Source: Squalus acanthias
Lineage: Eukaryota
Direction: 5' to 3'
Length of the DNA stretch: 64,000 bases
NCBI GenBank assembly: GCA_030390025.1
Contig: JASTWF010000033.1
Location: 6,326,001 to 6,390,000 of the forward strand
Part shown: positions 1 to 64,000 of the stretch, in pieces
How positions within the stretch are numbered: the stretch's first letter is position 1
Layout: each line of letters opens with the position of its first letter
The notes under the pieces: generated by a model
What the model saw: the letters and a program-made list of their open reading frames with translations, nothing else
Database searches by the model: none
What the model was told of the DNA's origin: nothing
Program-made: the position numbers and the translations under genes

Positions 1-8570
<8,570 letters not shown>

Positions 8571-8909
8571 TCCATGATCGGACACACCGCTAGATCAGAC
8601 GCCCCATCCAACCCAGTTTCATCCATCCGACCTACCTGGTCCTGCTCCGGAGTCCCCCCACCCCGTCCGACTGGAAGCCCGACTGTCAATCAGGCTGACT
8701 TCCGGGGTGGGGAACCAGTCAAGGAGAAAGGACGTATGCTGTGGAGTTCAGACACCCCAACGTCCGGGAATAGCTGGACTTCCTGGTATCCTGTCTGATA
8801 TTCCACATCCACACCGTACCCTCCGACCATCGTACATAACCCGCCTCTCTTAATATCCAGGCGGAAGTATATGAGCAAATGCAAAATACGGAGACTGCTT
8901 TAATTCTGA

Positions 8910-10920
8910 TAAGAACATAAGAACATAAGAAATAGGAGCAGGAGTAGGCCATTTGGCCCTTCGAGCCTGCTTCGCCATTCAATGAGATCATGGCTGATCT
9001 TCTGCCTCAATTCCATTCACCGGCCTTATCGCCATATCCCTTGATGCCCTTACTAGTCAGAAATCTATCGACCTGTTTTGAATATACCCAATGACTGAGC
9101 ATCCACAGCCCTCTGGGGTAGAGAATTCGAAAGATTTACCACCCTCTGTGTGAAGAAATTTCTTCTTATCCTTGTCCTGAATGGCCTACCCTTTATCCAA
9201 AGGCTGTGGCCCCCGGTTCTAGACTCCCCAGCCAAGGGAAACATTCTCCCAGCACCCACCCTATCAAGCCCTGTAATAATTTTGTATGCTTCAATGAGAA
9301 CCCCTCTCATTCTTCTGAATTCAAGAGAATACAGGCCTAGTTTACTCAATCTCTTCTCATACGACAGATCCGTCATCCCAGGAATAAATCTCGTGAACCT
9401 TCGTTGCACTCCCTCTATGGCAAGTATATCCTTCCTTATGTAAGGAGACCACAATTGTACACAGTACTCCAGGTGTGGTCTCACCAAGGCCCTATAGAAT
9501 TGGAGGAAGACTTCTTTACTCCTGTACGCAAGTATCCTCTTGTAATGAAGGCCAGCATACCATTTGCCTTCCTAATGGCTTGCTGCACCTGCACATTCAC
9601 TTTCAGTGACTCATGTACAAGAACACCCAGGTACCTTTGAGCATCTGCATTCCCCAATCTTTCACCATTTAGGAAATACTCTGCCTTTCCGTTTTTTCGA
9701 CCAAAGTGGAAAATTCACATTTATCCTCATTATAATCCATCTGCTATGTTCTCGACCACTCACTGAGCCTGTCGACATCCCCTTGAAGCCTCTTCAGATC
9801 CTCTTCGCAACTAACACTGCCACCTAGCTTTGTGTCATCAGTAAATTTGGAAATGTTACATTTAGTCACATCATCCAAATCATTAATATAGATTGTGAAT
9901 AGCTGGGGCCCAAGCACCGATCCTTGCGGTACCCCACTAGTCACAGCCTGCCATCCTGAAAAAGACTAATTTATCCCTACTCTGTTTCCTGACTGTTAAC
10001 CAATTATCAATCCATGCTAGTATATTACCCCCAATTCCAAGTGCCCTAATTTTTTTCACCTCTTGTGTGGGACCTTATCGAAGGCCATCTGAAAATCCAA
10101 ATGCACCACATCTACTGGTTCCCCTTTGTCTACTCCACTAGTTACATCCTCAAAGAACTCCAATAGGCTTGTCAAACAGGCCTTCCCTTTCATAAATCCA
10201 TGTTGACTCTGCCCAATCTTACTATTAGTTTCTAAGTGCCCAGTTATTGCAACCTTTATAATAGATTCCAGCATTTTCCCAACGACTGATGTGAGACTAG
10301 CAGGTCTGTAGTTCCCCTTTTCTCTTTCCCTCCTTTCTTAAAAAGCGCGGTTACATTTGCTATCCTCCAATCTGCAGGAACCATTCCAGAATCTATAGAA
10401 TTTTGGAAGATGACAACCAATGCGTCCACTATCCCAATGGCCACCTCTTACAACACCCGAGGATGTAGGTCATCCGGTCCTTGAGATTTATCGACTTTTA
10501 GTCCCATTAATTTTGCAAGTACTTTTTTTTTAACAAATAATAATTTCATTATGTTCTTCATTCTCGCCACACCCTTGGTTTTCTTGTATTTCTGGGAGGT
10601 TTTTTGTGTCTTCCTCCGTGAAGACAGAAACAAAGTATTTATTTAATTTCTCGGACATTTCCTCATTCCCCATTATAAATGATCCTATCTCTGAGTGTAA
10701 AGGACCTACATTTACCTTCTTTTCCTTTTCTCATACCTATAGAAGCTTTTACAATCCGTTTTTATATTTTTCGCTAATTTGTGCTCATATTCCATTTTCC
10801 CTTTCTTTCTCCATTTCTTGGTCCCCCTGTGCTGATTTCTATAAGATCCCAATCCTCAGGCTGACTGTGTTTTCTGGCAACTTTATAAGCTTCCTCCTTT
10901 TACTTAATACTAACTTTAAT
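8910..10920 (-). mobile_element. 5'-truncated CR1 (HER1-like) LINE, disrupted ORF2 RT
   Basis: Minus-strand ORF pieces GVPQGSVLGPQLFTIYINDL, KFTDDTK, RPHLEYCVQLWSP; CR1 3' stem-loop and (TTCTTATG)n tail at 8910-8990. Confidence 0.93.
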
Positions 10921-10924
10921 TTAT

Positions 10925-12330
10925 TAAATAATACAATGCTGAAAACACTCAGCGGGTCAGGCAGCATCTGTGCAGAGAGAAACAGAGTTAACATTTCAGG
11001 TCCATGACCTTTCATCAGAACTGGATGATTCCAGATATTATCAGTATTAAAGCAATGATAGAGTCACAGAAAAGTGCTTTAGCATAAGGATAGAACAAAT
11101 AGGAATCGCTGTGATTGGTTGGAGGGCAGGAGTGATTCAATGACTAAAGGGATGATGGCGCAAGGCGAATGGGAGAATTAAAGAAACAGAAGATGGGTCT
11201 AGAGGAGGTGTAAATGGTTACAGCAGAATAACAAGGAGGAGGGGTAGTAGGGCACATGTGGCAGAGAAAGTTGGGTAGACCCCAGGTGTTTGGGCCAGCC
11301 CGCTGACCGTGTACCGGGATCGCCACCACACAGTCCCAGCCCAAACCTCCTCCACTCCCAGTGGCTCTGGTCGAGCCATCCTCCATTACCAGCACATGTC
11401 GTCCGAGAAAACGGGAGCAGAGTTTATGATCTGAAGTTTTTAAACTTAGTTTTGAATCCGGCAGGCAATAAAATGCCGAATCGAAAAATAAGGTGCTGCT
11501 CCTCATTGAGTTTAAAATGGAAACAGTGCAGGAGGCCGAGAACAGAGAGTTCAGAGTGGGAGTGGGATGTAGAATTAAAGTGGGAACTGAGCTGAAGCTC
11601 TGGATCACACTTGTGGACTGAACGGAGGCGTTCAGCAAAGCAATCACTCAATCTGTGCTTAGTCCACCCAATGCACAGGAGACTGGATCGTGGGCAGCGA
11701 GTATGATTTACTAAATGGTGGAAGTACAAGTAAATTAGTCTTTCACGTGGATGGAATGTTTGGGGCCTTGGCTGGTGGGATGGAAAGATGGGAAAGGGCA
11801 GCTGTTGCATCTCCTGCGCTTGCATAGGAAGATGCCGGGGAAGGGGAGCAGATGTTAGTGGTGATGGAAGAGTGGACCAGGGTGTTGCGAGGGCCGGGGG
11901 GATGGGAGTGCAGGGGAAGATATGTTTGTTGTTGGCCTTAGCTGGACATGATGGAATTGGCAGAGGATGATCCGTTGAATGTGAAGGCTAGTGCAGTGGA
12001 AGCTGAGGACAAGGGGTGATGGGAGCAATGCAGATTGACACGGTCGAGGGCCCTGTCATTCACAATGGAGGTGAATACTCGGCTGAGGAAATATGAAGAC
12101 ATTTCGGAAGCACTGGTGTGAAAGGTGGCATCGTCAGAACATATGCAACGGTGGCGGAGAAACTTTGAGAATAGAATATAGCCCTTCCAGGAAGCCGGGT
12201 GGGAGGATGTCTACTCAAGATTCCTGTGGGAGTTGGTGAGATTATAGTATATATTGGTGGATGGCCTAGACCCTGAAATGAAGATCGAGAAGTCGAGGAA
12301 GGGAATGAAAGATCACTGTGGTTCGCCATT
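10925..12330 (-). mobile_element. Penelope-like element fragment (RT C-terminus, GIY-YIG endonuclease, terminal repeat)
   Basis: ORF 11424..11825 reads RCPRSSLLCIGWTKHRLSDCFAERLRSV...SHFNS (GIY-YIG-like), homologous to 37995..38378; terminal region carries a hammerhead motif. Confidence 0.85.
10986..11022 (-). ncRNA. Minimal type I hammerhead ribozyme motif
   Basis: Minus strand AGUU-CUGAUGA-A-AGGUC-AUG-GACCU-GAAA-U-GUU-AACU: catalytic cores CUGANGA and GAAA, 5-bp stem II, stem I AGUU/AACU. Confidence 0.75.
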
Positions 12331-12399
12331 TAAATGTTATTCCTGTATTTAAAATGGAAGATAGAACAATTCCATGCATCTACAGAGCAGTTAGCATAA

Positions 12400-14460
12400 C
12401 GTCGATGGTTAATGGAATCCTTACTCAAAGATGTAACAGAAAAACATCTAGAAACACAAAATATAATAACGAGTAGTCAGCTGGTTTTCCAAAAGGAAAT
12501 CATGGAATGGTTATAGCACAGAAGGAGGTCATTCGGCCTGTCGAGCCCGTGCTCACTCTCTGCACATGCACTGCAGCTAATCCCAATCCCTGCCCTTTCA
12601 CCGCAGCCCTGCAATTCTTTTCCTTCAGGTACTTATCCCATTTCCTTTTGAAAGCCACGATTGAATCTGCCTGCACCACCCTTTCAGGCAGTGCATTACA
12701 GATCATAACGCAACGCTGCCTTAAAAAGTTTTTCCTCATGTCACCTTTGGATCTTCAGCACATCACCTAAAACCTGTGCCCTCTGGTTCTTGACCGTTCT
12801 ACCAATGGGAACAGCTTCTCTCTATCTGCTCTGTCTACTCTGTCTAGAACCCTCATGATTTTGATCACCTCTATCAAATCTCCTCTCAATCTTCTCTGCT
12901 CTACTGAGAAAAACCCCAGCTTCTTTAGTATATCTACATAACTGAAGTCCCTCATCCCTGGAAACATTCTTGTGAATCTTTTCTGCACCCACTCTAAAGA
13001 CTTCATGCCCCTTCCTAAAGTGCGGAGCCCAGAATTGGACACAATACTCCAGTTGTGGCCGAACCAATGTTTCATAAATGTTTATCATAACTTCTTTGCT
13101 TTTGTACTCTATGCCTCTATTTATAAAGCTAAGATTGCAGTAAGCATTTTTAACCGCTATCTCAACTTGCCCTGCCACCTGCAACGATTTTTGTAGATGT
13201 ATCCCCGGGTCCATCTGTTCCTGCACCCCCTTTGTAATGTCTTGCTTGAGTAACCTTAGTGAATTATTTGAATAAGTATCAGAAAGATTAGATAAGGGTT
13301 ATGCAGGAGATATATTTGATTTTTTAAAGCCATTCGATAAGGTACCACATAGCAGACTGAATCACAGAGCAAGTGGAGTTAGGAGACAAGCAGCAGAATG
13401 GATAGCAAGATGGCTGCAAGAACAGAAAATAGGGAGTAGTGGATAAAACTATTTACTCAGATAGTTGGATGGTGAGAAGTGATGTTCCACAAGGATCGGC
13501 GTTGCAATCATTGTTGTTCATCATTTACATAAACGATATTGAATCGGGAAGCAGAAGAACAAATTCAAAATTTGCAGATGAATCCAAATTGGAAGTACAG
13601 TTAATACAGAGGAAGAATGCAACACAATACCTGAAGAAAGTAATAAACTTGCAGAAAGGGTGTTTAAATGGCAAATTAATTTCAATATAGCTAAGTGAGA
13701 GGTACTGCATTTTGCTAGGAAGAATAAGTTTCCCAAATACTCCTTGGAAATCAGAGTGGGAATGGGGTAGAGGGGCACCGATTAACAAATCATTTAAAGT
13801 AGCAACGCATGTTAACATGACCATAAACATGGAAACAAAGCACTGGGGTTCATTTCGAGAAGAATAGAATCGTAAAGCAAAGTGGTTAGCTTAAACTTAT
13901 ATCGAACCTTGGTTATACCACACTGAGCGTGCTGTGTGCAGTTCTGATCTCCATATTACATAAAGGATATTAAGGCTGAGAAGAATGTGTAATATTTTAA
14001 CAAGGATGACACCAGAACTGAGACATTATAAGCATCAGGAAAGATTGAACAGGCTGGGGCTCCTTTCTTTACAAAAGAGAAGGCTGGGGGGTGGCCTAAT
14101 AGAGGCCTTTAAATTTTGAAGGGGTAACATAGGGTAGATGTTTATACTCGTGACGTGAGTGCAAAATTGGAGATTATCGATAAAAGAGAGTCACTAATAA
14201 ATCCGATACGGAATTGAGGCGAAATGTCTTTACTCAGAGATTGGTTAGAATTTGGAACTCCCTACAACTTGGAATACTTGAGGCGAATAGCAGAGATGCA
14301 TTTAAGGGTAAGCTGGAGAAGTACACGAGGTAGAAAGCAGTAGAAGGTTATGCTGATCGGGTGAGATGAAGAGGGGTGGGAGGAGGCTCCTGTGGAGCAT
14401 AAACACTGGCATAATCTAGTGTGGCCGAATGGCCTGTTTTGTGCTGTAAATTCTCAGGAG
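12400..14460 (+). mobile_element. Old degenerate CR1 RT and 3' end, interrupted by a younger CR1
   Basis: GF.KGK-type motif at ~12480 resumes as SCL.N-type motif at ~13240; DVPQGSAL and KFADESK motifs; CR1 tail near 14430. Confidence 0.75.
12498..13232 (-). mobile_element. CR1 3' fragment nested in older CR1
   Basis: ORF 12822..13226 contains LVRPQLEYCVQFWAPHFRK; 3' UTR and tail at ~12500. Confidence 0.85.
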
Positions 14461-14857
14461 TTCTCCGTAACTTGTGTACAAATTAATCACATTCAAAAGT
14501 TCATTTAATCATTGCGGATATTGAAGTGTTTTATTTATTGAGGCATTGCCCTATATATTACATTTTTATCAATTTATGAATGCTATTATTTACTGCCCTC
14601 GGGACTGATATGTGTATTATGAAAACCTGATATACATGTTCTTCAGTTATGCGTGTCTCTCCTCGCAGGGACTCACCTCACTGAGCTAAGGCCAGAGGTC
14701 GTTGCAGGTTACCTGTGCAGAGACTTGAATCAGAGGTAAGAACTGGTTCGTCAAACCTTAATCAGTTACAGAAGTGGAATAATCAATAACCACAGCCCAA
14801 TATTCATCCTGTCTAATGAGAGGGAGGAATTGAATGAAATAAATTGTTGGGAAATAA

Positions 14858-15190
14858 CAACAGAAAACGCTGGAAAAACTCAGCAGGCCAGGCAGCATCC
14901 GTGGAGAGAGAAAGAGAGTTAACGTTTCAGGTCGATGACCTTTCGTCAGAACTGTGAAGAGCCGGAAATCAAATAGATTTAAGGCCAGAGTAAAGCTGGG
15001 AAAAGGGGGAGGGGATAAAAGAACAAAGGGGGAGATGAAGAGACATTAAGAGACATTAATAGATATGCAAGGCTGGAGGTGGTGTTAATGTGACAGATTA
15101 AGGCTGAAAGAAGTGTGAAATCCACTGGCAGAATGAAGGACAGCTGCCAGCTTCTAGGAGGAAAAAAAGGTGGGGGGGGCAAATAAAAGG
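14858..15190 (-). mobile_element. Penelope-like terminal repeat fragment
   Basis: 14862-14953 is homologous to 10935-11022 (CTCAGC.GG.CAGGCAGCATC.GTG.AGAGAGAAA.AGAGTTAAC.TTTCAGGTC). Confidence 0.75.
14917..14953 (-). ncRNA. Minimal type I hammerhead ribozyme motif
   Basis: Minus strand AGUU-CUGACGA-A-AGGUC-AUC-GACCU-GAAAC-GUU-AACU; stem III is the palindrome ACGU; predicted cleavage triplet GUU. Confidence 0.8.
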
Positions 15191-15394
15191 GATATGTAGG
15201 GATATTGACGGGATTGAAGGCCGATAAATCCCCAAGACCTGATAATCTACATCCTAGGGTACTTAAGGAAGTGGCCGTAGAAATAGTAAGAACATAAGAA
15301 CATAAAAAATAGGAGCAGGAGTAGGCCAATTGGCCCCTCGAGCCTGGTCCGCCATTCAATAAGATATTGGCTGATCTGATCCTAACCGCCAATC

Positions 15395-17061
15395 TGTAAA
15401 GTTTCGGAATTATCGCGATTCAAAATAACAAGAGAGAAGCAGATTCGTTTGATCAGTTTTATTAAACGAAATGCTGTCCTGATAATAAAGGACACAGAAG
15501 CCTGTAAAATGGCCACCGCACATCGTGGCAGAAGCTTCCAGAAATACAGTGGGCAGACAAGATGGCGTTGAATAAACATTCAGTATAAGATTGGATCATA
15601 CTTGGTAAACACTAATAAAGACAGGATGCAAACCGTTTGCATTTGGAACAATAGCAAAGATATAAGTGCTGGAATCGTTTTCCTATGCACAGTAAGGACC
15701 ATTGTACTCGGCAATTGATGGCCCATCCAGACACATCAATACACAAATACCCCCACGGCTCTACAATGAGAGAGACATTGACGGGTGATTAAGTCAGTAT
15801 TCGGGGAGGCCCCAAAACCAGTCAGGGAGACGATTCATACACATCCTGGCTGGTTCAACAATGGGCAAGACATTAACGGATAGTTGGTCAGTTTCAGGTG
15901 CTACCGAAACCCGTTAAAGAAAAGAATCGCCCCATGTAGGGAGTTTTGTGCGCCAATATTACACAAAGGACAAACATTAAGTTTGAGCGGGAGATAAGGG
16001 GACACATCACTATAACTATAGAGAACTAATGTCCATCGGTCTCTTATCTCGCTGCTGACTGCTGCACTCTTATTCTCCAGGCTGGCTCTTATCTCTCGGC
16101 GGACCCTTGCTGAAGCTCTTCCTTAGGGCTGGAATTTGTGTTTCTCTGGACTTTGTTGACACTTGACTCTTAGGCGTACTGGTCGGTTATTCGAATGTTG
16201 GGTGGAGCTCAATCGGAAGAGCCGCCCCGACAAGGGCAAGTAACAGGGTACACCATCCCGAGTGTCGGAAAACGGTGTCTGGACCAGGAGGCCCGAAGTG
16301 ACAAGACGAGAAGAAGACGAGAAGAATCCACGTGCCGCCACGGTCAGTAAACCCCGACCGCGCCCGAAAATATAAATAAATAACTCTTCTTTGAGTTCTA
16401 CCGACTACAACCTGTATCGAGCACAGGAAGACACTTCTTTGAATTTTACAAACGTTCCGAGTTCTGCCGAGTTCTTCATGACAACAGAGAGTCTGGCCTG
16501 CTTTTCGCAGCAGCGAAAGTAAACAAGTGGGGTGCAGAGACCCTTTCAAACACGTGACAGTCAGGCGCTGCAGCGAAACGAGCTGAGTGCCTCACTTTAA
16601 AAATCTCTGAAGTAACAAGAGTGGTGAGCATGTTTTCCGATCCTACAAATCTAGACGTTGTGTAGGTATTGTTAAGGGAGGGTGGTTTTTAATAAGGTTA
16701 AGGGATAATGTGTTCCCCTTTTTACGATGTGCCGTGTGTTCTTCATTTCCATAGACCAAGCTTTATGAATGTATGTATACTTGTACTCTCGTTGATTTGC
16801 GCCTCGGACATGTACTTCATGATTTTAGAAGCCATGCAATAAAGATTTCCATTTCGTACTATTCAACAGGGTATATTTGAGTTTTCTCTGAATTACTGCT
16901 CGTTGCACCTAAGTCCAGTGTTAGAACCGTTACGGCGAGTAGGTCGAACTACTCACAGCTGCTTATTGCAAAAAGGCTGGCCGGAGACCAGAGCAAGCAA
17001 TAGTATTAGGCAACGTAGTCCTAACCTCGCACCAGCACCGGCTGAGACACGCCCCCTTACA
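15395..17061 (+). mobile_element. Solo LTR (1,667 bp) related to the LTRs of the 43934-53255 element
   Basis: TGTA...TACA termini; AATC TSD (15391-94 and 17062-65); shared blocks AATTATCGCGATT, GCCTGTAAAATGGCC.CCGCAC, GGCAGACAAGATGGCGTT, CATGCAATAAAGATTT, CTAAGTCCAGTGT; uninterrupted copy of the target repeat at ~54480-54560. Confidence 0.93.
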
Positions 17062-17229
17062 AATCTACTATCACACAACCATTTCCTGAACCTAACAGAA
17101 TTGGACACACGAATTAGGAGCAGGATCAGGCTACATGGCCCCTGGGCCCGCTCCGCTACCCACAGGGCCATGACCGTTCCGAACCAAGACTCATGTCCAA
17201 ATTCATGACCGCTCCCCGTAACCCTTAAT

Positions 17230-20138
17230 TCCCTTTACTTCTAGGAAACTGTCTATTTCTGTTTTAAATTTATGTAATGATGTAGCTTCTACAGCTTTTG
17301 GGAGCAGCATATTCAAGGACCTACCACCCTCTGAGTGAAGTAATTCCTTCTCATCTCAGTTTTGAAAGAGCAGCCCCTTATTCTAAGACTATGCCACCTA
17401 GTTCTAGTTTCACCCATCATCGGGAACATCCTCCCCGCATCCACCCGATCCAACCCCTTCACAATCTTATATGTTTCAATAAGATCGCCTCTCATTCTTC
17501 TGAACTCCAATGAGTAGAGTCCCAATCTACCCAACCTCTCCTCATATGTCCATCCCCTCATCCCCGGGATTAACCGAGTGAACCTTCTTTGTACTGACTC
17601 GAGAGTAAGTATGTCTTTTCTTAAGTATGGACACCAAAACTGTATGCAGTATTCCAGGTGCGGTCCCACCAATACCTTGTACAACTGAAGCAATACCTCC
17701 CTATTTTTATATTCTATCCCCTTAGCAATGAAAGCCAACATTCCATTGGCCTGCTTAATCACTTGCTGCACCTGCACACTAACCTTTTGAGTTTCCTGCA
17801 CCAAGACCCCCAGATCCCTTTGTACTTCAGTACTTTCCAGTTTCTTGCCATTTAGATAAAAACTTGCTGTACTATTTTTCCTGCCAAAGTGCATAACCTC
17901 ACACTTTCCAGTATTGTATTCCATCTGCCAAATCTCTGCCCACTTACTTAGCCTGTCTATATCCCCTTGCAGATTGTTTATGTCCTCCTCACTCAGTACT
18001 TTCCCTCCCATCTTAGTATAATCTGCAAACTTTGATATGTTACACTCGGTCCCCTCCTCCAAATCGTTAATATAGATTGTAAAGAGTTGGGGACCCAGCA
18101 CCGACCCCTGCGGAACCCCACTGGCTCCTGGTTGACAGTCCGAGAATGAACCATTTATCCCAACTCTCTGCCTTTTTTAGATAGCCAATCCTCTCTCCAT
18201 GCCAGAATATTACCCCCAATCCAGTGATGTTTTATCTTAAGCAATAATCTTTTGTGTGGCACCTTGTCAAATGCCTTTTGGAAGTCTAAATACACCACAT
18301 CCACTGGTTCCCCTTTATCCACCCTGTGTGTTACTTCCTCAAAGAACTCCAGCAAATTTGTCAAACATGACTTCCCCTTCATACAACCACGCTGACTTTG
18401 TCCTATTCAATTATGATTATCCAAATGTCCCGTTACTGTCTCCTTAATAATGGACTCCAAAATTTTACCTACCACAGATGTTAGGCTAACCGGTCTATAG
18501 TTTCCAGCCTTCTGTCTACTGCCCTTTTTAAATAAGGGTGTTACATTAGCAGTTTTCCAATCTGCCGTGATCTTTGCTGAGTCCAGGGAGTTTTCGAAAA
18601 TTATTACCAATGCATCCACAATCCCTACCGCCACTTCCCTCAAGACCCTAGGATGTAAGCCATCAGGTCCAGGTGATTTATCCGCCTTGAGTCCCATTAT
18701 TTTACCGAGTACCATTTCCTCAGTGATTTTGATCGTGTTTAGCTCCTCCCTCCCAATAGCCCCCTGTTTGTCCAGTGTTGGGATATTCTTAGTGTCCTCT
18801 AATGTAAAGACTGATACAAAATATTCATTCAGTGTATTTGCCATCTCCATATTTCCCACCATTAATTTCCCGGTCTCATCTTCTAAGAGTCCAACATTTA
18901 CTTTAGCCACCCTTTTTCTTTTTATATAAATATAAAAACTCTTACAGTCTGTTTTTATATTTTTTCTAATTTACTTTCATAATCTATCTTCCCTTTCGTA
19001 ATCAATCGTTTTGTTATTTTTTGCTGTCTTTTAAAGTTTACCCAATCCTCTATCCTCCCACTAGATTTGGCTACCTTATAAGCCCTTGTTTACAGTCGAA
19101 TACCATCCTTAATTTCTTTAATTAGCCACGGATGACTGTCTTTTCTTTTACACCCTTTTCTTCTCAGTGGAATATATATTTTTTGGAAGTTGTAAAATAA
19201 CTCCTTAACTGTACCCCACTGATCATGCATCGTCTTACCTTTAATCTATTTTCCCATTCCACTCTACTCAATTCCGCTCGCATACCTTCATAGTCTCCTT
19301 TATTCAAGCTTAGCACGCTTGTTTGACATCCGACCTTCTCACCCTCTAATTGAATATGGAATTCAACCAAGTTATGGTCACTCATTCCAAGGGGATCCTT
19401 TACTAGGACATTTTTAATTAATCCTGTCTCGTTACTCGGGACCAGATCTAAGGTTGCTTGCCAACTGGCCGGTTCAGTTACATACTGCTCAAGAAACCCA
19501 TCCCTAATAAACTCAATGAACTCATCCTCAAGGCAGACCTGCCCAATTTGATTTGTCCAATTAATATGATAGTTAAAATCCCCCATAATTATAGATGTTC
19601 CCTTATTACAAGCCTCAACTATTTCCTGATTGATACTCCATCCAACAGAGTTGCAACTATTCGGAGGCCTATAGACTAAGCCCACTAGTGTTTTTTTCCC
19701 CTTATTATTCCTTATCTCCACCCAAACTGTTTCATTATACTGATCTTTTGACCCAATATCATTTCTCTGTAATACAGTGATTCCTTCCTTTATTAACATA
19801 GCCACCCCACCTCCCCTTCCTTCCTGCCTGTCCTTCCTGATCGTTAAATAACTTGGTATGTTTAATTCCCAGGCATTGTCACCCTGCAGCCATGTTTCTG
19901 TAATGGCCACAAGATCATACCCATATGTAGTTATTTGTGCCATTAACTCGTCTATTTTGTTACGAATGCTACGTGCATTCAGATAGAGAACGTTCAAATA
20001 TGTTTTGTAACAGTTAGCTCCTGCTTTTGCCCTTTTTATTACTTTACCTTTTACTCCATACCTTCTGCCCCTTCCTGACACACTCTGGTTTTTAATTTCC
20101 CCACTGCTACCTAAGTCTATTACCTTCTCTGTTGTCAT
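17230..20138 (-). pseudogene. CR1 ORF2 (APE endonuclease + reverse transcriptase), frameshifted
   Basis: YLNARSIRNK, AITETWL, YRPPNS, MGDFN, SDHN (endonuclease); [29 protein letters not shown] (RT), spread over several ORFs. Confidence 0.92.
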
Positions 20139-20201
20139 TTTTATTATTTGCTCTATAGGAACCTCCCCCCGACTAGATAGTTTAAAGCCCTCTCTACAGC
20201 C

Positions 20202-21119
20202 CTAGTCATGATCTGCCAGGACTCTAGTCCCAGCACTGGCCAAGTGAAGCCCGTCCCAACGGAACAGCTCCCTCCTGCCCCAGTACTGGTGCCAGTGTCC
20301 CAGGAAGCAAAACCCATTTCTCCCACACCAGTCTTTGAGCCACTCATTTAAATCTCTATTTTTATTTGTCCTAGCCAATTCCGCTCGTGGCTCAGGTAAT
20401 AATCCAGAGATTATTACCCTTGAGGTTCTGTTTTTTAATTTGACCCCTAGCTGCTCATACTCCTTTAAAATAACCGACTTCCTTGTCCTATCTACGTCGT
20501 TTGTACCAACATGGACCACGACAACTGGATCCACCCCCTCCCACTGCAAGTTTCTTTCCAGCCCCGAGGAGATGTCCTTAACCCTGGCACCGGCCAGGCA
20601 ACACAGCCTACGGGACTCTTGCTCTCGGCTGCACAGAACTCTATCTGTCCCCCTAATAATACTATCCCCGACCACTACAACATTTCTATTTACTCCCCCC
20701 TCTTGAATGGCCCCCCGTTCCACGGTGCTGTGGCCAGGTTGCTCATCCTCCCTGCGGTCCCTGCTCCCGTCCTCACAGGGAGTAAGAACCTCTAACCTGT
20801 TGGACAAGAGCAAGGGCTGCGGCTCCTCCAACACTACCTCCTGGATCCCCGTACCTGCCTCACTCATAGTCACACCGTCCTGTCTCTTACCATGGGCTAC
20901 ATCTGAATTAATTAACTTCATAGGTGTGACCACCTCCTGAAACACAAAGTCCAGGTACTTCTTCCCCTCCCTAATGTGTCGCTGTGTCTGAAGCTCAGAC
21001 TCCAGCTCATCAACAGGGAGCTGGAGTTCCTGTAGCAGCAGACACTTGTCACAGATGTAATCACTGTGAGCCTCAATGAGGTCCACCGGCTCCCACATCT
21101 TGCAACAGTAACACATCAC
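20202..21119 (-). pseudogene. CR1 ORF1 (zinc finger/coiled coil + SGNH esterase domain)
   Basis: CYCC...CDKC, heptad region, VVVGDSII, GA.V.D, HVGTND and DGLHL esterase blocks. Confidence 0.88.
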
Positions 21120-21589
21120 CTGCTCCAGTCTATGTAATTAATTATTTTTTTTATTCTTAGTTATGGACACTCTCTGCCCGATTATAGCTGCTAGTATCCC
21201 CTCTAATTAATTGGATTTAAATTAAATCAAGCCCTCTAAATTACACCAGTTAAATGGTTTATCAACAGTCACTCTGCACCAGAATGGCCTTAATAACTAC
21301 AAGCCAGAGTTAAAGTTTGAAAAGAGCAACCTTCACCCCACTCACCCGAACTCACACTTACCCCAACTCAGCACTCTCTGCTGACTTGCACTCTGTGCTT
21401 GCTCTCACTAGCACTGGTCTTTTTCTACTGTTTGTTTGTTTACAGCCAAATGAGTCACCCCTGCTGATTGATTAGAAAACTGATTGCCACTGCCTGCTGT
21501 GCCAATTTACTCCGACTGCAGTGTAACCTTGTTTTACACTTCTTACTATTTTGATCAAACCAGTTAAGTATCTGTAACCAAATAAAACT

Positions 21590-22822
21590 TCAAAGGAAAC
21601 TTAACAAATCAAATTAAAATTTGGTAGTCCGGGGTGACGATGCACTCCAGCCCCCGCGGCGCCCACCTGTCGCGGAAAAACTCAAGCGTGCCAGCGGACA
21701 CCGCGTGCTCCATCTCCAGGGCCACCTGGGCGCGAACATGGCCGCGGAAGAGAGGCAGGCAATCGGGCCGAACGACCCCCTCGACCGCCCGCTGCCTGGA
21801 CCAATTAATGGCTTTCTTAGCCAGGCCCAGGAGCAGTCCCACGAGGAGGTCCTCCGACCTGCCCGCTCCCCTCCGCACCGGGTGACCATAGATCAGCAGC
21901 GTGGGGCTGAAGTGCAACCAGAAATTGAGGAGCAGCCCCTTCAGGTAATGAAAGAGGGGCTGCAACCTCTCACACTCTATATATACGTGAAATACGGACT
22001 CCTCCAGGCCGCAGAAATGGCAAGCGGCCTGGGAGTCCATAAACCTACTTAATAACCTATTGCACGGGACTGCTCCGTGCAACACCCTCCAGGCCAAGTT
22101 CCCAATAGAACAAGGGAAGACTCCCTCGTAGAGAGCCCTCCATTGGGGACCTTCGCCTCCGCCGGACGGCAAGATGGTACGCCAAGGCGTGTCCGGACGG
22201 CAGACGAAGATGGCAAAGTGGAGAGTGTGCAGGAGCAGCCCGTACAGGAAACGCTTCCGTGCGGGTTAAAAGGGCACGGAGGGCATTTCTCCGAGAAGGC
22301 TCAAGTGGTGAGGCGGCGGCTCCCGAGGGAGGATTCGGGGCCGGGCGCCGATAAGGAATTCCGTCCGAACGGGGGTCAGCTCGGACGGGATCGCCCCACT
22401 AGCTTGAGCCTCCTCGATACACCTAGTGGAGTCGGGGCCCAATGCCACTTTTAGCGACTCGATGGCTTGGACCGTGAGCCGGACGTTGATCCAACCCATG
22501 CACCTCGCCAACTCCTCCGGCGCCATCCAGCCCACTCCTCAGCCATCGAGCAGGTCCCCGACTCCAGTCACCTTACCGGGTACAGCCCTACCATCCGCCA
22601 GCCGACCGAACCCGCGGTCGAGGAGGTGCGGATTCCTGAGCAGCGGCTCCCGAAGGACGGCCGCCGCTCCTGACGGGGGAGAACTGCGCCTGGAGGCGAC
22701 TCTGTTCCAAACCCATAGCAGTTCCTGGTAGAAGACAGGCAGCTCCTGCAGGCTGGCACGCGTGCCGCCCACGCACACAAACAGGAGCTGCGTGTCTTAA
22801 TTGAGGCCGTACAGCTGGCGGA
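21590..22822 (-). mobile_element. L1/Tx1-clade LINE 3' fragment (zf-RVT region)
   Basis: GC-rich block; WRVLHGAVPCNRLLSRF...CHFCGLEESVFHVYIECERL zinc-binding motif typical of Tx1/L1 ORF2 C-termini. Confidence 0.85.
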
Positions 22823-24452
22823 AGTTTTACACTTCTTAAACCAACAGAATCCCAAATAGTTAACTTTTCCCCTTCACTTAAGCTGCTTATGTACTCTTAT
22901 CAAGAATGATTTAAAGAGAACTAACAATTAAAGAACTACTCACACTTACCCTAACTTAGCACTCTCTGCTGACTTGCACTCAGTAGATGCATTGCTGCTC
23001 ATCTTTCACAATTCTGTAGGTTCTGCAACAGTTCCCATGGATTGGAGCATAGCTAATGTAACCCCACTATTTAAAAAAGGTGGTAGAGTAAAACGGGGAA
23101 CTATAAACCGGTAAGACAGGATCGGACAAAGTCAACATGGATTTACAAAAGGAAAATCATGGCTGACTAATCTACTGCAATTTTTTGAGGATGTAACTGG
23201 TAGAATAGATAAGGGAGAAATAGTGGATGTGGTGTAATTGGACTTTCAGAAGGCTTTCGATAAGGTCCCGCATAAGAGATTAGCGTGCAAAGTTAAAGCA
23301 GATGGGATTGGGGGTAAGGTACTGATTTGGATAGAGAACTGGTTGACAGACAGGAAGCAAAGATTTGTAATAAACGGGTCTTTTGCCGAGTGGCAGGCAG
23401 AGACTAGTGGGGTACCACAGGGATCAGTGCTAGGACCCCAGCTATTCACAATATATATTGATGATCTAGACGAGGGAACTAGATGTAATATCTCTCAGTT
23501 TGCAGACGACACAAAGCTGGGTGGGCGTGTGTGCTGTGAGGAGGATGCAGAGAAACTCCAGTATGATTTGGACAGTTTGAGTGATTAGGCACTTGCATGG
23601 CAGATGCTGTATAACGTGGATAAATGCGAGGTTATCCACTTTGGTTGCAAAAACAGGAAGACAGATTATTATCTGAACGACAATAGATTGGGAAAAGGGG
23701 AAGTGCAACGTTATCTGGGAGTCCTTGTGCTCCAGTCGCTGAAGGTAAGCATGCAGGTGCAGCAGGCGGATAAGAAGGCAAATGGTATGTTGGCCTTCAT
23801 AGCGAGAGCATTCGAGTACAGGAGCAAGGATGTCTTGCTGCAGTTGTACAAGTTGGTGAGTCACACCTTGAGTATTGTGTGCAGTTTTGGTCACCTTATC
23901 TGAGGAAGGATGTTCTTGCCATGGAGGGAGTGCAGCGAAGATCTACCAGACTGATACCTGGGATGGCAGGAATGAAGTATGAAGAGAAATTGGGTCGATT
24001 AGGCTTATATTCGCTAGAGTTTCGAAGAATGAGAGGGGATCCCATTGAAAATTATAAAATTCTAACAGGACTAGACAGACTAGATTCAGGAAGGATGTTC
24101 CCGATGGCGGGGGAGTCGAGAACCAGGGGTCTCAGTCTAAGCATAAGGGGTAAGCCATTTAGAACTGAGATGAGGAGGAATTTCGATGCTTCTATGTAAC
24201 ATAATGACATTCAGTGCTCATGAACCACAGATTCTCAGGGTGGTGTTGGGGGAAGATGATTAATCAGCACCAAAACTATTAAAGTATTTACAATAACTCT
24301 ACTTAGAGTAAGAATAAGTCAATATAGAGAGGATTTGAATACTGTAGCACTGCTGTCCTGCTGTTTATCTGTCAGTAATTAGTTAACATTTGTTTCTGTT
24401 GGTGCAGTTCAGTAGGAAACAAAGCATTATCAATGCATTTCAACTTATATAT

Positions 24453-26060
24453 GAACATAAGAACATAAGAAATAAGAGCAGGAGTAGCACATTCGGCCCC
24501 TCGAACCAGCTCCGCCATTCAATACAATCATGGCTGATCATCGACCTCAATAGCCGTGTCCTGCCACTGGGATAGAAACATAGAAAACAGGAGCAGGAGC
24601 AGGCCATTCGGCCCCTCGAGCCTGCTCCGCCATTCAATGCGATCATGGCAGATCATCCAAATTCAGTACCCTGTCCCTGCTTTCTCCCCATATCCCTTGA
24701 TCACCTTAGCCTTAAGAAATATAACTAACTCCTTCTTGAATATATTTAATGAATTGGACTCAACTGTCTTCTGTGGTAGAGAATTCCACAGGTTCACCAC
24801 TCTCTGGGTGAAGAAATTCCTCCTCATCTCAAACCTAAATGGCTTACCCCTTATCCTTAGATTGTGACCCCTGGTTCTGGACTCCCCCACCTTCGGGAAC
24901 ATCCTTCCTGCATCTAGTCTGTCTAGTCCTGTTAGAATTTTATAAGTTTCATGAGATCCCCTCTCATTCTTCTAAATTCAAGCGAATACAAGCTCAATCG
25001 ACCCAATCTCCCTTCATACGTCATTCCTGCCATCCCAGGTATCAGTCTGGTGAATCTTCGCTGCACTCTTTCCATGGCAAGAACATCCTTCCTTTGATAA
25101 GGTGACCAAAACTGCACACAATATTCAATGCGTGGTCTCACCAAGGCCCTGTACAACTGCAGCAAGACATATTTGCTCCTGTACTCGAATCCTCTCGCTA
25201 TGAAGGCCTACATACCATTTGCCTCCGTAACCGCCTGCTGCACCTGCATGCTTACCTTCAGCGAGTTGTGCACAAGGACACCCACGTCTCGTTGCACTTC
25301 GCCTTTTCCCAATCTATTGCCATTCAGATAATAATCTGCCTTCCTGCTTTTGCCAAAAAAGTGGATAACCTCGCATTTATTCACATTATACTGCAGCTGC
25401 CGTGCATCTGCCCAATCACCCAACCTGTCTAAATCATACTGGAGTTTCTCTGCAACCTCCTCACAGCACACACGCCCCCCCAGTTGTGTGTCATCTTCAA
25501 ACTTAGAGATATTACATCTAGTTCCCTCTTCTAGATCATTAATATATATTGTGAATAACTGGTAATCTAGCACCGATCCCTGCGGTACCCCACTAGTCAC
25601 TGCCTGCCACTCGGAAAAAGTCCCGTTTATTTCAACTCTCTGCTTCCTGTCTGCCAAGCAGTTTTCTATCCAAGACAGTACCTTACCCCCAATCCCGTGT
25701 GCTTTAACTATGCATGCTAATCTCTTATGCGGGACCTTATTGAAAGCCTTCTGAAATTCCAAATACACTACATCCACTGGTTCTCCCTAATCTATTCTAC
25801 CAGTTGCATCCTCAAAAAATTCCAGTAGATTAGTCAAGCATGATTTAACTTTTGTAAATCCATGTTGACTTTGTCTGATCCTGTCACTGTTTTCCAAGTG
25901 CTCTGCTATTACATCATTTATAATGGACTCTAGCATTGTCCCCACTACCGATGTCAGGCTTACTGGTCTATCATTCCCCATTTTCTCTCTACCACCTTTT
26001 TATAATAGTGGGGTTACATTAGCTACCCTCCAATCCATGGGAGCTGTTCCAGAGTCTATA
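24453..26060 (-). mobile_element. 5'-truncated CR1 with an additional short 3'-tail copy
   Basis: RT ORFs 24663..25981; two tandem tail/stem-loop copies starting at ~24453 and ~24573. Confidence 0.9.
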
Positions 26061-26277
26061 GGTGTTCCACTCCGGTTAGTGACCTACACTCAGTGCAATT
26101 CTACAGTGACAGATACTCCCAGTAATACATGGCCACTGGGGTCAGGTGTTCCACTCCGGTTAGTGACCCACACTCAGTACATTTCACAGTGACAGATACT
26201 CCCAGTAATACATGGCCACTGGGGTCAGGTGTTCCACTCCGGTTCGTGACCCACACTCAGTAGTTCTACAGTGAGAG
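26061..26277. repeat. 83-84-bp tandem repeat, ~2.6 copies
   Basis: GGTGTTCCACTCCGGTT recurs at 26061, 26145 and 26228. Confidence 0.9.
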
Positions 26278-26594
26278 ACCCTTCCACCAATACCTTCTCT
26301 CAGAGAGTTCCTTACACTGAGGTCTGATTCAACAGTACACAATATTACACGAAATTCAACAACTACATAACACAGCGAGCCCGTGAGGTACAAACAGAGT
26401 TTTACTTTCAGTTGAGGCAATGGAATAAAACCTTACATAATTCAGTACATTTGTCTAAACGAAATGTTATCACTGATCGAGTGTCTGTATAACGATGACC
26501 ACTGGGTCAGGATGTAACATTATCAGTAACATAGCAAGATCAGAGATCAGCTCACACACAGATTTACACAAATTCAATGGTTATAATCACTTAC

Positions 26595-26661
26595 CAGGAA
26601 CACCAATGACGGCAATGATCATGTAGTATATTTTCTCCACACTGTCATATGTGTCAAGCAT
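26595..26661 (-). CDS. First coding exon of a GPR139-like class A GPCR (exon 2 not found in window)
   Basis: ATG at 26661 encodes MLDTYDSVEKIYYMIIAVIGVP, then a phase-1 donor G|GTAAGT; TATAAA at 26748-26753. Resembles the TM1 start of chondrichthyan GPR139-like receptors (recognised from memory). Confidence 0.72.
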
Positions 26662-27179
26662 TTTCTGTGTGAAGTGATGTGTCCCTTCGTGCTGCAGGCA
26701 ATCTCTCTGAATTATACTCTGAGGCGGGACATTCCCAGAGCCTTTCATTTATAACCTGCGGGATCTCCACGGGGAGATTGAGGTTGCAACATCGCTGAAA
26801 ATAATGTTTAAAAAAACATTTGAACAAACAGATGATGACAGCCGAGTTAATTCCCTGTTGTGATGGAATATATTTAGGGCTGAGATTATAATTGAAAACC
26901 CCAAAGACCGGTGAATTCTGGTCACATAAATTAACTAATGACAATTGCCAGCTGTATTCTCCCAGCAATGGGGTTGTTGTTTCAAACACCACCAGACCCA
27001 TCTCTAGACCACATATTGTTTCGGTGATGTTCTTCGCTCTGCTGTGGCCATTCAGTAATTAAATTCCAAAAGTGAGAGTGTCCTCTCAGGGCTGCTCTGC
27101 TGCACTCTGGGATGGGGCTGTCCGCCTTAACTGTGGCCATTTAGTTAAACAATGAAAGTGGTGAATTTGTGTCGATGGA

Positions 27180-29027
27180 TCCTCAAACTAATGCAGCCCC
27201 TCATCTAATACAGTACCTCAAACTAATACAGCTCTTCAAACTAATACAGACCCTCACACTAATACAGCACCTCAAACTAATACAGGCCCTCAAACTAATA
27301 AAGACCCTCAAACTAATACAGTACCTCAAACTAATACAGCGCCTCAAACTAATAGAGACCCTCAAATTTATACAGACCCTCAAACTAATACAGCCCCTCA
27401 AACTAATACAGACCCTCAAATTTATACAGACCCTCAAACTAATACAGCCCCTCAAACTAATACAGACCCTAAAACTAATACAGACCCTCAAACTAATACA
27501 GACCCTCAAACTAATACAGTACCTCAAACTAATACAGCTCCTCAAACTAGTACAGATCCTCAAACTAATACAGCACCTCAAACTAATACAGCCCCTCAAA
27601 CTAATACAGACCCTCAAACTAATACATTACCTTAATCTAATACAGCCCCTCAAACTAATACAGCCCCTCAAACTAATACAGCCCCTCAAACTAATACAGA
27701 CCCTCAAACCAATACAGACCATCAAACTAATACAGCTCCTCAAACTAATACAGCCCCTCAAACTAATACAGCCCCTCAAACTAATACATCCCCTCAAAAT
27801 AATACAGCCCCTCAAACTAATACAATACCTCAAACTAATACATACCCTCAAACTAATACAGACACTCAAACTAATACAGACACTCAAACTAATACAGCCC
27901 CTCAAACTAATACAGCCCCTCAAACTAATACAGCTCCTCAAACTAAAAATGCAGCTCAAACTAATACAGCTCCTCAAACTAATACGGAAACTCAAACTTA
28001 TACAGACCCTCAAACTAATACAGCCCCTAAAACTAATACCGTACCTCAAAATAATGCAGATCTCAAAACTGATACAATACATCAAACTAATATGGTAGCT
28101 CAAACTAATACAGCCCCTCATACTAATACAGTACCTCAAATTTATACAATACCTCAAACTAATAGAGCCCCTCAAAATAATACAGCTCCTCACACTAATA
28201 CAATACCTCAAACTAATACAGCCCCTCAAACTAATACAGCCCCTCAAACTAATACAGCTCCTCAAACTAAAACAGCAGCTCAAACTAATACAGCTCCTCA
28301 AACTAATACGGAAACTCAAACTAATACAGCCCCTCAAACTAATACAGCCCCTCAAACTAATACAGCTCCTCAAACTAATACAGTAACTGAAACTAATACA
28401 GCCCCTCAAACTAATACAGCTCCTCAAACTAATACAGCCCCTCAAACTAATACAGACCCACAAACTAATACAGCCCCTCAAACTAATACAGACCCTCAAA
28501 CTAATACAGACCTCTAAACTAATACAGCCCCTCAAACTAATACAGTACCTCAAGCTAATACAGCCTCTCAAACTAATAGAGAACCTCAAATTGATACAGC
28601 CCCTCAATTTAATACAGCCCCTCAAACTTATACAGCTCCTCAAACTAATACAGCCCCTTAAAATAATAAAGACCCTCAAACTAATACAGCCCCTCTTAGT
28701 AATACAGCGCCTCAAACCTATACAGCCCCTCAAACTAATACAACCCCTCAAACTAATACAGACCCTCAAACCTATTCAGCCCCTCAAACTAATACAGCTC
28801 CTCAAACCTATACAGCCCCTCAAACCTATACAGCACATCAAACTAATACAGCCCCTCAAACTAATACAGCCCCTCATACTACTACATCCCCTCAAACCTA
28901 TACAGCCCCTCAAACTAATACAGCCCCTGGAACTAATGCAGCTCCTCAAACTAATACAGCTCCCCAAACTTATGCAGCACATCAAAGTAATGCAGCTCCT
29001 TAAACTAATACAGCACCTCGAACTAGT
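27180..29027. repeat. 18-bp AC-rich minisatellite (consensus CTCAAACTAATACAGCCC)
   Basis: About 100 tandem 18-mers; variation concentrated in the 3 nt after CAG. Confidence 0.97.
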
Positions 29028-29219
29028 AGCCAGACAAGCCCACCACCTCTCTGGTCCAAAATCCAGTAATCTCGTATTCCCACGAAATCACAGTGCATGA
29101 TATCTCTCTTGCCAGACAGGATTAGTTCGTTACCATGCTAACAAGAACTGATTTTACAGATTATTTGAAGAGTTTAACAATGCGAATTCTAAATACATTT
29201 TTAAAAGTCTTGAGTTTAT

Positions 29220-31258
29220 TTCAGGAGGTGGTCACACTGTAGCTTAAGGGTGTGAAGGCAGAGAGGGAATGGGTGACCGCCAGACAGTAAATGAGGACAA
29301 GGCAGGTAGTGCAGGAGTCCCCTGAGTGCATCTCGCTCTCTAACCGGTATTCAGTTCATAATACTGGAGAGGACGATGGTTCATTTGGCGAATGCAGCCA
29401 GAGCCATGTCCAGAGCACCAGGGGTGGCTCAGCTGTGCAGTGGGAGGCGGGGCGGGTGGGGGGAGAAAGATCAGGAAATCAACAGTGATAGGGGATTCAA
29501 TAGGTAGGAGAGTAGAGAAGCGTTTCTGCGGCCACAGACGTGAATCCAGCATGGTATGTTGCCTGCCTTGGGCCAGGGTCAAGGATGTCACTGAGCGGCT
29601 GAAGAACATTCTGAGAGGTGAGTTTGAATAGCCAGAGGTCATTCTCCCTATCGGTACCAATGACATAATTAGAAAGAGGGATGATGTTCTGTAAGCAGAT
29701 TTTAGGGATCTAGGAAAGAGATTAAAATCAGGACCTCAAAGGTAGTCATCTTCGGATTACTCCCGGTGACTGTGCTGGTGAGTATAGAAATAGGAGGATA
29801 GAGCAGATGAATGCGTGGCTGGGGAAATTGTACAGGAGTGAGTGCTTTAGATTACTGGGAAATTGGGACCGGTTCTCGGGGAGGTGGGATCTGTACAGGC
29901 CTGAGAGGTTGCACCTCAACAGAGCTGCAATCAATCGCCTCGACGGTGCGGGGGGGGGGGGGGGGGGGGATTGCTCGTGCTGTTGTGGAGGTTTTAAACT
30001 AATTTGGGAGGGGGTGGGCACCAGGCTGTAGCTTTAGAAAGGAGAAACAAGGTGCACAAAGGATTGGCAGAGACGGATGGCACAAGACTAATAAATAATA
30101 AGGTATTGGCCTAGAAATTCGAGTGGCCAGCTTGCTGCGTGGTAAGGATTGCGCGCGCTCTGACCCACCGCGCCTGCCGTTGTGTTTCGGGTCCACAGCA
30201 ACTTCGGGTCCTGGGCCTCTCCCTGGTGCCGGCGAGCAGTGCTTGCGTGTTCCAGGGACGCAGTTAGTGCGATGCGACCCCTGGGATCACGTGAGCCATG
30301 GAGAGCCAATGGCAGCAGACCAACTTTCAGGAGACCTGTCAAATCTGTGAATTGAAATCGGCCCCAAAAGAACAGCTGAACCTCAAATAAATGTTTAAAA
30401 AAACATCACATTAATAAAATAACTATAGTTAAATAAATTAACCACTTTAAACAAAAATTTAAATTTTTCAAAAAAATTTAAATACTTTTTAAAAGTTATA
30501 AAAATAAACTTACCTTTCTTTAAATTCTCTAAAAAAGATAAACCTGCTGAAATTTTTTTAAAATTATACTGAAATTAACTACTTACCTTGTTCAAAAGTG
30601 GTCTTACGCCTCCTTTTTACTAGCATAGAATCTTCACTACTTACCCTCGCGTTGAAACCTGAAATAAAACCTAAGTGTGCTGCGTGCGCGCAGCCTCTCG
30701 TGTGCACGCGGCTCACCTTGGAAACGCCCCCGATGCCATTCCGGAAGTGCCGTTTCCCGCGCATGCGCAGTGCATGCAGGAAACCGGCATTTCGGGAATG
30801 AATACGGGTGAGTCCACAGTCCGTACTCTCCCGAGAACGGCCGAATTTTTGAGCCATTATGTGGGGTCAGACTAAGAGAATACAATACAGGTTTACAGTG
30901 CATGTGGGTAAATGCATGAAGTGTGATGAATAAGGTTGGTGAGCTGCAGGCGCAAATAGCCACATGGGAATATGATTTCGTGGTGAAAACGGAGACCTGG
31001 CTCAAAAAAGGGCAGGATTGGGTACTAAATATTCCTGGGTAGAAGGTGTTCAGGAAAGAAAAGGAATGGAAGAAAGTAGGAGGTGTGGCAGCATTGATTC
31101 AGGAGAATGTTACAGTGCTGGAGAGAGAGGATGTCCTGGAGGGGTCAAGGACAGAATCTATTTGTTTAGAGTTAAGAACTAATAGAGGTGCCTTTACACA
31201 ACTAGGTGTATTTTATAGAACATCAACTAATGGGAAATATATAGAGAAGCAAACATGC
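29220..31258 (+). mobile_element. Degenerate CR1 (ORF1 esterase to ORF2 endonuclease), interrupted by a MITE
   Basis: VIGDSI...CCLPWARVKDV, WDRFSGRWDLY; decayed endonuclease-start motifs at ~30900-31000. Confidence 0.8.
30108..30855. mobile_element. Non-autonomous TIR element (MITE, Harbinger-like)
   Basis: Imperfect TIRs GGCCTAGAAATTCG / CGAATTTTTGAGCC; 3-bp direct repeat ATT on both sides; AT-rich core; CR1 sequence resumes after it. Confidence 0.6.
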
Positions 31259-34200
31259 TAAACAGCGGAAGCAGCATGTTATAGACACTGCTAAGGGATC
31301 CCACAATCAACGGATCAGAACAAAGCTCTGCAGTCCTGCCACATCCAGTCGTGAATGGTGGTGGACCATTAAACAGCTAACGGGAGGATGAGGCTCCAGG
31401 AATATCCCCAAACACAATTAGTGCAAAAGACAAGACTGAAGCGTTTGCAACCATCTACAGCCAAACGTGCCAAGTGGATGATCCATATCGGCCTCCTTCT
31501 GAGGTTCCCAACATCACAGAAGCCAGTTTTCAGTCAATTGGATTCACTCCACTTGATAACAAGAAAAGGCTGAGCGCACTGGATACAGCAAAGGTTATGG
31601 GCCTGACAACATCCCGGATGTCGTGCTAAAGACTTGTGCTCCAGAACTAGCCGCGACTCTAGCCTAGCTGCTCCAGTACAGCTACAACACTTGCATTTAC
31701 CCGACAATGTGGAAAACTGCCCAGATATGTCATGTCGACAAAAAGCAGGGCAAATCCAATCCGACAAATTACCACCCCATCAGTCCACTGTCAATCATCA
31801 GTAAAATGATGGAAGGTATCATCGACAGTGCTATCAATCGGCACTTACTCTGCAATAAGCTGCTCACCAACGCTCAGTTCAGGTTCCGCCAGGATCAATC
31901 GGCACCAGAACTCATTACAACTTTTGTCCAAACATAGCCAATAGAGCTGAATTCCAGAGGTGAGGTGAGAGTGACTGCCCTTGAAATCAAGGCAGCATTT
32001 GACCGACTATGGCATCAAGGAGCCCCAAGTAAATTGAGGTCAATGGGAATCGGGGGCGGGGGACCGCTCCACTGGCCGGAGACATACCGAGCACAAAGGA
32101 AAATGGTTGTGGTGGTTGAAGGTCATTCATCACCGCCCCAGAACTTCGCTGCAGGAGTTCTTAACGGCAGAGTTATAGGCCCAACCATCTTCAGCTGCTT
32201 CATCAATGGCCTTCCCTCCAACATAAGGTCAGAAATGGGGATGTTCGCTGATGACAGGAAGGAGAAAAGCAAAAGTGGAAGGCAGATAAATCAGGGGAGT
32301 AAATCAAACAGGGCCACAGTAAATAATAATTCTAAAAGGACTAAGAGTGTTAATGCAAGGAGCATTCGTAATAAGATGGATGAATTAGCTGCGCAAATAG
32401 ATGTAAACGGATATGATATAATTGGGATTACGGAGACATGGCTCCAGGATGACCAAGTCTTGGAATTCAACATGCAGGGGTATTCAATATACAGGAAGGA
32501 CAGTAAAAAAGGAAAAGGAGGTGAGGTAGCATTGCTGGTTAAAGAGGAGATTAACACAATAGTAAGGAAGGATATTAGCTCTGATGATGTGGAGTCTGTA
32601 TGGGCAGGGCTGAGAAATACCAAGGGGCAGAAAACGTTAGTGGGAGTTGTATACAGACCCCCAAACAGTAATGCAGAGTTTGGGAATGGCATTAAACGGG
32701 ATATTAGAGACGCGTGCAATAAGGGCACAGCAGTTATCATGGGTGACTTTAATCTACATATAGATTGGGCTAACCAAATTAGTAACAATACTGTGGAGGA
32801 TGAATTCCTAGAGTGTATACGGGATGGTTTCCTGGAACAATATGTCGAAGAACCAACGAGAGATCAGGCCATCTTAGACTGGGTGTTATGTAACGAGAAA
32901 GGATTAATTAGCAATCTTGTTGTTTTTCTGAGTGGCAGGCAGTGACTGGTGGGGTAACGCAGGGATCGGCGCTAGCACCCCAGCTATTCACAATATATAT
33001 AAATGATCTAGACGAGGGAACTAGATGGAATATCTCCAAGTTTGCAGACGACACAAAGCTGGTTGGCCGTGTGTGCTGTGAGGAGGATGCAGAGAAACTC
33101 CAGTATGATTTGGACAGGTTGGGCATTGGGCAGAAGCATTGCAAATGCAGTATAATGTGGATAAATGCGAGATTATCCACTTCGGTGGCAAAAACAGGAA
33201 GACAGATTATTATCTGAGCAGCAATAGATTGGGAAAAGGGGAAGCGCAACGAGACCTGGGTGTCCTTGTGCACCAGGTGCTGAATGTAAGCATGCAGGTG
33301 CAGCAGGCGGTTAAGAAGGCAAATGGTAAGTTGGCCTTCATAGCGAGAGGATTCGAGTACAGGAGCAAGGATGACTTGCTGCAGTTGTACAGGGCCTTGG
33401 TGGGACCACACCTTGAGTATTGTGTGCAGTTTTGATCAACTTATCTGAGGAAGGGTGTTGTTGCCATGGAGAGAGTGCAGCGATGATTCACCAGACTGAT
33501 ACCTGGGATGGCAGGAATGACGTATGAGTAGAGATTGGGTCGATTCGGCTTATATTCAGTAGAGTTTAGAAGAATGAGAGGGGATCTCATTGAAACTTAT
33601 AATATTCTAACAGGACTAGACAGACTAGATGCAGGAAGTATGTTCCCGATGGCGGGGTAGTCCAGAACCAGGGGTCACAGTCTAAGGATATGTGGTAAGC
33701 CATTTAGGACAGAGCTGAGGAGGAATTTCTTCACCCAGAGAGTGGTGAACCTGTGCAATTCTCTGCTACACAAGGCAGTTGAGGCCAATTCATTACATAT
33801 ATTCAAGAAGGAGTTAAATATATTTCTTAAGGCTATGGGGATCAAGGAATATGGGGAGAAAGCAGGGACAGGGTACTGAATTTGGATGATCAGCCATCAT
33901 CTCATTGAATGGCGGAACAGGCTCGAGTGGACGAATGGCCTACTCCTGCTCCTATCTTTTATGTTTCTATATTTCTATGTTTCTATGTCTGCACAGTGTT
34001 CAGCGCCATTCACAACTCCTCAGATAATGAATCAGTCCATGCCCGCATGCTACAAGACCTGGACAACGTTTGGTCTTTTGCTGATAAGTGGCAGGTAACA
34101 ATCGCACCACCGAAATGCCAGGCAATGACTATCTCCAACAAGTTAGAGTCTAACTACCTCCCTTTGACATTCAACGGCATTACCATCGCCGAATCCCCCA

Positions 34201-34873
34201 CCATCAACATCCTGGGGGTCACCATTGACCAGAATCTTAAATGGACCAGCCACTTAAATACTTTGGCAACAAGAGCAGGTCAAAGGCTAGGTATTCTGCG
34301 GCGAGTGTCTCACCTCCTGACTCCCCAAAGCCTTTCCAACATCTACAAGGCACATACAAGAGGTGTGATGGAATAGTCTCCACTTGTCTGGATGAGTGCA
34401 GCTCAAACAACACTGTAGAACCTGGACAACATCCAGGAAAAATCAGCCCGCTTGATTGGCTCCCCATCCACCACCTTAAACATTCACTCCCTGCACCACC
34501 GGCGTACCGTGGCTGCAGTGTGTACCATCTACAAGATTCACTGCAGCAACTCACCAAGGCTTCTTAGGAAGCACCTTTGAAACCCGCGAACTCTCCCACC
34601 TTGAAGGACAAGGGCAGCAGGGGCATGGGAACACCACCACCTCCAAGTTCCCCTCCAAGTCACACATCATTCTGACTTAGAAGAATATCGCCGATCCTTC
34701 AACGTCGCAGGGTCAAAATCCTGGAACCGCCTAGCTAACCCCCTACCCTTCACCAGACGGACTGCAGCGTTTCAAGAAGGCCGCTCACCACCATCTTCTC
34801 AAGGGCATTTAGGGATGGGCACTAAATGCTGGCATTGTCAGCGAAGCCCACATCTCGTAAACGAATAAAAAAA
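31259..34873 (+). mobile_element. Second LINE family (CR1/jockey-group RT) with A-rich 3' end, split at the FADD motif
   Basis: SNPTNYHPISPLSIISKMME, ALEIKAAFDRLWHQG, MFADD at ~32250 resuming CTVFSAIH at ~33990; ends AATAAAAAAAAA at ~34864-34875. Confidence 0.85.
32253..33988 (+). mobile_element. Internally deleted CR1 (endonuclease joined to RT C-half and tail) nested in a LINE
   Basis: NARSIRNK...ILDWVLCNE is fused at ~32925 to SEWQAVTGGV.QGS; (TTTCTATG)n tail at ~33960. Confidence 0.85.
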
Positions 34874-34875
34874 AA

Positions 34876-35372
34876 TTCTGGGCATCACCCCTTAAGAAGA
34901 TAGTATCAGGCTTAAAAAGTGAAGCGTAGATTTACCAGAGTGCTACACAGAGTCCAAGGGATAAATTACAATCGGAGATTACACAAACTACGGTTGTATT
35001 CCCTGGAATTTGGAAGCTTAAGTGGTGATTTGATTGAAGTATTCACGATATTAAGGGGAACTGATAGTGTCGATAGAGAGAGGCTAATTCCGATGATTGT
35101 CTAGTCGAGCACTCGGGGACATAGCCTCAACATTAGATCCAAGCCTTTCAGGAGTGAAGTTAGGAAAGACTTCTACATGGAATGAGTGGTCGAAATTTGT
35201 AACTTTCTTCCACAAACAATAGTTAAAGCTGGGTCAATTGTCAACTTTGATTGATAGATTTTTGTTAACCAAAGGACTTAAGGGATCTGGAGCAAAGAGA
35301 TGGAAACAGAGTTAGGTCACAGATCTAATTGAATGGCAGAAAGGCTCGAGCGGTTAAAAGGCCTACTCCTGT
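34876..35372 (+). mobile_element. Degenerate CR1 3' fragment
   Basis: KRRFTRV...LYSLEFGSLSGDLIEVF; decayed tail GGCCTACTCCTGTT. Confidence 0.75.
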
Positions 35373-35427
35373 TACTATTCTCATTGTTAAAGGATCAGAG
35401 CACGAATGTACAGATGATTACCGCGAT

Positions 35428-35499
35428 TTAAAAGCAGCGCTTGGAACCCTGAACCCTCAGATTAAAAGTCTGATGCTCTACCGACTCAGCTACCCGTGC
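35428..35499 (-). pseudogene. tRNA-Lys(UUU) pseudogene
   Basis: Minus strand GCACGGGTAGCTGAGTCGGTAGAGCATCAGACTTTTAATCTGAGGGTTCAGGGTTC matches vertebrate tRNA-Lys; 3' end decayed. Confidence 0.85.
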
Positions 35500-36609
35500 T
35501 TTTGTTGGCTAAAGCGCAGAAAAGGACCTTCATTTGATACCGTGCTTCATTGCAGCCTCGGCAAATTACATTTCTTGTCCAGTAATCCAGCCTGTGCAGC
35601 GCATTTCTCTCACAAATCCAGACTGACTGCCTCAAACCGGCTTCAATTCAGAAATATTCTCCCTCCCACAAACGACATGCTCTTTAGCAGCAGCGTCAGA
35701 TGTGACAAGTGCCGTCCCCCAGATATCCGTATTGGATCTTCAACTTTTAACCGTATTTATAATTGACTTGGATGGGACAATAGAGCGCTGTAGATCCAAG
35801 TTTGAAGATTGCACTAAGTTAGGAGGCGCGGTAGTCGTGCAAATGGGTACGTGGAGGCAACCAAAGGGGCAGAGACTGTTGAAGTAAGCGGGCAAACAAT
35901 GGCAAATCGAGTTCAGTGTGCGCAAGTGTGACATCATCCACTTTGGAACAAAGTAAGAGAGTTCGGAGTATTTTCTAAATGCACGCATACACACACTTTT
36001 AGAGATGTCCAGAAGTGCTTCACAGAGGTTTAGTCAAAACGTGGATGCCAAACCCTAAAAAGGAGCTATTAATGTTCCCAAAAGACTGCTCAAAGATCTC
36101 GGTTTATGGAGCGTCTGAAAGGAAGCGACGGAGAGGTCCAGCTGGAGGGCTTTAGGCAGGGAATTCCAGAGCATGACGCCTACACTAATATTGTATCATT
36201 TTCTCATGTGCTTGTTATCGGGCCGCAGTGTACCACCAAATTTACATTAACAGATATGAAGTTATTAGATGCGGGTAAATTACCATTAAAATGGACCAAC
36301 ATGTTCTGAATTGTTACCCGAATCCCAGCCACAAAGTAAATGTAGCCTCACACGTTGCAGTTCTATATATGTATACATGGAATCAATTCCCATTAGTTCA
36401 TTTTAATGGAGGAACATGATCCATCTACAATGTTTTTAAAATCAATTTAATTGAAATGAGTACTCGTGAAAGTGTTTGAGTGGGAATGCACTGGATAACA
36501 GCGCAGCTGCCAATGGTTGCGGAATAATTTTGTGCACAAAAAGCGCACATTGACAACCTGGAACTGTTTGGAACTGAATCCTTAAGGGAAATAAAACAGT
36601 TCAAGGTTC

Positions 36610-36677
36610 TGTCCATGGGTGGGTTTCAATCGCCAACTTTTACGGTTAAAGACGCTATCCTGGTGCGCTGCAGAGAC
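36610..36677 (-). pseudogene. Highly degenerate tRNA-Asn pseudogene
   Basis: Minus GTCTCTGCAGCGCA...TTAACCG...CCCACCCATGGAC; flanks paralogous to the Asn copy at 53829. Confidence 0.7.
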
Positions 36678-36944
36678 TAGTACCAGTTGATATAAGACGT
36701 CCTGAACCAGAGTGTCAGTGAATTAAAGCTTCAGAATGCTCGGATCAGGATGGAACTTGTCCACTATCAGTTTGACTGTTAAAATAAAGGGTGGGATATT
36801 GATTGTAGATAATTGGCAGCAGGCTGGTCCCGCACACAGCAGACACATCCATGTCACCGCCAACCAGCTCTCCCGCAACTGGCGCGGTCTCACTTCCAGC
36901 CTTGTCTGTGACGAAGTATTCTGATTGTCTCGAAGCCGGTATTA

Positions 36945-38575
36945 GGTTTAAGCCCTGTTTTCTCCCCTTCTCCAGTCTCTTCCCACCTACATCCGCGACT
37001 CTTCCGACGCGCTACGCCACTTTAACAGTTTCCAGTTTCCTGGCCCCAACTGCCTCCTTTTCACTATGGACGTTCAATCCCTCTACACCTCCATCCCCCA
37101 CCAGGATGGCCTGAGGGGGCTCCGCTTCTTCCTTGAACAGAGGCCCAACCAGTCCCCATCCACCAACACCCTTCTCCGCCTGGCAGAACTTGTTCTCACA
37201 TTGAACAACTTCTCCTTTGACTCTACTCACTTCTTCCAAATCAAAGGTGTTGCTATGGGAACCCGCATGGGTCCAGCTATGCCTGCCTTTTCGTGGGATA
37301 TGTGGAACATTATTTGTTCCAGTCCTACTCAAGTCCCCTCCCTCACCTCTTTTTCCGGTACATTGATGACTGTATTGGTGCCGTTTCCTGCTCTCGCCCT
37401 GAACTTTCATTCACTTTGCTTCCAATTTCCACCATTCCCTCACCTTCACATGGTCAATCTCAGACTCTTCCCTTCCCTTCCTAGACTTCTTCGTCTCCAT
37501 CTCTGTGGATAGGTTATTGACAAACATTCACTACAAGCCCACTCAATCCCACAGCTACCTGGACTACACTTCCTCCCACCCCGCCTCCTGTACGGACTCT
37601 ATTCCCTTCTCCCAGTTTCTCCGTCTCCACCGCATCGGCTCTGACGTTGCCACCTTCCATACCAGTGCTTCCCCAATCTAGGATTCCCCTCTACTGTGGT
37701 TGACATGACCTTTGACCGTGTCCGTTCTATCTCCCTCACTTCTGCCCTCACCACTGCCCCTCCCTCCCTGAACCACGATAGGGTTCCCCTTGTCCTCACC
37801 TTTCACGCCACCAGCCTCCACATTCAACGGATCACCCTCCGCCATTTCCGCCACCTCCAGTGTTATCCCACTACCAAACACATCTTCCCATCACCTCCCC
37901 TTTCAGCATTCCGTAGTGACCACTCCCTCCGCGACACCCTAAACCAATCCTCTACCAATGCCAGCACCCCTTCCCCTTCGACCGGCACCTTCCCGTGCAA
38001 GCGCAGGAGATGCAGCACATGCCCTTATACCTCCCCCCTTCCCACTGTCCAGGGCCCCAAACACCCCTTCCAGGTGAAACAGCGATTTACTTGTACTTCC
38101 TGCAATTTAGTATACTGTTTTCGCTGCTCACGATGTGCTCTCCTCTCTTTGGGGAGATCAAACGCAGATTGGGTGACCACTTTGCGGAACATCTCCGTTC
38201 AGTCCGTAAGGGGGACCCCAAGCTCCCAGTCGCCTGTCACTTTCATTCTTCGCACCACTCCCACTCAGACCTCACCGTCCTCGGCCTCTTGCATTGTTCA
38301 ACTGAAGCTCAGTGCATGCTCGAGGAACAGCACCTCATCTTTCGATTAGGCACTTTACAGCCACCTGGACTCAAATAGAGTTCAACAATTTCAGATCATA
38401 ACCTCGGCCCCTATCATATATATATTTTTCATCCACACGCTGTGTCTGTGTGTTTTTTTCTTCTCTCCCACATGGCAGCTGTCTTTCATTCTGCCAGCGC
38501 AATTCACACTTCATCTAGAGCAATCCTTTGTTTCTTAACCTTTCCCATTACCATCTCCTTTTGCCTTGAATATCT
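36945..38575 (+). mobile_element. Penelope-like element (RT + GIY-YIG), 5'-truncated and frameshifted
   Basis: MDVQSLYTSIPH, QIKGVAMGTRMGP, FFRYIDD, CKRRRCSTC, NLVYCFRCSRC, GEIKRRLGDHFAEH. Confidence 0.92.
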
Positions 38576-38611
38576 TTTAATGTCCCCTCTGCTGTCTCTG
38601 TAATGTCAGCG

Positions 38612-38684
38612 GGTTCCGTAGTGTATTGGTTATCACGTTCGATTTACACGCGAAACATCTTCGGTTTGATCCCGGGTGGATTCA
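38612..38684 (+). pseudogene. tRNA-Val pseudogene (anticodon position reads TAC)
   Basis: GGTTCCGTAGTGTATTGGTTATCACGTTCGATTTACACGCGAAA...CCCGGGTGGATTCA; B box mutated. Confidence 0.8.
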
Positions 38685-39169
38685 TTATGTTTCAACATGC
38701 TGTGGATTAACATCGAGAGGCGAATTTATTCTCCTGTCAAAATGGCTGCAGTGACTGGTCCCTTATTATTTAACTGCTCTTTATTTCACTTCATTCATAG
38801 ATAAACTTTGAGTGAGAGGAGACTGATTCACAATGACGCACATTACATCTTTTGTTCCCTTGGGAAACTCCGACTCCTTCCCGAGTAAAGTTCAGAAATG
38901 TGTTCCTTAATCTGCATGGTGGCCGTCAGTAAGAAGCCTTTTCTGTCTGGATCCGGGATTGGAGCTGGTTTCAGGCTGAAGATTGCCGACTCAGTCGATA
39001 GAATTGTGTTGGGTAAGGGTATTAAGGGCTGGGGAACCTAAGCGGGTAGATGGAGTTAAGATACAGATCAGCCATGATCTAACTGAATGGCGTACAGGCT
39101 CCTGGGGCTGAATGGACTCCTCCTGTTCCTATTGAGTCGCTGCAATACAATGCACCCCAGTGCTGGAGG

Positions 39170-39243
39170 GTTTCCGGTGTGTCGTGGTTATCGCTAGTCC
39201 ACTAACACACGAAATCTCAACGGTTCGATAGTGGGTAAAGACA
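39170..39243 (+). pseudogene. Degenerate tRNA-Val(AAC)-like pseudogene
   Basis: GTTTCC...GTGGTTATC...CTAACAC.CGAAA...CGGTTCGA. Confidence 0.6.
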
Positions 39244-39636
39244 ATCTGATGCCTTTTCTCCATTCTAGTTTAATAAATATGAAAACTGCAATAATTTACA
39301 TGTTTGGTTAAGTATAAATAAAATACGCATTGACAGGCGGATTATGCCATTCAAATGGCAAAGCTACAGTGAGTGAAATAATTCTCAATGATATTTCCCA
39401 TATAGGACACAGTTTTGGTTGTGGACTATGAGTTCTTTATCGGAAAAGTTAGCGAGGATTTAGGGAATCTCGCCCTCGCGTGTCGCTACTGAAGAGGTGG
39501 ACTTATTTTAGGTAAAAAATGAGGCTCGGAACCTTCTCATTGAGAATTTGGGATCAGAACAACACAGATTTATAGGAAAACACAGGGTCAGCGACAGGAT
39601 TCGAATTACAATTGGAATCGGTCTGGGTGTCCTTTT

Positions 39637-39722
39637 AGAGAGTTGGTCGAGGGACGTGATTCTCGTTTCGGGAATGTTGGTTGAATTTTACGAGGTGCCG
39701 TGTTCAAATCCCGGACAAGCCC
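39637..39722 (+). pseudogene. tRNA-Pro(CGG) pseudogene with a 16-nt insertion at position 37/38
   Basis: GTTGGTC.AGGG...TGATTCTCGTTTCGGG[16 nt]TACGAG...GTTCAAATCCCGGACAAGCCC followed by TTTT. Confidence 0.75.
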
Positions 39723-40549
39723 GAGTTTTGAACTTGCAGTTGAAATTTATAACAAGAAAGATTTGCCTTTCTACAGCGCCTTGTACCCACTCACGATGTC
39801 ACAAAGTGCTTTACAGCCATTGAAGTACCTTTGAAATGCTGTAATGTGGGGAAAGATGTGTCCAATTCATCTCACACCAATCTCAACTCTTCGGGCAAGA
39901 GTTCGGTGCAAATAATCAGGCGCCTCAATGATGTGGACTTTCTTTGAATGAGCTCTGCTTGTAACTGCCCTCGACCTTGACACAGCACCTGGGCTTCCAT
40001 CTCACGGGAGCACAGTGTGGTCGCTGTGTAGCGGTTCGCGAGTAGGTGAAGAGGTTGGGGTTCAGAATCGTCGCTTTCAATCTTTGAAATTTCACCAAGG
40101 GCCAGAGGAAAGAAACGTGAATGGAACTGTCCCTGTGAGCGATGGATTGAAGGGAACGTCGCTCCAAGCACAGCTGGAAAACGGGCAGTGCAGTGATAGA
40201 GTTCGCAACATTAAATGACAGAGTTAATAATCATACAATAATTACACATACACTTAACACCAGGATTTACGACAAAACCCTGCGAGTTTTAGCCGGAGAA
40301 CTCTAACATGTTATAGTTCCGAGCTCCATATGGAGGTGGGATTTCGAAATCTCGCCTCCAAAAGAGCGGGCACTCGTACGATGGGCCGAACGGTTTGCTC
40401 CGCATACACAGAACGCATGCGCAGGATAACCGGAAAACTATTTATTCTCGACCCGAAAACTTCTCTCAACATTTTCGGTGGACAAGAATGAGCGAAACTT
40501 TCTTTGGGCCTCTGGGGAAATTCAGGCACATTGAAGGCCTGTCACATGG

Positions 40550-40631
40550 GTGAGGGTGGCCGAGAGGTTTCATGTGCGCGCTTCGATCGCAATATTCTCT
40601 GATGGCCTGGCTTCGAAAATCATTTCTGACA
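40550..40631 (+). pseudogene. Degenerate tRNA-Leu-like pseudogene
   Basis: GT.AGG.TGGCCGAG.GGT...TCGCA...TTCGAA...TTCTGACA; downstream flank paralogous to 54823-54890. Confidence 0.6.
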
Positions 40632-40739
40632 TACAGTTCTTCTCACTTTTACGAGCAATTATATCTTGTGGAATTAGCAGAAGCTGATTTTTCAGCCCAG
40701 TTCATTCGTTCCTGTCATAAAACTCACCCCACCTCCATC

Positions 40740-42590
40740 CACCGCATGTTGTGACGTCATTCAGCTCATCCCAAAACCAAGCTTTCAACAAAAATTAACA
40801 GATCCTGAAACAAACGGTCATTCAACATCTGTGCACACTTGACTATTCCAAAGTTCTCCTGACCGATATTTCATCCTCCGCCCTCCATTAACATCATCCC
40901 AGCCAAAAGTCTACTGCCGGTGTCGGGAGCGGAGAGATCAGCAGCACAGTGAGTATTTAACTCACTTTCGCGGGATTGTTTTCAGAGGCTTACCAATCTC
41001 ATAGACCGGCGCCGGCGTTCCAGAGCCAGGTTACAATTCAAAAAGTGACGCAACAAGAGGAAGCAGCTGATTGGGTGAGTACGACCAGGTGAGTATTTAT
41101 ACAACTCTCTCGTTTGACAGTTAAGTTTAATAGTTTATCAAGTATAGAAGGCCCTAATTTCTGTGGTTGTAGTTTCTAAGGTCTTTGTTGTGTAGCAGGG
41201 TGTGCCAGTATACAATGGCCCTTCAGTATATCATTTAATTTTAGTGTAATTTGTGGTATTGATTTGAGTTAATTTAAATTAATTAAAGGATAAGTCATGG
41301 CAGCACAGTTCAGCCCCGTGGCATGCTCCTCCTGCACTATGTGGAAAATCGGGGACACTTCCTGTGTCCCTGTTGACCATTAGTGCGGGAAGTGTATTCG
41401 GCTGCAGCTACTGGCAGACCGCATTGCGGCGCTGGAGCTGTGAATGGATGCATACCGGAACATTCGCGATGCTGAAGATATCGTGGACAGCAAGTTTATG
41501 GAGTTGGTCACACCGCAGGTAAAGGCTGCCCAGGCAGGAAGGGAATGGGTGACCACCAGGCAGAGTAGTCGGCGCACGCAGGTAGTGCAGGGGTCCCCTG
41601 TGGACATCCCCCTCTGAAACAGTTATACCACTTTGGATATTGTTGAGGTAGATGGCTTATCCTGACACCATGGGTGTTTCTGCTGCACAGGACGGGAGGA
41701 AAAAGAGAGGGAGATCTATAGTGTAAGGGGATCCTATTGTAAGGGGAATAGATAGGCATTTCTGGGGCCGCAAAAGAGACTCCAGGATGGTATGTTACCT
41801 CCCTGGTGCAAGGGTCAAGGATGTCTCGGAGTGGCTGCAGGGCATTCTGGAGGGTGAGGGAGAACAGACACTTGTCGTGGTGCATATAGGTACCAACGAT
41901 ATCGGTAAAGAACGGGATGATGTCCTAAAAGCTGAATATAGGGAGTTAGGAGGTAAATTAAAAAATAGGACCTCAAAGGTAATAATCTCAGGATTGCTAC
42001 CGGTGTCACATGCTAGTCAGGGTAGAAATAGAAGGATATTTCAGATGAATACGTGGCGAGAGGAATGGTGCAAGGGGGAGGGATTCAAATTCCTGGGACA
42101 TTGGAACCGGTTCTTGGGGAGGTGGGACCTTACAAACCGAGCAGTCTACACCTGGGCAGGACCGGGACCGATGTCCTCGGGGGAGTGTTTGCGAGTGCTG
42201 TTAGGGAGGGTTTAAACTAAAATAGCAGGGGGTTGGGAACATGTGCAGGGAAACAGAGGAAAAGGAAGCAAGGATAGAAGCAAAAGACAGGAAGGAGTAA
42301 CGCAAAAGTGGAAGGTCAGCCATGATCTCATTAAATGGCGGAGCAGGCTCAACGGGCCGAATGGCCTACTCCCGCTCCTATCTTCTATGCTTCTATCCCG
42401 CACCAAGAGCCGCTCACACATCTCCTGAATGCACTAACCTACAATGACAGGCTGGCCTCTCAATGCCCCAAAATTCAAATTCACATCCTGGGATTTAAAT
42501 CTTTTCATGATATCCTCCCTCCCAATATCTTTTACCTTCACCAGCGCTACAATACCCCACCCACGCTCTCAGTTACTAGCTAGCTGAGGG
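40740..42590 (+). mobile_element. Very old L2-like RT fragment split by a CR1 derivative
   Basis: Decayed LDYS..LL-type motif before 40920; RTKSRSHI-type motif resumes at ~42397. Confidence 0.5.
40920..42395 (+). mobile_element. CR1 derivative: 5'UTR + ORF1 joined directly to the 3' tail (no ORF2)
   Basis: ATG at ~41297 with CSSC..CGKC zinc finger; esterase CYLPGARVKDV, HIGTNDIG; junction at ~42315 to CAGCCATGATCTCATT...GGCCTACTCC tail. Confidence 0.8.
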
Positions 42591-42591
42591 A

Positions 42592-43230
42592 AGCTAGGGT
42601 GCAGATAGCAGAGGCTCTGACCACAATCTTTGACTCCTCCTTGGATCGAAGTGTGGATTGCTGCCAGATTGCAAATGTTACACACTAATTCATAAAATGG
42701 GCGAGGGATAAGCCTTAAACCACAGGACAATCATTCTGATGTCAGCGGTGGGAAAACTATTCGAGTCCATTGTCAAGTTTTGCATCTGTTGCACACTTCG
42801 AAATTCTACTCCCTAAGGCCAAGTCCAGAAAACGTATACTTAACAAGTAAAGTAATGATCCTAATAAATTGTCAAATTAATTCTCACTTGGAGAAGCATA
42901 CCGGACAGCCAGCATGGATTTGTTAAAGGGAAATCGTGCCTGACCTATCTGATTGAGTTCTTTGAAGACCTAACATAAAGTGTTGATGACGGGGTGGGGG
43001 AGTGGATGTTAAATCTATGGACATTCAAAAGGCACTTGATTAAAATACCACGAACAGACTTACTCGGAGAATAGAAGTACATTGATGAAAGGCACGGTGG
43101 TAACTTGGGTTTGTAATTGGCTAAGGGATAGAAGGCAGATGTAGTGCTGAACGGATGTTTTTCTGACTGGAGAGATGTGGGCTCCCTCAAGGGTTGCTAT
43201 TAGTATTTAGGACCATTGCTTTCCTTGTCA
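42592..43230 (+). mobile_element. Degenerate CR1 RT fragment
   Basis: QHGFVKGKSCLTYLIEFFE at ~42910-42965. Confidence 0.7.
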
Positions 43231-43789
43231 CTTTTGCTAACATATCTTAATAGCTCCCTCTTTGGATTTGGCTTTCATATTTTTGATTCCACCTCTATTG
43301 GGAGATCCCCTGGAACTGCAGAGCGGGGCATGGTTTATCAAGCTGTGTGGAACACTTCACAGAATATGTGTGTTCGTGTCTGCTTGTTGCATTAAGTAAA
43401 TGAGGACATAGGCGATTCTCTGCCTGACACTGGGGAACTAGTGAGACAGACTTTAGGGCAAGGTTCTGGTTATTGTGAAAAGACAAAACAAACATGGGCT
43501 TTGAAATTGCAATCGGAGGCTTGCCGCCCGTATACGCCTCCGAACCGCAAGAAAACTACGTACGTACCTTGTGTCTCCGGAGCTTTGGACTATAAAGGTC
43601 CTGAATCCCCATAAGCATCAAGGAATCCCCCTTTTTCATTGGTTGGCCTGGCCCACGTGATCCCAGGGACGCTTCCAAACCGGGACTTGTGGGCCTTTAC
43701 GCAGGCGGACGCCTGCAGTCCCAGGACCGGTAGAGTCCGAAGTTCCGGAGGCACCGGTTCACTTCTTATTTTTTTGGTTTCGGAGGCAT

Positions 43790-43933
43790 AAGACTTGCAT
43801 TTCTACAGCAGCTTTCCCCACCACTGGACATCTCAAAGCGGTTTACAGCCAATGAAGTACTTTTTGAAGTGGAGTCACTGTTGTAATGTAGGAAAAGCGG
43901 CAGCCAATTTTTGCACAGCAAGCTCCCACAAAC
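43790..43933 (-). mobile_element. DeuSINE (SacSINE1/AmnSINE1-like), 3' part; target of the LTR element
   Basis: CAAAGCG.TTTACAGCCAATGAAGTACTTTTTGAAGTG.AGTCACTGTTGTAATGTAGGAAA...GCAAGCTCCCACAAAC continues at 53256 as AAACAGCAATGTGA. Confidence 0.8.
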
Positions 43934-45584
43934 TGTAAGGGATACTCTCCTGACCCTGCGTGTCTCGTGGCCTGTGAGGTTCACGCGGCTCTGTGCAGCC
44001 TGTATGTCAGTGCGGGTCTAGGCCTGGTCTCCAGCCAGTCTGGGAACACTAGACACCCCTGTGAGTGGTTCGAATCACTCTCCCTTACGGTTCTAGACAC
44101 TGGACTTAGATGCGAGAGCAGTAATGGAGATAAAACTCATGTAGACTTGGTTTGAACGGTACGAAATGGAAAATCTTTATTGCATGATACTTAAAATTAT
44201 GAAATACATGTCATATGCACAGATTAATGACAGTACAATCTTACAAACAGTTATAATCACTCTTAGGGAAACGAGGAACGACCAGCACAACGTAAATAGG
44301 GCACACATTACAAATATCCTTAATCTTTAAACCCTCCCCTATCAATAACTATCCTAAAACTAGCTTCGTAGGATCCCGAGACTCATGCTCACCACTCGTA
44401 ATAACTCGGAGAAATCCCGAATAGCTGATCGGATGTTTTCCACCGCAGCACCCACGTGTTGGTCAGGAGATCTCCTGGTCCCACTTGTTTACTGCTTCTG
44501 CTGCTCGGTCAGTCGGCTGGACCGTCCGCTGTAGTGAAGACCTCTGTTGGTGGACTTTACAGTTTAGTCGAGGAGCACCGTTGTCAATATCACTGATACG
44601 ATGTGTTTGCACAGTCCAGTTATCGTCGATGCAATATGTCTTGTTAAAGAAGAAAACTTCCTGTCGAGAAGACTTGGCTGATCGACCTACAGGCGCGGTC
44701 GGGATTTACTGACCGTGGCGATGGATAAGGTCTTCTTCTCTTCTCCTCTCATCTCATCTCATCTCATCTCATCTCATCCCGGGCCTTCGGTTCCGCTGCC
44801 AGCTACCAACATAGGTCTTTGCAACAGTCTTTTACCCAGGAGCAGCCACGAGGTTACGAATCGACCGGATAAAACACAGGAGCAGCCACGATGATAACAG
44901 CAGCAAGTCAAGAACACGAGGCAAGAGCAAGAGCAAGAGGCCAGAGCAAGAATCAAGAGAGCGAATGGACGGTTTGGGCCTGCAATTATAGTGCACAGTT
45001 CTTCCGTTTCCCGCCCAACTACAATGTCCATTCTTTTGTTTAAGGTTTGGCGCCCAAAAATGTCCTGTATGGGTGATCTCTGTCCTTAATGGGTTTCGGG
45101 GCTACTCCTGAATGTTTGAGTACCTGTTAATATTTCTCCCATTGTTAAATCGGTCGGTATTCCCCCCTGGAGGGGTTTGGGGCTTCCAAGTGTCCTGTAT
45201 AACTACCTGCTAACGGCTCTCTCATCGTAGAGCCGTTGGGAGTTTACATATTAATGTCCTTTGGATGGGCCCTTGATGGCTTTCCTTTGTACCTGGGAGA
45301 CCGATCCCAGTATCGATGTTTATACTGTAAACCCATAATGTCCTGTGTATTGTCTTCACTGTGCTGAATCGTTATCGATCCTGCAAAAGAATGTTTATTG
45401 GAACGCCATCTTGTCTGCCTGCCGAAAAGTCTCGAATGTTCTGTCACGCGGTGCGGCGGCCATTTTACAGGCTGCTTGTGTCCAATTTAAACCTGACAGC
45501 ATTCCGCTGAAATAAAAGCTGTTTTGAACGAAACTTGTGTTTTCTCCTTATTAAAATGAAATCGCGATAATTGCGAATTCTACA
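43934..45584 (-). repeat. 3' LTR
   Basis: Direct repeat of 51605..53255; AATAAA at 44176-44181 (minus); TATAA at 44986-44990 (minus); internal (TCTCA)n tract at ~44747-44778. Confidence 0.97.
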
Positions 45585-45597
45585 GTCCCTCCTGTTG
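45585..45597 (-). promoter_or_regulatory. Polypurine tract
   Basis: Minus strand CAACAGGAGGGAC immediately precedes TGTA of the 3' LTR. Confidence 0.65.
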
Positions 45598-46008
45598 ATG
45601 CGAATAACTCCGCTTATCGTATCAAAAATCTCAGTGGTGAGCAATCTTATCTCGATTTCACTCCGAATCCAGTAAATTAATCCCATAAATTTTAACTTAA
45701 CTAGGGTCTCTGTGTCGTCCTTATTTCCCAAGAAAATCACATTTTATATCACCATAGGCATCATTTGCCCTTAAACTTACACCACTTGTCTTCCTTCCCG
45801 GCGTAACCAGGCCGATACCTCACGCATCACCTGTATATTTATCTTTTATTCAGGGAAAGGAAAAACAAAACCCAAAAAACCAAACAATCAACACCATCAC
45901 CAAAATAAACAAATCCCAACTCTTAAACATGTCGAGTTTCCAACGTATTTACACTGAGTACAAACTTCCGCGGCGCACGTGGCGAGCGGGAGTGACGCCA
46001 TTTTCCTA

Positions 46009-48360
46009 TTACACTGCGCTCTCATCGTGCACGCGCACGTAACGTTCTCGCCACTCTCCCGTGTTCTCATGCTTGGTGAGGCGCTTGTCTCTTTTACAAT
46101 GTATGAACAATAGGTATACTACAATAAACACTTGACAGACGACTAAAATGTGGGAGGCTATTCTGACCCATGAGGGCACTTCAATATTCGTGAACAGATT
46201 CCACCACGGTGGAACCACTATGTCCAAAATGTCTGTACCTATCTCGACAGTTTTCTGCTCTAAGGTATAAAAATGCTTTTGTGACACCGCGATGGCTTTT
46301 AGAAGTTTGGTTAAATGCTCGGGGAGAGGGGGAATGAGGTACCCAAAATGTGCGACAAATCGCTGCAAGTCGGTAAAATTCTCTTTTACTGTGAGATGAA
46401 CAGTGGATGGTTCAGGGATTGGGATAATTCGCTGTTGTGCTACTTGAACTTCAGCCCTGGGTTTAAAACAGAAACTGCTGTCACTCACCGGACACCGGCT
46501 ACGGTTTCCATGCTGGTAGTGTTGCGCTGCAGTGGTAACACAATATGTTCCACCCCCGATGTATGCTACCTGCGGAGGCACATGATCTTGTGCCATTGCC
46601 TCCATGGTGCAATTCATGGACTTGGCGCCAGCCGTTCTGAACCCGCACTGTGGTGTTAAAAAGGCATTCAAGTGCTGGGGGCACAGTATTATGTGTGCTC
46701 CCCTGCCACGACAACCAGAGAGATCTGTACCTGTCATCGTTTGCTCCCAGCGGATGACGTAAGGTGGAACCGCTGCATAACGAATGTGGGCTCCCCCCTG
46801 AATGACACCGATGTTCTCTACCCGATACACCGGGGCGGGCTTTGCTGTGTTGCCCAAAACCGGCATGCGTAATACTATTCCCATAATAGTATGGTTTGAA
46901 CGTCCGCAGTCCACGGGGACTGGGTAAGCTTCTGAAGCTAGCCTGAGCTGGCACGGACTTAATGCATTCTGAAAAGGGTGGAGCGCCCGCAGGTGTTTGT
47001 TACTTATCCAGGACGGGACCAAACCTTGTTTTAAATCCTCCAAATTACTGCGGCCCTCGCCCAGTAACCACGCCCCGTAAAGCACGCACACCTCGTTCTG
47101 CGCAGCTTGATCGGATGCATTCCGATCTTCCCTAATCAGGGCATTTACCGTACGCGCATGTTTCTCCAGCTCTGCTATAATCTCTTTTAAGTGTAGTGTC
47201 ATGGCTTGGTCCTCGTGCAGACCCGACCCTACCACTTTATTCTCATCTGTAAGAATATCCTTTAACTGTGTTTTTAAACCATTAATCTGGGTCTGCAGCT
47301 CCACACTGTCTAGAGCGTTGACCACAGATGTCCCTGTGTTAAAAGCAGTGAACGCATCGTTCACCAAACCCCTTCTTTGCCTCCCTACTTGGTCCAAAAC
47401 TTCCTGCGGTGCGGTGTACAAACTTGTCTTATCAATTTCTGCAAAATCAAACTCGTAAAATTGCCTGAACATCTTGGTCAACAGGATCTGGTACAACTGT
47501 TCCGTCTTTTTGGGGCACCACTCTGGTAACCGTACCTCAGTGAGATTTAAAATCACCGAGGCCACCGCGTAATGTACCCCCTGAAATAGTATCTGGTCTG
47601 TGGGGACCAGTACCAAACCGTTCCCGGGTCCCTTACTAGTTTTAGGGCACCCTTCTTCCTCAGTTACAACCACCGGAATCGTGGGCGGGGCTTTGCGTGG
47701 GCGCGTAATGAGCTCAGTGGCATTTACTGGGATCGGAGAGTATGGGGCTCCGCACCCCCGGGTGCTCGCATCCCACCTCATCCCCTGTCCGTTATCCTGC
47801 CACTGGTTAATAAAGAATATGGAGATGCCTTTGGGGCAAACGTACTTTGACCCCCACATACAAACATAAATCCCCTCATCTGGTTCCCACCATTTGTCCC
47901 AACAGACTTTCACTTGTCCATCTGTCCCCGTAATTGTCCGATGGGTATTATTACCCAGTCGCTCCCACTCAACCGAAGAGTTCCTCATAGTTTTGCTCAG
48001 CTTTCGCAGCCACCACCATCGGCTCAATGGGACATTCCCACTGCAGGTCAAACAAATCCGTTTGCCGACGGTGACGCTGATCCTGGGTGCGATGATCCGT
48101 ACTTTGGGGCACATTAAAGAAGTCTCTTTGTAGGCGAACCCCGATGTGCTGGAATACTCCGTTGAGTTCGTTCCCAGCCATCCTGGCCACCTTCCCTTGT
48201 GGAAATAGGTGCTGGTCCCTTCTGCCTTCCGTCTTCCGGTCCCATCCACCGCGATGGGGGCCGTGTCCCCGGAACATCCAAACACCACGACATCCTTGGT
48301 GTGGCCTCGATAGGCCAATCCACATCCGATTGCCACGAGCAAAACTAGAAGTCGTTCCAT
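46009..48360 (-). CDS. env: Envelope glycoprotein, 783 aa: signal peptide, Ig-like domain, furin site, F-protein-like class I fusogen, TM anchor
   Basis: MERLLVLLVAIGCGLA signal; CLTC...W...DEGIYVC; RQRR|GLVNDAFTAFNTGTSVVNAL at aa 327-350; heptads; Cys-rich region; TM IASHILVVCQVFIVVYLLFI; several N-x-S/T sites; Kozak AGGATGG. Confidence 0.9.
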   Translation of the reverse strand: MERLLVLLVAIGCGLAYRGHTKDVVVFGCSGDTAPIAVDGTGRRKAEGTSTYFHKGRWPGWLGTNSTEYSSTSGFAYKETSLMCPKVRIIAPRISVTVGKRICLTCSGNVPLSRWWWLRKLSKTMRNSSVEWERLGNNTHRTITGTDGQVKVCWDKWWEPDEGIYVCMWGSKYVCPKGISIFFINQWQDNGQGMRWDASTRGCGAPYSPIPVNATELITRPRKAPPTIPVVVTEEEGCPKTSKGPGNGLVLVPTDQILFQGVHYAVASVILNLTEVRLPEWCPKKTEQLYQILLTKMFRQFYEFDFAEIDKTSLYTAPQEVLDQVGRQRRGLVNDAFTAFNTGTSVVNALDSVELQTQINGLKTQLKDILTDENKVVGSGLHEDQAMTLHLKEIIAELEKHARTVNALIREDRNASDQAAQNEVCVLYGAWLLGEGRSNLEDLKQGLVPSWISNKHLRALHPFQNALSPCQLRLASEAYPVPVDCGRSNHTIMGIVLRMPVLGNTAKPAPVYRVENIGVIQGGAHIRYAAVPPYVIRWEQTMTGTDLSGCRGRGAHIILCPQHLNAFLTPQCGFRTAGAKSMNCTMEAMAQDHVPPQVAYIGGGTYCVTTAAQHYQHGNRSRCPVSDSSFCFKPRAEVQVAQQRIIPIPEPSTVHLTVKENFTDLQRFVAHFGYLIPPLPEHLTKLLKAIAVSQKHFYTLEQKTVEIGTDILDIVVPPWWNLFTNIEVPSWVRIASHILVVCQVFIVVYLLFIHCKRDKRLTKHENTGEWRERYVRVHDESAV

Positions 48361-48372
48361 CCTTCCTTGGTT

Positions 48373-48395
48373 CCTGTGATCAGATAGAATGAGGT
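48373..48395 (-). promoter_or_regulatory. Candidate env splice acceptor
   Basis: Minus strand CTCATTCTATCTGATCACAG|G lies 13 nt upstream of the env ATG. Confidence 0.6.
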
Positions 48396-48667
48396 AGCCA
48401 GCCTCGCAAAAAGTCTCTGGCTTTTGTGAAGGGTGAGCGGGTCCCCTGACCTCGCCTCACGTAAACTTCAACGTTCGCTAAATAGACTTCCTCTAAACCT
48501 AGCCTTAAAACTCCCATCATTTTATCGTTATCTGTTAAAAACACTACAAACTTAACCTTATTAAAACTACTTAAAACTTGAACTAAAACTTAAAACTTAA
48601 CCTTGCACTATAAACTTAAACTTAAAACTAATACTTTACAGTGCCGCCCGTTCTCAGGGCGGCCCCT

Positions 48668-49789
48668 TTAAATTCTGAGAAGGCTGCTGCGAGCTCTTCC
48701 CGACGGTGGGAGGGCACTGACCCTTCCCTCTGATCTGCCGCAGCCTGTTACTGCTTCGATGTGGCCTGTCTCTACCCGGGTTATCTTAACCTGAAACTTA
48801 CGCCCTGGGGCAGCCTGTGGACCTGACCACATCTTCCTGGGCTGGGGTACTCTGCTTGACCTACGGGGAATTGCTATGGGCGGGGGCTCCGTGACGGACG
48901 GACCGGGTCCCGAGACCTTCAACGGGATGACCTGGGGTTCCATCACAGGCGCCAGCCCCGCCTCCGCTGACTCCGCCTCCCTAACCTCGGGGCTGGCAGT
49001 TCGGGGCCCCGCCCTGCTCGGCGCAGCAGGCGGCCCTTCACTCGCGAACTCTGCCTCCCCTGAGGACTGGACGTTCAAAGCGGGCGGCCACACCTCTGGG
49101 AACCACATAGCGGCTGGCCCGGCCTCCTCTAGCTCCTTCCTCCTGCTGTCGGGACCTGCAGCTTGTGTGTCCACCCCATATGGATCTCTACCTAGCGGCC
49201 CCAATCCTTCCAGACCGTTCCTCTGAAACCACCCGTCATCATCACTATGCTCATCTGCACTATCCTCATCTGACCAGGGTACCCTGGGGTCCTCGTCATC
49301 TAACCCCCAACTCCGGAAAAACGCTGCATGATCGTCCGGGATGTCCCTTCCCCTGATGCAAGCTGCTACGCCTGCCGGTGTGCCTTGTGGTCCTACCTGG
49401 GGCTGTGTTTTCCCACTCGCAGGTCTGGCCCCTCCCTTAAGACAGGCCACCGCCCCTGCTTGTTTCTGTGAAATCTCACCTGCTGGAGGCTGCAGATTTC
49501 TATCCTGTTTTAAATACTCATACTCCCTGCTTTTGGCTACCCTGTAGGCTGCTTTTATCTCTCTAAGCTGCCCTTCTAGCCTGAGCACGTCTAACTTTCC
49601 CATTGATCGGGCGTTCTCCTCCCGCAGGGTCTGCTCTCTAAGCTGCCCTTCCAGCCTATCTATTCTCCCTATTAAGCGGGCGTTCTCCTCCCGCAAGGCC
49701 TGCTCTTTTAACCTGGCCTCCTCACCGCAGACCCCCTCCTGTGCGTGTCTTTTAAAAGGACACAGGTAGGCAGGCTGCGTGGGCTCTAG
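48668..49789 (-). CDS. ORF2 of unknown function, in frame with gag after a single UGA (candidate readthrough extension, 373 aa)
   Basis: CAA TGA CTA GAG CCC...; frame is open from 49789 to 48668; duplicated coiled-coil LREENAR..RLEGQLRE, acidic patch, Pro/Ala-rich tail; no pol motifs. Confidence 0.6.
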   Translation of the reverse strand, partial: LEPTQPAYLCPFKRHAQEGVCGEEARLKEQALREENARLIGRIDRLEGQLREQTLREENARSMGKLDVLRLEGQLREIKAAYRVAKSREYEYLKQDRNLQPPAGEISQKQAGAVACLKGGARPASGKTQPQVGPQGTPAGVAACIRGRDIPDDHAAFFRSWGLDDEDPRVPWSDEDSADEHSDDDGWFQRNGLEGLGPLGRDPYGVDTQAAGPDSRRKELEEAGPAAMWFPEVWPPALNVQSSGEAEFASEGPPAAPSRAGPRTASPEVREAESAEAGLAPVMEPQVIPLKVSGPGPSVTEPPPIAIPRRSSRVPQPRKMWSGPQAAPGRKFQVKITRVETGHIEAVTGCGRSEGRVSALPPSGRARSSLLRI

Positions 49790-51600
49790 TCATTGGGTAC
49801 TATTAGACGGTCCTGCGGCACCTACGGGGCCGGTTGCGACCGCCACCTGTCCACGCGCATTCAAAACCATCTTGCGCATGACTCCTAACACTGCTTCGAG
49901 GTCTTCGGGAGAGGTGGGTGCCTTTGCTTCCTTAGGCGGGACAGGCGCCTGGGTTCGGACCGCGGGATTTTTATCCTTGGAATCCTTCCAAGGGTTCCTG
50001 CAGTGCTTGCGCCAGTGCCCTGTCTTCCCACACCCGTAACAGGCATTACTTGCCTGTGGGGCGCGATTACCCTCCTGATGCCACTCTCTTTGAGCCGGGG
50101 CTGCGGGTCGTACCTCATGTACTCTTCCCTTAAAGGGACGTGTTGCCATACCCCTTATGTTACGGTAACCTAACGTGAGTCGATTCAAGACCGACTCTTC
50201 CGTAAGGTTGAGGTCATTGGGATCGAACCAGGCTTTTGCCTGCTCTCTAACGGCTGGTAAACTGTTGGCTATTATGCACCTAAGCCAATGAATTAAAGCG
50301 GCGCCTTCCACATCTTCGCGTTCGGGCGCACCTAGACAGCTGCGCTCATATACTGGCCACAGCCTGTCGGCAAAAACCTTCGGGGTTCTCCCTCCATCTG
50401 CACTGTCTGTCCCACTCTAGCAAACGGACCTCCGTCGTTCGCTCCCACTACTTCTAGGACCTCATTTTTCAATTCCTCATAACTTTTGTTTCCCCTCTTG
50501 CTCTCACCTGAGAGGCACTGAAGGACCGAGCTGTCTAATGAGAACAGCAGCATTTTTGCTGTCTCCCCATCATCGCAGCCGTTAATGGCTGCGGCTTGCT
50601 CAACTTCCCTGAAATGTACGGAAGGGTCGTCTATCTCGGTCAGCTTCCTTACGTGGTTTATCATGGCCCTCAGCTGATGTGAACTGTGAGGCAACACCAG
50701 CTGTCCGAGGAGATCCCCCGGTTCTTCCCCACCGTTTCTGCTTGGGCCCCTTTTAATCCCCGTTACTGGATACAACGATCCCTTTTCTACTTCCTTTTCA
50801 ACGGGCTTTTTTGTTTCTTCCGTTGCTTCCTCCCTAACCCAGGTTTCTGAATAGCTGGGTGGCGCGGAGGGCGCAGTGGCTACTACTTCTTCTGCTTTAC
50901 TTGGTGGGGAATTTCTAAATCTCTCATTTACTAGCGGCTGGCGTGCCGACGGATTAATAAGGCACACCATGCCGTTCGCATTATTCACGGCCTTTTTGAG
51001 GCTCTCTATCTCTTTTTCGCAGGCGCTATGGTCGGCTCCCTGAAACTTATCCTCAAGGGCCAACTTATACGCCGACCTAACCCCCATTAAGCTCTCTTCT
51101 TGAGTTCTTATCTGGGCAGCTTGACGGTTACATCTTTCCTTCATCCTACTCTCGTTTAATTTTGCTTCAGTGATCTGGCACTCGAGATACTCTACCCTTG
51201 TTTTAAGGTAGCTGGAGACTTCCTGGCTTTCCTGGCGTAACTCATTTAAACTCTTAATGAGCGCCTCCCCTCCAGAAACCTTCTCCTCCATTTCCTCCTC
51301 TAACTGCTTGATTCGAGCGGTTAGCGCTGTATTGGTCTGGTTTGAAATCTGAACCTGCCTTTTGTAGCACATAAGCCAGACTGCTTTCTCAACTGCCTTT
51401 TTATGCTCCTTACTATCCGTCCACCTTTCAGCTGCCTCTAGTGGGCTCTTATCCGCTAACAATTCGCTTATCCACCTTTTCGTTAGATTAACCTTCCCAA
51501 ATACGTAATCCGCTATCTTTTCCTGCATCACATTTCGTACAGTCATTCCAAAATCTAACACACTACCCTCTCGCTGCCAATGTCCTGTCGCGGTCGCCAT
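49790..51600 (-). CDS. gag: Gag (coiled coil, capsid with MHR-like motif, CCHC knuckle); one frameshift near 50385
   Basis: ORFs 50332..51600 and 49790..50311 join as QMEGE.PKVFADRL (MHR-like); CYGCGKTGHWRKHC at 50000-50041. Confidence 0.88.
51582..51599 (-). promoter_or_regulatory. Primer binding site, tRNA-Arg(UCG)-like
   Basis: TGGCGACCGCGACAGGAC, 5 nt after the 5' LTR; 17/18 complementary to the vertebrate tRNA-Arg(UCG) 3' end GUCCUGCCGCGGUCGCCA as I recall it. Confidence 0.85.
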
Positions 51601-51604
51601 TTTC

Positions 51605-53255
51605 TGTAAGGGATACTCTCCTGACCCTGCGTGTCTCGTGGCCTGTGAGGTTCACGCGGCTCTGTGCAGCCTGTATGTCAGTGCGGGTCTAGGCCTGGTC
51701 TCCAGCCAGTCTGGGAACACTAGACACCCCTGTGAGTGGTTCGAATCACTCTCCCTTACGGTTCTAGACACTGGACTTAGATGCGAGAGCAGTAATGGAG
51801 ATAAAACTCATGTAGACTTGGTTTGAACGGTACGAAATGGAAAATCTTTATTGCATGATACTTAAAATTATGAAATACATGTCATATGCACAGATTAATG
51901 ACAGTACAATCTTACAAACAGTTATAATCACTCTTAGGGAAACGAGGAACGACCAGCACAACGTAAATAGGGCACACATTACAAATATCCTTAATCTTTA
52001 AACCCTCCCCTATCAATAACTATCCTAAAACTAGCTTCGTAGGATCCCGAGACTCATGCTCACCACTCGTAATAACTCGGAGAAATCCCGAATAGCTGAT
52101 CGGATGTTTTCCACCGCAGCACCCACGTGTTGGTCAGGAGATCTCCTGGTCCCACTTGTTTACTGCTTCTGCTGCTCGGTCAGTCGGCTGGACCGTCCGC
52201 TGTAGTGAAGACCTCTGTTGGTGGACTTTACAGTTTAGTCGAGGAGCACCGTTGTCAATATCACTGATACGATGTGTTTGCACAGTCCAGTTATCGTCGA
52301 TGCAATATGTCTTGTTAAAGAAGAAAACTTCCTGTCGAGAAGACTTGGCTGATCGACCTACAGGCGCGGTCGGGATTTACTGACCGTGGCGATGGATAAG
52401 GTCTTCTTCTCTTCTCCTCTCATCTCATCTCATCTCATCTCATCTCATCCCGGGCCTTCGGTTCCGCTGCCAGCTACCAACATAGGTCTTTGCAACAGTC
52501 TTTTACCCAGGAGCAGCCACGAGGTTACGAATCGACCGGATAAAACACAGGAGCAGCCACGATGATAACAGCAGCAAGTCAAGAACACGAGGCAAGAGCA
52601 AGAGCAAGAGGCCAGAGCAAGAATCAAGAGAGCGAATGGACGGTTTGGGCCTGCAATTATAGTGCACAGTTCTTCCGTTTCCCGCCCAACTACAATGTCC
52701 ATTCTTTTGTTTAAGGTTTGGCGCCCAAAAATGTCCTGTATGGGTGATCTCTGTCCTTAATGGGTTTCGGGGCTACTCCTGAATGTTTGAGTACCTGTTA
52801 ATATTTCTCCCATTGTTAAATCGGTCGGTGTTCCCCCCTGGAGGGGTTTGGGGCTTCCAAGTGTCCTGTATAACTACCTGCTAACGGCTCTCTCATCGTA
52901 GAGCCGTTGGGAGTTTACATATTAATGTCCTTTGGATGGGCCCTTGATGGCTTTCCTTTGTACCTGGGAGACCGATCCCAGTATCGATGTTTATACTGTA
53001 AACCCATAATGTCCTGTGTATTGTCTTCACTGTGCTGAATCGTTATCGATCCTGCAAAAGAATGTTTATTGGAACGCCATCTTGTCTGCCTGCCGAAAAG
53101 TCTCGAATGTTCTGTCACGCGGTGCGGCGGCCATTTTACAGGCTGCTTGTGTCCAATTTAAACCTGACAGCATTCCGCTGAAATAAAAGCTGTTTTGAAC
53201 GAAACTTGTGTTTTCTCCTTATTAAAATGAAATCGCGATAATTGCGAATTCTACA
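51605..53255 (-). repeat. 5' LTR
   Basis: Direct repeat of 43934..45584; one substitution noticed (A45159 vs G52830). Confidence 0.97.
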
Positions 53256-53505
53256 AAACAGCAATGTGACAATGATCAGATCATCTGTTTTTCTTATGTT
53301 GTTTGAGCGATAAATATTGGCCCAGGACACCGGGGGTAAATCCCCTGGACGTCTTTTAAATAATACCATGGAATCTTTTACATCCCCCTGAGAGAGCAGA
53401 CTGCGCCGCGGTTTAACGTCTCATTCAAAAGACGGCACCTCCGACACTGCAGCGCTCCCACAGTACTTCACTGGAGTGTTTGCCTAGATGTGTGTGTTCA
53501 AGCCA
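53256..53505 (-). mobile_element. DeuSINE 5' part (continuation of 43790-43933)
   Basis: ATAAATATTGGC..CAGGACACCGGGG...CGGTTTAACGTCTCAT...AAAGACGGCACCTCCGACA.TGCAGC.CTCCC.CAGTACT.CACTGGAGTGT. Confidence 0.8.
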
Positions 53506-53828
53506 ACAATTAAATGTAGCCTCACACGGTAAAGCGACGTGTTACCGTTCAATATATGGATCATAGAATGAAGTTCCATTTGTTTCTTTAAATCCCATAA
53601 GATTAAATTTATTTCCAAAGAGTTGGAAACAGGAATATGATCCATCTAATTTTTGTTATCAATTTCCGTGAAATAAATACTCGTAAAAGTATTGGAGTGG
53701 GAACTCAGTGGATAACAGCACCCCTGGCAATGTTTGTGGAATATTTTCTTGCAGCCAAAGCGCACATAAACAACCTGGAAGTGTGTGGGACTGAATCCGC
53801 AGGGGAAAAAAAAAACAGTTACAGACTT

Positions 53829-53902
53829 CGTCCCTGGGTGGAGTCGAACCACCAAACTTTCGAGTTAACAGCCGAACGCGTTAAACAACTGCGCTACAGA
53901 AA
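53829..53902 (-). pseudogene. tRNA-Asn(GUU) pseudogene
   Basis: Minus ...CTGTAGCGCAGTTGTTTAACGCGTTCGGCTGTTAACTCGAAAGTTTGGTGGTTCGACTCCACCCAGGGACG; 5' acceptor strand and D-loop mutated. Confidence 0.85.
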
Positions 53903-54299
53903 AAGATGCAAACCCCTTTTGCAACGCATCCTAAATCAGATTGCTTCGATCAGGATGGAACTTGTCCACTATCAGTTTTACTTTTCCTAAATAAAGTGTG
54001 GGACATTGATTGTGGATACCTGGCAGCAGTCTGGTCCCGCTCACTGCTGACACATCCATTTCACCGTCAACCAGCTTTCCCGCAACTGGCGCGGTCTCCC
54101 TTCGAGCCTTTCGGTGCCTTGTCTGTGACGAAGTATTCTGATTGTCCAGATGCCGGTATTAGGTTTTAATTCCTGATCTGCAGTAAAGAGAATCTTTTAA
54201 ATTGCTCTGATAAGTTAACTTCCCCGCTAACATCAGAGTAAATGTTCCAGTATCTTAAACCAGGGAAAGGTGCATTGACCGATTCTGGTCAGTCAGGCA

Positions 54300-54642
54300 A
54301 TTCATCATTAAATAAAAATAAATTTAAAACAGAAATAGACAGTTTCCTAGAAGTAAAGGGCATTAAGGGTTACGGGGAGCGGGCAGGAATTTGGACATGA
54401 GTCTAGGTTCGGATCGGTCATGGCCCTGTGGGTAGTGGAGCGGGCCCAGGGACCGTGTAGCCTGATCCTGCTCCTATTTCGTGTGTGCAATTCTGTTAGA
54501 TGCAGGAGATGGTTCTGTGATAGATAGTAGATTGGCGGTTAGGATCAGATCAGCCATGATCTTATTGAATGGCGGAGCAGGCTCGAGGGGCCGATTGGCC
54601 TACTCCTGCTCCTATTTCTTATGTTCTTATGTTCTTATGTTC
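54300..54642 (+). mobile_element. CR1 3' end with duplicated tail module
   Basis: Same family as 15287-15394 + 17062-17290; ends (TTCTTATG)n. Confidence 0.85.
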
Positions 54643-54741
54643 ATCCCTTCATTCTCCTCTCATTCCGTTTCCGAAAGCGTTTCCAAAGATTCACAAAACT
54701 GCTAACTGTGTTTCGTTTTTTGGTTCATTCTGATTTCCTGC

Positions 54742-54822
54742 TTCAGGCTGGTGGAGCGGTCTAAGGCGCTGGCTGTAGATTAAAGATTGCTCTGGCCGTG
54801 GGTTAGAATTTCACTTCTCACA
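54742..54822 (+). pseudogene. Degenerate tRNA-Leu-like pseudogene
   Basis: TCAGG.TGG..GAGCGGTCTAAGGCGCTG...CGTGGGTT.GAAT..CACTTCT.ACA. Confidence 0.7.
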
Positions 54823-54889
54823 CACGGTTCTTTTCACTTTTAGTGAAATTATATCTTGTGGAATTAGCTAGAACTTCTTTTTCAGTCCA

Positions 54890-56830
54890 CTTTGGGCTCA
54901 GTTGGTCGATTGAGGGGTACAAGGTATCAAGGAATGAGCTAAAAAAAGGAGCTTAGGAGAGCTAGGAGAGCTAGGAGGGGGCATGAGAAGTCCTTGGCGG
55001 GTGGGATCAAGAAAAACCCCAAGGCCTTTTACTCTTATGTGAGAAATAAAAGAATGACCAGGGTGAGGGTAGGGCCGGTCAAGGAGAGTAGTGGGAACTT
55101 GTGCATGGAGTCAGAAGAGATAGGAGAGGTGATGAATGAATACTTTTCGTCAGTGTTCACCGAGGAGAGGGGCCATGTTCTTGAGGATGAGAGTGTGATA
55201 AAGGTGGATAGGCTGGAGGTGGTAGATGTTCTGAGGGAAGATGCTTTTGCAATTTTGAAGAACTTGAGGGTCGATAGGTCCCCTGGCCAGATGGGATATA
55301 TCCTAGGATTCTTTGGGAGGCAAGGGAGGAGATTGCAGAGCCTCTGGCTTTGATCTTTGGGTCCTCACTGTCCACGGGAATGGTGCCAGTGGACTGGAGA
55401 GTGGCGAATGTTGTTCCTCTCTTCAAGAAAGGAAATAGGAATGACTCTGGTAATTATAGACCGGTTAGTCTTACTTCGGTGGTTGGTAAGATAATGGAAA
55501 AGGTCCTGAGGGATAGGATTTATGACCATTTGGAAAGGGGCAACTTAATCAGGGATAGTCAACACGGATTCGTGAAGGGTAAGTCTTGCCTAACAAATTT
55601 GATTGAATTCTTTGAGGAGGTAACTAAGTGTGTAGATGAAGGTAGAGCAGTTGATGTCGTATACATGGATTTTAGTAAGGCGTTTGATAAGGTTCCCCAT
55701 GGTCGGCCCATGAAGAAATTAAGGAGTTGTGGGATAGAGGGAAATTTGGCCGATTGGATAAGTAACTGGCTATCTCAGAGAAGGCAGAGGGTGGTGGTGG
55801 ATGCAGCATTTTCGGACTGGAGTCCAGTTACCAGCGGTGTGCCACAGGGGTCGGTGCTGGGTCCTCTGCTGTTTGTGATTTTTATCAATGAATTGGAGGA
55901 GGGGACTGAAGGGTGGATCAGTAAATTTGCTGATGAAACCAAGATTGGTGGAGCAGTGGATGAGGTGGAGGGCTGTTGTTGGCTGCAAAGAGACATTGAT
56001 AGGATGCAGAGCTGGGCCGAAAAATGGCAGATGGAATTTAACCCTGATAAGTGCGAGGTGATTCATTTTGGTAGGGCAAATTTGAATAAGGATTACAGGG
56101 TCAACGGCAGTGTTCTGAGGAACGTGGAGGAACAGAGTGATCTGGGGGTTCATATCCACAGATCTCTGAAGGTTGCCACTCAAGTGGATAGAGCAGTAAA
56201 GAAGGCCTATGGTGTGTTGGCGTTTATTAACAGAGGGTTTGAGTTTAAGAACCGTGAGGTTATGCTGCAACTGTACAGGACCTTGGTGAGTCCACATTTG
56301 GAATATTGTGTGCAGTTCTGGTCACCTCACTATAGGAAGGACGTGGAAGCATTGGAAAGAGTGCAAAGGAGATTTACCAGGATGCTGCCTTGTTTGGGGG
56401 GGGAGGTCTTATGAGGAAAGATTGAGGGAGTTGGGGCTTTTCTCTTTAGAGCGGAGGAGGATGAGAGGCGACTTAATAGAGGTTTATAAGATGCTGAGGG
56501 GGATAGATAGAGTGGATGTTCAGAGACTATTTCCTCGGGTAGAGGCAGTTGTTACAAGGGGGCATAACTATAAGGTGCATGGGGGGAGATATAGAAGGGA
56601 TGTCCGAGGTAGATTCTTTACTCAGAGAGTGGTTGGGGTGCGGAATGGACTGCCTGCTGTGATAGTGGAGTCGGACACTTTAGGAACTTTCAAGCGGTTA
56701 TTGGATAAGCACATGGAGCACACCAGAGTGATAGGGAGTGTGATAGCTTGATCTTGGTCTCGGACAATGCTCGGCACAACATCGAGGGCCGAAGGGCCGG
56801 TACTGTGCTGTACTGTTCTATGTTCTATGT
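54890..56830 (+). mobile_element. 5'-truncated, relatively young CR1 with 354-aa RT ORF
   Basis: ORF 55350..56414 with complete RT motifs; tail (TGTTCTA)n at ~56810. Confidence 0.93.
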
Positions 56831-57691
56831 TTATTTGTCATTCGGTAAAGCGATACAAACTACATTTCCTTGCCTTCTGTAAAATGCCAGCTGTTTGAAC
56901 AAAGCCAGCAGGAAATGACTAGCACTTTCTGTCAACATGTAGAACCAGACACTTTCAATGTTTACATGCCCACATTTAACGCAGCTCAGTGTCAGAATAG
57001 TCACGCTTATCATTAGCCTTCCAGGTATCTTGTTGAACTGCATCTCCCCAACAACCTTAGCTTATCACAGCACGGCTATCAATCAATTCATTGCCAGTGT
57101 GAAAAATGCACCATTTGAAACTTAGCAACGTGTGCAAGGCTGGAATCAGAGAGTGTCTGGGCCGTGGGCAGTGATAACTTATCCTGAGCATTAAGATATT
57201 CATTAGTCCTGAGCTCTTCCTGTATTGCTCAGTAGCCCACTGAGTGAGGAACTAAGAGACCACAGGCCGGGGATGTAGCCTGGGCATTTTCAGTTCTGTG
57301 TGGGGCTCAACACCTTACCTGCTGCTGAAGATTGAACTTGACATAATTTCAGCTGCTCGGGATCAGTGCGGCTTAGTTGGAGTTCAACCAGTCGCACCCT
57401 TCAGAACCCATCAGTGCCGAGAAAACAACGGAGAATTTTACACATGTGTTGTGTTCTGTAACTTTATATGAACATTTCAGTTTATTTCACGCTGTATCCA
57501 ACACTGTGAGGATCCCACTGGTGTATCATCTTTGTATCTTTATCAGCACTCCAGCTTTACATTAACACAACCTGAGCTCCGCGATCTGGTCGGGTCCCAT
57601 GCTCTGAAGTGAGGAATGAGCGGGAGTGGCAATTCCACCCGGGGTTAGAAAATCCTCTAAAATCATGACACAATATTTAGTTTACTGCGCA

Positions 57692-57765
57692 GCCGCAATA
57701 GCTCAGTTGGGACAACGTTAGACTGACAAATCTCAAGGTCCTTGTTTAAATCCCAGGTTTTGGTT
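57692..57765 (+). pseudogene. tRNA-Phe pseudogene
   Basis: GCCGCAATAGCTCAGTTGGGA..ACGTTAGACTGA...ATCT.AAGGTCC...ATCCC.GGTTT.GG; anticodon loop and B box damaged. Confidence 0.8.
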
Positions 57766-58238
57766 ACTTTGCGTCTCCTTCATTATAAGAGGAGAGAATC
57801 AGGAGAGATTTTCCGCACCTAAACCCACATCTCCGAATCGACTGGGTGTGAAACCGCATCTGATCCTCTGGATCTGGCTCCAGCCCCCCGCTGCGGATGT
57901 GAAGCCGGTTCATTTTATACCGGGACAGTGTTTGATGGAGGTGCTGTTCTGCGGTGGTGCAATAATAATTTTCAGAATGAAGTTTGGTAAATTAAAGAGC
58001 TCTTTTTTCTGATACTTTCGATTTAAACTCTGCCCAGTTGTATATATGAACAGTTAACAATGTTTAAGCGATGTGCTGTGTTCAATGTTTTTACGGTAAC
58101 TCTGTCACCCAGTGTGAGCCTGAATTACAATCCCCCAGCCTGGGCTCGAACTCATCCACTGGGCACTTTGTGGCCGGTTACCTCTGTTGATGCGAACGCG
58201 GTGATACTTCTACCAATGGTCGCGGGTTCGATCCCAAA

Positions 58239-58299
58239 CAGGCCTGACTGTGTCTTAGTTTCCGAAATCGGACCTTTTCAGACGAGTATGGCCGTAGGC
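58239..58299 (-). pseudogene. Truncated 5S rRNA pseudogene (5' half)
   Basis: Minus GCCTACGGCCATACTCGTCTGAAA...CGGAAACTAAG...GTCAGGCCTG; upstream spacer is an inverted copy of ~63010-63704. Confidence 0.8.
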
Positions 58300-59344
58300 A
58301 TCCGCTATCTGACATTCTCTTTACTTAAAGGCACATAGGGCTGTCGTCCATTCTTTTTACTTCATCTATGCGTTCATACAAGCATACAACATTCAATTTC
58401 TATTGCTTTATTTTACACCCCCGCCCCCAACTTTTCTTAGTTCACTTAGTCCCACACAAACAAACTACAAGCCCTGCCCTTCATTGCCTTCTAATAAGCT
58501 GCATAACTACCTTCCTTTCACCATTCACTCAATCACCCCCAAATTACCGACTCACTAATCACCCCCTCCACCCGACCGCAAATTCATTCGCTCAAACAAA
58601 TGACTCTCTTGAGCAAAAATGCTGCTTTTCATGTCTCAAAATACAGATAATCGGGCGCAGTCTTTTCTCGCAAGTTGTGTGACCAATTCGGTCTGGAGGG
58701 ATTCCTGGATGTGGGGTTGTGTCAGCATCCCACAACATGACAGCTGACCATGTGCTGCCTGATCATGTGACATCTGCTTACGACTTCTACAAATGTTATT
58801 GCATTGTAGCCAGGATTGTTCATAGAGTCATACAGCCATTCAGGCACAGAAGGAGGTCATTGGGCCCATCGAGCCCATGCCGGTTCTCTGTAGAGCAATC
58901 CAGTCATTTCCATTCCCCCGCTTGTTGCTCGTGGCACTGCAAGTTTATTTCCCTTAAGTGCGCATCCAATTTCCTTTTGAAATGTTTGATTTTCTCCGCT
59001 TCCACCACCCACGTCGGCAGCGAGTTCCTGGTCATTACCAAACGCTGCGTAATAAAGTTCTTTCTCACATCACCCCCGTTTCTCTTGCGCAAAACCTTCA
59101 ATCTGTTTCCCCTGGTAGTTGTACCATCAGCTAATGGGAACAGCCTTCCTCTGTCTGCAATGAAGGGTAGGGTGTGTAGTGTGTTTGTGTGGGAGCAAGA
59201 GCACGAAGAAGAGTTGGGGGCGAGGAAGTAAAATAAAGCAATATAAATTGTGTGCTGTATGCTTGTATAAACGCATAAATGAAGAAACACGAATGGACGA
59301 CAGCCCTATGTGCATTTACGTAAAGAGAATGCCAGATAGCGGAT

Positions 59345-59467
59345 ACCTACGGCCATACTAGTCTGAAAACGCCAGATCTAGTCTGATCTCTGGAAGTCTA
59401 AGCAGAGTTTAGGCCTGGGTAGTACTTAGGTGGGAGATCGCCTGGTAATATCAGGTGAAGTAGGCTT
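59345..59467 (+). rRNA. 5S rRNA gene copy, divergent (likely pseudogene)
   Basis: CCTACGGCCATACTAGTCTGAAAACGCC.GATCT.GTCTGATCTC...TAAGCAG...AGTACTT.G.TGGGAGA.CGCCTGG.AATA.CAGGTG..GTAGGCTT. Confidence 0.85.
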
Positions 59468-59689
59468 CTGCTGCCGCCACAGGCAGCTCAGGATCTGCAC
59501 ACACAGTGCTGTTAATGAATCAACAACCTTTTTTGTTGCTCTCTCGCATTCCTTAGACCATTTCTTCGCTGCACATTCTCCTGCTGCTACACAAAGACAA
59601 GGGGCTCGAGAGAGAGGGCTGGAAAAGCAGAAGAAGAAAATAAGATAGCCAAAAAACACACACTGACGGAGGGGCTCCCCGACACAGCA

Positions 59690-61370
59690 GTCGAGAGGAG
59701 AGACAAGGTGCATAGAAATCTAGGAGGAACAAACAGAAACAGATTAAATAATAATGCAGAAAGAGCAGCAGTTAAAATGACGAAAACATCAAAGCCAACT
59801 AGCATGCTGTTGCAATGCATGTGTGTTAATGCGAGGAGTTTACAGATAAGATTCACGAGCCGTAGGCGCAAGATGCCAAATAAGGTTATGAAATAGAGAT
59901 TATAACGGAGACCTGGCTTATAAATGGGTATAATTGGATAATGTCTTGCATCTCAGGTTAAAAGGGGAAGTTGGGGTGGAGAAAGCAGAAGGGTTTGCCT
60001 TAATCTTCCAATCTTCCCTAGATGCTGGGGAGGTGCCAGAGAATTGGAAAGTAGTAGATGTGACATCCCTGTTCAATATGTGGAGATGCCGGTGTTGGAC
60101 TGGGGTGGTCAAATCCTTGTTCAAGACAGGGTGTAAGGACAAACCTAGTAACTACAGACCGGTTAGTTTAACATCAGTACTGGGTAAGATTTTAGAAACA
60201 ATATTCAGGGGAAAATTAACAGGCATTTGGAGAGGTTTAAGTCAATTAAGGAGAGCCAGCACGAATTTGTAAAATACAGATTGTGTTTGACTAATTTAAT
60301 TGATTTTTTTGATGAAGGAACAGAGAAGGTTGATATCGGGATTGTAGCGGATGTTGTCTATATGGATTTTAAGAAAGCGTTTGAGACAAAATACCACATA
60401 AAACGCTGGTTAACAAAATTGAGACTCATGGAATAGGAGGGTCGGTGACAGATTTGATAAGAAATGGGCTTATGGACAGAAAACAGCGAGTCGAGGTAAA
60501 TGGTTGTTTTTCAGACTGGAGGATTGCAGACAGTAGTGTTCTCCAAGTGTCAATGCTAGGGCCCCTGCTTTTTTGAAAAATATAAATGAATTGGATATTG
60601 GAACACAGAGTAATATTTGGAAATTTGCCGATGATACCAAACTTGGAGGTGTGGAGGATACCAATCGACTGCAAAAAGACATAGACAAAGTTAGCAGAAT
60701 GGGCAGACAAGCGTCACTTGGAATTTATTACAGAGAAGTATGAGGCGATGCATTTTGGTTGAAGGGATAGGGATAGGCAATATAGACTGAATGGAACACT
60801 TCTAAAGAGTGTGCAGGGAGAGAGGAACCTCGTGGTTCATGTGCTTAGACCTTTGAAGGTGGCAGGACATATTTAGAGAGTAGTGATCAAAGCATATGTG
60901 ATCTTGCGCTTCATAAATAGAGGTATTGAGCACAAAAGCAGGGAAGATATGCTGAACCATTATAATTCTCTGGTTAGGCTACAACTAGAGCATTGCGAGC
61001 ATTTCTGATCACCCCACTTTAGGCAGGATATGAAGGACCTTGAGAGGGTGCAGAGGAGATTCACAAGAATGTTTCCAGGGATGAGGGATTTTAGCTACAA
61101 TGCCAGGTTGGAGAAACTGGAGTTGTTCTCCTTGGAGCAAAGGAAATTGAGGGGAGGTTTGATACAGGTGCACAAGATTATGAAGGGTTTCGATAAGGTA
61201 GACAGAGAAAGGCGGTTCCCATTAGCTGATGATACAAGGACTAGGGGACACAGACTTAAGGTTTTGGACAAGAGATAAAGTGGGAATGTGAGGAAGAACT
61301 TTATTATGCAGCGAGTGATAATGACCTGGAACTCGCTGCCGACGAGTGTGGTGGAAGCGGAGATGATCAA
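59690..61370 (+). mobile_element. Degenerate, internally deleted CR1
   Basis: CVNARSL, SNYRPVSLTSV, YMDFKKAF, ERVQRRFTRM in broken frames. Confidence 0.8.
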
Positions 61371-63010
61371 ACATAGAAACATAGAAATATAGGAGCAGGA
61401 GTAGGCCCTTCGAGCCTGCTCCACCAATCAATATGATCATGGCTGATCCTCTATCTCAATATTCCCGCTATCTCCCCATGCTACATGATGCCTTTTGTGT
61501 CTAGAAATCTATCTATCTCCTTCTTAAATATATTCAGTGACTTGGCCTTCACAGCCTTCTGTGGTAGAGAATTCCATAGGTTCACCACCCCCTGAGTGAA
61601 GAAATTTCTCCTCATCTCAGTCCTACATGTCCTACCCCGTATCTTGAGACTGTGACCCCTCGTTCTAGAACCCCCAGCCAGGGGAAACATCCTCCCTACA
61701 TCCAGTCTGTCTAGCCCTATCAGAATTTTATACGTTTCAATGAGATCCCCTCTCATTCATCTAAAGTCTAGGGAATACAGGCCTAGTCGACCTAATTTCT
61801 TCTCGTACGACAGTCCTGCCATCCCATGAATCAGACTGGTGAACATTCACTGCACTCCATCTTTGGCAAGTATATCCTTTATTAGGTAAGGAGACCAAAA
61901 CTGAACACAGTACTCCAGGTGTGGTCTCACCAAGGCCCTGCACAACTGTAGTAAGACATCTTAGCTCCAGTACTCAAATCCTCTTGCAATGAAGGCCAAC
62001 ATACCATTTGCATTCCTAAATGCTTGCTGCACCTGATTGTTTGTTTTCAGTGACTGGTGTACAAGGACACTCAGGTCCCTCTGTACATTAACATTTCCCA
62101 ATCTATCACCATTTAAATAATACTCTACATTTCTGTTTTTCCTACCGAAGTGGATAAATTCACATTTATCCACGTTATACTTCATCTGCCATGTATTTGC
62201 CCACTCAGCCAACTTGTCTAAATCGCCTTGAAGCCTCTTTGTATCCCCTCACAAATCAGAATCCCACCTAGTTTCGTGTCGTCAGCAAACATGGAAATAT
62301 TACATTTGTTTCCCTCATCCAAATCATTGATATATATTGTGAAAAGCTGGGGCCCAAGCACTGATCCTTGCGGTACCCTACTAGTTACCGCCTGCCACCC
62401 CGAAAAATACACATTTATTCGTACTCTCTGTTTCCCGTCTGTTAACCAATTTTCAATACATGCCAGTATATTACTCCCAATCCCATGTGCTTTAATTTTG
62501 CACACTAACCTCTTATGTGGGACTTAATCAAACGCCTTCTGAAAATCCAAATACACCACATCCACTGGTTCGCCCTTATCTATTCTAAAAGTTACATCCT
62601 CAAAAAACTCAAGTCGGTTTGTCAAACCCGATTTCCCTTTCATAAATCCATGTTTATTTTTCTAATCCCGTTGATATTTTCTAAGTGTCCTGTTATCTCT
62701 TCTTTTATAGTAGACATTATAGCACTTTCCCTACTATTGATGTGAGGCTAACCGGTCTGTAGTACCCTGTTTTCTCTCTCCCACCTTTTTAAATTGTGGT
62801 GTTACATTTGCCACTCTCCAAACTGCAGGAAATGTTCCATAATCTTTAGAAATTTGGAAGATAATAACCAATGCATCCATTCCTTCCATGTCTACCTCTT
62901 TCAGTACTCTGGGATGCAAATTATCAGGCCCTGGGGATTTATCAGCTTTCAGTCCCATTAATTTCTCCAGCACTATTTTTTTACTAATAAAATTTTCCTT
63001 TAATTCCTCA
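61371..63010 (-). mobile_element. 5'-truncated CR1
   Basis: RT ORFs 61481..63138; (TTTCTATG)n tail at ~61371. Confidence 0.9.
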
Positions 63011-63704
63011 ATAATTTCAAAAGGATATTGGATGGACACTTGAGGGAAATAAACTTGCAGGGTCACGGGAATAGAGCGGGGGAAATGGGACTGATTCGAT
63101 TTCTCTCCAGTGAGCCGGCAAGGATTCGATGGGCCCAATGGCCTCCTTCTGTGCTGTAATGCCTGAATGACTCTATAAAGAACCCTGGCTGCAATGTAAT
63201 AACATTTGTAGAAGTTGTGTGGTTACATGTCACTTGATCAGGCAGCACATGGTCAGATGTCATGTTGTGGGATGGTGACACGACCATACATCCAGGAATC
63301 CCTCCAAGCAGAGTTGGCAACACGACTTGCGAGAAAAGACTGCGCCCCGATTGTCTCTATTTTGAGGCCTGAGGGAGCAGCATTTTTGCACAAGTGAGTG
63401 TTTTGGTTCAGCGAGTGAATTTGCGGTGGGGTGGAGTGGGGTGATTCGTGAGTCGGTAATTTGGGTGTGAGTGAGTGAATGGTGAAAGGGAGGTAGTTTT
63501 GCAGCTTAATAGAAGGCAATGAAGGGTAAGTCTTGTAGTTTGTTTGTGTGGGAGTAGGAGCACCAATAAGAGTTGGGGGGCGGGGGAGTAAAATAAAGCA
63601 ATAGAAATTGAGTTATATATGCTTGTATGAACCCATAGACGAAGAAAAAAAGAATGGACGACAGCCCTATGTGCATTTAAGTAAAGTAAAGCCAGACATC
63701 CGAT

Positions 63705-63826
63705 GCCTACGGCCATACTAGTCTGAAAGCTCCCGATCTCATCTGATTTCAAGAAACTAAGCAGAGTCAGGCCTGGTTAGTTACTTGTTTGGGAGACCGC
63801 CTGGTAATGTCAAGTGCAGTACGCTT
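63705..63826 (+). rRNA. 5S rRNA gene copy, divergent (likely pseudogene)
   Basis: GCCTACGGCCATACTAGTCTGAAAGCTCCCGATCTC...GGCCTGGTTAG.TACTTG..TGGGAGACCGCCTGG...GCTTTT terminator. Confidence 0.87.
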
Positions 63827-64000
63827 TTGCTGCCGCCACAGGCTGCTCACGGTTCTGCACACGCACTGCTGTTAACCCTTCGATTACATTTTTGCTGCTC
63901 TCTCTCGCTTTCCTTTGACCATATCTTCGCTGCACATTCTCCTGCTGCTACACAAACACAAGGGGGTCGAGACAGAGGGCTGGAAAAGCAGAAGAAGAAA

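Follow-up and report, generated by a model that had tools for sequence, protein, structure and literature searches.

The window, meaning the whole 64,000-nucleotide stretch of Squalus acanthias DNA that was analysed, contains an endogenous retrovirus with the following features.

43934..53255, minus strand, whole provirus: LTR, broken gag, pol-deleted middle, intact env, LTR
51605..53255, minus strand, 5' LTR, from blastn of LTR against LTR (99.94% identity across 1652 nt)
49790..51651, minus strand, gag, present here as two overlapping frames (50332-51651 and 49790-50416)
48668..49789, minus strand, remnant ORF, the C-terminal part of which is the Pol C-terminal tail of a full-length sister copy
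46009..48360, minus strand, env ORF, intact, 783 aa plus stop
43934..45584, minus strand, 3' LTR, from the same LTR-LTR blastn

The provirus was flanked on both sides by the 4-bp target-site duplication AAAC (43930-43933 and 53256-53259), and its 1652-nt LTRs had TG...CA ends and a single mismatch. The second gag frame (49790-50416) encoded a CCHC zinc knuckle; in a sister copy, gag formed one 620-aa frame. Comparison by blastn with copies L013-L019, together with matching ORF ends, revealed that ~3.7 kb of pol is absent here and that 343 nt of other sequence is found instead. Pfam detected no pol domain in the remnant ORF (48668-49789), and its identification as a gag duplicate or an accessory gene was rejected because it showed no gag similarity and its end corresponds to the Pol tail of the full-length copy.

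In the full-length sister copy (L017), gag was followed by a single stop and then by pol, which encoded PR, RT, a tether RNase H-like domain, RNase H, and IN. Both RT_RNaseH_2 (1.5e-21) and RNase_H (1.5e-19) were found, i.e., a dual RNase H. No other envelope gene was seen between pol and the 3' LTR of the full-length copy. Against PDB sequences, the sister-copy Pol matched Ty3 (5e-71), gammaretroviral RT (4e-70), and foamy PR-RT (1e-63) to a similar degree. Read-through of a gag-stop-pol arrangement is a trait of epsilon- and gammaretroviruses, and this layout together with a CCHC knuckle in Gag is not foamy-like. Foamy-virus identity of the element was rejected on the CCHC knuckle in gag and on the position of pol after gag past a single stop.

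All scored env copies in the genome (57/57) were 99-100% identical and without stops. Among the listed records with env sequence, 14 entries from six organisms, none was on record as RNA, which speaks neither for nor against expression. When 11 sister copies (98.2-99.1% DNA identity to the env described here) were compared, 101 of the 109 differing sites were synonymous and 8 were nonsynonymous; the synonymous to nonsynonymous ratio was 9:1 in aa 85-185 and 19:4 in aa 1-237. Given these 101 synonymous versus 8 nonsynonymous changes, Env, including its Ig-like part, was under strong purifying selection during the spread of the element, with the count biased toward few amino-acid changes as the 11 copies were the best protein matches. 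Neither the 11 sister copies nor the identities among homologues showed an excess of amino-acid change in the N-terminal head. With a single difference between the LTRs over 1652 positions, no fewer than 57 intact env copies, and almost exclusively synonymous changes between copies, the retrovirus is very young and was active until very recently.

The 783-residue Env was divided into the following parts.

48313..48360, minus strand, signal peptide, ~aa 1-16, read from the sequence (hydrophobic N-terminus; helix 2-11 in the model)
48109..48312, minus strand, conserved N-terminal segment, aa 17-84 (invariant columns in alignment A3)
47806..48108, minus strand, probable Ig-like (I-set-like) domain, aa 85-185 (signature, Pfam, profile, and models)
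47746..47805, minus strand, post-Ig segment, aa 186-205, with conserved Trp187 and Cys203
47650..47745, minus strand, Pro-rich linker, aa 206-237, with 8 Pro in 32 residues and the N213 sequon, predicted to be disordered (pLDDT 22-30)
47371..47649, minus strand, F2-like part, aa 238-330 (pLDDT 84-90)
46012..47370, minus strand, F1-like fusion subunit, aa 331-783: N-terminal peptide, HRA, beta-rich domains, HRB, anchor, and short tail

The segment of aa 17-84 carries Cys29, Cys84, an RWPGWLG-NST motif, and a glycosylation sequon at N65, with pLDDT mostly below 62; in and near the head, the sequons are N65, N127, N137, and N213. The F2-like part begins with a family-wide CP-x-GP-x-GL motif and ends with a furin-type RQRR (aa 327-330; 47371-47382), and the peptide following this putative cleavage site is weakly hydrophobic. 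In the F1-like subunit, a long helix (HRA, aa 355-444), beta-rich domains (aa 477-645), and a second helix (HRB, aa 681-711) were predicted, followed by a membrane helix at ~aa 730-756 (46093-46167; hydrophobic maximum at aa 732-756) and a short tail.

F usually acts with a separate attachment protein, and F-type proteins are usually regarded as bare fusion machines that need such a partner. The core of Env (aa 238-711) is predicted to fold like paramyxo- and pneumovirus F (hPIV3 F 1ztm, RSV F, Nipah F). Env and F also have in common a furin-type site (putative here), the long HRA helix, domains rich in beta strands, the HRB helix, and an anchor in the membrane at the C-terminus. The F2 of F is short, whereas the F2-like part here comes after 220 residues that include an Ig-like domain. 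The full-length model reached pLDDT 77-94 in the core and, in Foldseek, gave 224 matches at E<=0.001, the matches listed being all paramyxo- or pneumovirus F, with hPIV3 F (PDB 1ztm) at E 3.1e-10. In BFVD, epsilonretrovirus Env models (E 2.0e-11 and 4.6e-9) matched about as well as the top paramyxovirus F0 (E 8.6e-10), and feline foamy virus gp130 was a weak structural match (E 4.3e-4). None of 13 family members matched PF00523 in Pfam at E<=10, and the family profile A4 retrieved no F chain among PDB sequences; as these profile and Pfam searches found neither F nor PF00523, the affinity to F is drawn from the predicted fold. No similarity to gamma-type Env was detected at the sequence level. 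An Ig-like domain preceding an F-like class I fusogen, with a Pro-rich stretch linking the two, as proposed in the initial annotation, agreed with both sequence and predicted fold.

The residues that had suggested an Ig fold lie where they had been placed: ISVTVGKRICLTC corresponds to aa 94-106 and ends in Cys106, the Trp cluster (Trp115-117) follows 9-11 residues past this Cys, DEGIYVC occupies aa 161-167 and ends in Cys167, and the proposed coordinates fit the domain at window positions 47806-48108 (aa 85-185). Cys106 and Cys167 are separated by 61 residues, within the Ig B-F range of 55-75, are invariant in 5/5 sequences of alignment A3, and are predicted to form a disulfide. Searching with the pattern C-x(8-16)-W-x(30-70)-[DE]-x-[GA]-x-Y-x-C gave one site only among the stop-free translated stretches of all six frames of the 64-kb window, and the pattern arose by chance in 32/20000 whole-protein shuffles and in 19/20000 shuffles of aa 17-237. 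It was kept in 6/6 close homologues (P0001, P0002, P0006, P0051, P0010, and P0004) and was found in 0/7 distant relatives. Four conserved cysteines (Cys103, Cys153, Cys175, and Cys203) fall outside the canonical Ig set, and Cys103 forms a C-x-x-C with Cys106 within the Ig B strand.

Every fold test pointed to an Ig-like (I-set-like) sandwich, in line with the earlier reading of a V/I-set Ig fold, although none of the tests was strong. In Pfam, Ig_3 was the sole domain-type match over aa 88-167 but stayed below the cut-off of 30 bits (P0001, E 0.43, 11.6 bits; P0051, E 0.0027, 18.6 bits; P0010, E 0.0085, 17.0 bits). A five-sequence profile built from A3 placed Ig domains in the top 4 positions among PDB sequences: the CRTAM V domain (E 0.015 and 0.031), then VEGFR1 and DIP-eta. 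The CRTAM alignment ran from aa 91 to 181 over the entire V domain with both Cys in register. Both AlphaFold models placed strands B, C, C', D, E, and F in Ig order, with predicted strands at 87-96, 102-107 (B, Cys103/Cys106), 116-121 (C, Trp115-117), 132-134, 141-146, 149-154 (E, Cys153), and 161-171 (F, Cys167); the first model had strands at 165-169 and 177-184 (G). The pLDDT of the Ig-like domain was 45-78, reaching 69-78 on strands B, E, and F of the full-length model, in which the G strand was not confidently built; the first (N-terminal) model had a mean pLDDT of 36.6. Foldseek gave no match at E<=0.001 for the N-terminal model, and the 50 matches listed were nearly all V domains of antibodies or CD8 (E 4.9e-3 to 1.3e-2; for the V domains, target-normalised TM 0.45-0.59), a result to be read in light of an antibody-rich PDB, in which any sandwich is prone to match antibodies. 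A wide search with VIA-align returned almost only Ig-superfamily chains (titin I-set, NCAM2, embigin, basigin, LAG3, and IgNAR V) with rmsd 2.6-3.4 over 85-98 residues and Z 6.7-7.7, values below 8 that, per the tool, may reflect merely a common arrangement. The named clusters among ESM Atlas features were all Ig families, at scores up to 0.80 for P0001 (aa 17-237) and of 0.84-0.86 for P0019 (aa 66-188), which count as leads only, being below 0.9.

We considered whether the region might instead fold as a different small beta structure, rich in Cys, in which the Cys/Trp spacing only resembles the signature, with models that drifted to the commonest sandwich. The sub-threshold Ig scores, the low confidence of the models, and the extra conserved Cys103, 153, 175, and 203 would fit such a structure. 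However, Pfam, the PDB profile, two models, two structure searches, and the language-model features return only Ig families, and the signature is rare among shuffles and conserved, so that a non-Ig fold appears improbable. Residues 85-185 most likely form an Ig-superfamily-like beta sandwich of I-set type at the centre of the ~220-residue extension, as judged from the predicted models.

The head is retained at 46-72% identity in homologues from Rhinoraja and Pristiophorus, a level similar to that of the F2-like part, and its conservation matches that of the core. Beyond these, the Chiloscyllium relative P0013 bears the UniRef name 'Ig-like domain-containing protein', and 6/9 of its weak PDB matches were VH domains; P0035 had a sub-threshold V-set match (E 0.045, 14.4 bits against a cut-off of 26). 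When the family is aligned, EG-x-x-h-x-h-x-C and G-x-x-x-C fall in register in P0013 and the frog sequences P0019 and P0047, and P0013, P0019, P0047, and P0035 each have a mid-domain Trp, not all in the same column. P0035 has no Cys at either aligned Ig position. The sequences thus suggest that shark, skate, and frog Envs carry the same kind of head; homology across clades is read from the alignment pattern, since hhalign comparison of the N-termini of five clades was not significant (best E 0.018) and the frog N-terminal profile retrieved no Ig chain from PDB. P0035 retrieved no Ig chain from PDB either. One relative, P0037, has the F-like core without a head, and published lokiretrovirus Envs are likewise headless, which indicates that the core can do without it.

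The initial annotation had attributed the head to a captured host Ig domain that might serve as a built-in receptor-binding or immune-decoy module. The canonical IgSF signature is present, and the best sequence matches of the head are host adhesion or immune molecules: the CRTAM V domain (4h5s/3rbg, E 0.015) and JAM-A domain 2 (1f97, E 1) align over a whole Ig domain with both Cys, but they do so at low identity and at E 0.015 to 1 only, and the head has extra cysteines. In contrast, all 49 matches at E<=0.001 in 1.84 billion representatives were Env relatives or chimeric gene models, with no host Ig protein among them. The head is found in diverged skate and shark viral lineages, with an apparently similar framework in frog and bamboo shark, so a capture would predate these lineages; the domain and the fusogen share one ORF, with no secreted or separate form. 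Recent host capture was rejected on the missing host match and on the retention of the head by skate and shark homologues, and an origin as a host Ig gene fragment with a ligand-mimic or immune-decoy function seems to us improbable. Since the head is common to diverged viral lineages and lacks a host match, any capture would be old and its donor unnameable. No support was found for a decoy role.

Among described Envs, the gamma-type SU is arranged in the same order: the head, a beta sandwich, is followed by a Pro-rich hinge, by the part next to the fusion subunit, by a furin site, and then by the fusion subunit itself (available text of PMC9967133). It is also similar in having a C-x-x-C in the surface subunit, here Cys103-Cys106; unlike in gamma-type Envs, the sole C-x-x-C here lies inside the Ig-like domain and the fusion subunit is F-like. 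C-x6-C-C was absent from aa 331-783, as was any adjacent Cys pair. Foamy-virus Env gp130, one of the 'modular class Ib fusion proteins' in the accessible portion of Fernandez et al., 2024 (PMC11468914), likewise combines an F-like scaffold with its own receptor-binding module, but the foamy RBD is non-Ig and inserted within the N-terminal subunit, whereas the module described here is N-terminal to the whole F-like core. The Envs of the epsilonretroviruses walleye epidermal hyperplasia virus 1 and walleye dermal sarcoma virus were structural matches of the full-length model, but they have 1159-1317 aa compared to 783 aa here. Epsilon-like ERVs have shark and frog hosts, according to the available part of PMC4422223.

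The initial annotation had also set the protein beside described lokiretroviral Env. Lokiretrovirus Env is of F type and matches PF00523, with a stated E of 2.2e-7 (Wang and Han, 2021; available text of PMC7947760). Its core start, P-G-P-x-S-G-I-x-L ... P-G-L-L, resembles CP-x-GP-x-GL here, and an R-x-K/R-R site lies ~95-110 residues beyond it, as seen in the same available text; here, however, PF00523 is not matched and a ~220-residue extension precedes the core. The Ig-like head is not standard in described lokiretrovirus Env: when the sequences in the available supplement text of PMC7947760 were compared by eye, 22/23 published env passed from the signal peptide straight into the core, and 'immunoglobulin' had 0 occurrences in the accessible text of that paper and its supplement. 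Dual RNase H is common to lokiretroviruses and L017 but is found in all retroviruses and is non-discriminating. A word-indexed search with the A4 profile gave only more shark and skate fragments and no bridge to fish lokiretrovirus Env. With no PF00523 match, a Chondrichthyes row of 0/3 genomes in the available supplement of PMC7947760, and epsilonretrovirus Env models that match about as well as F0, the label was not established, and lokiretrovirus membership of the element is unproven.

The architecture and the selection on Env suggest that the head is most likely a built-in receptor-binding module. In the reading that we favour by a modest degree, Env is a class I fusogen in which an Ig-like head, tethered by a Pro-rich linker to an F-like core, would bind the receptor. 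Attachment and fusion would then be performed by one protein, as in gamma-type SU, where an RBD is followed by a proline-rich region, in foamy-virus Env, and in coronavirus spike; receptor binding would free the F-like core, cleaved at RQRR, for refolding. The head would have joined the Env lineage long ago and would not have been copied from a host gene recently. One point against a receptor-binding role is that the head is conserved to the same degree as the core, whereas many receptor-binding domains change more quickly.

That same conservation, without sign of diversifying change, would be expected of an Ig-like head that caps or shields the F-like trimer, either holding it in the prefusion state or providing a glycan cover against antibodies, with attachment elsewhere on Env or through another factor. 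A shield is also in keeping with the sequons N127, N137, and N213, three within or flanking aa 85-185, together with N65, and with the existence of headless relatives. Against it, no further envelope gene was seen from pol to the 3' LTR in the full-length sister copy, and a distal domain on a flexible Pro-rich tether is a known receptor-binding layout (available texts of PMC9967133 and PMC11468914). We therefore regard a purely shielding head as rather unlikely and retain the receptor-binding module as the preferred interpretation.

If this interpretation is true, an Ig-superfamily-like head ahead of an F-like core represents a third solution in a very recently active retrovirus, next to foamy-virus Env and coronavirus spike, which indicate that the same scaffold can bear its own binding module. 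The head is a concrete and testable candidate for how a poorly known retroviral lineage finds its host cell, and it contributes one more case to the question of how receptor-binding modules are acquired and lost by viral fusogens. A wider scenario, which we consider speculative and quite unlikely, is that F-like retroviral Envs in lower vertebrates belong to one family whose N-terminal heads can be exchanged, in which an old shark, skate, and frog branch took a host adhesion-type IgSF domain (nectin-, CRTAM-, or JAM-like) and enters cells by mimicking its partner; reinfection would have continued until very recently, and such viruses may still circulate in cartilaginous fishes. Literature searches found no paper describing an Ig-like head on an F-like retroviral Env; in UniRef, the Ig-like label was already attached to one relative, P0013.

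The env gene belonged to a minus-strand LTR provirus (window 43934-53255), whose LTRs of 1652 nt each had TG...CA ends and differed at 1 position, and which was flanked on both sides by the 4-bp duplication AAAC. The env ORF (46009-48360, minus strand) was intact and encoded a 783-residue product (Env).

Layout of Env, encoded on the minus strand (residue numbers of Env)
N-terminus: signal peptide
aa 17-84: conserved segment
aa 85-185: probable Ig-like domain
aa 186-205: Cys-bearing segment
aa 206-237: Pro-rich linker, predicted disordered
from the family-wide CP-x-GP-x-GL motif: F2-like part
aa 327-330: RQRR
fusion subunit: long helix, beta domains, second helix, membrane anchor

The initial annotation had described an Ig-like domain joined by a linker to an F-like fusogen. 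All of its signature residues were located where it had placed them, with ISVTVGKRICLTC at aa 94-106, followed by Trp115-117 and DEGIYVC at aa 161-167, and the linker was recovered as the Pro-rich aa 206-237, predicted to be disordered. The Cys/Trp/DEGIYVC-type spacing pattern, with a Cys-Cys distance of 61 residues, occurred at a single site in the six-frame translation of the whole window. Shuffling aa 17-237 and the whole protein 20000 times each reproduced it in 19 and 32 cases, respectively. The pattern was present in all six close homologues and in none of seven distant relatives. The B strand also carried a C-x-x-C motif (Cys103-Leu-Thr-Cys106, window 48043-48054), conserved in 6/6 close homologues and reading C-F-T-C or C-V-Q-C in the Mustelus/Pristiophorus clade. 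This motif is reminiscent of the isomerase-like C-x-x-C in gamma-type SU; a C-x6-C-C partner was sought in the Env fusion subunit, and none was found.

Searches with the head, the extension N-terminal to the F-like core, converged on the Ig superfamily. Three homologues matched the Pfam model Ig_3 over one common stretch (E 0.43, 0.0027, and 0.0085), but every score (11.6-18.6 bits) fell below the cut-off of 30. When a clean 5-sequence profile was compared with PDB sequences, the top four matches were Ig domains, the best being the CRTAM V domain (E 0.015), whose alignment placed both cysteines in register with the Env head. A first AlphaFold model of aa 1-260, built from an alignment of 10 sequences, was poor (mean pLDDT 36.6), its strands nonetheless following the Ig order; the full-length model (53 sequences) showed strands B to F in the Ig-like domain at pLDDT 58-78, with an uncertain G strand. 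Foldseek returned no matches to the aa 1-260 model at E<=0.001, and nearly all of the 50 matches listed were antibody or CD8 V domains (E 4.9e-3 to 1.3e-2). VIA-align against 48161 representative chains gave nearly exclusively Ig-superfamily matches, at Z 6.7-7.7, a middling range by the tool's own grading. Structure prediction reproduced the strand order of the annotated domain, but with low to moderate confidence and sub-threshold structural matches, which leave some room for a non-Ig fold of the head region. All methods agreed on the Ig fold, each being individually weak and none strong, and we consider an Ig-like fold likely. An I-set-like domain is suggested by the number of strands, the distance of 61 residues between the cysteines, and matches to titin, NCAM, and basigin; additional conserved cysteines (29, 84, 103, 153, 175, and 203) suggest further disulfides.

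The F-like nature of the core was supported by predicted structure, but no sequence method made the link: PF00523 was matched by 0 of 13 family members, and F chains sought with the family profile were not found. The core of the full-length model had pLDDT 77-94, and Foldseek matched this model to hPIV3 F (E 3.1e-10) with 224 matches at E<=0.001, those listed all being paramyxo- or pneumovirus F. Among predicted viral structures, the model matched mononegaviral glycoproteins, baculovirus F, and two epsilonretrovirus Envs, from walleye epidermal hyperplasia virus 1 and walleye dermal sarcoma virus (E 2.0e-11 and 4.6e-9); these two and the top-ranking paramyxovirus F0 (E 8.6e-10) matched about equally well; foamy-virus gp130 was a weak match (E 4.3e-4). 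Judging from these models, the F-like fold may extend to more fish retroviruses than would be expected from the lokiretrovirus label. BFVD models of an abalone herpesvirus protein and of Ranid herpesvirus 2 ORF72 also matched the F-like Env model.

We compared by eye the starts of 23 published lokiretrovirus env sequences (Wang and Han, 2021; PMC7947760). In 22, the signal peptide was followed within ~30 codons by a P-G-P-x-S-G-I-type core, and the 23rd was apparently a partial gene. Since these 22 starts lack an extension and run directly into the core, the head is not, as far as they extend, a standard part of described lokiretrovirus Env, in line with the unfamiliar architecture initially noted. 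The word 'Immunoglobulin' had 0 occurrences in that article or its supplement. A lokiretrovirus label is tentative for this element: one Chondrichthyes row of the supplement gives 0/3 genomes, Env lacks a PF00523 match, the Pol of a sister copy had PDB matches of similar strength to Ty3, gammaretroviral, and foamy enzymes, and the epsilonretrovirus Env models matched about as well as paramyxovirus F0.

At E<=0.001, an exhaustive HMMER search against 1.84 billion representatives returned 49 proteins, each an Env relative or a chimeric gene model. In close relatives from the skate Rhinoraja and the sharks Pristiophorus and Scyliorhinus, head identity was 46-72%, about equal to that of the F2-like part. 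Alignments with distant full-length relatives (Chiloscyllium, Mustelus, and the frogs Pelodytes, Mantella, and Xenopus) began at the core motif, their N-termini of 150-190 residues being their own, and hhalign gave no significant link between N-termini of the family. In the family alignment, the EG-x-x-h-x-h-x-C and G-x-x-x-C strands of P0013 (Chiloscyllium) and the frog relatives P0019 and P0047 shared the head's columns; each had a mid-domain Trp, not all in one column. A further relative, P0035, aligned at EG and lacked Cys at both positions. The UniRef name of P0013 ('Ig-like domain-containing protein'), VH domains in 6/9 of its weak PDB matches, and a sub-threshold V-set match in P0035 agree with these shared columns. 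The head was absent from P0037, in which a 21-residue signal peptide alone precedes a core 38% identical to that of P0035 (E 1e-136); such a protein beside headed relatives indicates that the head is widespread yet dispensable in the family. An R-x-K-R-S site preceded the Ig-like part in P0019 (aa 1-66) and P0047 (aa 1-30), with a hydrophobic segment ahead of it in P0019; these N-termini resemble the cleaved leader peptide of foamy virus. Several shark public gene models (among P0003, P0004, P0011, P0016, P0017, and P0039) fused env pieces with zinc-finger, Niban-like, or F-box host genes; these fusions are annotation artefacts able to contaminate profiles.

The head is integral to the surface subunit and under selection as part of it, carried on a flexible Pro-rich tether before the F-like core. 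By analogy with gamma-type SU, in which an RBD precedes a proline-rich region (PMC9967133), and with foamy-virus Env and coronavirus spike, grouped in a 'modular class Ib' scheme (PMC11468914), the head would most likely bind a receptor, and binding would free the F-like core, once cleaved, for refolding. Less likely alternatives are a non-binding shield or clamp, a captured decoy, and a non-Ig fold. For a captured decoy, one of the roles proposed initially, the suggested search for the closest host Ig protein came back empty, with none among the 49 matches at E<=0.001. F-like scaffolds with their own binding module are already known, as is a retroviral SU with a beta-sandwich head and Pro-rich hinge; full-text searches of the literature outside subscription journals and closed bioRxiv supplements found no description of a retroviral Env of F type with an Ig-like head.

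Selection on Env was examined in sister copies. In the 3.7-Gb genome, 57 env copies were scored out of 12915 first-look candidates, all with 99-100% protein identity and no stops. Eleven sister copies had 98.2-99.1% DNA identity to the window env and 109 variable sites, 101 synonymous and 8 nonsynonymous (9 and 1 in the Ig-like domain). These copies were those closest in protein sequence, so the count is biased. Nevertheless, divergence of 1-2% in DNA with nearly no amino-acid change is hard to obtain without selection on Env during spread, a prediction of reinfection. Of the 31-letter words sampled from env (window 46009-48360), at least half were present in 12 runs (14 rows listed) that were assigned to six differently coded organisms; the element is either common to close host relatives or has passed from one species to another.

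In other genome copies, gag formed one 620-aa frame, followed by a single stop and a pol frame of 1207 aa or more (protease, RT, RNase H-like tether, RNase H, and integrase). In the window copy, gag, upstream of env, was broken into two overlapping frames, and pol was absent, with 343 nt of unrelated sequence in place of ~3.7 kb of it; the end of the ORF at 48668-49789 exactly matched the Pol tail of a full-length copy. This region (48668-51651, minus strand) was pol-deleted with gag in two frames, yet the LTRs differed at 1/1652 positions and env was intact; the provirus may have moved in trans with the help of full-length relatives.

An 84-nt direct repeat (85% identical; 42313-42396 and 54547-54630) on either side of the provirus, beyond the LTRs, probably represents copies of a short interspersed repeat. 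Two kb from the provirus, on the opposite strand, the ORF at 55278-56414 (plus strand) encoded a reverse-transcriptase domain (RVT_1, E 2.8e-35) and is part of a different retroelement. The first 8.5 kb of the window was occupied by a satellite array (7-8567) of 474.6 copies of an 18-bp unit with 82% matches, 65% G+C, and strong strand skew.
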